Assembly (NCBI RefSeq): GCF_964213995.1
Contig: NC_135809.1
Location: 22,506,001 to 22,570,000, forward strand
Source: Mustelus asterias
Lineage: Eukaryota
Direction of reading: 5' to 3'
Length of the DNA stretch: 64,000 bases
The position numbers were made by a program, and so were the translations under genes. Numbering within the stretch: the stretch's first letter is position 1; each line of letters opens with the position of its first letter. This document shows positions 1-64,000 of this stretch, one piece after another. The notes under the pieces are model-generated. The model was not told where the DNA came from. It made no database searches and worked only from the letters and a program-made list of their open reading frames with translations.

Positions 1-54
1 AACCTAAGCAGTTCTGTTATTTTATTTTTGAAACGTGCTCTGTAAAGATAAAGA

Positions 55-482
55 TGTATAAGGAGCATTTGAGGACTCTGTGTCTGTACTCAATGGAGTT
101 TAGAAGGAAGGGGGGGGATCTCATTGAAACTTACAGAATACTGAAAGACTTGGATAGAGTGGATGTGGGAAGATGTTTCCCTTAGTAGGATCCCCGAGGT
201 CCCAGCTTCAGAATAATGGGATGACTCTTTGGAACCAAGATGAAGAACAATTTCTTCAGCCAGAGTGTGGTGAATCTATGGAATTCATTGCCACAGTAGG
301 CTGTGGAGGCTGAGTCATTGAGTATATTTAAGACAGAGATAGATAGATTCGCGATTGGTAAGGAGATCAAAGGTTGCGGGGAAAAGGTGGGAGAATGGAG
401 TTGAGAAACTTATCAGCCATGATTGAATGGCGGAGCAGACTCATTGAGTTGAATGGCCCAATTCTGCTCCTATATCTTATGC
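55..482 (+). mobile_element. CR1 (HER1-like) LINE 3' fragment
   Basis: Typical CR1 ORF2 end (gatctcattgaaacttacagaatactg...gtggtgaatctatggaattc) followed by a 3' tail ending ctcctatatcttatg. Confidence 0.8.
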
Positions 483-2959
483 TCTTAAAACACTCAGTCA
501 TAGGAGCACAATATGTTGGTCTGCAATATAACAAGAGTGCTGTTAGTTGCTGTTCTTTCTGCACAACCCCAAGCCAGTGGAACAATATAACTGCCCATGT
601 GTCCCTATTGCTCCATTTGTACCAAGGAGTATTGTGTTGTTTCTCATAGCACAAATGTATTTCTCAAGCCAAAATAATGCTCCTTCCACATACTTCTGAC
701 CACACAATTACGTTCAGGTTTACTTCATTAAAATAAGTATATTCAGTGCTGATTTTCTTTAAGGTTACCATTGTAGAGCCGCATGAGAATCATTTGCAGC
801 AATGTTTAGAAGCAGAGTAAAAATGGAAGCAGGATAGACAAAAACTACCCCGTCACCACAGAAGAATTGAAGTCCTTTCTCATTGATTAATATATGGGCC
901 TCAAATCAAGGCTGCTCACAACAAACTGCCTGACTAATCAGGAACTTTCGCCATTACTATTTGAGTATTACACCAGGATCTGCATGTTTACAAATGGCAC
1001 ATTTCAAAGAAATACCATCAACATTTTGGTTAAAAAAATTTGCCGATCACTAGTTTCAGTCTATTAAGATCTGTGCATATGAACAATGAAACACAATTAC
1101 TTAATGTCAGGTTAGTAATGTAATATAAGGAGATAATTATTGTCATGAATATCCCCCAACGTACCTTCAGAGTAATGATACGTAGAATTGTAGGTTAAAC
1201 TTCTCTGCTCAGCAATAGCCGTGCTATAATCCTGTTAAGGATATAAAAGAAATATTCTGTCACCCAAAGACCAATGAAAGCATTCAAAATGCAATATCAA
1301 ATATGTAGCCCGTGGAACAATATTCCCCTAACCATGTAATTATTTCAACTCTTAAAGGGCATATGATTCCAGGTGTTTAAATTGGTTTTACTCTTGACAG
1401 TTACAAATATTATTCCAACATCCTCACATATTTAAAAGGTATAACAGAGGTCCCAATTGCCACTATTACACTTTTTTACAAACTACCAATAAAGGACGGT
1501 GAAATTAGTCTATGTAAAATGTTCTGAAGTTACATATTCTACCACAATGTACGCAAGAGTACATCACAGGTGAATTTGTAATAGCGAATTAAATATTGTT
1601 TCCTCTATCAGGCTGCCTTCAACTTACAAGTATAACATTATTCCGATATTAAAAAATGAAATAGAAACTGAAAATGCTGGGAATTCATATCAAGTCTATA
1701 TCAGGACATGAAAGAGTAAAGACAAGTTAAGGATTAGTTTTAACATTCGTTCGTTGTGAGGATTAACCTTACTCCATATCATTACACTACTTTTCCCTTT
1801 AGATGCTTCAGGGTCTGCTACACTTTCCTCGCATCTCTATTTTAATTCTAACATCCTTTAAAGTTTTAACAACATTTTCATGGGCTTTCTGTCCTCCTAT
1901 CTTGCTGCTAAACGCAGCAAAGGTTTGTTTTCAAATATTGTTTTTTCTCATTCAGTTTAGACACACAGCGTGAAGAGCTAATTTGCATGTAGATCCTGAG
2001 ATGAAGAATGCCTTAGACAAAGATGGTCTAGTGACATCCATTTTGTTATTTTGCCTCTACCAGTGTCTTCTCCTTTCTTATCTTGAAAACACCCACAGTG
2101 TAAACAAGACACAAGACAAGTGGTCAAGACCAACAACAGTGGAATATTGGATGGTCAGAATCACTTTGCCATATGATTCTGTCGCATAAAAACAAGTGAG
2201 ACTGCTTTGAAACATAATTTTCAGCCCCAGCTTAAGAGTAACAGAGAAAAATATTGGGAAACAGGATGATTTACAGCACAAAGGGAAAGTAATAAACAGA
2301 TATTTGTGTTGGCTCCTTGAAAGAAATCAAGATTAAGACACTGTACCAAATGGACCCGAGTAAAAAATAATAAAGGCAATGTAATCAAATGCTAGAGTTT
2401 ATTTTCTTAACTCTCGACCCTGGAATAGATAAATTTTTCATTGGACAAGGGTCAGGAAACTGGAAAGAAACCATTTCACTCGATGAACGAAAAACGTTTC
2501 TGTGGCTTGCCCCTAAATTCCTGTCAACTCGAGGATCTCAGGGTGGCAAGAACTGGAAGTAGGAGCTTCCTTAAAAAGTTAAATTTTTCCCCCATTCCCA
2601 AAGTCAAGTTGACCAAGTTGATCTTGATCAGAAGCCAGAAAGTCATGATGTTGAAGGCCCAAAGTACAGCTGCAGGCCTGGGGAAGCCTACATGCACCAG
2701 TAGGCTCTGCTGCATGACAAGCCTAGGCTAGATGGCTAATGCAAATGGAATAGGATAGAAAATCCTGGTATACCTAGGCCTAGAGCTTGGCCTAGGCTTG
2801 GGTGGGGGCAGGACACTTCAGTGCACTGCTTTTGTCTAGACTGAAGATGAGACAGGAGGAAAATAAAATTAATCTGCCCTTACAATTTCCAAGTATTCTA
2901 GAGGGCAACATAACCCAGATCCTCCTAAAACAATTCTCTCTCTCAGTGCTTGTTCCCAC

Positions 2960-3600
2960 AGTTGAGAACAACTTGCATTTATAAAGCACTTTTAACATTG
3001 TAAAGCATTCCGATGTGCTTCACAGGAACACAATCAGGCAAAATAATTGACACAGAGCCAAAGAAGGGGACATTAGGATAGGTGATCAAAGGTTTTGTTT
3101 TAATGAGTGTATTGAAGAAGAGCCTGGTGAGGAGACAGAGATGTTTAGGGAGAGAATTCCAAAGCTTGGAGCCTAGGCAGCTGATGGCAAAACTTTGAAT
3201 GATGTGGTAAAAGAATTCAGGATGCCCAAGAGGTCAGAATTGGAGAAAAACAGGGTAGTCAGAGTATTGTAGGGTTGGAGGAGGTTACTGATAGATGGAG
3301 AGGAAAAACTGCAGAAGGCTTGGAACAGGTGAATGTAGATTTTAAAATAGATGTGCTGGAGGTCTGGGAGTCAGTGCAGATCAAAAATCACAAGGTTGAT
3401 GCATAAACACTGTGAGTTATGATGTGGGCAGCAGAACTTCAGACAAGCTGAGGTTCATGGAGGGTAGAAGATGAAACACCAGCCAGGAGGGAATTGGAAT
3501 GATTGTGTCTGATGGTAACAAAAGCTTTGGTGTTTCAGTGGCAGGTAGGCTACGCCAGGGGCAGAGATGGGTGATCTAATGGAGGTAGGAGTGTACAGTT
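2960..3600 (-). mobile_element. Old L2-like LINE 3' remnant
   Basis: Begins aacaacttgcatttataaagcac, the reverse complement of an L2-type 3' end; purine-rich degenerate body resembling 41980-43460. Confidence 0.5.
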
Positions 3601-3719
3601 TACAGTTCAAAACGTGGTGGCCCACACAGCAGTTCCTAAGAGGGTTCTCCATACATGTTGAACTATTCTAAACCAATGGATTGTACTGTCGCCTGGACAG
3701 TTCAGCAAGGAGACCAGTT

Positions 3720-3835
3720 GTTCTCTGCTCAGTTCTGATGAAGGGTCATCGACCTGAAACATTAACTCTGTTTCTCTCCATAGATGTTGCAAGACCTGTT
3801 GAGTATTTCCAGCATTGTCTGTTTGTCTGTTATTA
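3720..3835 (+). mobile_element. Penelope-like 3' end remnant with minimal hammerhead motif (3731-3767)
   Basis: AGTT-CTGATGA-AGGGTC atc GACCT-GAAAC-ATT-AACT, followed by ...gacctgttgagtatttccagcatt. Confidence 0.65.
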
Positions 3836-4139
3836 TTTACATTGACTGTCTAGGTTGGTTTAATCTCATATGTGATGTTAAACCAAGTCGTGAATTGCAG
3901 ATCCAGTCACAATTGTTACATATGAAGTGACTTTTGGGGGTGGTGGGTGAAAGCACTTTGCAGTGAGCTCACTTGTCCTGTGGGAAACTTACTCTGTTCT
4001 CCTCATTCAACAGGATTGTTAATGACAGAGAATTCGACATTTTATCTATCTGGGATTGTTTTTTCTCATGTGGTGGGACCCAATTTACAGGCTCTGAGAT
4101 TAGTTTCCAGAATGACTTTGTATTTAAGCTTAGGAAGTC

Positions 4140-4310
4140 CGGGATGATATGCGTTCTGGTGCTCAGCTGGCTGTAAAATACCATCTTTGCAATGCGAGAA
4201 TCCACCATGCAAACCACCTGGCTAATCCAGCAAAGCTGAGACTTAATGAGTATGCTCTCAATACCAGGTTCGTAGCACCTATCAAGAACTTCAGCCCTAA
4301 CCACTAACAT
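4140..4310 (-). mobile_element. RTE-clade LINE ORF fragment
   Basis: Translation EVLDRCYEPGIESILIKSQLCWISQVVCMVDSRIAKMVFYSQL matches the RTE C-terminal pattern EVL..A..PSIE..L...QLRW.GHV.RM.D.R.PK..FY. Confidence 0.65.
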
Positions 4311-5230
4311 TAAAAGATATTGCCATAGGTGCTAATACAAAATAGCTTGGTGACATGGCATAATGTCATAGTGTGTGTTACTTTCTGATCTATCATGCCA
4401 AATTTAGCTGTTAACTTGAAACAACCATATCACTGTCAGCTACAGACTATCTTGAAGTAATCTGCTGGGTGAACTCTGAATTCAGCACCATTGTATATTA
4501 ATTAAGCACTAACATTGCATTGGTGTCAAATTCATAGTACAACAACATTAATCATCTGAAATTGTTTCCTACTGATTTTTTCTTGATAGGCCATGTCTAA
4601 AAACACAGACTTTGTATGGTCTTTTAATTTATTTGTTTTAAGCATTTAAGGAAACATTACTCAAAGGCAATGGAGCAGCTTAATTTTCTTTATGTAAAGA
4701 TGAAAGGTGACTCTAGTAAAAGAGAGCCTGCCTGGTTTGATCTCTACATAAAGAATTCAGGTATTTCACGTTTTCAGTAAGAAATTCATTCATTATCTAA
4801 AGCTATACCCATGACTATAATATTTACATCATAATGCATTAAAACACTATGATCAAGTGTCATCCCAATAAAATAATATATATTGATGTTCCCACTCATT
4901 TTGAATTTTCTCCACGGCCCCTTTCAGAACATTTAATTCCCATTTTGCAAATGTCAAGCCCTCCTAGTCAATGCACGTATTGTAACTCATTCCACTCCAT
5001 AAATTACTTTAGCGCTGGCATTTTATCCAATTAAGATTATATTTGATTTCCAAAGACACTTCCAAAGCAGAAGAAAGTTAACAACCCAAAATGTTACTTA
5101 AAATGTCTGAACTACTATAAAGTGCTGAAACCTCAGCTTTTAAAGGCATTTCTTTTTGCTGTAAGCTTCACAAAGAGTTCTTTGTAGCTTCTGGGTTGTT
5201 TTATAGTTCACCTGCTACAGTATAGCATAC

Positions 5231-5279
5231 CTCTACTGCTAGGAGATTCCGTTTCTGGCGAATTGTATTAAATCTGCTC
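5231..5279 (-). CDS. OTOGL: OTOGL coding exon 3 (49 nt, SRFNTIRQKRNLLAVE)
   Basis: Acceptor ctcccccctctacag, donor gtatgc. Confidence 0.85.
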
Positions 5280-6220
5280 CTGTAGAGGGGGGAGAAAAAA
5301 AAGTATCTTGTATAATCATACAACAAAGTGACCTCCATCAAACACATGATACCTGGCTTTGGCACGTGTTAGAAATGAAGAGTGGAACCAGCCCTGTAAT
5401 ATTTGATCATATGTTTTTTATACTTAAAGTTAAAACAGCACGAATTGGTATAACTTCTTTCCTAAAATAAAGATTAGAGTTACTTACGTTTTTAACTGGT
5501 TTTGGCCCGGAGCTGAGCCTTCACAATAAAATCCTTTTTTTAAAAAAAGACAAAAAATACAAAAAAGTCTAAGTATCTTTCGACTTCAAACGGGAGCAGG
5601 TAGAATGGATGCAAAGCTGCTTATAGAATTTAAAACAATGCTTAACTAAGCACGCTAAATATACAGCATAGCACAACGGTAACAAAAGCACAGCATAACT
5701 AGCAAGTTCCATTTTTATTAAGACTATCTTTCCCAGTGTAATTCCACTATGGATTCATGGCCTGTTGCTCTGATAGTTTTACTTACTAGCTTGCGGTGTA
5801 TATTCGTTGGCTTTTTTTTTGTTTTGACAGTCAAAAGTACCCAAGAAATAAGAGTGGTGATCTTTTTTCCAAATTTGTTATTTATAGTGCGCTTGATAGA
5901 CCTTGAAATTAAATTAAATCTTCCGCGTTGACAATTCGTCTTAACAGAGCAAAGAAAGTATTTCGAATGTCACGCCAGGTACATTTAACTTCGATTTAAA
6001 ATAATTAAATCATCACCCTCACATTTTCTTCAAGCCACGATGATTTTCAATGTTGGCGCAAATGCTTTCTATTGTATCTAACGATTGAAGCAATCCCTCT
6101 GAATATGATTCATGTTGCAAGGTGCGGTGCTTTTGTCTTACCTTGAAATAGCTGAAGAAGCGAATAAAACACCAACACACTCCACGGTATCATTAATTTA
6201 AGTTTCCGAGCTATGTTCAT
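5231..6220 (-). CDS. OTOGL: Otogelin-like protein, N-terminal three coding exons (6220-6142, 5533-5488, 5279-5231); gene continues beyond the left edge
   Basis: Spliced translation MNIARKLKLMIPWSVLVFYSLLQLFQGFYCEGSAPGQNQLKTSRFNTIRQKRNLLAVE resembles the human OTOGL N-terminus as I recall it (MNIVRKLNLMIPWS...RQKRALLA); canonical GT-AG junctions with consistent phases 1,2,0; signal peptide plus furin-like RQKR. Confidence 0.9.
5488..5533 (-). CDS. OTOGL: OTOGL coding exon 2 (46 nt)
   Basis: AG acceptor, donor gtaagt; keeps frame between exons 1 and 3. Confidence 0.8.
6142..6220 (-). CDS. OTOGL: OTOGL coding exon 1 (79 coding nt, signal peptide)
   Basis: ATG at 6220, donor gtaaga; an acceptor (ttcacag) 15 nt upstream of the ATG implies a further upstream exon. 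Confidence 0.9.
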
Positions 6221-6789
6221 CTCAATGGAGCTCCGCTGTGAACTAGATGAGTTATAAAAAGGTTCGTTCTTACCGAATCGGAATTATAATGTCATTTTAG
6301 GCCAAACGGTTCACCAAAATGTTACTTCTTTCCCCCTTGGTCCCAAACAGAAGGCAGGGCGAAAGTATCGATTACAACAAATGATCAGCTCCGTACGGTG
6401 AAGGCTTTGGTGCACATAGAGACTCGAGTTCATTAGTAATGTGTCCTGGAATGGAACAGAGTGGGTTTGTTACCGTGACGCGGCGCTAGCAGCATCCCCC
6501 CTGCCTGGATACACCCTGTAACTTATCCCCAAAGCTCCTGCTTTCATCAATTACGCAAGCTGCTTTAAAAAAAACTGCTTTGTCACCATAGAGCTAACTG
6601 TTGTTCAGAACTCAATGTGCACATGGCCCATTGCAAACTTTTAAGGTCCATGATGGTTAGCATTGGAATCTTTACTCTCACAGGTCAAGGTGGTGCGGTC
6701 CAAATTTTTTTTTTCAACAATAAATACAGTCTCATTGCAGTGACTGGGGAAACTAGCGGAGGCTGTACCATCTTTAAGCTGCGTAGGGT

Positions 6790-6885
6790 TATAGTTTTGA
6801 CAAAGGGTTATCTGGATTCGAAACGTCAGCTCTTTTCTCTCCTTACTGCCAGACCTGCTGAGATTTTCCAGCATTTTCTCTTTTG
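6790..6885 (+). mobile_element. Degenerate Penelope-like 3' end
   Basis: ...ttcgaaacgtcagct...gccagacctgctgagattttccagcatttt, same family as 3720-3835; hammerhead core decayed. Confidence 0.5.
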
Positions 6886-7658
6886 GTTAGGGTTATACGA
6901 CCTTGTCTGAGCAGGGAAGGCTGACCTCCCATCAACAAGACATATGACCATTCCATTGACTTGGTGAAAAGCTGAGTGAAAGACGGTTGGCCAACATATA
7001 CTCACTCGTGCTTCAATATCACTATTATTCGATGTGTGTGTGTGCCATTTTTTGGGTACAGACAGGTTTCCCATTTTGTGTCCTTGTGGCAATGATATGC
7101 GGGATTTTATTTGTACTATCGGGAAGATTTTAACTGTATTTTGCCAGCTATGATTCTCGTTATTCAGCTTATAAAGTGTGAAATAAGTCAGCAAAAAAAT
7201 GTTCAACATAAAATTCCATGCAGAGTCATGTTATAATGCTACAATCGCGTCGCGTAAACGGTTTGAGGTTTATCTGTCAAACTTCACCGCTTCAAATCTG
7301 CGACTTGGATTTAAAAATGTTAGAAAAGGAACCCTATCATTTCTGAGTGGTTCCTCCTGCCCACTATTTGACCTGAATGCCTTACTAGGAACAAGTATAT
7401 GTAAAGTCGCCACAGTCCCAGATGACCAGAGGCTGTTCTCCTCTTTGAGGGGAAGAGCTGACTGGTGGTGATTTAACCTGAGGATCATCACACCTCGGGT
7501 GATAACCTCTAGTGGAACTGAGGAAGGTCTCGCAACCTTAAACACACAATGATTAGGAGAACAATGTGTTATGTAGTATGAGGCTTCTGAACTTAGACAT
7601 CCAATCACCTGAGATACAAAATCAACCAATGATCTAACACAGAAGGAGACCACCTCAA

Positions 7659-7950
7659 GGGTGACACATTGGCACAGTGGTTAGCACTGCTGCCTCGCCG
7701 CGCCATGGACCAGAGTTCAATTCCCAGCTTGGGTCACTGTCCGTGCAGAGTCTGCACATTCTCCACATGTCTGCATGGGTTTCCTCTGGGTGCTCCAGTT
7801 TCCTCTCACAGTTAGGTGCATTGGTCATGCTAAATTTTCCCTCAGTGTACCTGAACAGGTGCCAGAGTGTGGTGACTATGGGAATTTTCACAGCAACTTC
7901 ATTGCAGTGTTAATGTAAGCCTACTTGTGACACTATTAAAAATAAACTTT
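7659..7950 (+). mobile_element. HE1/V-SINE, tail type B
   Basis: tRNA-like head (tggcacagtggttagcac...gttcaattccc), V-domain, tail cacagcaacttcattgcagtgttaatgtaagcctacttgtgacac. Confidence 0.85.
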
Positions 7951-7959
7951 GAAAGAACT

Positions 7960-8480
7960 ACCCAATTAGTTGCACTCCACCGCTCTTTCTGGAGAACTAT
8001 TATTTACAAGTATTTATAAAATTCCCTTTTGAAAGTTATTGAATTTGTTCCACTACTCTCACCAGACAGAAGATTCCAGATTGTAACCACTCACTGTATC
8101 AAAATTGTTTTCTTATGTGACATCTAATTCATTTGCCAATCACCTTAAATGTGTGCCCTCTTGTTTCCGACCCTCCTACCACTGGAAACAGCTTCTCCTA
8201 ATTAATTCTGCCAAAGCCCTTCATAATTTGAATGCCCCTATCAAACTTTCCTTTAGATTTCATTACTCTAAGTAGATCAATCTCAGTTTCTCTAGTTCCC
8301 CAAATAACTGTAGTTCCACATCCCTGAACCAATTCTGATAAAACTCTATGCGCTTTGCAAAGATCTTGACATATTCTTCCCAAAGTGTGGTGTCCAGGAT
8401 TGGTTATAACTCTCAATCTATGGCATAACACATGATTAATGAAGCTTTGACATCATTTCCTTGCTTTTGTATTCTATTGT
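7960..8480 (-). mobile_element. Old CR1 remnant (continues ~9540-10120)
   Basis: Reverse complement of CR1 3' ORF2 motifs, heavily diverged. Confidence 0.55.
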
Positions 8481-8679
8481 GGTTGTGTCATATGCCCGTA
8501 AAATTTATAATGAAGCTGGAGACTACTTCTTAAAAGGAGAATAAAGCTTTGTTTTACCTGCAAGATTATATTTCTTTATTATAGAGGCTTGACTCAACTA
8601 CAATTGGAAACACCAGAAACTTGTCATTGCTTGGAAAGCCATTGTGAGGTCATCACCAGATGTCTTAATTTTTCATTGA

Positions 8680-9003
8680 ATCATAGAATCCCTACAGTGC
8701 AAAAGAAGGCCATTTGGCCCATCAAGCCTGTACTGACAACAATCCCACCCAGGCCCTATCCCCATAAACCCATGTATTTACCCTGTTAATCTCCCTGACA
8801 CTAAGGGGCAATTTAGCATGGCCAATCAACCTAACCCACAAGTCTTTGGAATGTGGGAGGATACCGGAGCACCCCGAGGAAGCCCGCGCAGACACAGAGA
8901 GATTATGCAAACTCCACACAGACAGTGACACAAGGTCGGAATTGAATCTAGGTCCCTGGCATTGTGAGGTAGCAATGTTAACCACTGTGCCACCATGCTG
9001 CCC
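8680..9003 (-). mobile_element. HE1/V-SINE, tail type A (CR1/HER1-like tail)
   Basis: Full-length reverse copy; its tail on the minus strand ends ...gcactgtagggattctatgat. Confidence 0.9.
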
Positions 9004-9131
9004 ACTTCCTTCAGTGACTGAAAGAAAATTGTCAGGCCTGCAATGTATTTTATTACCTTCTTGGAAAAATGGAGTATTATTGAATTTTAGGACTTTAAGT
9101 AATCTATATACATGTTACATCTTTGGAGATA

Positions 9132-9180
9132 TGTGTCGGTGTATGTGTGTGTGTGGTGTGTGTGTGTACGTGTGTGTGTG
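9132..9180. repeat. Imperfect (GT)n microsatellite
   Basis: tgtgtcggtgtatgtgtgtgtggtgtgtgtgtgtacgtgtgtgtgtg. Confidence 0.85.
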
Positions 9181-12100
9181 CCAGCATCAGTCTACATGAG
9201 GGATGGTTATTGTGATTACAGTTTGGTGTTGTGAAAATAACTTTTATTCTTTTAAGAAGGAATAAACATTTATTTCAATTTAAACTTATGAGGAAGTCTG
9301 TTTCATATTTTCTTAAAAGTCGCAGCACTCAAAGCGTTAAACCACTCCTCAAAAGTACATCCTTGTTGCGGTCAGTCGAGAGATGGGCAAAAGGGAACTT
9401 CTGCGCCTCTATTTATAAAGTCAAGGATCCCACATATCTTTTAACAATCTTCTCACTGTGTCCAGCCACTTCAAAGACTTTTGTATGTATACATATCAAT
9501 ATTACATACTTTTGGATGCATATTAATATTATATTCCTTAGTTTAAGTTAGCTGTTCTCTGCCTTCCTACCAAAATACATCACTTCACATTTTTCTGTAT
9601 TAAATTTTACCTGCCATTTGACCACTATGACCTACTGATGTCTGTTACCATCCTCCTCACTGTTCATTACATTTCCATGTTTCATGTCAGCTGCAAATTT
9701 TGAAATTATGCTATGTATATTCATGTCCCCAAGTCCAGGTAATGAAAATATATGAAAAGGATCACTGTTCTCAACATCAATCCCTGGGGGACATTACAGC
9801 ACACTTTCATCCTGTGGCGAAACACCTGTTCACCACTGCTCTCTGCTTTCTGTCTTTTATCCAATGTTGCATCCATGCAGATACTATCCCCATACACTGA
9901 TTGGCTTTGATTTCACCAATGTAGTGCTTCACCCTTTTGAAAGTTCATATGAGCAACAACAGCCACACACCATCAACCCTTTCTTGTTAATTCAGCAAAG
10001 AGTCAAGTTAGTCCAGCCATTTTCATTCATTAATTCATATTTTTTCTGAGTGCCAATTAATTTTATTCCTGGATTATTTTTTCCAAACGTTCATCCACCA
10101 CCAACATTAGACTGAGTAAATCACAGGAGAACTGTTAGGTTTCCTATAGTATTTGAAGTTTGTACCTCCTCAGAAATAAAGTTTATTTGCTAAGTTCACC
10201 TCAAATACTAATACATGAACAATATTACACCTTCAGAATATGTAAATCATACATTTCATTACACATTTTGGTGACAATAATACTTTGAACTGAAAGCAAG
10301 ATTAAATACAATTTATTACTTACTGTGGGATATCTGGGAAACCAAAAATGTAGAATTTCACTGGTGTCTTTTTTATACTTTCTACTTTTCATATTGATCA
10401 TAAATTTTGTAAGTGACTGTGCTTTTTTTAAATAATCATTTATAAAATTTGTTGAAACAAAGTGACAAGATGATAAGGAACTAATTTGAGCAAAACACTT
10501 GGGCCAATTAAACAACTGGACTAAGTAATGTAATGTAGAACAGAAAACATGGGCAAAGGGATGTTCATTAGCAAATGCTGGACAGCAAATTTTATGCTTT
10601 GCCATAATTGACTATACCATAATACCCAATCCATCTGACATTTATTTTCACACTGAAACTGGAATGTATCTCCAGACTATTTGACCTTCTGGCAAACAAA
10701 TTATTTCCTATTCCATTGTTCATTAATGAGAACACATTTGGAATATAGTGTGCAATTTTGAACAGAGAGACTCTGGAGAAGGTCCAGAGAACAGCAAGAA
10801 GGAGTTTCACAGAAATTAACTGTTTCTTTTAATCGAAATTTTTACAACTTGTGAGTTTAAAACAGTAAGAGGCTTTGCCCAGGCAAAGGAAAAAAATATA
10901 TTACATTTCGTCGAGGAGTTTGAGGCTATGTATGAATAGAACATCGGAACATCAAGACAAGACATGAAGTCAGAACTTGCTCCAAGGATTAATGAATATT
11001 TCGAATAGACTCTCAGCAAAAACAATGACAATTAACCCCCTTTTAAAAGAGTTGGATCGTGAACGGGATTGAAAGGTTCTTTGGGTAAATAGAGATCGGG
11101 AACATAATTTACTGCTCAATAAACGTAATTAATTAAGTGGGAAGAGCTTTGGGGTGTCTCACGTTCCTGCTGGCATCCTACACAAATGCAAGATATCAGA
11201 GCAAATTGTACATGTTCATTATAAAAAAGGGGCTCGATTAGCACAATGAATGGTCTTTGCCTGTTCGGGTTCTTTATATTTTAGATGATTGCTGCTGCTT
11301 CGGTTAGACAGGTAACGAAAGAAACTAATTCCCAGCTGTTCTTAGTACCCTCACATTCCTTCATTTTGAAAGGGAGACAAAAAAATCTTTCCTGCATATT
11401 ATCTCCAGATCGATTTCCTGTTTTGAAATAAAGCAATGTTTCAATCCAGTCTTCCGTGGAAGGCGCTTTCTGATCTTGCAGCATAGAAAATACTTCTGAG
11501 TCGGGTTTCTTTTCCTTATATTTTAATTCTGTCGTTATTACTAAATCCGGGAACAAAGATTCATTTGTTGTCTGGAAACATCCTCGGGATGAAAGTGACA
11601 AACTGGAGTGAAATCAAGAACATGCAAAAATCTTCAACACTAAGACAGCAGCAAATGATTCGCAAAGGGATCTCAGAAAATGGAGCAGATTAACAATCAT
11701 TGAGTGTACATTCCCATTACAAGGGTTTGAAGTAAAATCTGAAGGATTTATATTTTAATTAGAATTACATTTCTTTTGCGGGTGACCATGCTACGGGAGT
11801 AAACATTGTTATGGAGATTGTGTTAAAGATAAACTCATCCCCATTGATATTTGAGAAAATATTATTTAATTAATAAGCTTATACCCCAATAAGTACTATT
11901 TAATTGGTAGGCAGTCAAAGTTCTACTTAATTCAATCCAGTTGGAGCTTTTGGGTGCATTATTCATATAATGGTTCACTCTTACAATGAGACTAAGATTG
12001 CCTTGGTCTCTATAAACGGCATTTGAAGGCTGCAATACTTGGTTTATGTAGTCACTTATTCTGCCCATGTTAAAATCGAGTTCAACAAAACAAAAATGTC

Positions 12101-12356
12101 CTTTTCCACCTGGAGAATTATTTTCTGTTGCTTATATTTATATCCATTAATGGGGTTCGGCCATTTTCTGAAAATCCAACTGGTGAATCAGTCTGATTCC
12201 ATAGGTCATCTTTGCAAGCTGGTATTTTTGTCGATCGCTGATCGTGACATTTAAAGAGGCATTGCAGAACGATTTTCCCAACAATTATAAGAAGGAATGT
12301 ATAAGTTAACATAGATCCGTTACCACCAGTTACCAGAATACATTCACTGACGTTAG

Positions 12357-12608
12357 TATAGTGGTTAGCACTGCTGCTTCACAGCGCCAGGGTTCGATTC
12401 TCGGCTTGGATCACCGTCTGTGTGGAGTTTGCACGTTCTCCCCATGTCTGTGTGGGTTTCCTCCGGGTGGTCCGGTTTCCTTCTACATTCTGAAAGACGT
12501 GCTGGTTAGGTCCATTAACCCGGACTGTGGCGACTAGGGGAATTTCACAGTATCTTCATTGCGGTGTTAATGGAAGCCTTATTTGTGACTAATAAATAAA
12601 AATAAACT
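12357..12608 (+). mobile_element. HE1/V-SINE, tail type B
   Basis: Head, V-domain, and B tail ending gtgactaataaataaa. Confidence 0.85.
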
Positions 12609-12739
12609 GAGAAAATAGCAATCCCCTCACTTCAAGTCCATGCACAATGTGGTTTTATGCTGTTACACAATGATTGAAGAATCCTGGCTCAGAATACTGG
12701 AAGCATGAAGCTAACAGCAGTGTTTTAGGGCACAGATAC

Positions 12740-13310
12740 GGGGCACACCATTCAGGACTGAGATGAGGTTTTTTTTCACTCAGGGTGGTGAACCTGTGAG
12801 ATTCTTTACCACAGAAGGCTGTGGAGGTCAAATCACTGGCGGCACAGTGGCACAGGGTTTAGCACTGCTGCCTCACAGTGCCAGGGATCCAGGTTCAACT
12901 CCCGGCTTCGGTCACTGTCTGTGCAGAGTTTGCACGTTCTCCCCATGTCTATGTGGGTTTCATCCAGGTGCTCCGGTTTCCTCTCACAGCCCAAAAGAGG
13001 TGCTGGTTAGGTACATTGGCAATGCTAAGTTCTCCCTCAGTGTACCTGAACAGGCGCCGGAGTATGGTGCCTAGAGGATTTTCACAGTAACTTCATTGCA
13101 GTGTTAATGAAAGCCTACATGTGACACTAATAACTAAACTGCATTCAAGAAAGAGATAGATATGTTTTTAAATTTTAATGGCATCAAGGGGTTTGGGGAG
13201 AAAGCAGGAATAAGGCATTGATATAGAGAATCACCCATCATCATACTGAATGGTGGAGCAGGCTCGAAGGGCTGAATGCCCTGTTCCTAGTTCCCATGTT
13301 TTCTATGTTT
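12740..13310 (+). mobile_element. CR1 3' fragment interrupted by a type B HE1 SINE (12838-13140)
   Basis: CR1 motif gaaggctgtggagg...aatcact is split by the SINE and resumes at gcattcaagaaagagatagat. Confidence 0.8.
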
Positions 13311-13839
13311 ACATCTATACAATTCCTCATAACGGATGATTGTTAGAAAAATCCAAATTGTGTTAGCTGCGCTTCAATTTCTTTAGTGGGAATAAACAGT
13401 GGGTTTTTGGGTTTAAATAGTGGGAATAGTTTTTGGAAGAAATCCTTTTGGAAGGAGGTAAATTATTTGTCTTGTGCCATTTACCCCTTTTGGAAGAAAG
13501 GCCATATATTTTCATATATAATTTTACTTTAAGACTCTTTCTGCGTCTCAATGCGATTACCTTACACTCCAGAATTGGTACCAGATACCTCCTGCCAGCC
13601 AGCCTTTTCTTGTTGGGGGCGGGAGAGGGGGAAGTGGCATCATCCAGACCCGCCATGTTTCACAAAAATCTTCCAGCTGCTCAGCATCTTTGACTCACTA
13701 GGAGGATTGGAAATGAAGGAATGGTAATGATTAAATCACTGGATCTCACTTTGGTACCTGCACCCAAAACGTTTATGTAAAAAAACCCACAAACCCTCTA
13801 TTTCGTCCAAAGTTGTGAAAAGACCTGAGTTTTTTTTCA

Positions 13840-14130
13840 TTTGTGGACATGGGCATTATCGACTGGCCAGCATTTATTGCCCATCCCCAGTTGCTCTTGG
13901 AGGGCAGTTAAGAGTCAACCACATTACTGTGGCTCTGGAGTCACATGGAGGTCAGACCAGGTAAAGACAGCAGGTTTCCTTCCCTAAAGGACATTAGTGA
14001 ACATTTCTGACAAATCGACAATCGTTTCATGGTCATCAGTAGATTCATAATTCCAGATTTTTTTAATTGAATTCAAATTCCACCTTCTGCCATTAGCTGA
14101 GTTTCTGGATTAATAGTCTAGTGGGCCATC
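13840..14130 (-). mobile_element. Second tRNA-derived SINE family (reverse copy of the family at 22940-23315)
   Basis: Shares ccagcatttattgcccatcc...gagtcaaccac...ttccttccctaaaggac with the reverse complement of 22940-23315. Confidence 0.75.
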
Positions 14131-14940
14131 CCCTCCCCGGCGAGTGGCGTTACCTGCTGCAACTTGCACCCTGTTTCCCAAGAGAACTTTGGAGATAGCC
14201 CCCCCTCCCCCCCATCCACGGCTATTTTCTTTAATGTTAACGAAGAGCGGTTGACCACACCTACTTCCTCATAACATTACAAAAAGACTCTAAACTAAAT
14301 ACGGAAAGTTCCTTGGAGGTCCACTTGAACACCTCACATCAGTTTGCAGTGATGAGTGGGTACAAAGGCCAGGCAGTGTGACTTGGCTTCCTACCGCAGG
14401 AGCTTGCATCTCTTTACCTTGAATGTTGAAGACCTGACTCTGGGGTTGCACTGCCAACTGAAAACATATCACCAAATTGGAAAATGTTCGTGCAACATGC
14501 CGCCTTTTGTGTGTTTCTTTTAATATTGGATTGCCGGATGTGAGCCAGGTCAGTCAGGGGCACACCGAGTGCCATCTGTTGATGGCTTGAGGAAGTGGTG
14601 GAGCGCCTTCTTCTCTTGAACCAACGGATTGCTTGTAGCAATTATGCTCTTCAGGTTCATTGCAAGACACTGAGGCCACAATGAAAGTCTGTTATATACC
14701 CACATCAGGATGGCGTGAGACGTGGAGGGAACATAGGAGACGGTGCTGTTTGTATGCTTGTCCCTCTGGACAACAAGAGAAGGGCTGGAGGAAGAAAGTA
14801 GTCATGTTGAGTTGCACTTGTTTAGTAAATGACTGTGGTTAATTTCAACACCAAAATCGCTCCCACGGCGTGTAATGGTGATCAACAAAAAACTGATCTG
14901 TTGGCCTATTTTTCAGTTTGAATCAGGCTGCATTTAATAA

Positions 14941-15121
14941 AGTTAGGTGGATTGGCCATGCTAAATGTGTCCCAAGATGTGTAGTTTGGGTGGATTAACA
15001 ATGTTAAATGTGTGGGATTACAAGGATCGAGCGAGGGTGAAGACCTGGGTACGATAGAGATGTGGGTGCAGACTCGATGGGCCGAATGGCCTCTTCTACA
15101 CTGTAGGGATTCTATGATTCT
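14941..15121 (+). mobile_element. HE1 SINE 3' part, tail type A
   Basis: gttaggtggattggccatgctaaa...gcagactcgatgggccgaatggcctcttctacactgtagggattctatgattc. Confidence 0.8.
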
Positions 15122-16119
15122 AATAAGAAGGGTATGAAAACGCTTTTAAAAACAATTCCACAGTAATCGTCACTAGAATTAATGTTTGAAACGCACCTAC
15201 TCTGCTGACCATGAAATCTTTTTATATACTTGGATGGTTGTATTTGAGGAGGGTGGGGTTTTTTTTGCACAGTCCAGTTTCTAGCTGAAGTCATGGTTTA
15301 TGGTGTGGGCAATGCCAGTCTGTTCATTGCGGCACTCGCCTATCAGCTTACACTTCAGATGTTCTATTGCAACACAATCATTCTCACACCAGCCAGTCCC
15401 TTGTATAAAAATACAAACGCCTATAGCACAAACCCATCCTTATTTTGGAAACAAGCATACACACTTTAACTCGAGACTCACCTTGTGATGCTGTTTGTTT
15501 CCCTGTTGTCGATTGAAAGAGAGGTGGAGGTGCAAGCCTTTACACTTAAACCTTTATCTTTTGTTTAATTAAATCAGTACTAAGTGAATGAGATTTACGT
15601 CAGGCAGCACACGGAAATTCTGTGATTACTGAGACAATCTGGCCCCAGAGCAACCTTGAATTGCGAAAAGCAAAGCTGCAAATGCTGGAACTCTTGAAAT
15701 GAAACCAGAAAAATATTGGACAAGCATAGCAGGTCCGTCAATAAATGGAAAGGGAAAAGGTTTCGGCTTCAGACCCTTGGTTTCAGGTAGGTTATAGATT
15801 TGGAACGTTTTTTGAAGTTAGAATCTTTCAATAGTCCTGATCTATATGATTTGATGCATTGTAACTCGCCGCCTCTTTTCGATACAAAAACATTTACACA
15901 ATCATCGAATTATCGCGCAGAACACGGCCATTCGTTTAAACAATTTCTCCTTAACATAATATCTGGTAAGAAGTGAAAGAGTTCTGGAGCAATGAAAAGC
16001 AAATGAAAAGAGACATGGTTAGGTTGCTGCTGTAAATTGGTTGGCTAGCTCGCTAGTATCCTCTTGTGGAAATATGTATAAACTACAACCTGTGATTGAA
16101 ATAGTTTTCTGAAGTACAT

Positions 16120-16450
16120 AGAAACATAGAAACCCTACAGTGCAGAAGGAGGCCATTCGGCCCATCGAGTCTGCACCGACCACAATCCCACCCAGGCCCT
16201 ACCCCCACATATTTTACCCACTAATCCCTCTAACCTACGCATCCCAGGACTCGAAGGGACAATTTTTAACCTGGCCAATCAACCTAACCCACACATCTTT
16301 GGACTGTGGGAGGAAACCGGAGCACCCGGAGGAAACCCACGCAGACACGAGGAGAATGTGCAAACTCCACACAGACAGTGACCCGAGCCGGGAATCGAAC
16401 CCGGGACCCTGGAGCTGTGAAGCAGCAGTGCTAACCACTGTGCTACCGTA
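16120..16450 (-). mobile_element. HE1/V-SINE, tail type A (CpG-rich, young-looking)
   Basis: Reverse copy with intact B box gggttcgattccc. Confidence 0.9.
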
Positions 16451-16752
16451 CCTTAAGAAGGGACACTCCTCTTATGAAGGATGTACACACAGTATATTCA
16501 TGAATATATCTATCTCTTGAAGGAATAAGGAATATATGAAGGAATAAGGAAGTTATGGTTGTTCTGATGGTGGTAAATAAAGTCAGTTAGGCTGAACCTC
16601 CTATTAAGGATCCTGAGTACGTATTTCTTTAAGACAAATATCCATCAACCAGTTGTTTATTTTGATTGGAAAATTAAAACTACATTGTGTCATGCAGGTT
16701 AATATTGAGTCAAAATTCAACATGTTTAACTAGTGCCAAGCTATTCCTGTCT

Positions 16753-17033
16753 GGTTAGCACTGCTGCCTCACAGTGCCAAGGACCCGGGTCCGATTCCTG
16801 GCTTGGGTCACTGTCAGTGTGGAGTCTGCATGTTCTCCCCGGTCTGCGTGGGTTTCCTCAGGGTGCTCTGGTTTCCTCGCACAATCCAAAAGACGTGCTG
16901 GTTAGGTGCTAAATTTTCCCTCAGTGTACCCGAACAGGCGCCGGAGTCTGGCGACTAGGGGATTTTCACAGTAACATCATTGCAGTGTTAATGTAAACCT
17001 ACTTGTGACACTAATAAATAAACTTTAAACTTT
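16753..17033 (+). mobile_element. HE1/V-SINE, tail type B
   Basis: Ends acttgtgacactaataaataaactttaaacttt. Confidence 0.85.
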
Positions 17034-17149
17034 AATGTGAAAACATTCTACATTGCATTATATAAGTGAATCATCTTTGTCAAGCATGACCTGTTTTCAG
17101 GAGATATATTGGTTCCTCCTAGAAAAGTCCTGTGTTATTTATAATGCTT

Positions 17150-17780
17150 TATTTCACCAACAACCTGTCCTGGTCTCCCCAACCTGTCCTGGTCTCAGCC
17201 AACACTATAGTTAAGAAAGCCCACCAACGCCTCTACTTTCTCAGAAGACTAAGGAAATTTGGCATGTCAGCTACGATTCTCACCAACATTTACAAGTGCA
17301 CCATAGAAAGCATTCTTTCTGGTTGTATCACAGCTTGATATGGCTCCTGCTCTGTCCAAGACTGCAAGAAACTACAAAAGGTTGTGAATGTAGCCCAATC
17401 CATGACGCAAACCAGCCTCCCATCCATTGACTCTGTCTACACTCCCCGCTGCCTTGGCAAAGCAGCAGGCATGATTAAGGACCCCACACACCGTGGACAT
17501 TCTCTCTTCCACCTTCTTCCATTGGGAAAAAGATACAAAAGTCTGAGGTCATGTACCAACCGACTCAAGAACAGCTTCTTCCCTGCTGCCATCAGACTTT
17601 TGAATGGACCTAACCTGCATTAAGTTGATCTTTCTCGACACCCTAGCTATGACTGTAACATTACATTCTGCACTCTCTCATTTCCTTCTCAATGGGCGGT
17701 ATGCTTTGTCTGTATAGCGCGCAATAAACAATACTTTTCACTATGTTAATACATGTGAAAATAATAAATCAAATCAAATA
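17150..17780 (+). mobile_element. Rex1/Babar-clade LINE 3' fragment
   Basis: KKAHQRLYFLRRLRKFG...IESILSGCIT and HSLFHLLPLGKRYKSLRSCTNRLKNSFFPAAIRLLN motifs; 3'UTR ends aataaatcaaatcaaat. Confidence 0.8.
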
Positions 17781-18905
17781 ATAATTTATAGCATCTCTTA
17801 TATTTCTCCACCAACATAACTTGTCTTTAGCTCCTAGGATTTTACTTGTGAGAAAGGAGAATCAGGAGATAGGGTAGAAAAGGGTTACCTGACATTTCAT
17901 GCTGTTTAAAGAACAGTAGAAGCAACACCCCAGAGATTTCATTCTCTATAACAAAACATTTTAATGAAAAGGGGAATTTCACCTTGCTTTTATCATTCTG
18001 AGCCTTGACGATTAAATGTCATACTTGCCAGAAACCCATTGAGACCTGGCTAAAGTAGTCGAGTGACCTTTCAAGAGATAAAGAACCTATGAAAGAACCT
18101 ATGAAATTACCAATATCAATTAATAAAAGTATTGTTAAAAAAATCATTCTGCAGATGTAATACTACACATATGAGCAAGATGTGATTGCCAAACATGGAC
18201 ATTTTAATAAAAAACTTGTAGCTCAGACAGGTATAAAACTAATGAGGGTTTGAGGCCAAATGATCAAATGTGGTAGTTAATTCAATATTTATGCATATGC
18301 TTACTTACTATTGCATGTATTGGGTACAATTCTTCAAGAACACCTGACGACTAGAGGTCCAGAAAAGGAGGCTGAGAAAGGAATGCCAGCAATCTCAAGT
18401 CAGTCGGAGATGAGGCTTGATGATCAGGCCATTGGATATGCAAGGATCCATGATCATTAACACAGAGTTTCTTAAGTGGATAATCATAACTTGCTAGTGA
18501 GTGATCATCAAAGAAAATTGCCTGTCTGTATAATAAAACTGAATAATTAACTAAAATGCTTCAAAAAGCACATTGAATTTTGAGTTGATCAATTCCTGGG
18601 ATGGTTTTTCTTACTCTTGCAACCAATCTTCCCTGCACCTTTGAGGTCAAAACAGTGAAGTACTTGGGCAAACTAAGCCAGATAGCTCATGCTAACCGGA
18701 CAAATATCTGAGTTTAGTACTATGAACGATGAATGAAGTACATGTTCTGTTTCTGAAGTCAATGGAGCACATGTTAAAAGCTGTTTGTTCCAGCAGTTGT
18801 AATGACTTACTGCTTGTAATTTGCAATCTGCTCTCCAGAAAAGTTCTGAACTTATTTGCATCTGAAGCACTGCCCTGTTGTACCAAAAGAATACGCAGAT
18901 GCTTT

Positions 18906-19176
18906 TCAAAAGTTAAAGTTTATTTATTAGTCACAAGTAGGCTTCCATTAACACTGCAATGAAATTACTGTGAAATTCCCCTAGTCGCCACACTCCGGCA
19001 CCTGTTCGGGTCAATGCACATCTTTCAGACTGTGGGAGGAAACCAGAGCACCCGGAGGAAACCCACGCAGACACGGGGAGAATATGCAGGCTCCACACAG
19101 TGACCCAAGTCGGGAACTGAACCCGGGTCCCTGGCGCTGTGAGGCAGCAGTGCTAACCACTGTGGCACCGTGCGCC
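18906..19176 (-). mobile_element. HE1/V-SINE, tail type B
   Basis: Reverse copy: aaagtttatttattagtcacaagtaggc...gtgctaaccactgtggcaccgtg. Confidence 0.85.
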
Positions 19177-19299
19177 CATTACATGAAATCTAGTTATACA
19201 ATTAAGAACATTTGCATATCATGTTTATTTTATTTAATATGAAACTTATTGTTGTTGCTGACCATCAATTCAATCAATAAGCGTAAGTACTTAGAGTAC

Positions 19300-19980
19300 T
19301 TAGAGGGCATGGAAACAGGCCCTTTGGCCCAACTTGTCCATGCAGCCCAGTTTTTACCATTAAGCTAGTCACATTGCCCCACATTTGGCCCAGCATAAAC
19401 AGGCCCTTCAGCCCAACTTGTCCATACCACCCTGTTTTTACCATCAAGCTAGTCCCAATTGTCCGCATTTGGCCCATACCCCTCTATACCCATCTTACCC
19501 ATGTAACTGTCTAAATGCTTTTGAAAGACAAAATTGTACCCGCCACGACAACTACCTCTGGCAGCTTGTTCCAGCCACTCACCACCCTCTGTGTGAAAAA
19601 ATTGCCCCTCTGGACATTTTTGCATCTCTCCCCTCTCACCTTAAACATATGCACTCTGGTTTTAAGCTCCCCTTCCTTTGAGAAAAGATGTTGACTATCT
19701 ATCTAATCTATGCTCATTATTTTAGACCTCTATAAGATCATACCCAAGTCTCCTACACTCCAGGGAAAAAAGTCCCAGTCTATCCAGCCTCTCTTTATAA
19801 CTCAAACCATCAAGTCCCGATAGCATCCTACTAAATTTTTTCTTCATTCTTTCTAGTTTAATAATATCTTTTCTATAATAGGGTGACCAGAACTGTACAG
19901 TATTCAAAATGTGGCCTTACCAATGTCTTGTACAACTTCAACATGACGCCCCAACCCCTGTATTCAATATTCTGACCAAC
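19300..19980 (-). mobile_element. CR1 LINE 3' fragment with a duplicated 3' tail
   Basis: VQFWSPYYRKDIIKLER...LSYKERLDRLGLFSLE; ~80 bp tail duplicated at ~19312-19392 and ~19397-19477. Confidence 0.85.
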
Positions 19981-21227
19981 ATACTTGCACCAAGCATATG
20001 CCCATGTCAAACTCATTCATCCTGGCTGTTATGTCTAAATGAATATACTGCTGTCAATATTCATAGACTGGTACCATTGGTTGCTTGTCACATGCGATCA
20101 GTAGACTTATCATTGAAGCGGATAATTGTGTTGAAACTGATGTTGATAACTATATCAGCCTTCACTTCTCTTGTCCAATGCTCATTAGCCTAGCAGAACA
20201 TGCCTGGAGATTTGACACTGCTTGCTTGGCAATGTAGCACAATGGGAGCGAATGGCCATTTCCAATTCTGCATATTTTGCACAGGACTAAAGATTGAAGC
20301 GGGTGTTCAATTGGAGTCTCATGACTTACTGGCAAAATGGTGTGCTCTGGGTATTATAATCTTATGGGGTTGGTTTTGCTTGCAGAGGAAGAGTTGCTGA
20401 CACACACCTTGACATTTTCATATACCTTTCTGGTCAGACACCAAACTGAGAACTGCTGTCGAATGTAACGAAATTAACGATTACCTGATTCTTTTCCCCA
20501 TCTAAAGCCCAGATCACAAGGTCACATGTGCCATATCTGGCAATTTTAAGTAACATGGGTTTCTGTTCAATTGCCAGGTAATATGAATGTAATAGTATAT
20601 TTTAGTTCATAGTGAGCAAGTGTGCGTCTACAGGATTGGTCATCAATGAACATGAGAAATATCTGAGCAAAGCTTAAAAACTTGTCCCACTTTTGTTCCC
20701 ATTGCCTACAGGCCAAAATCCAGCTACAAAATCTCTTGCAGTTCAATGGACTGACTGCGTTCAGTAATAAGGCACAAACACAGCAAATAGAAATTTGGGA
20801 AAGGTACCAGAGGAAGGCTTGCAGGAAAAGATCAAAATCTGCAGATAAATTAGTAATAAAATCATAAATGTGAGTGGTTCTTTTGATCAACAGAACAGAT
20901 AGGTAGCTGGATACAGCTGTAGGAATGACAGCAAGCTAACAGTCCTCATCATTAAAATACAAATTGGACAGCAACTGATTGGGAAAGGAGGCAGTTGCTT
21001 GTCCCATTCCCACAAGTCTCTGATCCCTTGTAAAGGGCACTGCACTGTTTTGGCTCTTCCAGCCACATCAAATTCCAGTGCAAAATTCCACAGAAAGACT
21101 TTTCAGTGCAAGTGTAATGGCAAGCTCAGGTCTTATACAGTAGAGGAAAATATGGTCCAAGTTGCTTATGATAAACATCAGGACAAAATTGTCTTAATTG
21201 GTCAATGAGTCAGTACTTAGACACAAT

Positions 21228-21354
21228 GGCAGGATTTTCCAGCCACGCTCACCCCAAAACCGGAAAATCCCACCCGACGTCAATGGACATTTGCATGGTT
21301 CCCCCCACCCCCCCTACGATTCCAGTGGTAGATGGGACAGGAAAATTCCCCCCC
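21228..21354. mobile_element. Short MITE-like element (possibly PIF/Harbinger type)
   Basis: Terminal inverted repeats ggcaggattttcc / ggaaaattccccc; a reverse-oriented relative lies at 32254-32382. Confidence 0.55.
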
Positions 21355-21649
21355 TGTAAATTCAAGGTAGCATAAGAAATTAAGAGTTTATTGAAAAAAA
21401 ATGTTCCAAGGAAAAGGCTTTTAGGATTTGTTATGTCCTATCAGAAATAGCAGCAAAGAAGAATCCATAATATCTTAGTTAAAAAACAAGTGAATAAATA
21501 ATTGGAAAGAACAGGCACGGGAAAGTGGAGGAATGCCCAGAGTCGAATGGTTTTCATGTGTTGCAAACATCTATAACCAATACAGTGAAATGCATCATTT
21601 CCTACTGCAGTTATGAAATACAAAAGAGCCAGGATGTGACAGTCACATA

Positions 21650-21655
21650 TTTATT
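21650..21655 (-). terminator. RPS16 polyadenylation signal AATAAA
   Basis: tttatt on plus strand, 21 nt after the stop codon. Confidence 0.75.
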
Positions 21656-21676
21656 TGCCACAATCAAATGAAAGAG

Positions 21677-28686
<7,010 letters not shown>

Positions 28687-28801
28687 CTTCCTGGAAAGAG
28701 AGAGACAGACAAAACAGCGGGTTAACAGCGGAACTTTTATACAAATCTCAACCGATTCCTTCCCCTCCCTCCCCCCCCCCGATTTCACCCCGCCAGCTCA
28801 C

Positions 28802-28837
28802 CCGTTACTCCCAAGCGACGCCGTGGTGAAAAGAGAG
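28802..28837 (-). other. RPS16: RPS16 non-coding first exon with 5'TOP
   Basis: Starts ctctcttttc (TOP/TCT-like), ends CGG|gtgagc; intron 28801-28691 (111 nt). Confidence 0.75.
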
Positions 28838-29119
28838 AACGGGGTTTCCGACCCAGCAACTCAAGAGCTGTTGTGCGACGTATGCGCTTTACGAAGCCCG
28901 TTTTGCGACAGTGGGAGGGATGTTGACGGTAGGATGGCTGTGAGGAAGGCTTGGCCAATAAGAAACACACCTCCCTGGGCTTGATCTAATAGTTCAGGTT
29001 TAAAGTTTGTACCCCCTTTAAAAAAAGTGGGTGTTTTTTGTTCATTTGATTGCAGACTAATGATAAATTATTTATTGTAGTTAGAGCTTTAAAAAGGACT
29101 AAGTAGATAAGCTGATAAC

Positions 29120-29325
29120 ACTTTGAGAAAGTTTATTAGACTAATACCAGGAATGGATGGGTTGTCTTATGAGGAAAGGTTGGAGATATTAGGTTTGAGT
29201 CCACTGGAGTTTAGAAGAGAAAGAAATGACTTGATCGAAACCTTTAGGATTTTGAGGGGTATTGACAGGGAGGATGTTCCTTGTTTGAGAATCCAGAACT
29301 AGGGGTTACTGTTCAAAGATAAGGG
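29120..29325 (+). mobile_element. CR1 fragment interrupted by the Penelope insertion (resumes at ~30743)
   Basis: gggttgtcttatgaggaaaggttgg...agaactaggggttactgttcaaagataaggg. Confidence 0.75.
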
Positions 29326-29383
29326 CAGTAAGAAGTCTCACAACACCAGGTTAAAGTCCAACAGGTTTATTTGGTAGCAAATA

Positions 29384-29420
29384 CCATAAGCTTTCGGAGC
29401 ACAGCTCCTTCGTCAGATGG
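29384..29420 (-). ncRNA. Minimal type I hammerhead ribozyme motif (inverted arm)
   Basis: Reverse complement reads CCAT-CTGACGA-AGGAGC tgt GCTCC-GAAA-GCTT-ATGG. Confidence 0.8.
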
Positions 29421-29997
29421 AGTGGATATCTGTTCTCAAACAGTGCACAGACACAGAAATCAAGTTACAGAATACTGATTAGAATGCAAATCTCTACAGC
29501 CAGCCAGGTCTTAAATGTACAGACAATGTGGGTGGAGGGAGCATTCAACACAGGTTAAAGAGAAGTGTATTGTCTCCAGACAGAACAGCTAGTGAAATTC
29601 TGCAAGTCATGAGGCAAGCTGTGGGGGTTACTGATAATGTGACATAAATCCAACATCCCGGTTTAGGCCGTCCTCATGTGTGCGGAACTTGGCTATCAGT
29701 TTCTGCTCAGTGACTCGCTGATAGCCAAGTTCCGCACACATGAGGACGGCCTAAACCGGGATGTTGGATTTATGTCACATTATCAGTAACCCCCACAGCT
29801 TGCCTCCTGGGCTTGTAGAATCTCACTAGCTGTTCTGTCTGGAGACAATATACATCTCTTTAACCTGTGTTGAATGCTCCCTCCACCCACATTATCTGTA
29901 CCTTTAAGACCTGGCTGGCTGTAGAGATTTGCATTCTAATTAGTATTCTGTAACTTGATTTCTGTGTCTGTGCACCTTTGGAGAACAAATATCCACT

Positions 29998-30034
29998 CCA
30001 TCTGACGAAGGAGCTGTGCTCCGAAAGCTTATGG
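29998..30034 (+). ncRNA. Minimal type I hammerhead ribozyme motif (nested copy)
   Basis: CCAT-CTGACGA-AGGAGC tgt GCTCC-GAAA-GCTT-ATGG. Confidence 0.8.
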
Positions 30035-30612
30035 TATGTGCGACCAAATAAACCTGTTGGACTTTAACCTGGTGTTGTGAGACTTCTTACTATGCTTACC
30101 CCAGTCCAACGCCGGCATCTCCACATCATATCAGTTTCTGCTCAGCGACTCTGCGCTGTTGTGTGTCGTGAAGGCCGCCTTGGAGAACGCTTACCTGAAG
30201 ATCCAGGCAAGACTGTTCTCTTCCCGTGGGGGAGCACTTCAGCAGTCACGGGCATTCAGCCTTGGATCTTCAGGTAAGCGTTCTCCAAGGCGGCCTTCAC
30301 GACACACGACAGCGCAGAGTCGCTGAGCAGAAACTGATAGCCAAGTTCCGCACACATGAGGACGGCCTAAACCGGGATGTTGGATTTATGTCACATTATC
30401 AGTAACCCCCACAGCTTGCCTCATGACTTGCAGAATTTCACTAGCTGTTCTGTCTGGAGACAATACACTTCTCTTTAACCTGTGTTGAATGCTCCCTCCA
30501 CCCACATTGTCTGTACATTTAAGACCTGGCTGGCTGTAGAGATTTGCATTCTAATCAGTATTCTGTAACTTGATTTCTGTGTCTGTGCACTGTTTGAGAA
30601 CAGATATCCACT

Positions 30613-30649
30613 CCATCTGACGAAGGAGCTGTGCTCCGAAAGCTTATGG
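30613..30649 (+). ncRNA. Minimal type I hammerhead ribozyme motif (forward arm)
   Basis: Identical core to 29998-30034; AATAAA follows about a dozen nt downstream. Confidence 0.8.
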
Positions 30650-31589
30650 TATTTGCTACCAAATAAACCTGTTGGACTTTAACCTGGTGTTGTGAGACTT
30701 CTTACTGTGCTTACCCCAGTCCAACACCGGCATCTCCACATCAAAGATAAGGGGACATTCATTTAAAATAATTACTTTGATTGGATGTAATGTAACCAAT
30801 GGGAACAAGATGTAAGGGTCAGCTGACCCAGTAAAACATGGAACCATAAGGAAGGAACTATGTAGAATTGTGGGAAGCTTGGAGTGGCCCAGGGCGAGGC
30901 CCCAACTTTGGAGTAATGATGTTTCTTTATTAAACCCTTTCTTTGATTTATAAGTTGGAGTAAGTTTTATTGTATTTTCATTAGCTGCATTTTTGAAGGG
31001 TTCCTTCTGAAGAAACATGGGATGCCACCTCCTCCCAAAATATACCCCCCAATCGGATTCACCCCGCCTGCATAGGACTCCTCCCCTTCTGCCAGACCTG
31101 ACCCTCACCCCCGAACCCTGACTGGATCTGGCTGGACACCCTTCCACTCAAGACCCCATCGTGTCACTCCAACGCTGCCAACAAACACCCTCCCTCTTGT
31201 GCAGGCCTAGTCCGAGCCTCTCCCACCCAAGGTCCGACTTTAATTTCCCGACCCCTGAAACCGTACCACACCTCCCCCACCCAACTTCTAACCACTTGCC
31301 TTAGACACTGACCTCCCCTTCCATGCACTGTCAATTTCACTGGACCTTGCACTTAGCTGGTTTACGACAGCTAGTGTTGTTAAAAGGACGTGTGGCCTCT
31401 TCACTCCAACTCTCCTGCACTTTGGCACAGGGCCTCAAGGACTGCACTGCCTGATTCTTGACCTGCCTGAGTTGGAAGGTCAGCCGAGAAAAGCTGGAAA
31501 AAATCATCCCAATGTTGTAAAGCAAAATTATACATAAAGCCACATAGGGTGGTATTAGGGCAGATGACCAGCTGGAAGAATCAATTTAT

Positions 31590-33775
31590 TTTGTTTCCTT
31601 ATTTCACTCTTTCCTCAAATTTATTTGGCTCATCTCCAACTCTTCCTTCCTCAATATTTTGACCAATATCAATTATAAACCCACTGATTCCCACAGCTAC
31701 TTGGACCACACTTCCTCCCAAGCCAGTTGCTGTAAGGACTCTCTCCATTCTCACGATTTCTCCACCTTTGTTTTGGTGATACCACCTTCTACACAAGTGC
31801 TTCTGAAATGTTTCATTTTTGCCTAAGTGCAGTTGACACGGCCCTCAACTGTCTGTTCCATTTCTTAAATTTGTGTTCTCACACCTTTGCTTCCTTTCCA
31901 AAAACCACGATAGGTTCCCATTATCCTGATTTCCATTCCAACATGCCTCCACAGTCAATGGATCATCATTCATTATTTCCACCAGTATGCATCTCCCGCC
32001 AGCAATCTGAAGAGACCATTTACTTTGTGACACCATGATGTACTCCTCAATCACCCTTTTCCCATGGCACCTTCTTATGCAAGCACAGGGCATACGTAAC
32101 CCCTGTCCTTTTACCTCCTCCCATTATCCAAGGCTCTAAAACACTCTTTCCAGGTGAAAAAGCTATTTATATCTACTTCTTCTGAATTTGGTATTCTGCA
32201 TTTGTTATTCATGATGCAGCCTTCTCTACACCATGGAAATCAAATGGAGATTGTGGCTTGAATTTTACCACCCCACCTGCCACAGGAATCGGAGCGGGCA
32301 AGGGACAGTCAATGGAAAGGTCCATTGACCTCAGGCAGGATTTTACGGTTTTGGGATGAGTGAGGCCATAGAATCACGCCCTGTGTGTTATTTTAATTCT
32401 CTGCTTCATTCTTACTCTGGTCTCTCAGTCCTTGACCTCCTACTGGGTTGTAAGGAAGCTCAATACAATATATGGGGCTATGACCCCACAGTACACATTT
32501 TTATAAAATATATATACACACACACATGTATATTGACATGGCTAATTTCTAAAATTAAAAAAAAATGGCTGAAGCCATATCTGTGACCCTCAAACAGTAA
32601 TAGCAATTTGTCAGTATCGCAGAAACTTGTGCCTCATTATCTCTGAAGGTGTGCTAATGATCCTTGTGTGGGCTGCAGAGTCCAAATCAAAGGGAATTAC
32701 ACAAATACCATTTACATATCATAAACCAGGCCTGGTCAACTGCAGTCAACTCCATGTGGACAAAGGACCCTGTAACTTCCCTTTAAGACTTAATGGTTGG
32801 AACATTAACTGTCTCAGGCACCCAAAAAGGGATACACACTCTATGTCAAAGCCAAAGTAGAAAGGTTGGAGTCATGTGACATGACCCCCTTAGCTGGTGG
32901 AAACTGTAATATTGCTTTGTGGAGCTGCAAAGCTCAGTCTGACATCGTTCCATCTGAAAGCAGCAACGCAGAAACTTGGAGGTTTGAATGCCGAGCCCCA
33001 TCTACACTGTTTCCACTGGAACTTCTGTACTATCGCCTACAAGCCTGACTCATCGCCACATGCCAATCACATTGTGGAAGTCAACTCTGTTGGAAAAGTG
33101 AATTATCCAGCATCGGTCTGGTTTGTCAATCTCTGTGAAGGAATTCACCATTAGACTTTGATTCTAGGGACACGTTAAACAATAATTCTTTTTTCTGTGG
33201 TTTTTGACCTGTAAATCCTTCTTTCTCAATCCCCCTGTTTTATTGTACAAGTGGAAAGGAGGCAACGGTGCTACCCCCCCTCACATATGAGTGTGTGCAA
33301 ATAAACTACCCTTTCATTCTATCACCAGCTTTCTGTGAGGCTATGAATAGAAATTGAATGGACCACCCCAAAACCAATCCAATACACCACTGCTTTTAAA
33401 CAGGGAAACCCAAAATCAAAATACCTTCTTGTTTTCAGAAAGGTGGTGAGAGGAGAAATCAGGGGTATTGAATTGATCCCCTTCCCCTCCCCATCAGCAA
33501 CAAGCTCCAAGAACAGCACCTTGTCTTTCTGTCCAGCCTTTTAGACTCAACATTGAGTTTGGTCGGTTAACTATTGGTAATGATTCTGCCATTCCCATTT
33601 ATATACCTCCTCCAGAGACTTTTGTTTCTTTACTTTTCCCATTACCATCTCCTTTTGCCATATAATCTCTTCTGCCTTCCATGTCATCGCAGACTTTCCC
33701 TTTTGTCCCCCTCATACTTGCTTAAAACTAAAGACCACCGATCTTAAACATTACTTCTATTTCTCTCTCCATGAC
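31590..33775 (+). mobile_element. Degenerate Penelope-like element (RT end plus GIY-YIG), interrupted by a MITE (32254-32382) and an LTR-like insert (32471-33502)
   Basis: tataaacccactgattcccacagctacttggaccacacttcctcc translates YKPTDSHSYLDHTSS; decayed GIY-YIG motifs ~32150-32250; gaagctcaatacaa | agctccaagaacagcacc rejoin across the insert. Confidence 0.7.
32471..33502 (+). mobile_element. Probable solo LTR (~1 kb)
   Basis: Interrupts the old Penelope copy, ends in caaca, has AATAAA at ~33300; 5' TG is not intact. Confidence 0.45.
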
Positions 33776-33834
33776 TGAGGTAGATAAGTATACCAGTAGG
33801 GCCCTTGCCCTTTGTCTACCCTGGTTCAGGGAGG

Positions 33835-34075
33835 AGGTCTTCTGGCACAGTGGGCAGCACCACTGCCTTTTGGCAAGAGGTTCCAGGTTCAAGACCAACT
33901 CCAGGACTTAATGGCCAAAAGTGGTGTATGCCTAACATGGCCAAACAGGTTGAGTATCAAATTGCAAATCCTCACAACATATGCCAATGGCAGGCAGTAA
34001 GAACAGGAGAGCTTCCTGGTCAGCTACGTGATGGAAAGAACCTTCTACCATCATTCAAGACTACAACATGCATGT
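33835..34075 (+). mobile_element. Old tRNA-derived SINE remnant
   Basis: tggcacagtgg (A box)...caggttcaagacc (B box). Confidence 0.45.
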
Positions 34076-34849
34076 AAAAGGCCATATTGCTACAGCAACT
34101 TTGACTTGTCAGTGAACTGTAATGCACCAACAACTGGTTTGAGCATCTCGAGAGGATCCACTAACTGATTTATTACAAACCCAGCACAAACTCGGATTAG
34201 CTCTACTGCTAGGAACCAGCTATGAAATGTCAATAAAAGCACAAGCAATACATTTAACTACATTGGATTTCCAATGTATTAAAATAGTGTTTCACATCAG
34301 AGCTATGCTGCAAGATGTATACCAAGGGACCGGATGGATTGACAAAGGTTGCAAGATACTTGGTGTAGAGCACACAATTCCCAAAATCAGATTACCACCA
34401 CTTTCCATGGCCCCACTTCCATATTGAAGAAAATAAAATTGCTGATGAGAGATTACATGGTCTTGGGGAAAACCAAAGAAGTGATTGGTTTGGAGAGTTG
34501 AGCCTTTACAACGCGACTGCAAAGGAAGACTGAAAGTGCCTGGCCCAGTTAGCATCTGCAAGTTTTACAGATTTATTCACTTTATACAGGATATCTCACT
34601 TAAAACGCAAAACTTGATTACAGTTGGATTCTGCACAAGGGCAACTGAGAGACACAGCACACTACACCAGACAAAACAGATACAAAGTTGATCTATTTGT
34701 ACATTTGTATTTAGCACATCTAATCTTTAAGTTTAAACAAAATTAAAATGTTCTCAGTTGGCGAGCTTTTGAGCATTGGTGATAAATTTCATCAATTGAC
34801 TTGGAAACATACATATTCGGTAGGGTCCCAGTCTGCCAAATCCAAACCG

Positions 34850-35560
34850 AGCCCTTACTGCAGGGTGAAATGGCACAATGCACAGCACATCTTATGCAGG
34901 ATGTATTGTAGGACCATCACCACCTACCAAGTTGTCATCATGAGCTGCAACTTCAGGGGTAGGCCTTTGCCATGGCAAACAACAAGTGTATCGTCAGATC
35001 CCCTCCAATGTTCTAAATGTACATGCAGAATCTTTTGTTTGGCATTGCAATCGGCACATTGAGAAAGTGAACTCTTCCTGTTGTTGATAAAACACTGTCA
35101 GGGTCCTTGAACAGAGCCTTTAGTCCCACATAACACAACCCATAGCCCCCTGCATCCTGGGGAAGCTGGATAACATGGAGCATAAAAACAGGTAATTCTG
35201 CCCAAATGACCCATGCCCCACAGGAGCCTCCTCCCATCATTCTTTAATGCTCAGCCGAACCTGCCTCACATTTCCACAGCTAATGGTCTTCTTTGCATTG
35301 CAGGGATCACATGACAGAGTTCCATGCCTGCCAAACAGCATCCGTCATGCAAGTTGCAATCCGTCACAGCTCCCTGACTGATGTTGCAGCGAAAGATGGA
35401 AAAAAATTGGAGCTGTAGAAACTGAATGCTGTGGACACTGGCATTTCAAATGATAAAGGCACTACGATTAGGCTGCACTTTCAAGTCTTTGTGCAGCATT
35501 GCAAGAGGTAGCCAATTCCTTCTCTGGTGAATTGCAATCGGAATTCATTTCTGCAGCTAT
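34850..35560 (-). pseudogene. Fossil PIF/Harbinger (HARBI1-like) DDE transposase
   Basis: Ordered frameshifted motifs QFTREGIGYLL, STAFSFYSS, NISQGAVTDC, MQGAMGC, INNRKS/HFLNV, GKGLPL match the Harbinger order FTRE..L / ALRFYAS / GISQ.SVS.C / GAIDC / NRKG.HS.NV / GD.GYPL. Confidence 0.65.
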
Positions 35561-37289
35561 GTTTTAGTCTCCAGCCACAGCCCCTCCTATGCTGATACAG
35601 AATATAGGAAAGCACATTGCAATCCATTTGTCTTCCAAAGGTTTCCCCAATTATAAACCTTATATTTGCACATTAACAACAAAATGAAAATTAGGAATGT
35701 AAATAAGTGACAATTCTTCTTGTCTGGCTACCAGCTGATGCTGCATCATTTCTTCACAAAACATTGAGTCACCTTCCTCAACCCACCTCAGTAACTGAAA
35801 CACAAGACATTTTCTCTCAATGAATTATCCATTGAACTTTAAAATTGATTTAATATGTTTTTAATTGCTAGAACTCATGGTGCACTTCTCATTGCCAATT
35901 GATGTGAAATCAATGTCCAGTCAGGGAAGCAGCAGATTTTGTTTGGCAGGGGGAAGAGAATGAATCGCTAAATCTTGTGCTTGCATATATGCAAGAGATT
36001 GTATGATCTGATATTTTAATTGCATTGCCTAGTTCAATATTTGTCGGAATTACTTTTAGGGAGGGCGGGGTGAAAACAGTTCTGGGATCGTAGGCACTTG
36101 ACCATCATTCATTGTATTAACAGGTTTCCTTTGTAAAGAAATGTTGATGATCCAATGTTGGGACAGGGACTTACAAGAATAAGAGTTCAAATTTTGTTTC
36201 TCTAAAGCATTCCATCAGAACCAAAGTAGGTGGTTTTCAGTATGCTAAAACTATCAACCAAGGTTTTACCGCAGATTCAAAAATATTTCTCCAAATCTCT
36301 CCCAAGCTAAAATATCCAATAGAAGGAATCAATAATGTTGATTAATCTGTTAAATTGATGGAACTACATAGAAAATTAACTTTAGTTATGCATTATTATT
36401 GAAAATATTAACTTCATGGTCTTGTGCAATTTGTTCAACTATTCTGTATCTTACACTAGTAATTAAATAATTATGTTCAAACCGGACTCGAAGTTGAGCA
36501 CACAATGTAGGCTAATTTTTCAGAGCACTAGAGGTCCTCTGGCTTTGTTGGAGGAGCAGTGTCATGTACAACTTCTCATATTTAAAGGATCTCCAAACTG
36601 TATTCAAAGAGTATGTTCCTGGCCAATATACATCGTGATAATCACAAACAGATTTTTTTTAAAAACCAGCACAGACAGGCACTTTGGCCCAAACTGATCC
36701 ATGATGACCAAAATGCCCATCTATCCCTCAAGCTTTCCTATCCAGGTATCTGTCTAAATGCTATCATTTGGCCACAAAGAGTAATAAGTGTCAGAAATCA
36801 TTTGACTGTAGAACACTTGGAACATGCTGGCTAGGCATAACAAAAATATCTATTCTAACATACTGCAAGGCCATCAAAACTGCTTTGCATTCCAATTAGT
36901 AATGATCTGGCATGCTGTGCTTTGACATTTTCACCTGCTTTTAGTCATTCCATTTTGAATATACTGTGACTAATTTGAAAGTTTCCCTTAAATTTAGAAA
37001 TAAGCAAAAGTATGCTGAGGCTTTTTCCCAAATAAGTTCACAGTACAAGACATTCCAAAAGATGTATTGCTATTTTTAATGCAAGTTTATAGTTTGACAT
37101 GTTACACACCCACTTTGACATAGTTCCACACAGGCTTCCAACCTGACTTTTTTTTTTAAAAAGTCAGACAAAAATGCCAACTTTATGGCATAAAAGCTCA
37201 CTTTTATCCAGCGAGAAAAAACCCAACATCTTGCTATTGCTTTAGCCTTGTGCTAGCAAGCAATGTACAATTCCCTTTACTAATGCAAG

Positions 37290-38200
37290 CCTAAAATTGC
37301 TAGAATCTATTATAGAGGATGTAATATGGTGGGAGGGCAGAAATAAAAGGACATGAATAGATTAAGGGTTTCAAAAAGGAAGAGATACAAGGCACAAGAG
37401 GTGTGAAGGCTCAAAGTGAGTGCACTTTTAAAAGCCAGGGACCTGGGTTCGATTTCTGGCTTGGGTCACTGTCTGTGGGGAGTTTGCACGTTCTCTCCGT
37501 GCCTGTGTGGGATTCCTCCCACAGTCTGAAAGATATGCTGGTTAGGTGCATTGACCCAAACAGGAGTGTGGCGACTAGGGGAATTTCACAGTAACTTCAT
37601 TGCAGTGTAAGTGTAAGCCTGACTGGTGACTAATAAACTTAAGTGATTAGGAAGGCAAATGGAGTATTGGCCTTTATTACAACGAAAATTAAAATGAGGT
37701 TACAGGGCTTTAGCGAAACCCCTTCTGGAAAATGGCACAGTTCTGGTCTCCTTGTTTGAAAAGAAAAAGAATTGCATTAGCAGCAGGTCATCTGGGGAGA
37801 GGGGCTTATTTTGTGATGCAAGAGAGAATAGGTTGGGCAAGGGCCCTGGAATTAAAATAATGGGAGGTGAACTTACTGAAACACAAGATCCTGAGGGGAA
37901 ATACCAGAATGTTTCCACTTGTGGGATCAATTAGATCTTAAAAGTAAGAGGTTACAAGTGAAGATTTTCTTTTAATCTCAAGGTTACGAGTCTGAAATTC
38001 TGTCTCCCAGAAAGCAGTTGGAGGCTGGGTCATTGAATTTATTCAAGGCAGAGTTACAGATTTTTGACAAAACAAGGGATGGAGGACACATGGCAAGTGA
38101 AGTTGTGACCACAACCAGATCAGCCATGATCCTTTTGAATGGTGGAGCAGGCTCAAAGGGCTGACAGGCCTACTCCTGCTCCCAAGTCCCATGTTCCTAG
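37290..38200 (+). mobile_element. Old CR1 remnant with a type B HE1 SINE at 37434-37640
   Basis: gattaggaaggcaaatggagtattggcc and a CR1 tail gatcagccatgat...ggcctactcctgctcc. Confidence 0.65.
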
Positions 38201-39477
38201 TTAATCGGTTAATAGCAAATAACCCCAAATTCTATGTGTAGCTGCCTTGTCCAGTGGTGTCCTGCACAAGCAGGAGTTCTAACATCAGTGATAATCTGAG
38301 TGTCTGGAAAGTCAAATTTAGGACCGTCATTTGCAAGAGAAAGAAAAACTCTCTCAACTTCAAATTGAAAAGTCATTTATTAAATAAATGCAAGATCAAA
38401 TTCAGCCATCATATTCACATCTCAAAAGTACAATCAAGGGCACTTAAATCATCTTTGGGAAAGAATTTCAATTCAAAGTCAGCATTAAAAGTGCCTAGAA
38501 TCTGAACCTCCTTAGTAACATCAAGTTTACACAAGTTGTTACCCAAGCTACACAGACTTGGTTTGAAAATGCAAATTCAGTTTAGCACTGAAAAACACTA
38601 GATTTATAATTAACACTGCAATTTTGATGTACAAAATGTTTTTAAACCCTTATATTCAAGGCTAAACTGAATGCTTACTCTCACGCATGACTACTTTTGT
38701 AGGTTTAACAGTTACACAAGCCCAAAGGCAGACCTTAGTCCTAAAGTGTTGCTAGATAAACCTCTTCACTAATGCACATCAATAAGGCTCTAGACCAGTG
38801 CTATTCTAGAGACAGTATCAACCATAACTAAATACACTCATGCCACTGAAAGACAGCTTGTGTTTTTTTTGCTCTTCAGACAATTTAGTGTTGCTCCAGC
38901 ATTCTATCCAAAATTTCATTTTGTAGTGTTCCCAATAAAAATATTAAGCAAAGCCTTACACAAAATCGTAGGAAAATGGGTGCCACAGTGTAAAATATTC
39001 AGAATAATTCCATCCTGTAAAAGACATTGTGGATAATTTAACATCTCAGGACACAACATGAAGTGAAGTGGTTAGATTTAGTGGACAACTGATCAATAAA
39101 ATAGCTGATTGAACGATTGTTACTATTTGGCAGATTGCATGGATGTTAGATATAGCTATTAGCCATTTCTTTCTAGCAACCATTAGCCACTTGGCCTTCA
39201 CACGTCTTCCTCATACTCAGCCAAGAAGCAAACAAAAAAAACGAAGAGCGCAGCTCCTGCAACATTTGATTTCACAAAATATCAAAAAAATTATGCAGCT
39301 GGGATCTCAAATCCTTCAGTGCAATATCTATGCCCACTACCATTGGAAAGTAAGCTCAATTTCAAAGCAAAAGAGTCAAATTGAGGCAAGCTTTCATTTG
39401 GAGAGAATCACAATTCAGATTTTATAGAATGATGTCCAGCCACATGGACAATGTGGTTGGACACGATAGCACAATGT

Positions 39478-39800
39478 GGGCAGCACGTTAGCACAGTGGT
39501 TAGCTCTGCTGCTTCACAGCTCCTGGGACCTGGGTTCGATTCCTGGCTTGGGTCACTGTCTGTGTGGAGTTTGCACATTCTCCTCATGTCTGCGTGGGTT
39601 TCCTCCCACAGTCCAAAGATGTGCGGGTCAGGTTGATTGGCCATGCTAAAATTGCCCCTTAGTGTCCCGAGATGTGTAGGTTAGAGGAATTAGTGGGTAA
39701 ATATGTAGGGATATGGGGGTAGGGCCTGGGTGGGATTGTGGTCGGTGCAGACTCAATGGGCCGAATGGCCTCTTTCTGTACTGTAGGGTTTCTATGATTT
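39478..39800 (+). mobile_element. HE1/V-SINE, tail type A (antisense, downstream of the GNS stop, possibly in the 3'UTR)
   Basis: Full-length copy. Confidence 0.9.
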
Positions 39801-40871
39801 CAATATAGAATTTTACTAGTTAATGCCAAAGAACTTGCAAAGCTTTGGTAGAAAGAGATTAATGGCAGTCAATTTTACACTATTGAAGGTTGCACATCAG
39901 CAGTAAATAAGATGGATATCAGGGCAATGTTTTAAACATCTACAATCCCTTCTTGCCAAAACCAGGTAAGATGATCAAGCCAATAGATTTCAGTGCATCT
40001 TGGGACACTGTATTCCCTCTTAAAATAATTGTGGGTGGAGAGAGAAGAAAAAGAGTCACAAGTAAAATAATGATGTCTCAGTCTTAACATTTGTATGGTA
40101 GCCAAGTTATCAACCTACAGTTGGGATTGGGACCTGGGGGACAACAAAAGAAACCTCATGCTTCAAATTAAAAGCAAGTTTGGTCATATGCAAATGTATA
40201 GAATCACAACTTCACTCCATTCCTACCACTGTTGAGACAAGCCTGATCCAAAATATTAAATACAGGAAATGCAAGACCTTCCTTTCCTGATAGTACGGAG
40301 AATGAAGAGATGCAACAAATCAATTGAGCGCCAATAATTTAATCCCAGTTGTCTGCCTCTGCCCCAAAGTCATGAGTGAAGTTTCCGTGACAGTGGGCTG
40401 GAAAGAAGGGTCACAATACCCAAATTTCTGCTGTGCATATGCTCCTTAGAATATATTTTACAATGAAGCCTAGTTAAAGTACAGAAATGAGACACTACCC
40501 CTCCATGCTACAGCAGAGAAGCAAATGACTTGACTGGCAAAGGTAATTCAGTACCCACCAAGTATAGCTCTGGTTGCTAGATAACTCATGCAAGGAAAAC
40601 AAAAATCAAAACCATTTGTTTAGTGTTGTATCTCAAGCGATTATATGCATAGGTTCTTTTGAAAAAAAAGACAATGGTCCTTGCAAAATAAATAGTTATT
40701 TAGAACTGCAATACATAAAAGTATATTAAAATTTTTCACTTTGAAAAGGCAATTTTTTTTAAAACATGGAAACATCAAGAGTGACGGATCAAAAAGAAAA
40801 TACAATTCCTAGTGATTTTTCAGTCCACAGAGTACAAGGTTATATCACTGATGACAGCCAGCAAAAAGGCT

Positions 40872-40944
40872 TCATAAGGTTTTGTGGAATAACTTCATTG
40901 CACCAGGTCCATGGTGGAACATTAGTTGAGGGTCAAATCTGTAC
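40872..40944 (-). CDS. GNS: GNS exon 14 (coding part)
   Basis: [23 protein letters not shown] then TGA. Confidence 0.9.
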
Positions 40945-43900
40945 CTAAAAAAAAATTAAAAGTACTGCATAAGTAACAGCAGACAGATGATACAAATACC
41001 ACCAACCCACATACTCTGGTTGCATTTGTTGCCAAAGGTTTTTTTGTTAAAATAATTAACTGTAAAAGTGCATCATAAAGATTAGCCTTTTATCCCCACA
41101 ATACAAAACACCGTTCTTTTCATATTAATGCGATCTGGTGCACCACAAATGCAATATTAAAGAGCTCTGGAGCCACAGGTTACAGATCCTTTTCCTAGGG
41201 AAATGTCCAAATATTGCTTCTTACCTTGGATCATATATTCCCGGTGTATGGCATGTTGACCCAGAACAAGACTGTAACATCATGAGACGATGGTTCATCT
41301 TCTCAAGAACTTCTTGATCTATACTCTTGGCAATATTTGTGATTTGGTGTGGGTCAGAGGTTAAATTATAGACTTCTACAAACACCTAAATAGAAAAAAA
41401 ACTAAAGATTATGGAAGGCATTAAGTTGGCATCCTCATGCCTTTCAAGGTCAAAAAGGAAATTGCTGCTTCCACCCAATACTGAAGTAATGATGCATTGC
41501 AAATTTATCAATAAACTTTTAGGCATGTTATGATTAACCAAATCATTGGAAGCTTCTCTTTCTACTCAGTAAAATGCATTTTACCTGACAAGATTCCTAA
41601 CCTGGAGGATGTGGATATATATTAAATCATTTATACCACTAGTAGCAAATTGCAAGTCAAGGGCTGATCATATTCTGGAGTATTTTAGAATTCAGTCCAC
41701 AAACATTTCACAAAGTGTCGACAATTTTATACATTTCATGCATGCTTCCAATCTCACTGCACACACACCCACCATGTTCCATCACCTTGCAAGGCTGCTT
41801 AAAGTTGAAATCCACACAGTATGTGTAATAAAAATCTACACAAATATATTTAAAACTAGCTGTACTGACAAATTTGTATTTTGGAGCCAATCCCACCTCA
41901 AAACCAAATACAGAATGAACAAGGATATAATATTCTTGTTACTCAATTGAGTTTAGCCCAGCAGACCCTTTGTTAAAAATGTTTCTACTGCATCACACAG
42001 CCACACAAAAATCTCAAGGCACTTTACAGGAAGCAGCAAAACTTGATATGGTCAATAACAATATTGGGATAGATGGTCAAAGATGTAGGCTTTACTGACA
42101 CCGATGGCTGTCATCGGTGATACAACCTCGTACTGTGTGGACTGAAAAATCACTAGGAATTGTATTTTCTTTTTGATCTGTCACTCTTGATGTTTTCATG
42201 TTTTTTTTTAAAATTGCCGTTTCAAAGTGAAAAATTTTAATATACTTTTATGTCTTGCAGTTCTAAATAACTATTTATTTTGCAAGGTCCATTGTCTTTA
42301 TTTCAAAAGAACCTATGCATATAATCACTTGTGAGGTACTTAAGTGGGGGGGGGGGGGGGGGGTGAAAAAAGAGGCAAGGGATGACGAGGAATAGGAAGG
42401 GCTTTGACAGCTAAAGACATGGCCATGATAGCACAGCATAGGAAGCCTGAATTAGAGGGTTGTGGGGATTCCAAAGACAGGGAGAAATGTGAAAACAAGG
42501 ATAAGTATTTTAAAGGGATTTGAGTGTACAGGAATAGTAAGAGTTTAGAAGCAACAAAGGAATGGATGAGAATTCCAGCAGTTAAGGGGCAGAGTAGAAA
42601 TATGATGCCACAAATATGTGGTTGGAAGCTCATCCTGGGGATCAAATATGACAATCTTCAAACTGTGGTTCAGCCTCAATAACCTTGCCAAGAAAATGGA
42701 TGGAGTCGGTGCCTACAGAAGAGTTTGGAGCATGAACTAAAGACATTGGCTTCAGTCTTCCCAATGTTAAACTGGAAGAAATTTCTGCTGTCAGAAGCAA
42801 AGTGGAGGGAGGGCTGGGTGATAGCAGCATGCAAGTGAAAAATGAAACTGCATTTCAAATGATGGTACCCAAGGACAGCATGTTCATGAGGTATCAGCAG
42901 GGACCAACAAGGATTTTTAAAAAAGGTTTGGGAGTGGGAAGAGAAACCATTGCTGGTGATACTCTGATTAGATAGCTAAGAATAGAATGGAACCAGGGCA
43001 ATCTCACTCAACTGAATGATGTAGTCACAGTATTTGCGACATGGCAGGATAGAAATTAAACATTCAGGTCTGTGAAGGATGGGCACAGATTTGGAAGGTG
43101 GACAACACGTTCCAAGACTCAGGAATGGTAGATTGGAGATGGACAATAACTTGCAAGATTGAGGGCTGGTTTAAAGAAGGGTGAAAAACAGTACCCAATG
43201 ACAGCATGAAGGGAAGTTGGGTGGGGAGTGGTTTAGTGAGAAGGTCGAAGGAGCAGAGATAAGCTTGGAGAGGACACATGGGAGAAACCAGAGAATGATG
43301 AGAGTTCAGGGCTGGGGGTGGGCAGAGGAGGGGGTTGGTCCAGTGGACATGGGGAAAGAAAGCGGCAGAGGCAGTGATTGGATGGTTTGAAGCTTCGAGA
43401 CAATATCATTCAGTAGCTTCATGCATTTGCTGGACACTAGGATTGAAGAGACAGGAGTTTTAAAAAATGACAATTTTCATTAGAAAAAAGTTAAAACAGG
43501 TATTAGCTCGAAACACTAATTAGCAAACATGGAACAAGCTACAGTAATGGCTCTTCAACATTACCAAATGATTAAGACTTTCAGGACTTTGGTGAAACCA
43601 GGTTCCACAACATAAAGTTTGAGAGAAATGTTGTGCGTAGAGTTACTATTGGAACAATTTCTGGCTGCTAGGGTCTTTGGATAAGGTGCATACAGAACAG
43701 TGATGCAAAAAAAAACACAGCTAGCTTGCAGCAATAAATGAAGTGTACATGTCAATGTCAGCAGAATCTTAGCTTTGATGGAATAGCTGGTCACAACCTC
43801 TACTGGCACACTGACTAAAGTTGAACCAGCTATTACAGGCAGAGTCACAGTAAAGAAAAAGGGGTGCAATTTTGTCCCTGGTTGGTATTGATCAGTCAAG

Positions 43901-46900
43901 CTCACAACTGAGCTTGAAGTCAAAGAACAGGAAGAAAATAAGCATCACCTTCATGGGGGTAAAACAGGAAAAGACATTAAATTTAACTGCACTTACCTCA
44001 CTATCATCAAATTCACAATATTGCAAGTTAGCTGCAGTGGCAATCGTTCTTACACACGCATAGGTGTTGTTATATGCATCTTCACAAACACAATCAGGGA
44101 AACAATTCTGTAGGAAGAGTTTGTGACACATTTGAGTGTACAAGAAACAGTTTCAGCCATAAAATGTACATAGTTATGGCTACCCAGTGGTTCATTACCT
44201 CCACTGCCGAAGATAGGTGTAGGTAATGTTTTCACCTGTTAATTTAACATAACATTTCAAAAACTAATGGTTGAATTTCATAGGTACAGCTTGGTTCTAG
44301 GAAGAATTGTTAGTTTTTACTTGAAGATTTTTTATGAGAGAATTTATTTATTAACATTGGGAGATTGGGACAATGGACTTAAGAACGTTGCAAGGATGTT
44401 TGATTTAGAATATTTTTGATTGTTTTTTTTAAAGAATGTTGTGCATTGTCTCTGCTGCTATGGGGAAATTTGTTACAAATGAGCAGAGTTTTCAGAGCCA
44501 CTTGTTGGATATGCATTGGTCTAAAGCCTCTTGAAGTTGAGATAGAAGCTTCCAATAAAACAATTTTAGCTTTGTAGTTAAAGCCTCAACTAGGCTCGAA
44601 AAAAACCCAAGAACTGTGTAATTGAGGTATGCACTGAGTTACCATTCTAAAAAGTGAAGATGGCAGAAATATTAATCTAATGGAGTATTTTACCAGTACC
44701 TTTTATGCCTGCAAATACATATTTCCATGTCACTGAATCAATGCTACCTGTCACTTGCAGATCAAAAAACTAATCCAAAGTGTAGGGGCTCACTTAGTGC
44801 TGGGGCGTGGATGGGGCAGAGTTTGTAAGGAGCATCCAGGAGGGCTTCCTGAAACAGTATGTCGATAGTCCAACTCGGGAAGGGGCCATACTGGACCTGG
44901 TATTGGCTAATGAGCCCAGCCAGGTGGTCGGTGTTTCAGTAGGGGAGCAGTTCGGGAACAGTGACCACAATTCAGTAAGCTTTAAGGTACTGATGGCTAA
45001 AGATAAGTGTAGTCCTCAAGTTAAGGTGCTAAATTGGGGGAAGGCTAATCACAACAATATTAAGCAGGAACTGAACAATGTAGATTGGGGGCAGATGTTT
45101 GAGGGCAAATCAACATCTGGCATGTGGGAGGCTTTCAAGTGTAAGTTGATAGGGATTCAGGACCGGCACATTCCTGTAAGGATGAAGAATAAGTATGGCA
45201 AGTTTCGGGAACCTTGGATAACGAGAGATATTGTGAGCCTAGTCAAAGAGAAAAAGGAAGCATTTGTCAAAGCTAGGAGGCTGGGAACACATGAAGCAAG
45301 GGTGGAATACAAGGAAAGTAGAAAGAAACTTAAGCAAGGAGTAAGAAGAGCTAAAAGGGGTCATGAAAAAGCATTGGCCAGCAGGATTAAGGAAAATCCC
45401 AAGGCTTTTTACACATATATATATATAAAGAGCAAGAGGATAGCCAGGGAGAGGGTTGGCCCACTCAAGGACAAGGTTGGGAATCTATGTATGAAGCCAG
45501 AGGAAATGGGTGAGGTATTAAATGAGTACTTTGCGTCAGTATTCACCAAAGAGAAGGACTTGGTGGATAATGAGTCTGGGAAAGGATGTGTAGATAGTTT
45601 GAGTCATGTTGAGATCAAAAAGGAGGTATTGTGGTTCTTGAGAAACATCATGGTAGACAAGTCTCCAGGACCTGATGGGATATACCCCAGAATACTGAGA
45701 GGGGCAAGAGAGGAAATTGCTGGAGCCTTGAGAGAAATCTTTGTATCCTCACTGGCTACAGGGGAGGTCACAGTAGGAAGTTTAACACCACCAGGTTAAA
45801 GTCCAACAGGTTTATTTGGTAGCAAAAGGGGCTTGGAGCTCCAAAAGCTTGTGTGGGGCTTTTGCTACCAAATAAACCTGTTGGACTTTAATCTGTTGTT
45901 AAACTTCTTACTGTGTTTACCCCAGTCCAATGCTGGCATCTCCACATCATGACTACAGGGGAGGTCCCAGAGGATTGGAGAATAGCCAATGTTGTTCCTT
46001 TGTTTAAGAAGGGTAGCAAGAATAATCCAGGTAATTACAGGCCGGTGAACCTTACATCAGTGGTAGGGAAATTATTGGAGAGGATTTTTCGAGACAGGAT
46101 TTATTCCCACTTGGAAATAAGTGGACGTATTAGAGAGAGGCAACATGGTTTTGTGAAGGGGAGGTTCGTGAGACATGACTTGATCAAGTTTTGAGGAAGG
46201 TGATGAACATGATTGATGAGGATAGGGCAGTGGATGTTGCCTACATGGACTTCACGAAGGCCTTTGACAAGGTCCCTCATGGCAGACTGGTGCAGAAGGT
46301 GAAGTCGCATGGGATCAGAGGTGAGCTGGCAAGGTGGATACAAAACTGGCTCGGTCAAAGAAAACAGAGGGCAGCAGTGGAAGGGTGCGTTATGATTTGG
46401 AGGAAAATGTAACTGGACTGATTTGTAAGTTTGCAGATGACAAAGGTTGGTGGATTTGCAGATAGCAATGAGGACCATCAGAGGATACAGCAGGCTATAG
46501 ATCAGTTGGAGACTTGGGCGGAGAGATGGCAGATGGAGTTTAATCCGGACAAATGTGAGGTAATGCATTTTGGAAGGTCTAATGCAGATAGGAAACATAC
46601 AGTAAATGGCAGAACCCTTAGAAGTATTGATAGGCAAAGGGATCTGGGTGTTCAGGTACACAGGTCACTGAAAGTGGCAATGCAGGTGGAGAAGGTAGTA
46701 AGGCAGCATACAGCATGCTTGCTTTCATCAGCCAGGGCATAGAGTTTAAAAATTGGCAAGTCATGTTAACGCTTTATAGAACCTTAGTGAGGCCACACTT
46801 GGAATATAGTGTTCAATTCTGGTCGCCACACTACCAGAAGGATGTGGAGGTTTTGGAGAGGGTACAGAAAAGATTTACCAGGATGTTGCCTGGTATGAAG

Positions 46901-49900
46901 GGCATTAGCTACAAGGAGAGGTTGGAGAAACTTGGTTTGTTCTCACTGGAGCAACGGAGGTTGAGGGGAGACCTGATAGAAGTCTACAAGATTATGAGAG
47001 GCATGGACAGAGTGGATAGTCAGAAGCTTTTTCCCAGGATGGAAGAGTCAATTACTAGGGGGCATAGGTTTAAAAAGTGCGAGGGGCAAGATTTAAAGGA
47101 GATGCAAGAGACAGATTTTCTTTTTAAACCAGTGGCGGGTGCCTGGAACTCATTGCCAGGGGAGGTAGCGGAAGCAGATACAGTAGTGACTTTTAAGGGG
47201 CGTCTTGACAAGTACATGAATGATCCCCGGAATCCCCGGAAGCATAGGGGGTTTTAGTTAAGTCAGGCAGCATGGTCGGTGCAGACTTGGAGGGCTGAAG
47301 GGCCTGTTCCTGTGCTGTAATTTTCCTTGTAGCAAAACTAATATCCTGCTATGTAGAAGAACGAAACTTTTCTCGAATTTCTTCAGACTAAATTAGCTCA
47401 GGAAAAAAAAAAGTGCCAGTCTAGGGCATTTTAGGACACAATCAAACCAGTTGATCTACTGGCATCAAATGAAACACTAGCTGCAGCAGCCAGTTTCTGT
47501 GACACATTGTAAGGAAATCTATGACCTCCACACCCAGGCTCATGAACAACGTCAATACCACAAATTTACAAGCTGCAATCATTCAGCAGATGATGTTCAG
47601 AGAATCGAGTGCCACTTTCCACAGGGCTGAGGTTATACTGTACAGAATACAAACTCTTTGGAGGAGTTTCATTTATTGATCTTACCTGGGTATCCAAATT
47701 CACTATGCACAAAAAAATTCAGATAATTTGTAAACCCACTATCTAGAAACATGCAACTGAACCCAAATTTAACAGTACCATTCTTAATTTACATTGCAGT
47801 TTTCTGCAAGGTAGAAATTTTATGTCTGGATTGGAAAATCTAATACTTACTGTGACCCCAGGCCCCAACGAAGGGCAGGTTGGATCACTTTTATTATGTC
47901 CCTCTCCTTGGTATTCTACAAGGAGATCAGTCCTCCATGTCACATTTTGTGCCATACCATTCTGAGGAGAGAGGTGAGATCAATTATACAATGTAGATTT
48001 CACATGTAATGCAAAAAAAGTGTATTGATATGAAAAATTTTCAAAGATTTTATCCTATTTTCACATAATTGAACATGATTGAGCTAGAATTGAGGCTGAA
48101 GTAGATCTGAAACAATTGAAATTTAATTAAGTTACAAGACACTAAAATTGAGAATTTAGTCATGCCTATACTAAAAAGATTAAACTACAGATACACTAGA
48201 GTGACTGATCAAAGTCACAAAAACCACTTACCAGCAGAGGCAAGAGAGACATGCCATCCATCCTAGTCTTGTTAACATCATAGCCAGCTATATCCAAGAA
48301 TGTGGGAGCCAAATCAATATTTGCTACAAGCATCTGGAGGAGGAAATTAAAGTCATTCGAAAGGCCACTAATCATCTAAACAACTCAAAACACCTTATTT
48401 TCTATTAAAGATTCAGATCAATGGTTAAGATGTCGAAAAACATTACACTTTAATCTAATGCAATCTCCCCATTTTTGTTGCACGCTCCACCACATACATT
48501 AAACATTAAATTTTTATGTAACATTTCTTGAAGACTGGTGTATGCAACTTCAGACTTACGCCAGATAAAACAATCTGTGTGGGGATGCAATTATTGTCTC
48601 ATGAGGCTATAGATAAAAGAAACTTACAACAGAATCGGAATAGCATTAGAAGGGCGAGAATAAAGTATAGATTGAGCGGTGAAAAATGTTCAAAATTATA
48701 AATGATCCTGGGTTTTAAAAAAAATAGACCATGGTGATATAGCATTTAAAACCTGGCTTCAAATATGCTTGCTGACTTCATTGAACACAAGTTTTCTTCA
48801 CAACATTCCTTCATGGTTAAATCGGTCTGAGCACTACTTAAGCAAAATGTTGCTAGCATCAAAAGTGAAGCTATACACGAAATAGTTGTTGCACTATAAT
48901 TATATTAAAGAAACATCTCCCAAGATTACACACTGGTCTAGATCACCAATGTCATAATCTGATTAAGAGCGATGATCAGTAAGATTGCAGATAACATGAA
49001 AACTGGTGAGTAAATAGTGAGGAGGAAGCCTTGGATAAGAGAATGATATAGATGGGCAGAAGTGGCAAATATAATTTAAACCCTGAAAAAGAGAGGTGAT
49101 GCATTGTGGAAGGACTAACAAGGCAAGGGAATCCACAATGAATGGTAGGATGTGAGGAAAAGAACCTTGGGAAGCAGGACAGGTGGGTATGGTGATTAAG
49201 ACACAAGGGATATTTGGATTCTTATGCCTCTTCTAATAAAGGCAAGAGCAGGGAGGTCATGATGCAGCTGTACAAAATGCTCATTAGGCCATAGCTAGAG
49301 TACAGTGTGTAGTTCTGGTCATCACACTATAGGAAGGATATGATTGCACTAGAAGGTGCAGAAGTGATTTACCAAGATGTTGCCTGGGCTGGAGTGTTTC
49401 AGCTATAAAGAGTGGCCTGTTAGGCTCGGATTGTTTTTCCTTACAGCAGAAAAAAGTTGATGGTTGACAAGGGACAGATTAGAATAGGTAAATGCTTGAT
49501 GGCTAGCACAAGATAAAAAAAAAGAGGCCCTTCAGCCCATTGTGTGCTGTGAAACCAACTACCAAAATCAGTACATTTCATATTCCAAAGTGGAGCTGCG
49601 CTGCCAGAGAATCTAAACAAAACTTGCTTTCTAGAGAATCTTTGATTCAAAAAAAGAATTCTGCTTAGACTCCATATTATAGTTTGTTAGTTGGATCTGT
49701 TGTTCCAGCCACAATTTACACAAGTAGCAGTCTGGCACAAATACCTTATTAGTCAGGTTAGATTTGATTCCAGGTCCTCGCACAAGCAATGGCACTTTAA
49801 TATCAAATTCATATAGTTGGCGTTTGTCAATTGGCAAAGAAAATTGACCTAAAACACATTTAAAACAAATGTTACTACCAAATAATGCATTTCATATGCT

Positions 49901-52900
49901 AGTGCTAGCAATTTTATAACATTCTATCACAATCCTGTATTTTATAAGAAATTTCAAGATAGCATATTGTTTGAATAGAGAATTATGGCCATGATTCTAA
50001 ACATCTCTGATTATACCACAGATAACTATTGCAGAATGGACAAAAGTCCACTTGATTGACCTTTTTAAACTGAGGGAATAATGATGAACCCTACTTCTAG
50101 GAGCAGAGAAAGAGAGAGACAGTTACAACTGGGCTGTATTTGATTTATTATTGTCACATATTAACAGAGGAAAGTATTGTTTCTTGTGCACTATACAGAC
50201 AAAACATACCATTCATAGAGAAGGAAACTAGAGTGCAGAGTGTAGTTTTACAGTCAAAGCTAGGATGTAGAGAAAGATCAACTTAATGCAAGGTAGTCCA
50301 TTCAAATGTCTGACAGCAGCAGGGAAGAAGCTGTTCTCGAGTCAGTTGGTACGTGACCTCAGACTTTTGTATCTTTCCCCCCCCCCCACCGAAGGAAGGT
50401 GGAAGAGAATGTCTAGGGTGCGTGGGATCCTTAATTATGCTGGCTGCTTTGCTGAGGCAGCGGGAAGTGTAGACTTTAAGTTTATTTATCAGTGTCACAA
50501 GTAGGCTTACATTAACACTGCAATGAAATTATTGAAAATCCCCTAGTCACCACACTCCAGCGCCTGCTCGGGTACACCAAGGGAGAATTTAGTATGGCCA
50601 ATATACCTACTGGGCTGTGGGAGGAATCCCACGCAGACACAGGTAGAACGTGCAGACTCCACACAGACAGTGACCCAAGCCACAAATTGAAACCAGGTCC
50701 TGTGAGGCAGCAGTGCTAACCACTCGATTGTTATCCAATAAATCTCTGACCAAATATAATGGAGAACGTTATAAACCAATTGTAGAAAAACAAAAAAAAT
50801 CCTGATAATCAATGTCAACTTCAAATGTTTTACTGCAACTAAAGAAATCAGCTAGATAGTAAATGCTGAGCAGCATAACAAACAATCTTCTCTAAAACGC
50901 TGACAGCAGAATACTGGTCTTTTTAAATAGGTTGGGTTTGTAATCCACGAGTACCAAACAACAAGCTTAGAAAAGAATATGATTTAATCAGCAGTTTCAA
51001 ATAAAGCAAAACTTGACAGGAAATAAAGAAACTATTACCTACCTGTATGATAGCCATTATCAGATGTAAAGAAAATATAGGTGTTTTCTAACTCTTTGAC
51101 TGCATCAAGTTTCTTCACAACTTTTTCTACAAGATCATCCACTGACAGCAGAGTTTGCCACCTAACAAAAAACCATCTAGGGTTAGGCCAAACATTCCCA
51201 TATTGATTTTAAAAAAAGAGACAAAATAAAGCGAATGAGAAACAGCTATACCTTTTCCTGAAAGCATTATCCAGAAAATGAATTGAAGAGTTGGTCATGG
51301 GAGTCTTTGCTTGCCGGATTAGCCAATGTTTATCCTTTAAGAAACATTAGTGTCAACTAAGAAGCATTCAAATATCATTTAAAAATAAGTCTGTTGATCT
51401 GACTATCCTGCATCGATACAATACTTTTAAAAACTGGAATAGTTACATCTTCATTACATCCTTACTTTATGCAGCTGACTTCCAAGCTTCTAGTAATGAT
51501 ACTCATTAGCCAACTCCTTGGTGACATGGCTAGTGAAACTGATGAGGTATTTTCTATAACCATGCCCAAGTAGAAAGTATGCTGCAACTTTGGCTCAAAA
51601 AAAAAGCCTAAACTTTAAAAATCACACCATATATTATGATCCAACAAGATGCCTTTAGGATATCATTTGAATTCTGTGAGCAAATATACAATATAGCTTG
51701 CATTTTATTATGTTGGTCTGAACTGACTGGAGTTTTTTCACAAGGTGTACATCAATTAAAAGGTAACCAGGGCAATTTAGCTTCACTTTATTACTTCCTT
51801 CAGCAATTGATAAAATTATCTACTTCAAAGTCACTTATCTTCTATTCATTAGATAGACCAAAAACATTTGGGTTTATAGATTGTGCAAAATATGCAAAAG
51901 AAATTACACATGAATGAGGAGGAAGATAATTATTTTAACATTCTGCTTTATTGTAGCCACTATTCAGTATAAAAGTACCTTTCCATGTATATTAAAGTTG
52001 GTGTTTCTTGGTGCTTTAACATCCAAAAAGCTCTTTTCATACTGTGGGGCAGGAGTCCAAGGGGAATGTGGTGCTGGAGTAGAGATCATCATGAAGAATG
52101 GAACATACTTGTTTCTGTATTCCAAAAACTCCAATGAAACATTTGACTGTCAAGTGAAAGTGGCGAGGTTAGAATGTGTTGACTGAAATTACAGGAATTA
52201 TAAAATACATCAAACAGGGCCAAGGTGTACAAATGCTGGAGAGAATCACAGCATTACTAAGAAAGACAATAATATTTTACAGAGCCAAAACAATGAAGCA
52301 GATGGAATAGCTGCCAAAGATCATTCCCTAAATCAAGAGCAGCAACATTCCAGTAACTGCAGTACCGCAGGACAAACACCTCTAATAACTCCAACTTTAA
52401 TACTAATAGATCTCTAGCCAATTACAGTAGGTATGTCAAATTTAACCTGCACTTATCAGATTCTTGAACTCCAACATGATCAATCTCTTTAAAGTTACAT
52501 CTCTATGTTCAACACTGCAAAGATAGATAAGACATGAATCGAAGTTAAGCCACTCAGCCCATTGAGTCTGCTCTGCCATTCATTTTATTTTAAATATTTA
52601 GTTGGACGTTCCAGAGCCAACTTTTAAAATGATTTTCAATAAATTAGCTGCATTCCAGATAAAATGCAGTTAGATGTTAATTTGGATCATCCCACACCAA
52701 CTTAACAGCAATCATTTTCAAAAGGAAATCAATCAATAGATGGAGATGTAGGAGCAGAAGTAGGCCATTCAATGAGATAATTACTGATCTGATATGATCA
52801 TCTTCCACTCCACTTTGCCACCTTATCCCCATAATGCTCGATTCCCTTACTGATTAAATATCAAACGCAAAGGAGAGGAGAAAGTGAAAGAAATCCAGGA

Positions 52901-55900
52901 TTGACATGCAAGGCAAGGGTTACATTTAATGGGATCTGGGACAATCAAGCCCCAACTACAATTGAAGAATACGTGAATGGAAAATAATGTCCGTAAGTTA
53001 GAATTCACTTTGCCTCAGGTCAAGATTTGAGCAGAACCCAGACTGATACTTGTGCTGAATGAGGGAGTACTGCCCAGTCATAAGGTGCCATCTTTCAAAG
53101 AAAATAAACAAGGAGGTCCTGTTTATCCCCTCAGATGTACGTGAAAGATCAGAGCAGAGCAGATTTTCCCCTGGTGATCTCAGCAATATTTAACCTTTAG
53201 CCTACACCAAAAAGGATGTGGCATTTATTTTGCTATTGCAAGAACACTGCAGTGTTCACATTCGTTGCCATGTTTCCCACGTTACAATAGTATTTATTGG
53301 CTGGAAAACATTTGGGGTTATGCAAAAGGCTGTGGAAACCACTGTACAATGCCCATTTCTTTCAAAGCAGGCAAAGGCAGAGGGAAATCGCATCCAAAAC
53401 AAGTAATTTTGCAAATTTAAGAGAAAATTAAAAGCTGGATCTGGAAGGGATGAATTATAATTTATATCACCCAGTTGAAGTGTTCATATGCAACAGCCTG
53501 CATTTGCAAGCATGACAAGAAACTCTGGCTCATTAGGAGACTTGCACAATGGGACTCACGATAATGTGAACAAAATGAAAAATATACTTACTAGTAGATC
53601 AGTTAGATAATCTTGGCTGTAGTTCTGGCCATGATTTTGAGGTTTTCCATTAACAGACAGTGTGTAATTGTAGTATTTTGAATTCTTTGCCTAAAATTAG
53701 GAGGTGAAAATAGTCAGCATTGCATTATACTGAGCTCCTTCCACCCCTTCCCCACCTAATTGGATGCAAAATAACACAGCAGTGCACGATTTCCAATTTC
53801 CTCCCATCTAGCACATTTTGTACATTGCATTCATAGAAAAAAGTAAACCAAACAGCCCCTCAAGATCACTCTGCCATTCTATACAGTCATGCCTAACCTT
53901 GATCTTCAACTCCATTTTCCTGCCTTTTCCTCACGTGTTGATTCCTCGAGTGATCAAAAACATGTTTTGCAGCCTTAATATATTCAGTGATGTTACATTC
54001 ACAGCTGCCTAGGGTAGCGAATTCTAGAGATTCACAATCTTCCGAATGATAAGTGGGAAAACCAGCTTCTCAGTATCTACCCTGTCAAGTCCCCTTCATG
54101 AGATCGCCTCTCATTCTTCTGAACTCAAGAATATAGGCCCCTGATCAGGAATAAAATTCATCTTTTCTAAATCTACATTTAAAATTAAATATTCTGCATG
54201 ATAATTGCACACTGTACACAACTTATTTGGCTTGATGTTACATGAAATACAAATCCTGCAGAACTCTTACGGCATCTATGGTAATTATGCAGTGGAATAG
54301 TTGTTCTGTAGGTTAACAATGAATTCCTTGTAAATGCTTACCAGAGCATACCAGTGATCCCAACCTGGTGGAACATGTTCGATGCCACCTGCAACCTCTG
54401 ATCCATACTGTAAGAATAAGCAAGACACAAATGTAACAGATTGTAAATGAGCACCAGGAAGAAAAGTCCTATTTACAACTCATTGGATAGTTTTGTCTGA
54501 AACTACCTACAAGGGCGGGCCCTCTGAAATATCCTGAAAATACATAATTCTCCCACCACCCCTTCCCATTTGAATGGGGAGGCATCTAGTTCCATGTGGT
54601 TGGTACAAGACAACTAGGCCATATCATTGTGAAAAGTCTTGATCTTAGTGAAAATATACATGATCATTTCTAAAAGGACACATTTAATCTTTATATACAA
54701 ATAGTACCCTGTAGTCAATCAAGGAGCACCATACAAAGTGTTAACCATTTATTAGTGTACATTCCTTAGGAGAATTACCTGAAATTTTTTGATATGGCTC
54801 AAGAAATTCAAAGCATCAGGTACAAAAGGAAGTACAGTTTTTCATATTATATTGCATATATTGTTACAATTGCTTTGGAAAGGACAGATGAATACACATT
54901 TCTAACCATCAGCAAAACATCTGGTGCTATTTAGCAAAGCAGTTTCATCAGTGCCTTGTTTGCTTCATTGCCTCTCCCAGGTGTGAAGAATGAATTCAGT
55001 GCATCATAGAATCATTGAATCCCCTACAATGCAGAAAGAGACCATTTGACCTATCAATGCCACATTGACAACAATCCCATACAGGCCCTATCCCCATAAC
55101 CCATGTATTTACCCTGTTCATCCCCCTGACACTAAGCAGCAATTGAGCATGGCCAGTCAACCTAACCTGCATATCTTTGGACTGTGGGAGGAAACCCATG
55201 CAGACACGGGGAGGACGTGCAAACTCCACAGTCACCCGAGCTGGAATTGAATCCGAGTCCCTGGTGCTGTGAGGCAGCAGTGCTAACCATCATGCCACCG
55301 TGCTGCCCTGTGCAGCAATGTACTTGGAAAAACATTGAGCATCATAAAATATCTAACATTAAGGTAAAGGGGCAGCGCCTTTTTGTTAAAGTTAGATGCT
55401 GCTTAACAACTGTATATTAGTTGATCATAACAAACAGCAGTATTGCTTCATCCAAAAATGTAATTTGATAAAAGTTACTCATTTCTGACTGCAGTTGTTC
55501 CATTTAGATTCATAACTAATGGAAATATGGCAAAAACAGCAAAAAGAAAAATTAATCATGATCAACACACAAAATGCAAGCAATCACAAAGGCAAACTCT
55601 CACATTGGCATGCAACTCCTTACATGCACACATTGGGAGTATATTTCTTGCCTGATCTCCCATTCTGGGCCTGGTGTAATCCTTCTAACGTTTGTGCTAA
55701 GTGATCTCCTCCCACCCAAAAATAACACACACCACACTTGTGTGGAAGTCTGGGGTGGGAAGAAAAAAAGTCACGCGCTTTGCCTTTTGAGGAATAGAGT
55801 TCAGAGACTCTCAACCCTCTCCCGTGACCCATTGTTCCAGATTCTCAACAAGAATCTCGAACAACATTGCAACATCCAACCTGTCAATACTTCTCACAAT

Positions 55901-58900
55901 CAAATCACCTGACTCTAACCTCTAGTGGATACAAACCCAACCTTTCCTCAGACGACAACCTGCCCATTCCTTGTATTAGTCCAATTATCTTTCTCTGAAC
56001 TGCTTCTAATGCATTTACACCTTTCCTGAAATAAGACGACCAATACAGTACATGAGACTTCAGATGCTGTCTCACAATATCCTGTGCAGCTGAAGCATAA
56101 CCTCACTACTTTTGAAATTAATTCCCTCACAACAACATTCTATTATCTTTCCCAATTACTTGCTGTGCTTGAATACTAGCCATGTGTTATATGCACCAAG
56201 ATAAGCAGATCCCTCAATCTCAAGAGCTGTTCAACATCTCACCATTTTAGAAAAGCTTTTTTTAAAAATCCTTCCTGCCAAAATTGACAAGTTCACATTA
56301 TACTCCATTTATCAGATTTTTACCCTTCACTTAACCTTTGTCCCTTAGCAACCAAAGTCATTTATATAAATTTTAAACAGTGGAGGTCCTAGCTCAGATC
56401 CTGTGGCACATTACTCTTTATCCACAACACGTGACTCCTTCACAGAACTCCAATAAATTGGTTAAACATGATTTCCCTTTCACAAAACCACATTGACTGT
56501 CTGGTTGCCTTGAATTCTTCCCCAAGTGCCCTGCTAATAGTGGCAGTGGTTAGCACTGCTGCCTCACAGCACCAGGGACCCAGGTTCAATTTCTGACTTG
56601 GGTCACTGTGCAGATTCTGCACATTCTCCCAGTGTCTGCGTGGGTTTCCTCCGGGTGCTCCAGTTTCCTCCCACAGTACAAAAGATACGCTGGTTAGGTG
56701 CATTGGCCATGCTAAATTCTCCCTCCACGTACCTGAACAGGCACTGGCATGTGGCAGTAACTTCATTAACTCTGCAATGTAAGCTTACTTGTAACACTAA
56801 AGGAGTTACATTTACTCTGTTAAACTTCCTGAATCTAGGGAATTAAAACCAATGCATTTACTACCTTATTAGCCACTTCTTTCAAGACCTTGGTGTGAAA
56901 TCCATCTGGACCTGGAAATTTGTTAGCCACAGACCCAACAATTGCTCAAAACCACTTCTCAGCTGAGCAATTATACACTTTTTCTTCAAGTTTAATAGTA
57001 AGTTTTAAAAAAACACATTGGCCCTCCTCCCCTTGTAATTTCCCTTACTTGAATGCATCTTTTGTATATTCTGAAGTATCCCTTCAAATATTTGCCACTG
57101 AACCTCTTACAGATCTATCCCCAACTCGACATTCATATTCGAAAGTTTAAAGTTAGTCTTGGCTATACTTCATTCCCCCAAACTGAAATGTAAAATTCAA
57201 ACACATGATCTCTGCTACCTAGGAGGGTACAGTAAGAAGTTTCACAACACCAGGTTGAAGTATAAATGTCACATCATGGCTACCTAGGAGGGCATTCACT
57301 ATGAAGTTATTAATCTATTGCATTGCACAATACCAGGTCTAATATAGCCTGCCTTCTGGTTGGTTTTGGAATATGCTGTTCTAAGGAACTATCCTGAAAA
57401 CATTCTATGAATTTCTTATCAACACTATCTTTACCCATCTGATTTTTCCAACCCACATGTAGATTAAAATCCATGATTATTTCAGTACCTTTTCTGACAA
57501 GCTCCCGTTATCTTTTTTATACTCTGTCCTACCATGTGGTTGCAATTGGGTGGCCTGTACACCACTCCCATAAATGACTTCTTGCTTTTCTCATCTCAAC
57601 CCAAACTGCTATTACATACTGGTTTCCTGAACTTGGGTCATCCCTCTTGTGCGCTAATACCATCAATTAACAGAGCTACCCTTCCACTCTCTCAACTTCC
57701 TGTCCTTGCCAAATGCCACATGCCTTTCAGGTTCCAATATATACCATTGCGTGGCATGTCTCCAACAGCCATTAAATAGTACTTATTCATCTCTACTTGC
57801 GCTAAGAGTTCATCTGTTTGCTACGTGCATTTAGATACAGACCTTTAGTTTTGTCATTATTTTGGGAGCATCTAGCCTTATCTGCTGATTTACTCTTTGA
57901 TTTGTACTCTGTCATGGTCTATTTGTGAATTTCTTTTATTAGTACCTTTCACTTTTACCTAGTCTCTTGATCCCTTGCCCCCACCATTCAGTTTAAAACA
58001 CTACTTCCCTAGTTACGCAACTCAGTAGAACATCAGCCCCACCATGGTTCAAGTGTAGACCATCCCAACAGTACAAATCCCACTTTCCCCAATACTGGTG
58101 CCAGTGCCCCACACCAGCCTTTGACCCATGCATTCATTTCTCTAACCATATGCCTTATGCCAATTCACTACACTGCTCAGGTGATTACCCAAAAGTTACT
58201 TTTGAAGCTCGGCTTCTTAATTTGGTGCCTAGTTCTTCCTACCATTGGTACCTATATGGACTACGATCACTGGATCTTCCCCCTCCCACTGCAAGTTCCT
58301 CTCCAGCCCTGAGCAGATGTCCCACACCCTGGTATCAGGCAGGCAGAGATGTCTGTACTCTTGCTCCTTGCTACAGAGAAGTGTCAATCCCCCTCACTGC
58401 ATTCTTTGTGCTCCCCTCAAATGGCTTCCTGTACCACAGTGCCATGGTCGGTCAGCTCACCAACCCTGCATTCTCCATTCTTGTGCTCCAGGAGAACGTC
58501 TACTTTTCCTAACTCTGTACATTTTCTACATCTTTCCTCAAAGCTCAGCTTTGCCAATTCAACCCGTCAGCCCTCAAAGTCCAAGACAAGTGTTCTTGCC
58601 TCCCAAATTATTTTTATCATGCAAATTCAAAGAGAAATAAGGCTTCAAATTTTAAAACAAAATTTTAAAAGGGCAGATACCGAATAGAAAGACACCACAA
58701 GTCAGCATTTGCAAGGAGTGGGGGTAACTTTCTCCCTTTATCTTTTACTTGTATGAATGTTAACCAGTATTGTTTTTATTCACCTTCCATTTTGTGCTGG
58801 TGTCTAAAAGGATCTTCAGAATACAGTCAGTTAACCTTTAAAACCAGACAATGTCACTCAAATAATCCTTTAAAAACTTTCAATAAAGCCTGTAATATAA

Positions 58901-60175
58901 TCATATTTTAAAACTTTCCGAGATACCAGTTTTAGAATTGTGACAGCCATCATTGTTAAAGTCCAAAACATCAACAGAACTTCAAATCACAAAAACAACA
59001 AAAGAACCTTTTACCTCATTCAAATATTTCCCCGCAAAAAAGGTCCGGTATCCACAATGACGTTGGAGGATAGTTGGGAATGTGTTAGGTTCCTGTGTTT
59101 TCTGCCATGCTTTGCTACTACAGTTTCCTTCTAGTGTGTTATTAAATACACGGTGATTGTGTGGATACTTCCCAGTTAGGATACTGGCTCTGCTCGGACA
59201 GCATAGTGGGCTGGCCACATACTGAACAAAAAAAAAACAGATACGCGTCAAAACATATTTCAATTGTACATTCTACATTTAAGTAAGGCTTTCTTTATAT
59301 AAAAAGACGACATTTATTTAGAGCACAAAACCCAATTTGTTTATTCTCTTGGGTCTGAGAAACTTTTTTAAAAAAACTTAAGTTGCGAGATGATTTTTAA
59401 TATAATAAATTACTTACTGTTAAACCCAATCAAGAAAGCACACAAATAGGAATGTTCCCGGTCATATCAAATGGACAAGGAGCTCCAAAACCACATTGCA
59501 CAAATGTAAAAACTTATTTTAAAAAAAGACAGCTCACCACATTATTAAATGTTGTTCCAAGGTCTCCAAGAAGTTTTCTGGTTTTCTTCAATGGTGTCTG
59601 TAGAAAACAAAATGGGTTCAAGCTTAATACGTTTAATTCTGATTTGTTTGGTTTAAATGCTTTAGGAGAATCATGGAAACTTTAACACACTTAACTAGAG
59701 AAAATAGAGAAGTACTTAAGTTGACAATTCATTAAACTTGCATATTAAAGTAGTCACCAAAACATGCAGATGGCTTAAATTGTATGGAAGGATCCATCGT
59801 CACACGGCTAGTGCCCTCAAGCCAGGCCTGGCCCTGCCATCAGGCCTGATTCTGCTAACTACACCAGGTCTGGGCTTATTTGACAGCAGCTAGCATTAAA
59901 AACAAACCAGTCTCTCTCTCTCTGCTGTGTTAAAGCAAGTCACAGCCACTCCGACCTTCCGCTCCCCCAGCGAGGCGCCGCTCCTCTCCCCTCCCCTCCC
60001 CTCCCTCAGCCATTCAAAACCCTCCACTACCGAGCCCCCCTCTGCTCACCATCCCGCCCAGGAGGACATCCTGATCGTCGGTGAGGATCAAGACGATGTT
60101 GGGCCGCTTCGAGCTGACCTCCTGGACAGCAGCAGAGAGAAACAAGAGAGCGAGTGCACAAGGAAGTGAAGCCAT
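40872..60175 (-). CDS. GNS: N-acetylglucosamine-6-sulfatase, 14 coding exons, 1590 nt / 529 aa
   Basis: Exons 60175-60050, 59597-59538, 59221-59015, 54407-54342, 53690-53592, 52146-51979, 51334-51252, 51161-51043, 49848-49745, 48333-48232, 47961-47851, 44107-43997, 41385-41225, 40944-40872 splice in frame; signal peptide, [12 protein letters not shown], formylglycine motif [31 protein letters not shown]. Confidence 0.97.
41225..41385 (-). CDS. GNS: GNS exon 13
   Basis: [53 protein letters not shown]. Confidence 0.95.
41980..43460 (-). mobile_element. Old L2-like LINE remnant, interrupted at 42105-42331
   Basis: caaggcactttacagg...; reverse frame contains [12 protein letters not shown] (L2 RT-like). 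Confidence 0.55.
42105..42331 (+). repeat. Inverted duplicate of the GNS proximal 3'UTR (40634-40860)
   Basis: Matches the reverse complement of 40634-40860 over ~227 bp with scattered mismatches. Confidence 0.92.
43997..44107 (-). CDS. GNS: GNS exon 12
   Basis: [37 protein letters not shown]. Confidence 0.95.
44787..47330 (+). mobile_element. 5'-truncated CR1/HER1 LINE ORF2 (APE end, RT), frameshifted and internally deleted
   Basis: [62 protein letters not shown] motifs; CR1 3' tail. Confidence 0.93.
45770..45952. mobile_element. Short palindromic Penelope-like insertion in the CR1
   Basis: TSD ctacaggggaggtc (45756-45769 / 45953-45966); inverted and forward 3' ends of the same family as 60633-61521. 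Confidence 0.85.
47851..47961 (-). CDS. GNS: GNS exon 11
   Basis: [37 protein letters not shown]. Confidence 0.95.
48232..48333 (-). CDS. GNS: GNS exon 10
   Basis: [34 protein letters not shown]. Confidence 0.95.
48980..49560 (+). mobile_element. Old CR1 remnant
   Basis: ctagagtacagtgtgtagttctggtcatcacactataggaagg motif. Confidence 0.65.
49745..49848 (-). CDS. GNS: GNS exon 9
   Basis: [34 protein letters not shown]. Confidence 0.95.
50137..50474 (-). mobile_element. Rex1/Babar LINE 3' fragment
   Basis: Reverse-complement relative of 17435-17780. Confidence 0.8.
50475..50724 (-). mobile_element. HE1/V-SINE, tail type B
   Basis: Reverse copy directly abutting the Rex1 fragment. Confidence 0.85.
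51043..51161 (-). CDS. GNS: GNS exon 8
   Basis: [39 protein letters not shown]. Confidence 0.95.
51252..51334 (-). CDS. GNS: GNS exon 7
   Basis: [27 protein letters not shown]. Confidence 0.95.
51979..52146 (-). CDS. GNS: GNS exon 6
   Basis: [36 protein letters not shown]...NFNIHGK. Confidence 0.93.
52990..53360 (+). mobile_element. Old Deu-domain SINE (SacSINE1-like)
   Basis: tgagggagtactgc...ggtgccatctttc...cctcagatgtacgtgaaagatc motifs. Confidence 0.6.
53592..53690 (-). CDS. GNS: GNS exon 5
   Basis: [33 protein letters not shown]. Confidence 0.95.
54342..54407 (-). CDS. GNS: GNS exon 4
   Basis: [22 protein letters not shown]. Confidence 0.95.
55005..55308 (-). mobile_element. HE1/V-SINE, tail type A
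   Basis: Reverse full-length copy. Confidence 0.88.
56540..56800 (+). mobile_element. HE1/V-SINE, tail type B
   Basis: Head, V-domain and B tail. Confidence 0.85.
57228..57278. mobile_element. Miniature Penelope-like insertion (~50 bp)
   Basis: TSD gctacctaggaggg (57214-57227 / 57279-57292); insert is the inverted end acagtaagaagtttcacaacaccagg plus the terminal cacatcatgg. Confidence 0.75.
59015..59221 (-). CDS. GNS: GNS exon 3 (catalytic Cys/formylglycine motif)
   Basis: [23 protein letters not shown]...[10 protein letters not shown]. Confidence 0.97.
59538..59597 (-). CDS. GNS: GNS exon 2
   Basis: [20 protein letters not shown]. Confidence 0.95.
60050..60175 (-). CDS. GNS: GNS exon 1
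   Basis: [42 protein letters not shown], donor gtgagc. Confidence 0.95.
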
Positions 60176-60258
60176 GTCGCTCTCCGTTCACCCTCCACTC
60201 CGATTTCCTCTCTCTAAATGGAGCTGCCTCCTCTCTGCTTCTTTTCTATGATTCACCG

Positions 60259-60266
60259 GTCACATG
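60259..60266. promoter_or_regulatory. CLEAR/M-box-like E-box (GTCACATG) in the GNS promoter
   Basis: GTCACATG ~85 bp upstream of the ATG; further E-boxes CAGCTG and CACCTG at ~60292-60311. Confidence 0.5.
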
Positions 60267-60732
60267 CGCCTCCAAAACAAGCAAGTAACATCAGCTGATC
60301 ACAGCACCTGGCGAAATCTTCAAAGGGCAATAATAATTCTCAAAGAGAGGATTGCTTATTAAACGCCAATATATTCATACTGAATGCACAATTCTCAGTG
60401 ATCATTTAACATCATGCTGCATCTAGTTGTTAATGTTACTTTTTTTCCGGTGGACCCCACATAATTGCAAAGGATTTCACTTAATTGTGGCTTTAAAACG
60501 GAGGAGTTCGTCTCGGGAGGAAGAGGTGGTGTAGGCTGTTATTGTAACAACTTTGCCACAACGAAATGGTATCTCTTTTAAGATGCCAACTTCATAAACT
60601 AACTCAAACTAACTTAGGGACAAATTAAGAGGTCATGATGTGGAAATGCCGGCGTTGGACTGGGGTAAACACAGTAAGAAGTTTAACAACACCAGGTTAA
60701 AGTCCAACAGGTTTATTTGGTAGCAAAAGCCA

Positions 60733-60769
60733 CACAAGCTTTCGAGGCTCTGAGCCCCTTCTTCAGGTG
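60733..60769 (-). ncRNA. Minimal hammerhead ribozyme motif (left arm)
   Basis: Reverse complement of 61428-61464. Confidence 0.75.
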
Positions 60770-61427
60770 AGTGGGAATTCTGTTCACAAACAGAACTTAT
60801 AAAGACACAGACTCAATTTACATGAATAATGGTTGGAATGCGAATACTTACAACTAATCCAGTCTTTAAGAAACAAAACAATGGGAGTGGAGAGAGCATC
60901 AAGACAGGCTAAAAAGATGTGTATTGTCTCCAGACAAGACAGCCAGTGAAACTCTGCAGGTCCACGCAACTGTGGGAGTTACAAATAGTGTGACATAAAC
61001 CCAATATCCCGGTTGAGGCCGTCCTTGTGTGTGCGGAACTTGGCTATCAGTTTTGCGGTCACGGGCATTCGGCCTCTGATATTCGGGTAAGCGTTCTCCA
61101 AGGCGGCCTTCGCGACACACGACAGCGCAGAGTCGCTGAGCAGAAACTGATAGCCAAGTTCCGCACACACAAGGACAGCCTCAACCGGGATATTGGGTTT
61201 ATGTCACACTATTTGTAACTCCCACAGTTGCGTGGACCTGCAGAGTTTCACTGGCTGTCTTGTCTGGAGACAATACACATCTTTTTAGCCTGTCTTGATG
61301 CTCTCTCCACTCCCATTGTTTTGTTTCTTAAAGACTGGATTAGTTGTAAGTATTCGCATTCCAACCATTATTCATGTAAATTGAGTCTGTGTCTTTATAA
61401 GTTCTGTTTGTGAACAGAATTCCCACT

Positions 61428-61464
61428 CACCTGAAGAAGGGGCTCAGAGCCTCGAAAGCTTGTG
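61428..61464 (+). ncRNA. Minimal hammerhead ribozyme motif (right arm)
   Basis: CAC-CTGAAGA-AGGGGCTC a GAGCCTC-GAAA-GCTT-GTG. Confidence 0.75.
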
Positions 61465-61534
61465 TGGCTTTTGCTACCAAATAAACCTGTTGGACTTTAA
61501 CCTGGTGTTGTTAAACTTCTTACAAATTAAGAGG

Positions 61535-61805
61535 GGCAGCTCCCCAAAAGGAAGGGGGAACAGCCCGAACCAAAAACCAAGTCGAAAGGAAACTTAAAAC
61601 ATCAAACCAAAAGGTGATTATCGGGGTCGATAATACACCCCAGCCCCTGCGGTGCCCAGCAGTCGCGGAAGGCATCAACCGCGCCCGTGGACACCGCATG
61701 CTCCCTCTCCAGAGACACCTGGCCGCGAATGTAGCCGCAGTAGAGGGGCAGACAGTCGGGATGGATGGCCCCGTCGATCGCCCGCTGCCTGGACCTATTG
61801 ATGGC
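61535..61805 (-). mobile_element. Tx1/L1-clade LINE 3' end (3'UTR probably split by the Penelope and continuing to ~60570)
   Basis: 61805-61602 translates AINRSRQRAIDGAIHPDCLPLYCGYIRGQVSLEREHAVSTGAVDAFRDCWAPQGLGC...*, resembling Tx1 ORF2 C-termini; CpG-rich. Confidence 0.6.
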
Positions 61806-61865
61806 ACGTCTCGTTTATCCCTCAATTGTCTTTTGTTAATATACAAAGTAACTTTTTCCTAATAT

Positions 61866-62180
61866 CATAGAATCCCTACAGTGCAGAAGGAGGCCATTCG
61901 GCCCATCAAGTCTGCACCGACCACAATCTCACCCAGGCCCTATCCCTGCAACCCCATATATTTGCATTGCTAATTCCCCCTGACCCTAATGGACAATTTT
62001 TCATGGCCAATCCACCTAACTCGCACATCTTTGGACTGTGGGAGGAAACCAGAGCACGCAGAAGAAAAGCACACAGACACAGGGAGAATGTGCAAACTTC
62101 ACACAGACAGTGACCCAAGCCAGGAATTGAACCTGGGTCCCTGGTGCTGTGAGGCAGCAGTGCGAACCACTGTGCCATCA
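61866..62180 (-). mobile_element. HE1/V-SINE, tail type A
   Basis: Reverse full-length copy. Confidence 0.88.
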
Positions 62181-62749
62181 GGGTTGTTTCAATGATAGGT
62201 AGAAGGGGACAAGGATAATGATCATCAGAAAGATATGTACAGATGGGGGAAGTCATTGACCCTGACTTTCCCACTGAATCCAGCGGGGAAAAATTCACCA
62301 GAAAAAATGTAGTAATCTGTTAGGCCCCACTGATTCCTCCAGGCGCATCACTTACAAGTAAAATATTGATAAGGAGTTGGAACAGGGGAAGTCACAATGC
62401 TGAGTGGCCACATCCCTTGGCACAGAAGGACATCTAGCATCTTGGAGATTGGTATAAAACCGGAAAATGTTGGAATCACTCAGCAAGTGAAGCAAAGTCT
62501 GTGGAGACATGTCAAGCCAATGACCTTTCATCAGAACTGAAGGTTGGTATGTTTCCCATATATGAGACATGCAGAGCGACAGACCTAGCCAGACACAACT
62601 TGAAGAATCTTCCTTGAGCCAACTAGACTATCCATTATCAGTACTTTCAGACTTGCATCCATTAGTAGACTTTTAGGAGTAGGCATTGGTCTGTCCCCTA
62701 GGGATGTGAATGAAATGCATTTTGGCAATTCTAAAATATTCATTTATTT

Positions 62750-63033
62750 ATTATTTATTAGTCACAAGTAGGCTTACATTCACACTATAATGAAGTTACT
62801 GTGAAAATCCCCTAGTTGCCACACTCCGGTGCTTGTTCAGGTACACTGAGGGAAAATTTAACATGGCCAATGCACCTAACCTGCACATCTTTGGACTGTG
62901 GGAGGCAACCAGAGCACCCAGAAGAAACCCACACAAACATGGGAGAATGTGCAAACTCCACACAGACAGTGGCCCAAGCCGGGAATCAAACCCGGTTCCC
63001 TAGCGCTGTGAAGCAACAGTGCTAACCACTGTG
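62750..63033 (-). mobile_element. HE1/V-SINE, tail type B
   Basis: Reverse copy. Confidence 0.85.
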
Positions 63034-63111
63034 AGAGGCAAGAAAAATACTTCATGAAGAGAGAGTTCCATCCTCAGAAAAAAAAGAATACTCAAGTGGC
63101 AGGGTGTTTGA

Positions 63112-63424
63112 GGGCGGCCTGGTGGCACAATGGTTCGCACTGCTGCCTTACAGCTCTAGGGACCTAGGTTCAAGTCCGGCCTTGGGTGACTGTCTGTGTG
63201 GAGTTTGCACATTCTCCCTGTGTCTGCATGGGTTTCCCCCAGGTGCTCTGATTTCCTCCCACAGTCCAAAGATGTATAAGTTAGATGGATTAGACATAGT
63301 AAATGTGTGGGGTTACAGAGATAGGACAGGAAAGAGGGTCTGGGTAAGATACTCTGTCAGAGAGTTGATGCAGACCTGATGGGCCGAATAGCCTCTTCTG
63401 CATTGTAGAGATTCTATGATTCTA
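63112..63424 (+). mobile_element. HE1/V-SINE, tail type A
   Basis: Forward full-length copy, head-to-head with 62750-63033. Confidence 0.88.
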
Positions 63425-63569
63425 AGCAAAATTTGAATTTTGAATAATGTGCCTGCAAACTGTGCTGCAATGCATTAGAGAAGGAGTGACCATTGTCAGA
63501 ATTATAGCTTTACAAAACAGAAAAAAGTCAGTTGGCTCATTACATCTGAACTGGTTGTTTTCTGAAACA

Positions 63570-63990
63570 ATCAAAAACTAATCCCACTGCCTGCACCCTG
63601 GATACTCATCTGCCTCAAATATTTATCCACTTCATCCTTAAAATCTGCAACAGTCTCCAATTCAACCACCCTCTGAGACATAGTACTCCATGCTCCAATA
63701 AAGCTCTGCATGAATACAGTTATCTTGACCTTGCTCTCAGTAACAATCTTACATTGATAATCCCGCATCGATGACGTACCAGCCAAAGGAAATAACCAAT
63801 TTTTACTCACCCGATCAGAATTCCTAAAAGTAAAAACCACGAAGATCTCTCCTAACCTTCTCTGCTGCAAATTATCTCAAGTCTTTCATTATAACTATAG
63901 CTTTCCATCTCTAACATCATCGCAGTAAATCTGTGTTGTAAATTCTCTGTTATTTTAATGCACATTCCAAAACTGCACTGAACAGAACTC
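63570..63990 (-). mobile_element. Old CR1 remnant
   Basis: QQRRLG...W..MSQRVVE...FKDEVDKYL translation. Confidence 0.6.
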
Positions 63991-64000
63991 TAATGGTGGC

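Follow-up and report, generated by a model that had tools for sequence, protein, structure and literature searches.

Penelope-like elements (PLEs) typically form partial tandems with an adjacent inverted truncated copy and carry a 30-40-bp tail at one end (available text of PMC8557442, PMC2377424 and PMC3846280). The formation of the tandems was called unexplained in 2008 (PMC2377424, available text). Pairs of minimal hammerhead ribozymes on opposite strands, 100-700 bp apart, were noted earlier, and the same source describes circles from PLE hammerheads and weak cleavage by the minimal motifs (PMC4209133, in its available part). In the anole element PAc the tail is bounded by two RT start sites, and hammerhead cleavage is protein-assisted in vitro (PMC11167929, available sections). 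A PLE origin of animal retrozymes was suggested some time ago (PMC7229834, available text), and a 2026 preprint, in its available part, argues that animal retrozymes derive from PLE pLTRs, one cartilaginous fish being included (bioRxiv 10.64898/2026.07.22.740005). The supplements of that preprint may list the family described here. No description of this shark PLE family or locus was found in the literature searched, the limited coverage of which makes this weak evidence.

The window analysed here is a stretch of 64,000 nucleotides of contig NC_135809.1 from the shark Mustelus asterias. It contains a 1,418-bp insertion (29326-30743) with an exact 13-bp target-site duplication (TSD), consisting of four 5'-truncated pieces of one element's 3' end in the order A (inverted), B (direct), C (inverted) and D (direct) (Table 1). 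The element is an endonuclease-bearing (EN+) Penelope-like element, as seen from its GIY-YIG ORF end, pLTR hammerhead, inverted truncated copy, tail and target-site duplication. The locus is best read as a compound insertion of 5'-truncated PLE copies that likely originated in two steps and is likely inert as a ribozyme unit. This reading is given a probability of about 0.8.

Table 1. Coordinates of the compound insertion, its ribozyme motifs and the neighbouring gene, as positions in the window.
Feature	Position	Strand	Evidence or remark
RPS16 first exon and first coding exon (neighbour gene)	28638..28837	-	sequence; downstream exon 26630-26731 identified
Left copy of 13-bp target-site duplication, TCAAAGATAAGGG	29313..29325	.	
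Arm A, inverted PLE 3' end without tail, equivalent to D 30707 to 30317	29326..29716	-	
Arm-A hammerhead motif	29384..29420	-	motif and pattern search
Left copy of 23-bp duplication flanking B	29694..29716	.	22/23 identical to 30129-30151
Piece B, PLE 3' end (pLTR) in direct orientation, tail included, equivalent to D 30334-30743	29718..30128	+	
Hammerhead 1 (minimal type I; helix III a palindromic AGCU); cut predicted after 30030	29998..30034	+	
Arm C, inverted arm continued, equivalent to D 30339 to 30263; left arm of hairpin	30129..30205	-	
Piece D: ORF end, 3' UTR/pLTR, hammerhead and tail; 5'-truncated	30204..30743	+	
End of PLE ORF (65 codons and stop), encoding the C-terminal portion of the GIY-YIG endonuclease	30205..30402	+	homologue search
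Hammerhead 2; predicted cut after 30645; 6-bp distal helix I past a 6-nt bulge	30613..30649	+	
PLE tail, 33-36 nt, on B and D, missing from A	30708..30743	+	
Right copy of 13-bp target-site duplication	30741..30753	.	

The initial annotation had taken two identical same-strand hammerheads for the boundaries of a retrozyme-like, self-excising RNA unit. The motifs themselves were confirmed, with plus-strand starts at 29998 and 30613 and a third copy on the opposite strand (minus-strand start 29420). The predicted cuts after CUU at 30030 and 30645 and the 615-nt spacing follow from the motif layout, and the assignment to the minimal type I hammerheads of PLEs is supported. All three copies read CCAT-CTGACGA-A-GGAGC/TGT/GCTCC-GAAA-GCTT-ATGG. 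A hammerhead-like pattern ending in GAAAGCTT has five matches in the window, namely the three locus motifs, 60736-60766 and 61431-61461, and 0 matches in each of 100 shuffles. The cut position was set with helix I as CCAU/AUGG; placing the cut after UUA would leave helix I unpaired, and this option was discarded. The motif has the features listed in the available text of PMC4209133 (an extra nucleotide before helix II, G10.1-C11.1 and a palindromic helix III), and its MFE of -10.7 kcal/mol passes the cut of -5 used in the available part of the 2026 preprint (bioRxiv 10.64898/2026.07.22.740005). An Rfam search of the whole window with 4227 families gave no match at the gathering scores. The locus hammerheads are the normal pLTR motif of the family, and two of them lie 615 nt apart on the plus strand because each 3' end carries this motif.

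Between the two subfamilies present in the window, the sole change in the hammerhead core is at the free position 7, accompanied by compensatory changes in helices I and II. This comparison, made by eye, points to a hammerhead under selection within the PLE family. A minimal hammerhead of another family is found at 3731-3765; it has a CTGATGA core, GAAACATT, a helix I of AGTT/AACT and a palindrome that is broken at a CpG. Contig loose ends of other subfamilies at place 30044 read AAAGCTC, that is, a CUC and not a CUU triplet, and activity may therefore differ between family members.

The hairpin reported between the plus-strand motifs, with a claimed length of about 75-80 bp, measures 77 bp (30129-30205 with 30263-30339; 76 Watson-Crick pairs and one G-U) and is the inversion junction. 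Its left arm, C, has the right-hand 23-bp duplicate (30129-30151) at its start. An AATAAA lies at 30047, 16 nt past the first cut site. Two features go beyond the earlier description: over ~390 nt the minus-strand copy is almost perfectly complementary to each of the two plus-strand copies, and the interval contains the PLE ORF end.

The 65-aa ORF end has 20 homologues among 33 candidates, the best being a Mustelus asterias protein at 98%. It matches the C-termini of RT-bearing proteins, one of 643 aa at 85% and one of 881 aa at 69%, and Pfam GIY-YIG was detected in two of the four homologues scanned, once above the cut-off and once just below. A Pfam search with the 65-aa piece itself returned 0 families; in the ESM Atlas the piece led to unnamed eukaryotic clusters and to a GIY-YIG lead at 0.89. 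The close homologues P0001, P0010 and P0015 carry a CX4CxxC linker, and the matching region lies outside the window. According to the available text of PMC8557442, a CX2-5CxxC motif in the RT-EN linker marks Neptune and Nematis. The element likely belongs to the Neptune clade because its homologues bear this linker. The locus has no intact autonomous ORF; with 65 codons of the ORF end only, it is a truncated member of the family and not an active element. Annotated shark isoforms of XRCC5, FAM210B, septin 5a and FAM204A (P0011, P0013, P0017 and P0020) contain the PLE endonuclease end, which reflects either exonisation or annotation error.

The family has a very high copy number. Contigs from four of the 23 runs listed were compared with the 583-bp stretch 29680-30262; the largest run contributes 43,349 aligned contigs. 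Loose ends that continue into unrelated flanking sequence gather at 30091/30094 and 30129/30130, which are the two ends of the family. The same two ends are seen in the window: each of the four family insertions examined (29.3, 45.8, 57.2 and 60.6 kb) has a head-to-head layout in which one side ends with the tail and the other without it, and each is flanked by a 13-14-bp duplication. The insertion at 60633-61524 is a second palindrome from a related subfamily (~82% to D) with a 13-bp TSD; its arms differ at 4 of 379 positions, and its hammerheads, at 60770 (minus) and 61427 (plus), lie on opposite strands and show compensatory changes. Those at 45770-45952 and 57228-57278 are very short, consisting of just two 3' ends with a 14-bp TSD each. 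The 45.8-kb insertion lies inside LINE-like sequence, and its tail arm begins within hammerhead helix II. Six of the arms extend as far as the cut site, and all six continue past it (A, B, D, the two at 60.6 kb and the tail arm at 45.8 kb); the templates were therefore uncleaved or re-ligated RNA.

In one contig, 30128 at the tail end and 29718, where B starts, are joined across 4 letters; this may come from a head-to-tail pair of pLTRs at another genomic site that shares the truncation position. Contig joints that skip B (29699-29716 to 30137-30242) were not used, as any ordinary family copy yields them. Letters differing from the locus are given at two places only and were likewise not taken as a basis for ranking subfamilies. 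A joint from 30645 to 30031, which the initial annotation had offered as a check for circular RNA, is no valid test, since it is mimicked by every family copy that spans its own hammerhead.

RPS16 lies on the minus strand, its exon at 26630-26731 matching Pfam S9/S16 and the 40S protein S16. Its start is probably near 28837, as judged from a pyrimidine-rich start motif, and the compound insertion sits ~490 bp upstream of that point. The promoter is a CpG island (CpG o/e 1.05), and between 28800 and 30047 the plus strand has neither AATAAA nor ATTAAA. The left flank of the insertion looks like a decayed LINE-like ORF end, probably of CR1 type, with repeat copies at other places in the window. 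In arm A the hammerhead and an AATAAA (29371-29420, minus strand) face the RPS16 promoter. Long double-stranded RNA is possible from either strand of the whole insertion (29326-30743), and a 1.4-kb palindrome ~490 bp from a ribosomal-protein promoter could be a source of such RNA.

Dimer cleavage of PLE hammerheads has reportedly been described by Lünse et al. The energy model used here does not include tertiary contacts, and only energy comparisons are therefore meaningful. Within 29950-30700 the dimer fold costs 10.1 kcal/mol by MFE and 11.9 kcal/mol by ensemble, as compared with 9.2-9.4 kcal/mol for two isolated motifs. The proposal that the nesting had created a tandem geometry for dimeric cleavage holds in so far as the dimer fold is feasible in this segment, but a special geometry is not supported, the arrangement being the typical PLE layout (PMC8557442, available text). 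The cost varies with the transcript start: it is +115 kcal/mol when arm A is included, 29.6 kcal/mol from a start at 29450 and 14.9 kcal/mol from a start at B. When arm A is included, hammerhead 2 pairs with A in 200 of 200 sampled structures, and in a fold of A and B only, hammerhead 1 is fully paired (37/37 nt) in a 364-bp hairpin. A transcript from the RPS16 side is predicted to form a long A-B or A-D duplex (~390 bp) and no dimeric ribozyme. The 615-nt unit has a folding z of -17.5, which was considered and rejected as a selected structure; this value is due to the inversion, and beyond the inverted repeat the stretch 30340-30645 has z +0.54, with 67 of 100 shuffles folding as well. The "structured" character that the initial annotation gave to the 615-nt RNA is not supported as a sign of selection, the hairpin being the inversion junction.

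The differences between the pieces bear on how the insertion was built. A and D differ at one of 389 aligned columns and C and D at one of 77, each time by a CpG transition, whereas B and D differ at 18 of 411 columns. With the 60.6-kb copy as outgroup, 13 of these 18 differences are B-derived, 4 are D-derived and 1 is neither; none of the 13 B-derived changes is at a CpG of D. With 13 of 18 differences on its side, B would need a diverged source copy, and a young copy of such a source fits these changes better than decay in place. Apart from the 23-bp overlap, A and C make one continuous inverted arm. The nesting assumed by the initial annotation is supported, and B was likely nested in an earlier A-C-D palindrome because of its 18/411 divergence from D and the 23-bp duplication around it.

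The first step would begin with the RT-endonuclease of the element cutting both strands 13 bp apart. One RNA would then be copied twice, from the tail start to give D and from the no-tail start to give A and C, and the product would be a head-to-head palindrome as in the three other family insertions of the window. In the second step B, copied from another template, would enter the inverted arm, split A from C and leave the 23-bp duplication. The 5' end of B (30334) lies within a stretch homologous to its own target (30317-30339). This suggests that the incoming RNA may have paired with the target overhang at the homologous position; such pairing would account for both the length of the inner duplication and the 5' end of B. 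An alternative for that 5' end is a truncation hot spot, given that the tail arm of the 60.6-kb copy ends at 30331.

Two observations stand against the two-step nesting: the 23-bp inner duplication is longer than the TSDs of the family (13-14 bp), and B carries more derived changes than D. A single insertion event with two RNA templates, in which D is copied, a fold-back produces C, a jump to a second RNA produces B and arm A is joined, would fit the presence of only one outer TSD. For PLEs, the available text of PMC3846280 discusses both self-priming and palindromes where copies join in inverted orientation, and the end of the 60.6-kb tail arm near D position 30331 hints at a stop hot spot. 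This history, however, needs three breakpoints (30317, 30334 and 30339) within 23 nt, whereas nesting merges two of them into one duplication and leaves A and C as one continuous arm. The one-event history is considered unlikely, though it deserves some weight; its outcome would be equally inert, differing in history only. The palindrome and tandem could also be false, made by the mis-joining of repeats during assembly. Long near-perfect inverted repeats in a very high-copy family would invite such an error, and among the contigs listed none spans 29680-30262 or bridges a locus-specific junction. Yet the TSD is an exact 13 bp, the 23-bp inner duplication and family-typical ends are in place, the arms show CpG-type differences, and B is no duplicate of D. 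Judged on this internal evidence only, an artefact is very unlikely.

The remaining readings would make the locus a working RNA element. Divergent transcription from the RPS16 promoter, releasing and circularising a 615-nt RNA, was the route favoured by the initial annotation, and the CpG-island promoter nearby and the lack of plus-strand AATAAA/ATTAAA between 28800 and 30047 agree with it. The route is unsupported because the transcript must cross arm A, and this arm is predicted to tie up one of the hammerheads; A would pair with B co-transcriptionally (364 bp) or with D at equilibrium, at +115 kcal/mol. By these predictions it would be the route least likely to work, and it is hardly credible. 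B could possibly start its own transcript by analogy with Drosophila, in which the Penelope pLTR holds an internal promoter (PMC2377424, available text). A start inside B would bypass arm A, and for this reason the retrozyme idea has some room left. A nascent retrozyme or mini-PLE of this kind would use the B-internal promoter, cleave as a dimer, perhaps aided by the PLE protein, be closed into a circle by a host ligase and be copied by RT into tandem arrays. Without A the geometry is dimer-competent at +11.9 to +14.9 kcal/mol (ensemble), near the model baseline. A type I hammerhead with an intact core stands at each unit boundary, 615 nt apart; the unit includes the tail with both RT start ends, and its length is inside the 51-972-bp range of vertebrate families (bioRxiv 10.64898/2026.07.22.740005, available part). 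Retrozyme monomers have been circularised in vitro by RtcB (PMC7229834, available text). But the locus holds 1.67 copies and no head-to-tail tandem of at least two units, and TRF with published parameters found no tandem repeat at a maximum period of 500, 1000 or 2000. The cut triplet is CUU, which belongs to the last class of triplets as ranked from trans-acting ribozymes (PMC8879150, available text), and minimal PLE hammerheads are poor cleavers or protein-dependent; one of nine Xenopus dimer elements cleaved in vitro (bioRxiv 10.64898/2026.07.22.740005, available part). Moreover, the AATAAA at 30047 could stop transcripts ahead of the second motif, and the inversion accounts for the 77-bp hairpin. 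The unit is at best a shortened pLTR-ORF-pLTR element, and a nascent retrozyme is improbable. Slightly more doubtful still is the idea that a shark retrozyme was born here in a datable event, in which an RNA-DNA-guided insertion of B at the homologous place of the inverted arm would have created, in a single step, a pLTR-short interior-pLTR unit with a promoter, two hammerheads and the RT start tail, giving a 615-nt circle that the PLE RT copies. On balance, the locus is likely to be a commonplace inert insertion and not a functional circular-RNA element.

As it stands, the locus adds a further complex PLE insertion to a genome rich in them. It is nevertheless a clean natural construct with which to ask whether two pLTRs suffice to produce a circle, a question that bears on the proposed PLE-pLTR origin of animal retrozymes. 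If insertion at the element's own homologous position, as with B, proves frequent across the genome, it would be relevant to the way in which PLE tandems form.

Among known systems, the locus resembles the endonuclease-bearing PLEs (Neptune likely) in its GIY-YIG end, pLTR hammerhead, partial tandem and inverted copy, tail and TSD. It differs from them in having no full ORF and in its tandem, which likely came from a copy landing in an inverted arm and not from head-to-tail joining at the 5' end. With PAc, the Poseidon element of Anolis carolinensis (PMC11167929, available sections), it shares a hammerhead placed just upstream of two tail-bounding 3' ends and copies that extend through the cut site, consistent with an uncleaved RNA template. 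PAc belongs to another clade, and its cleavage was assayed in vitro. The Adineta Pen3a captures and Chlamys MRC1, which are non-autonomous and pLTR-bounded, moved as units; the two direct pLTRs of the locus, in contrast, come from different templates. With the metazoan non-LTR retrozymes, as described in the available parts of PMC7229834 and bioRxiv 10.64898/2026.07.22.740005, the locus has in common a same-strand pair of type I hammerheads a few hundred nt apart, a weak palindromic helix III and pLTR-related sequence. Unlike them it has 1.67 copies in place of a head-to-tail array and a minimal rather than a canonical motif, and it carries an ORF remnant, an inversion and an adjacent antisense arm.
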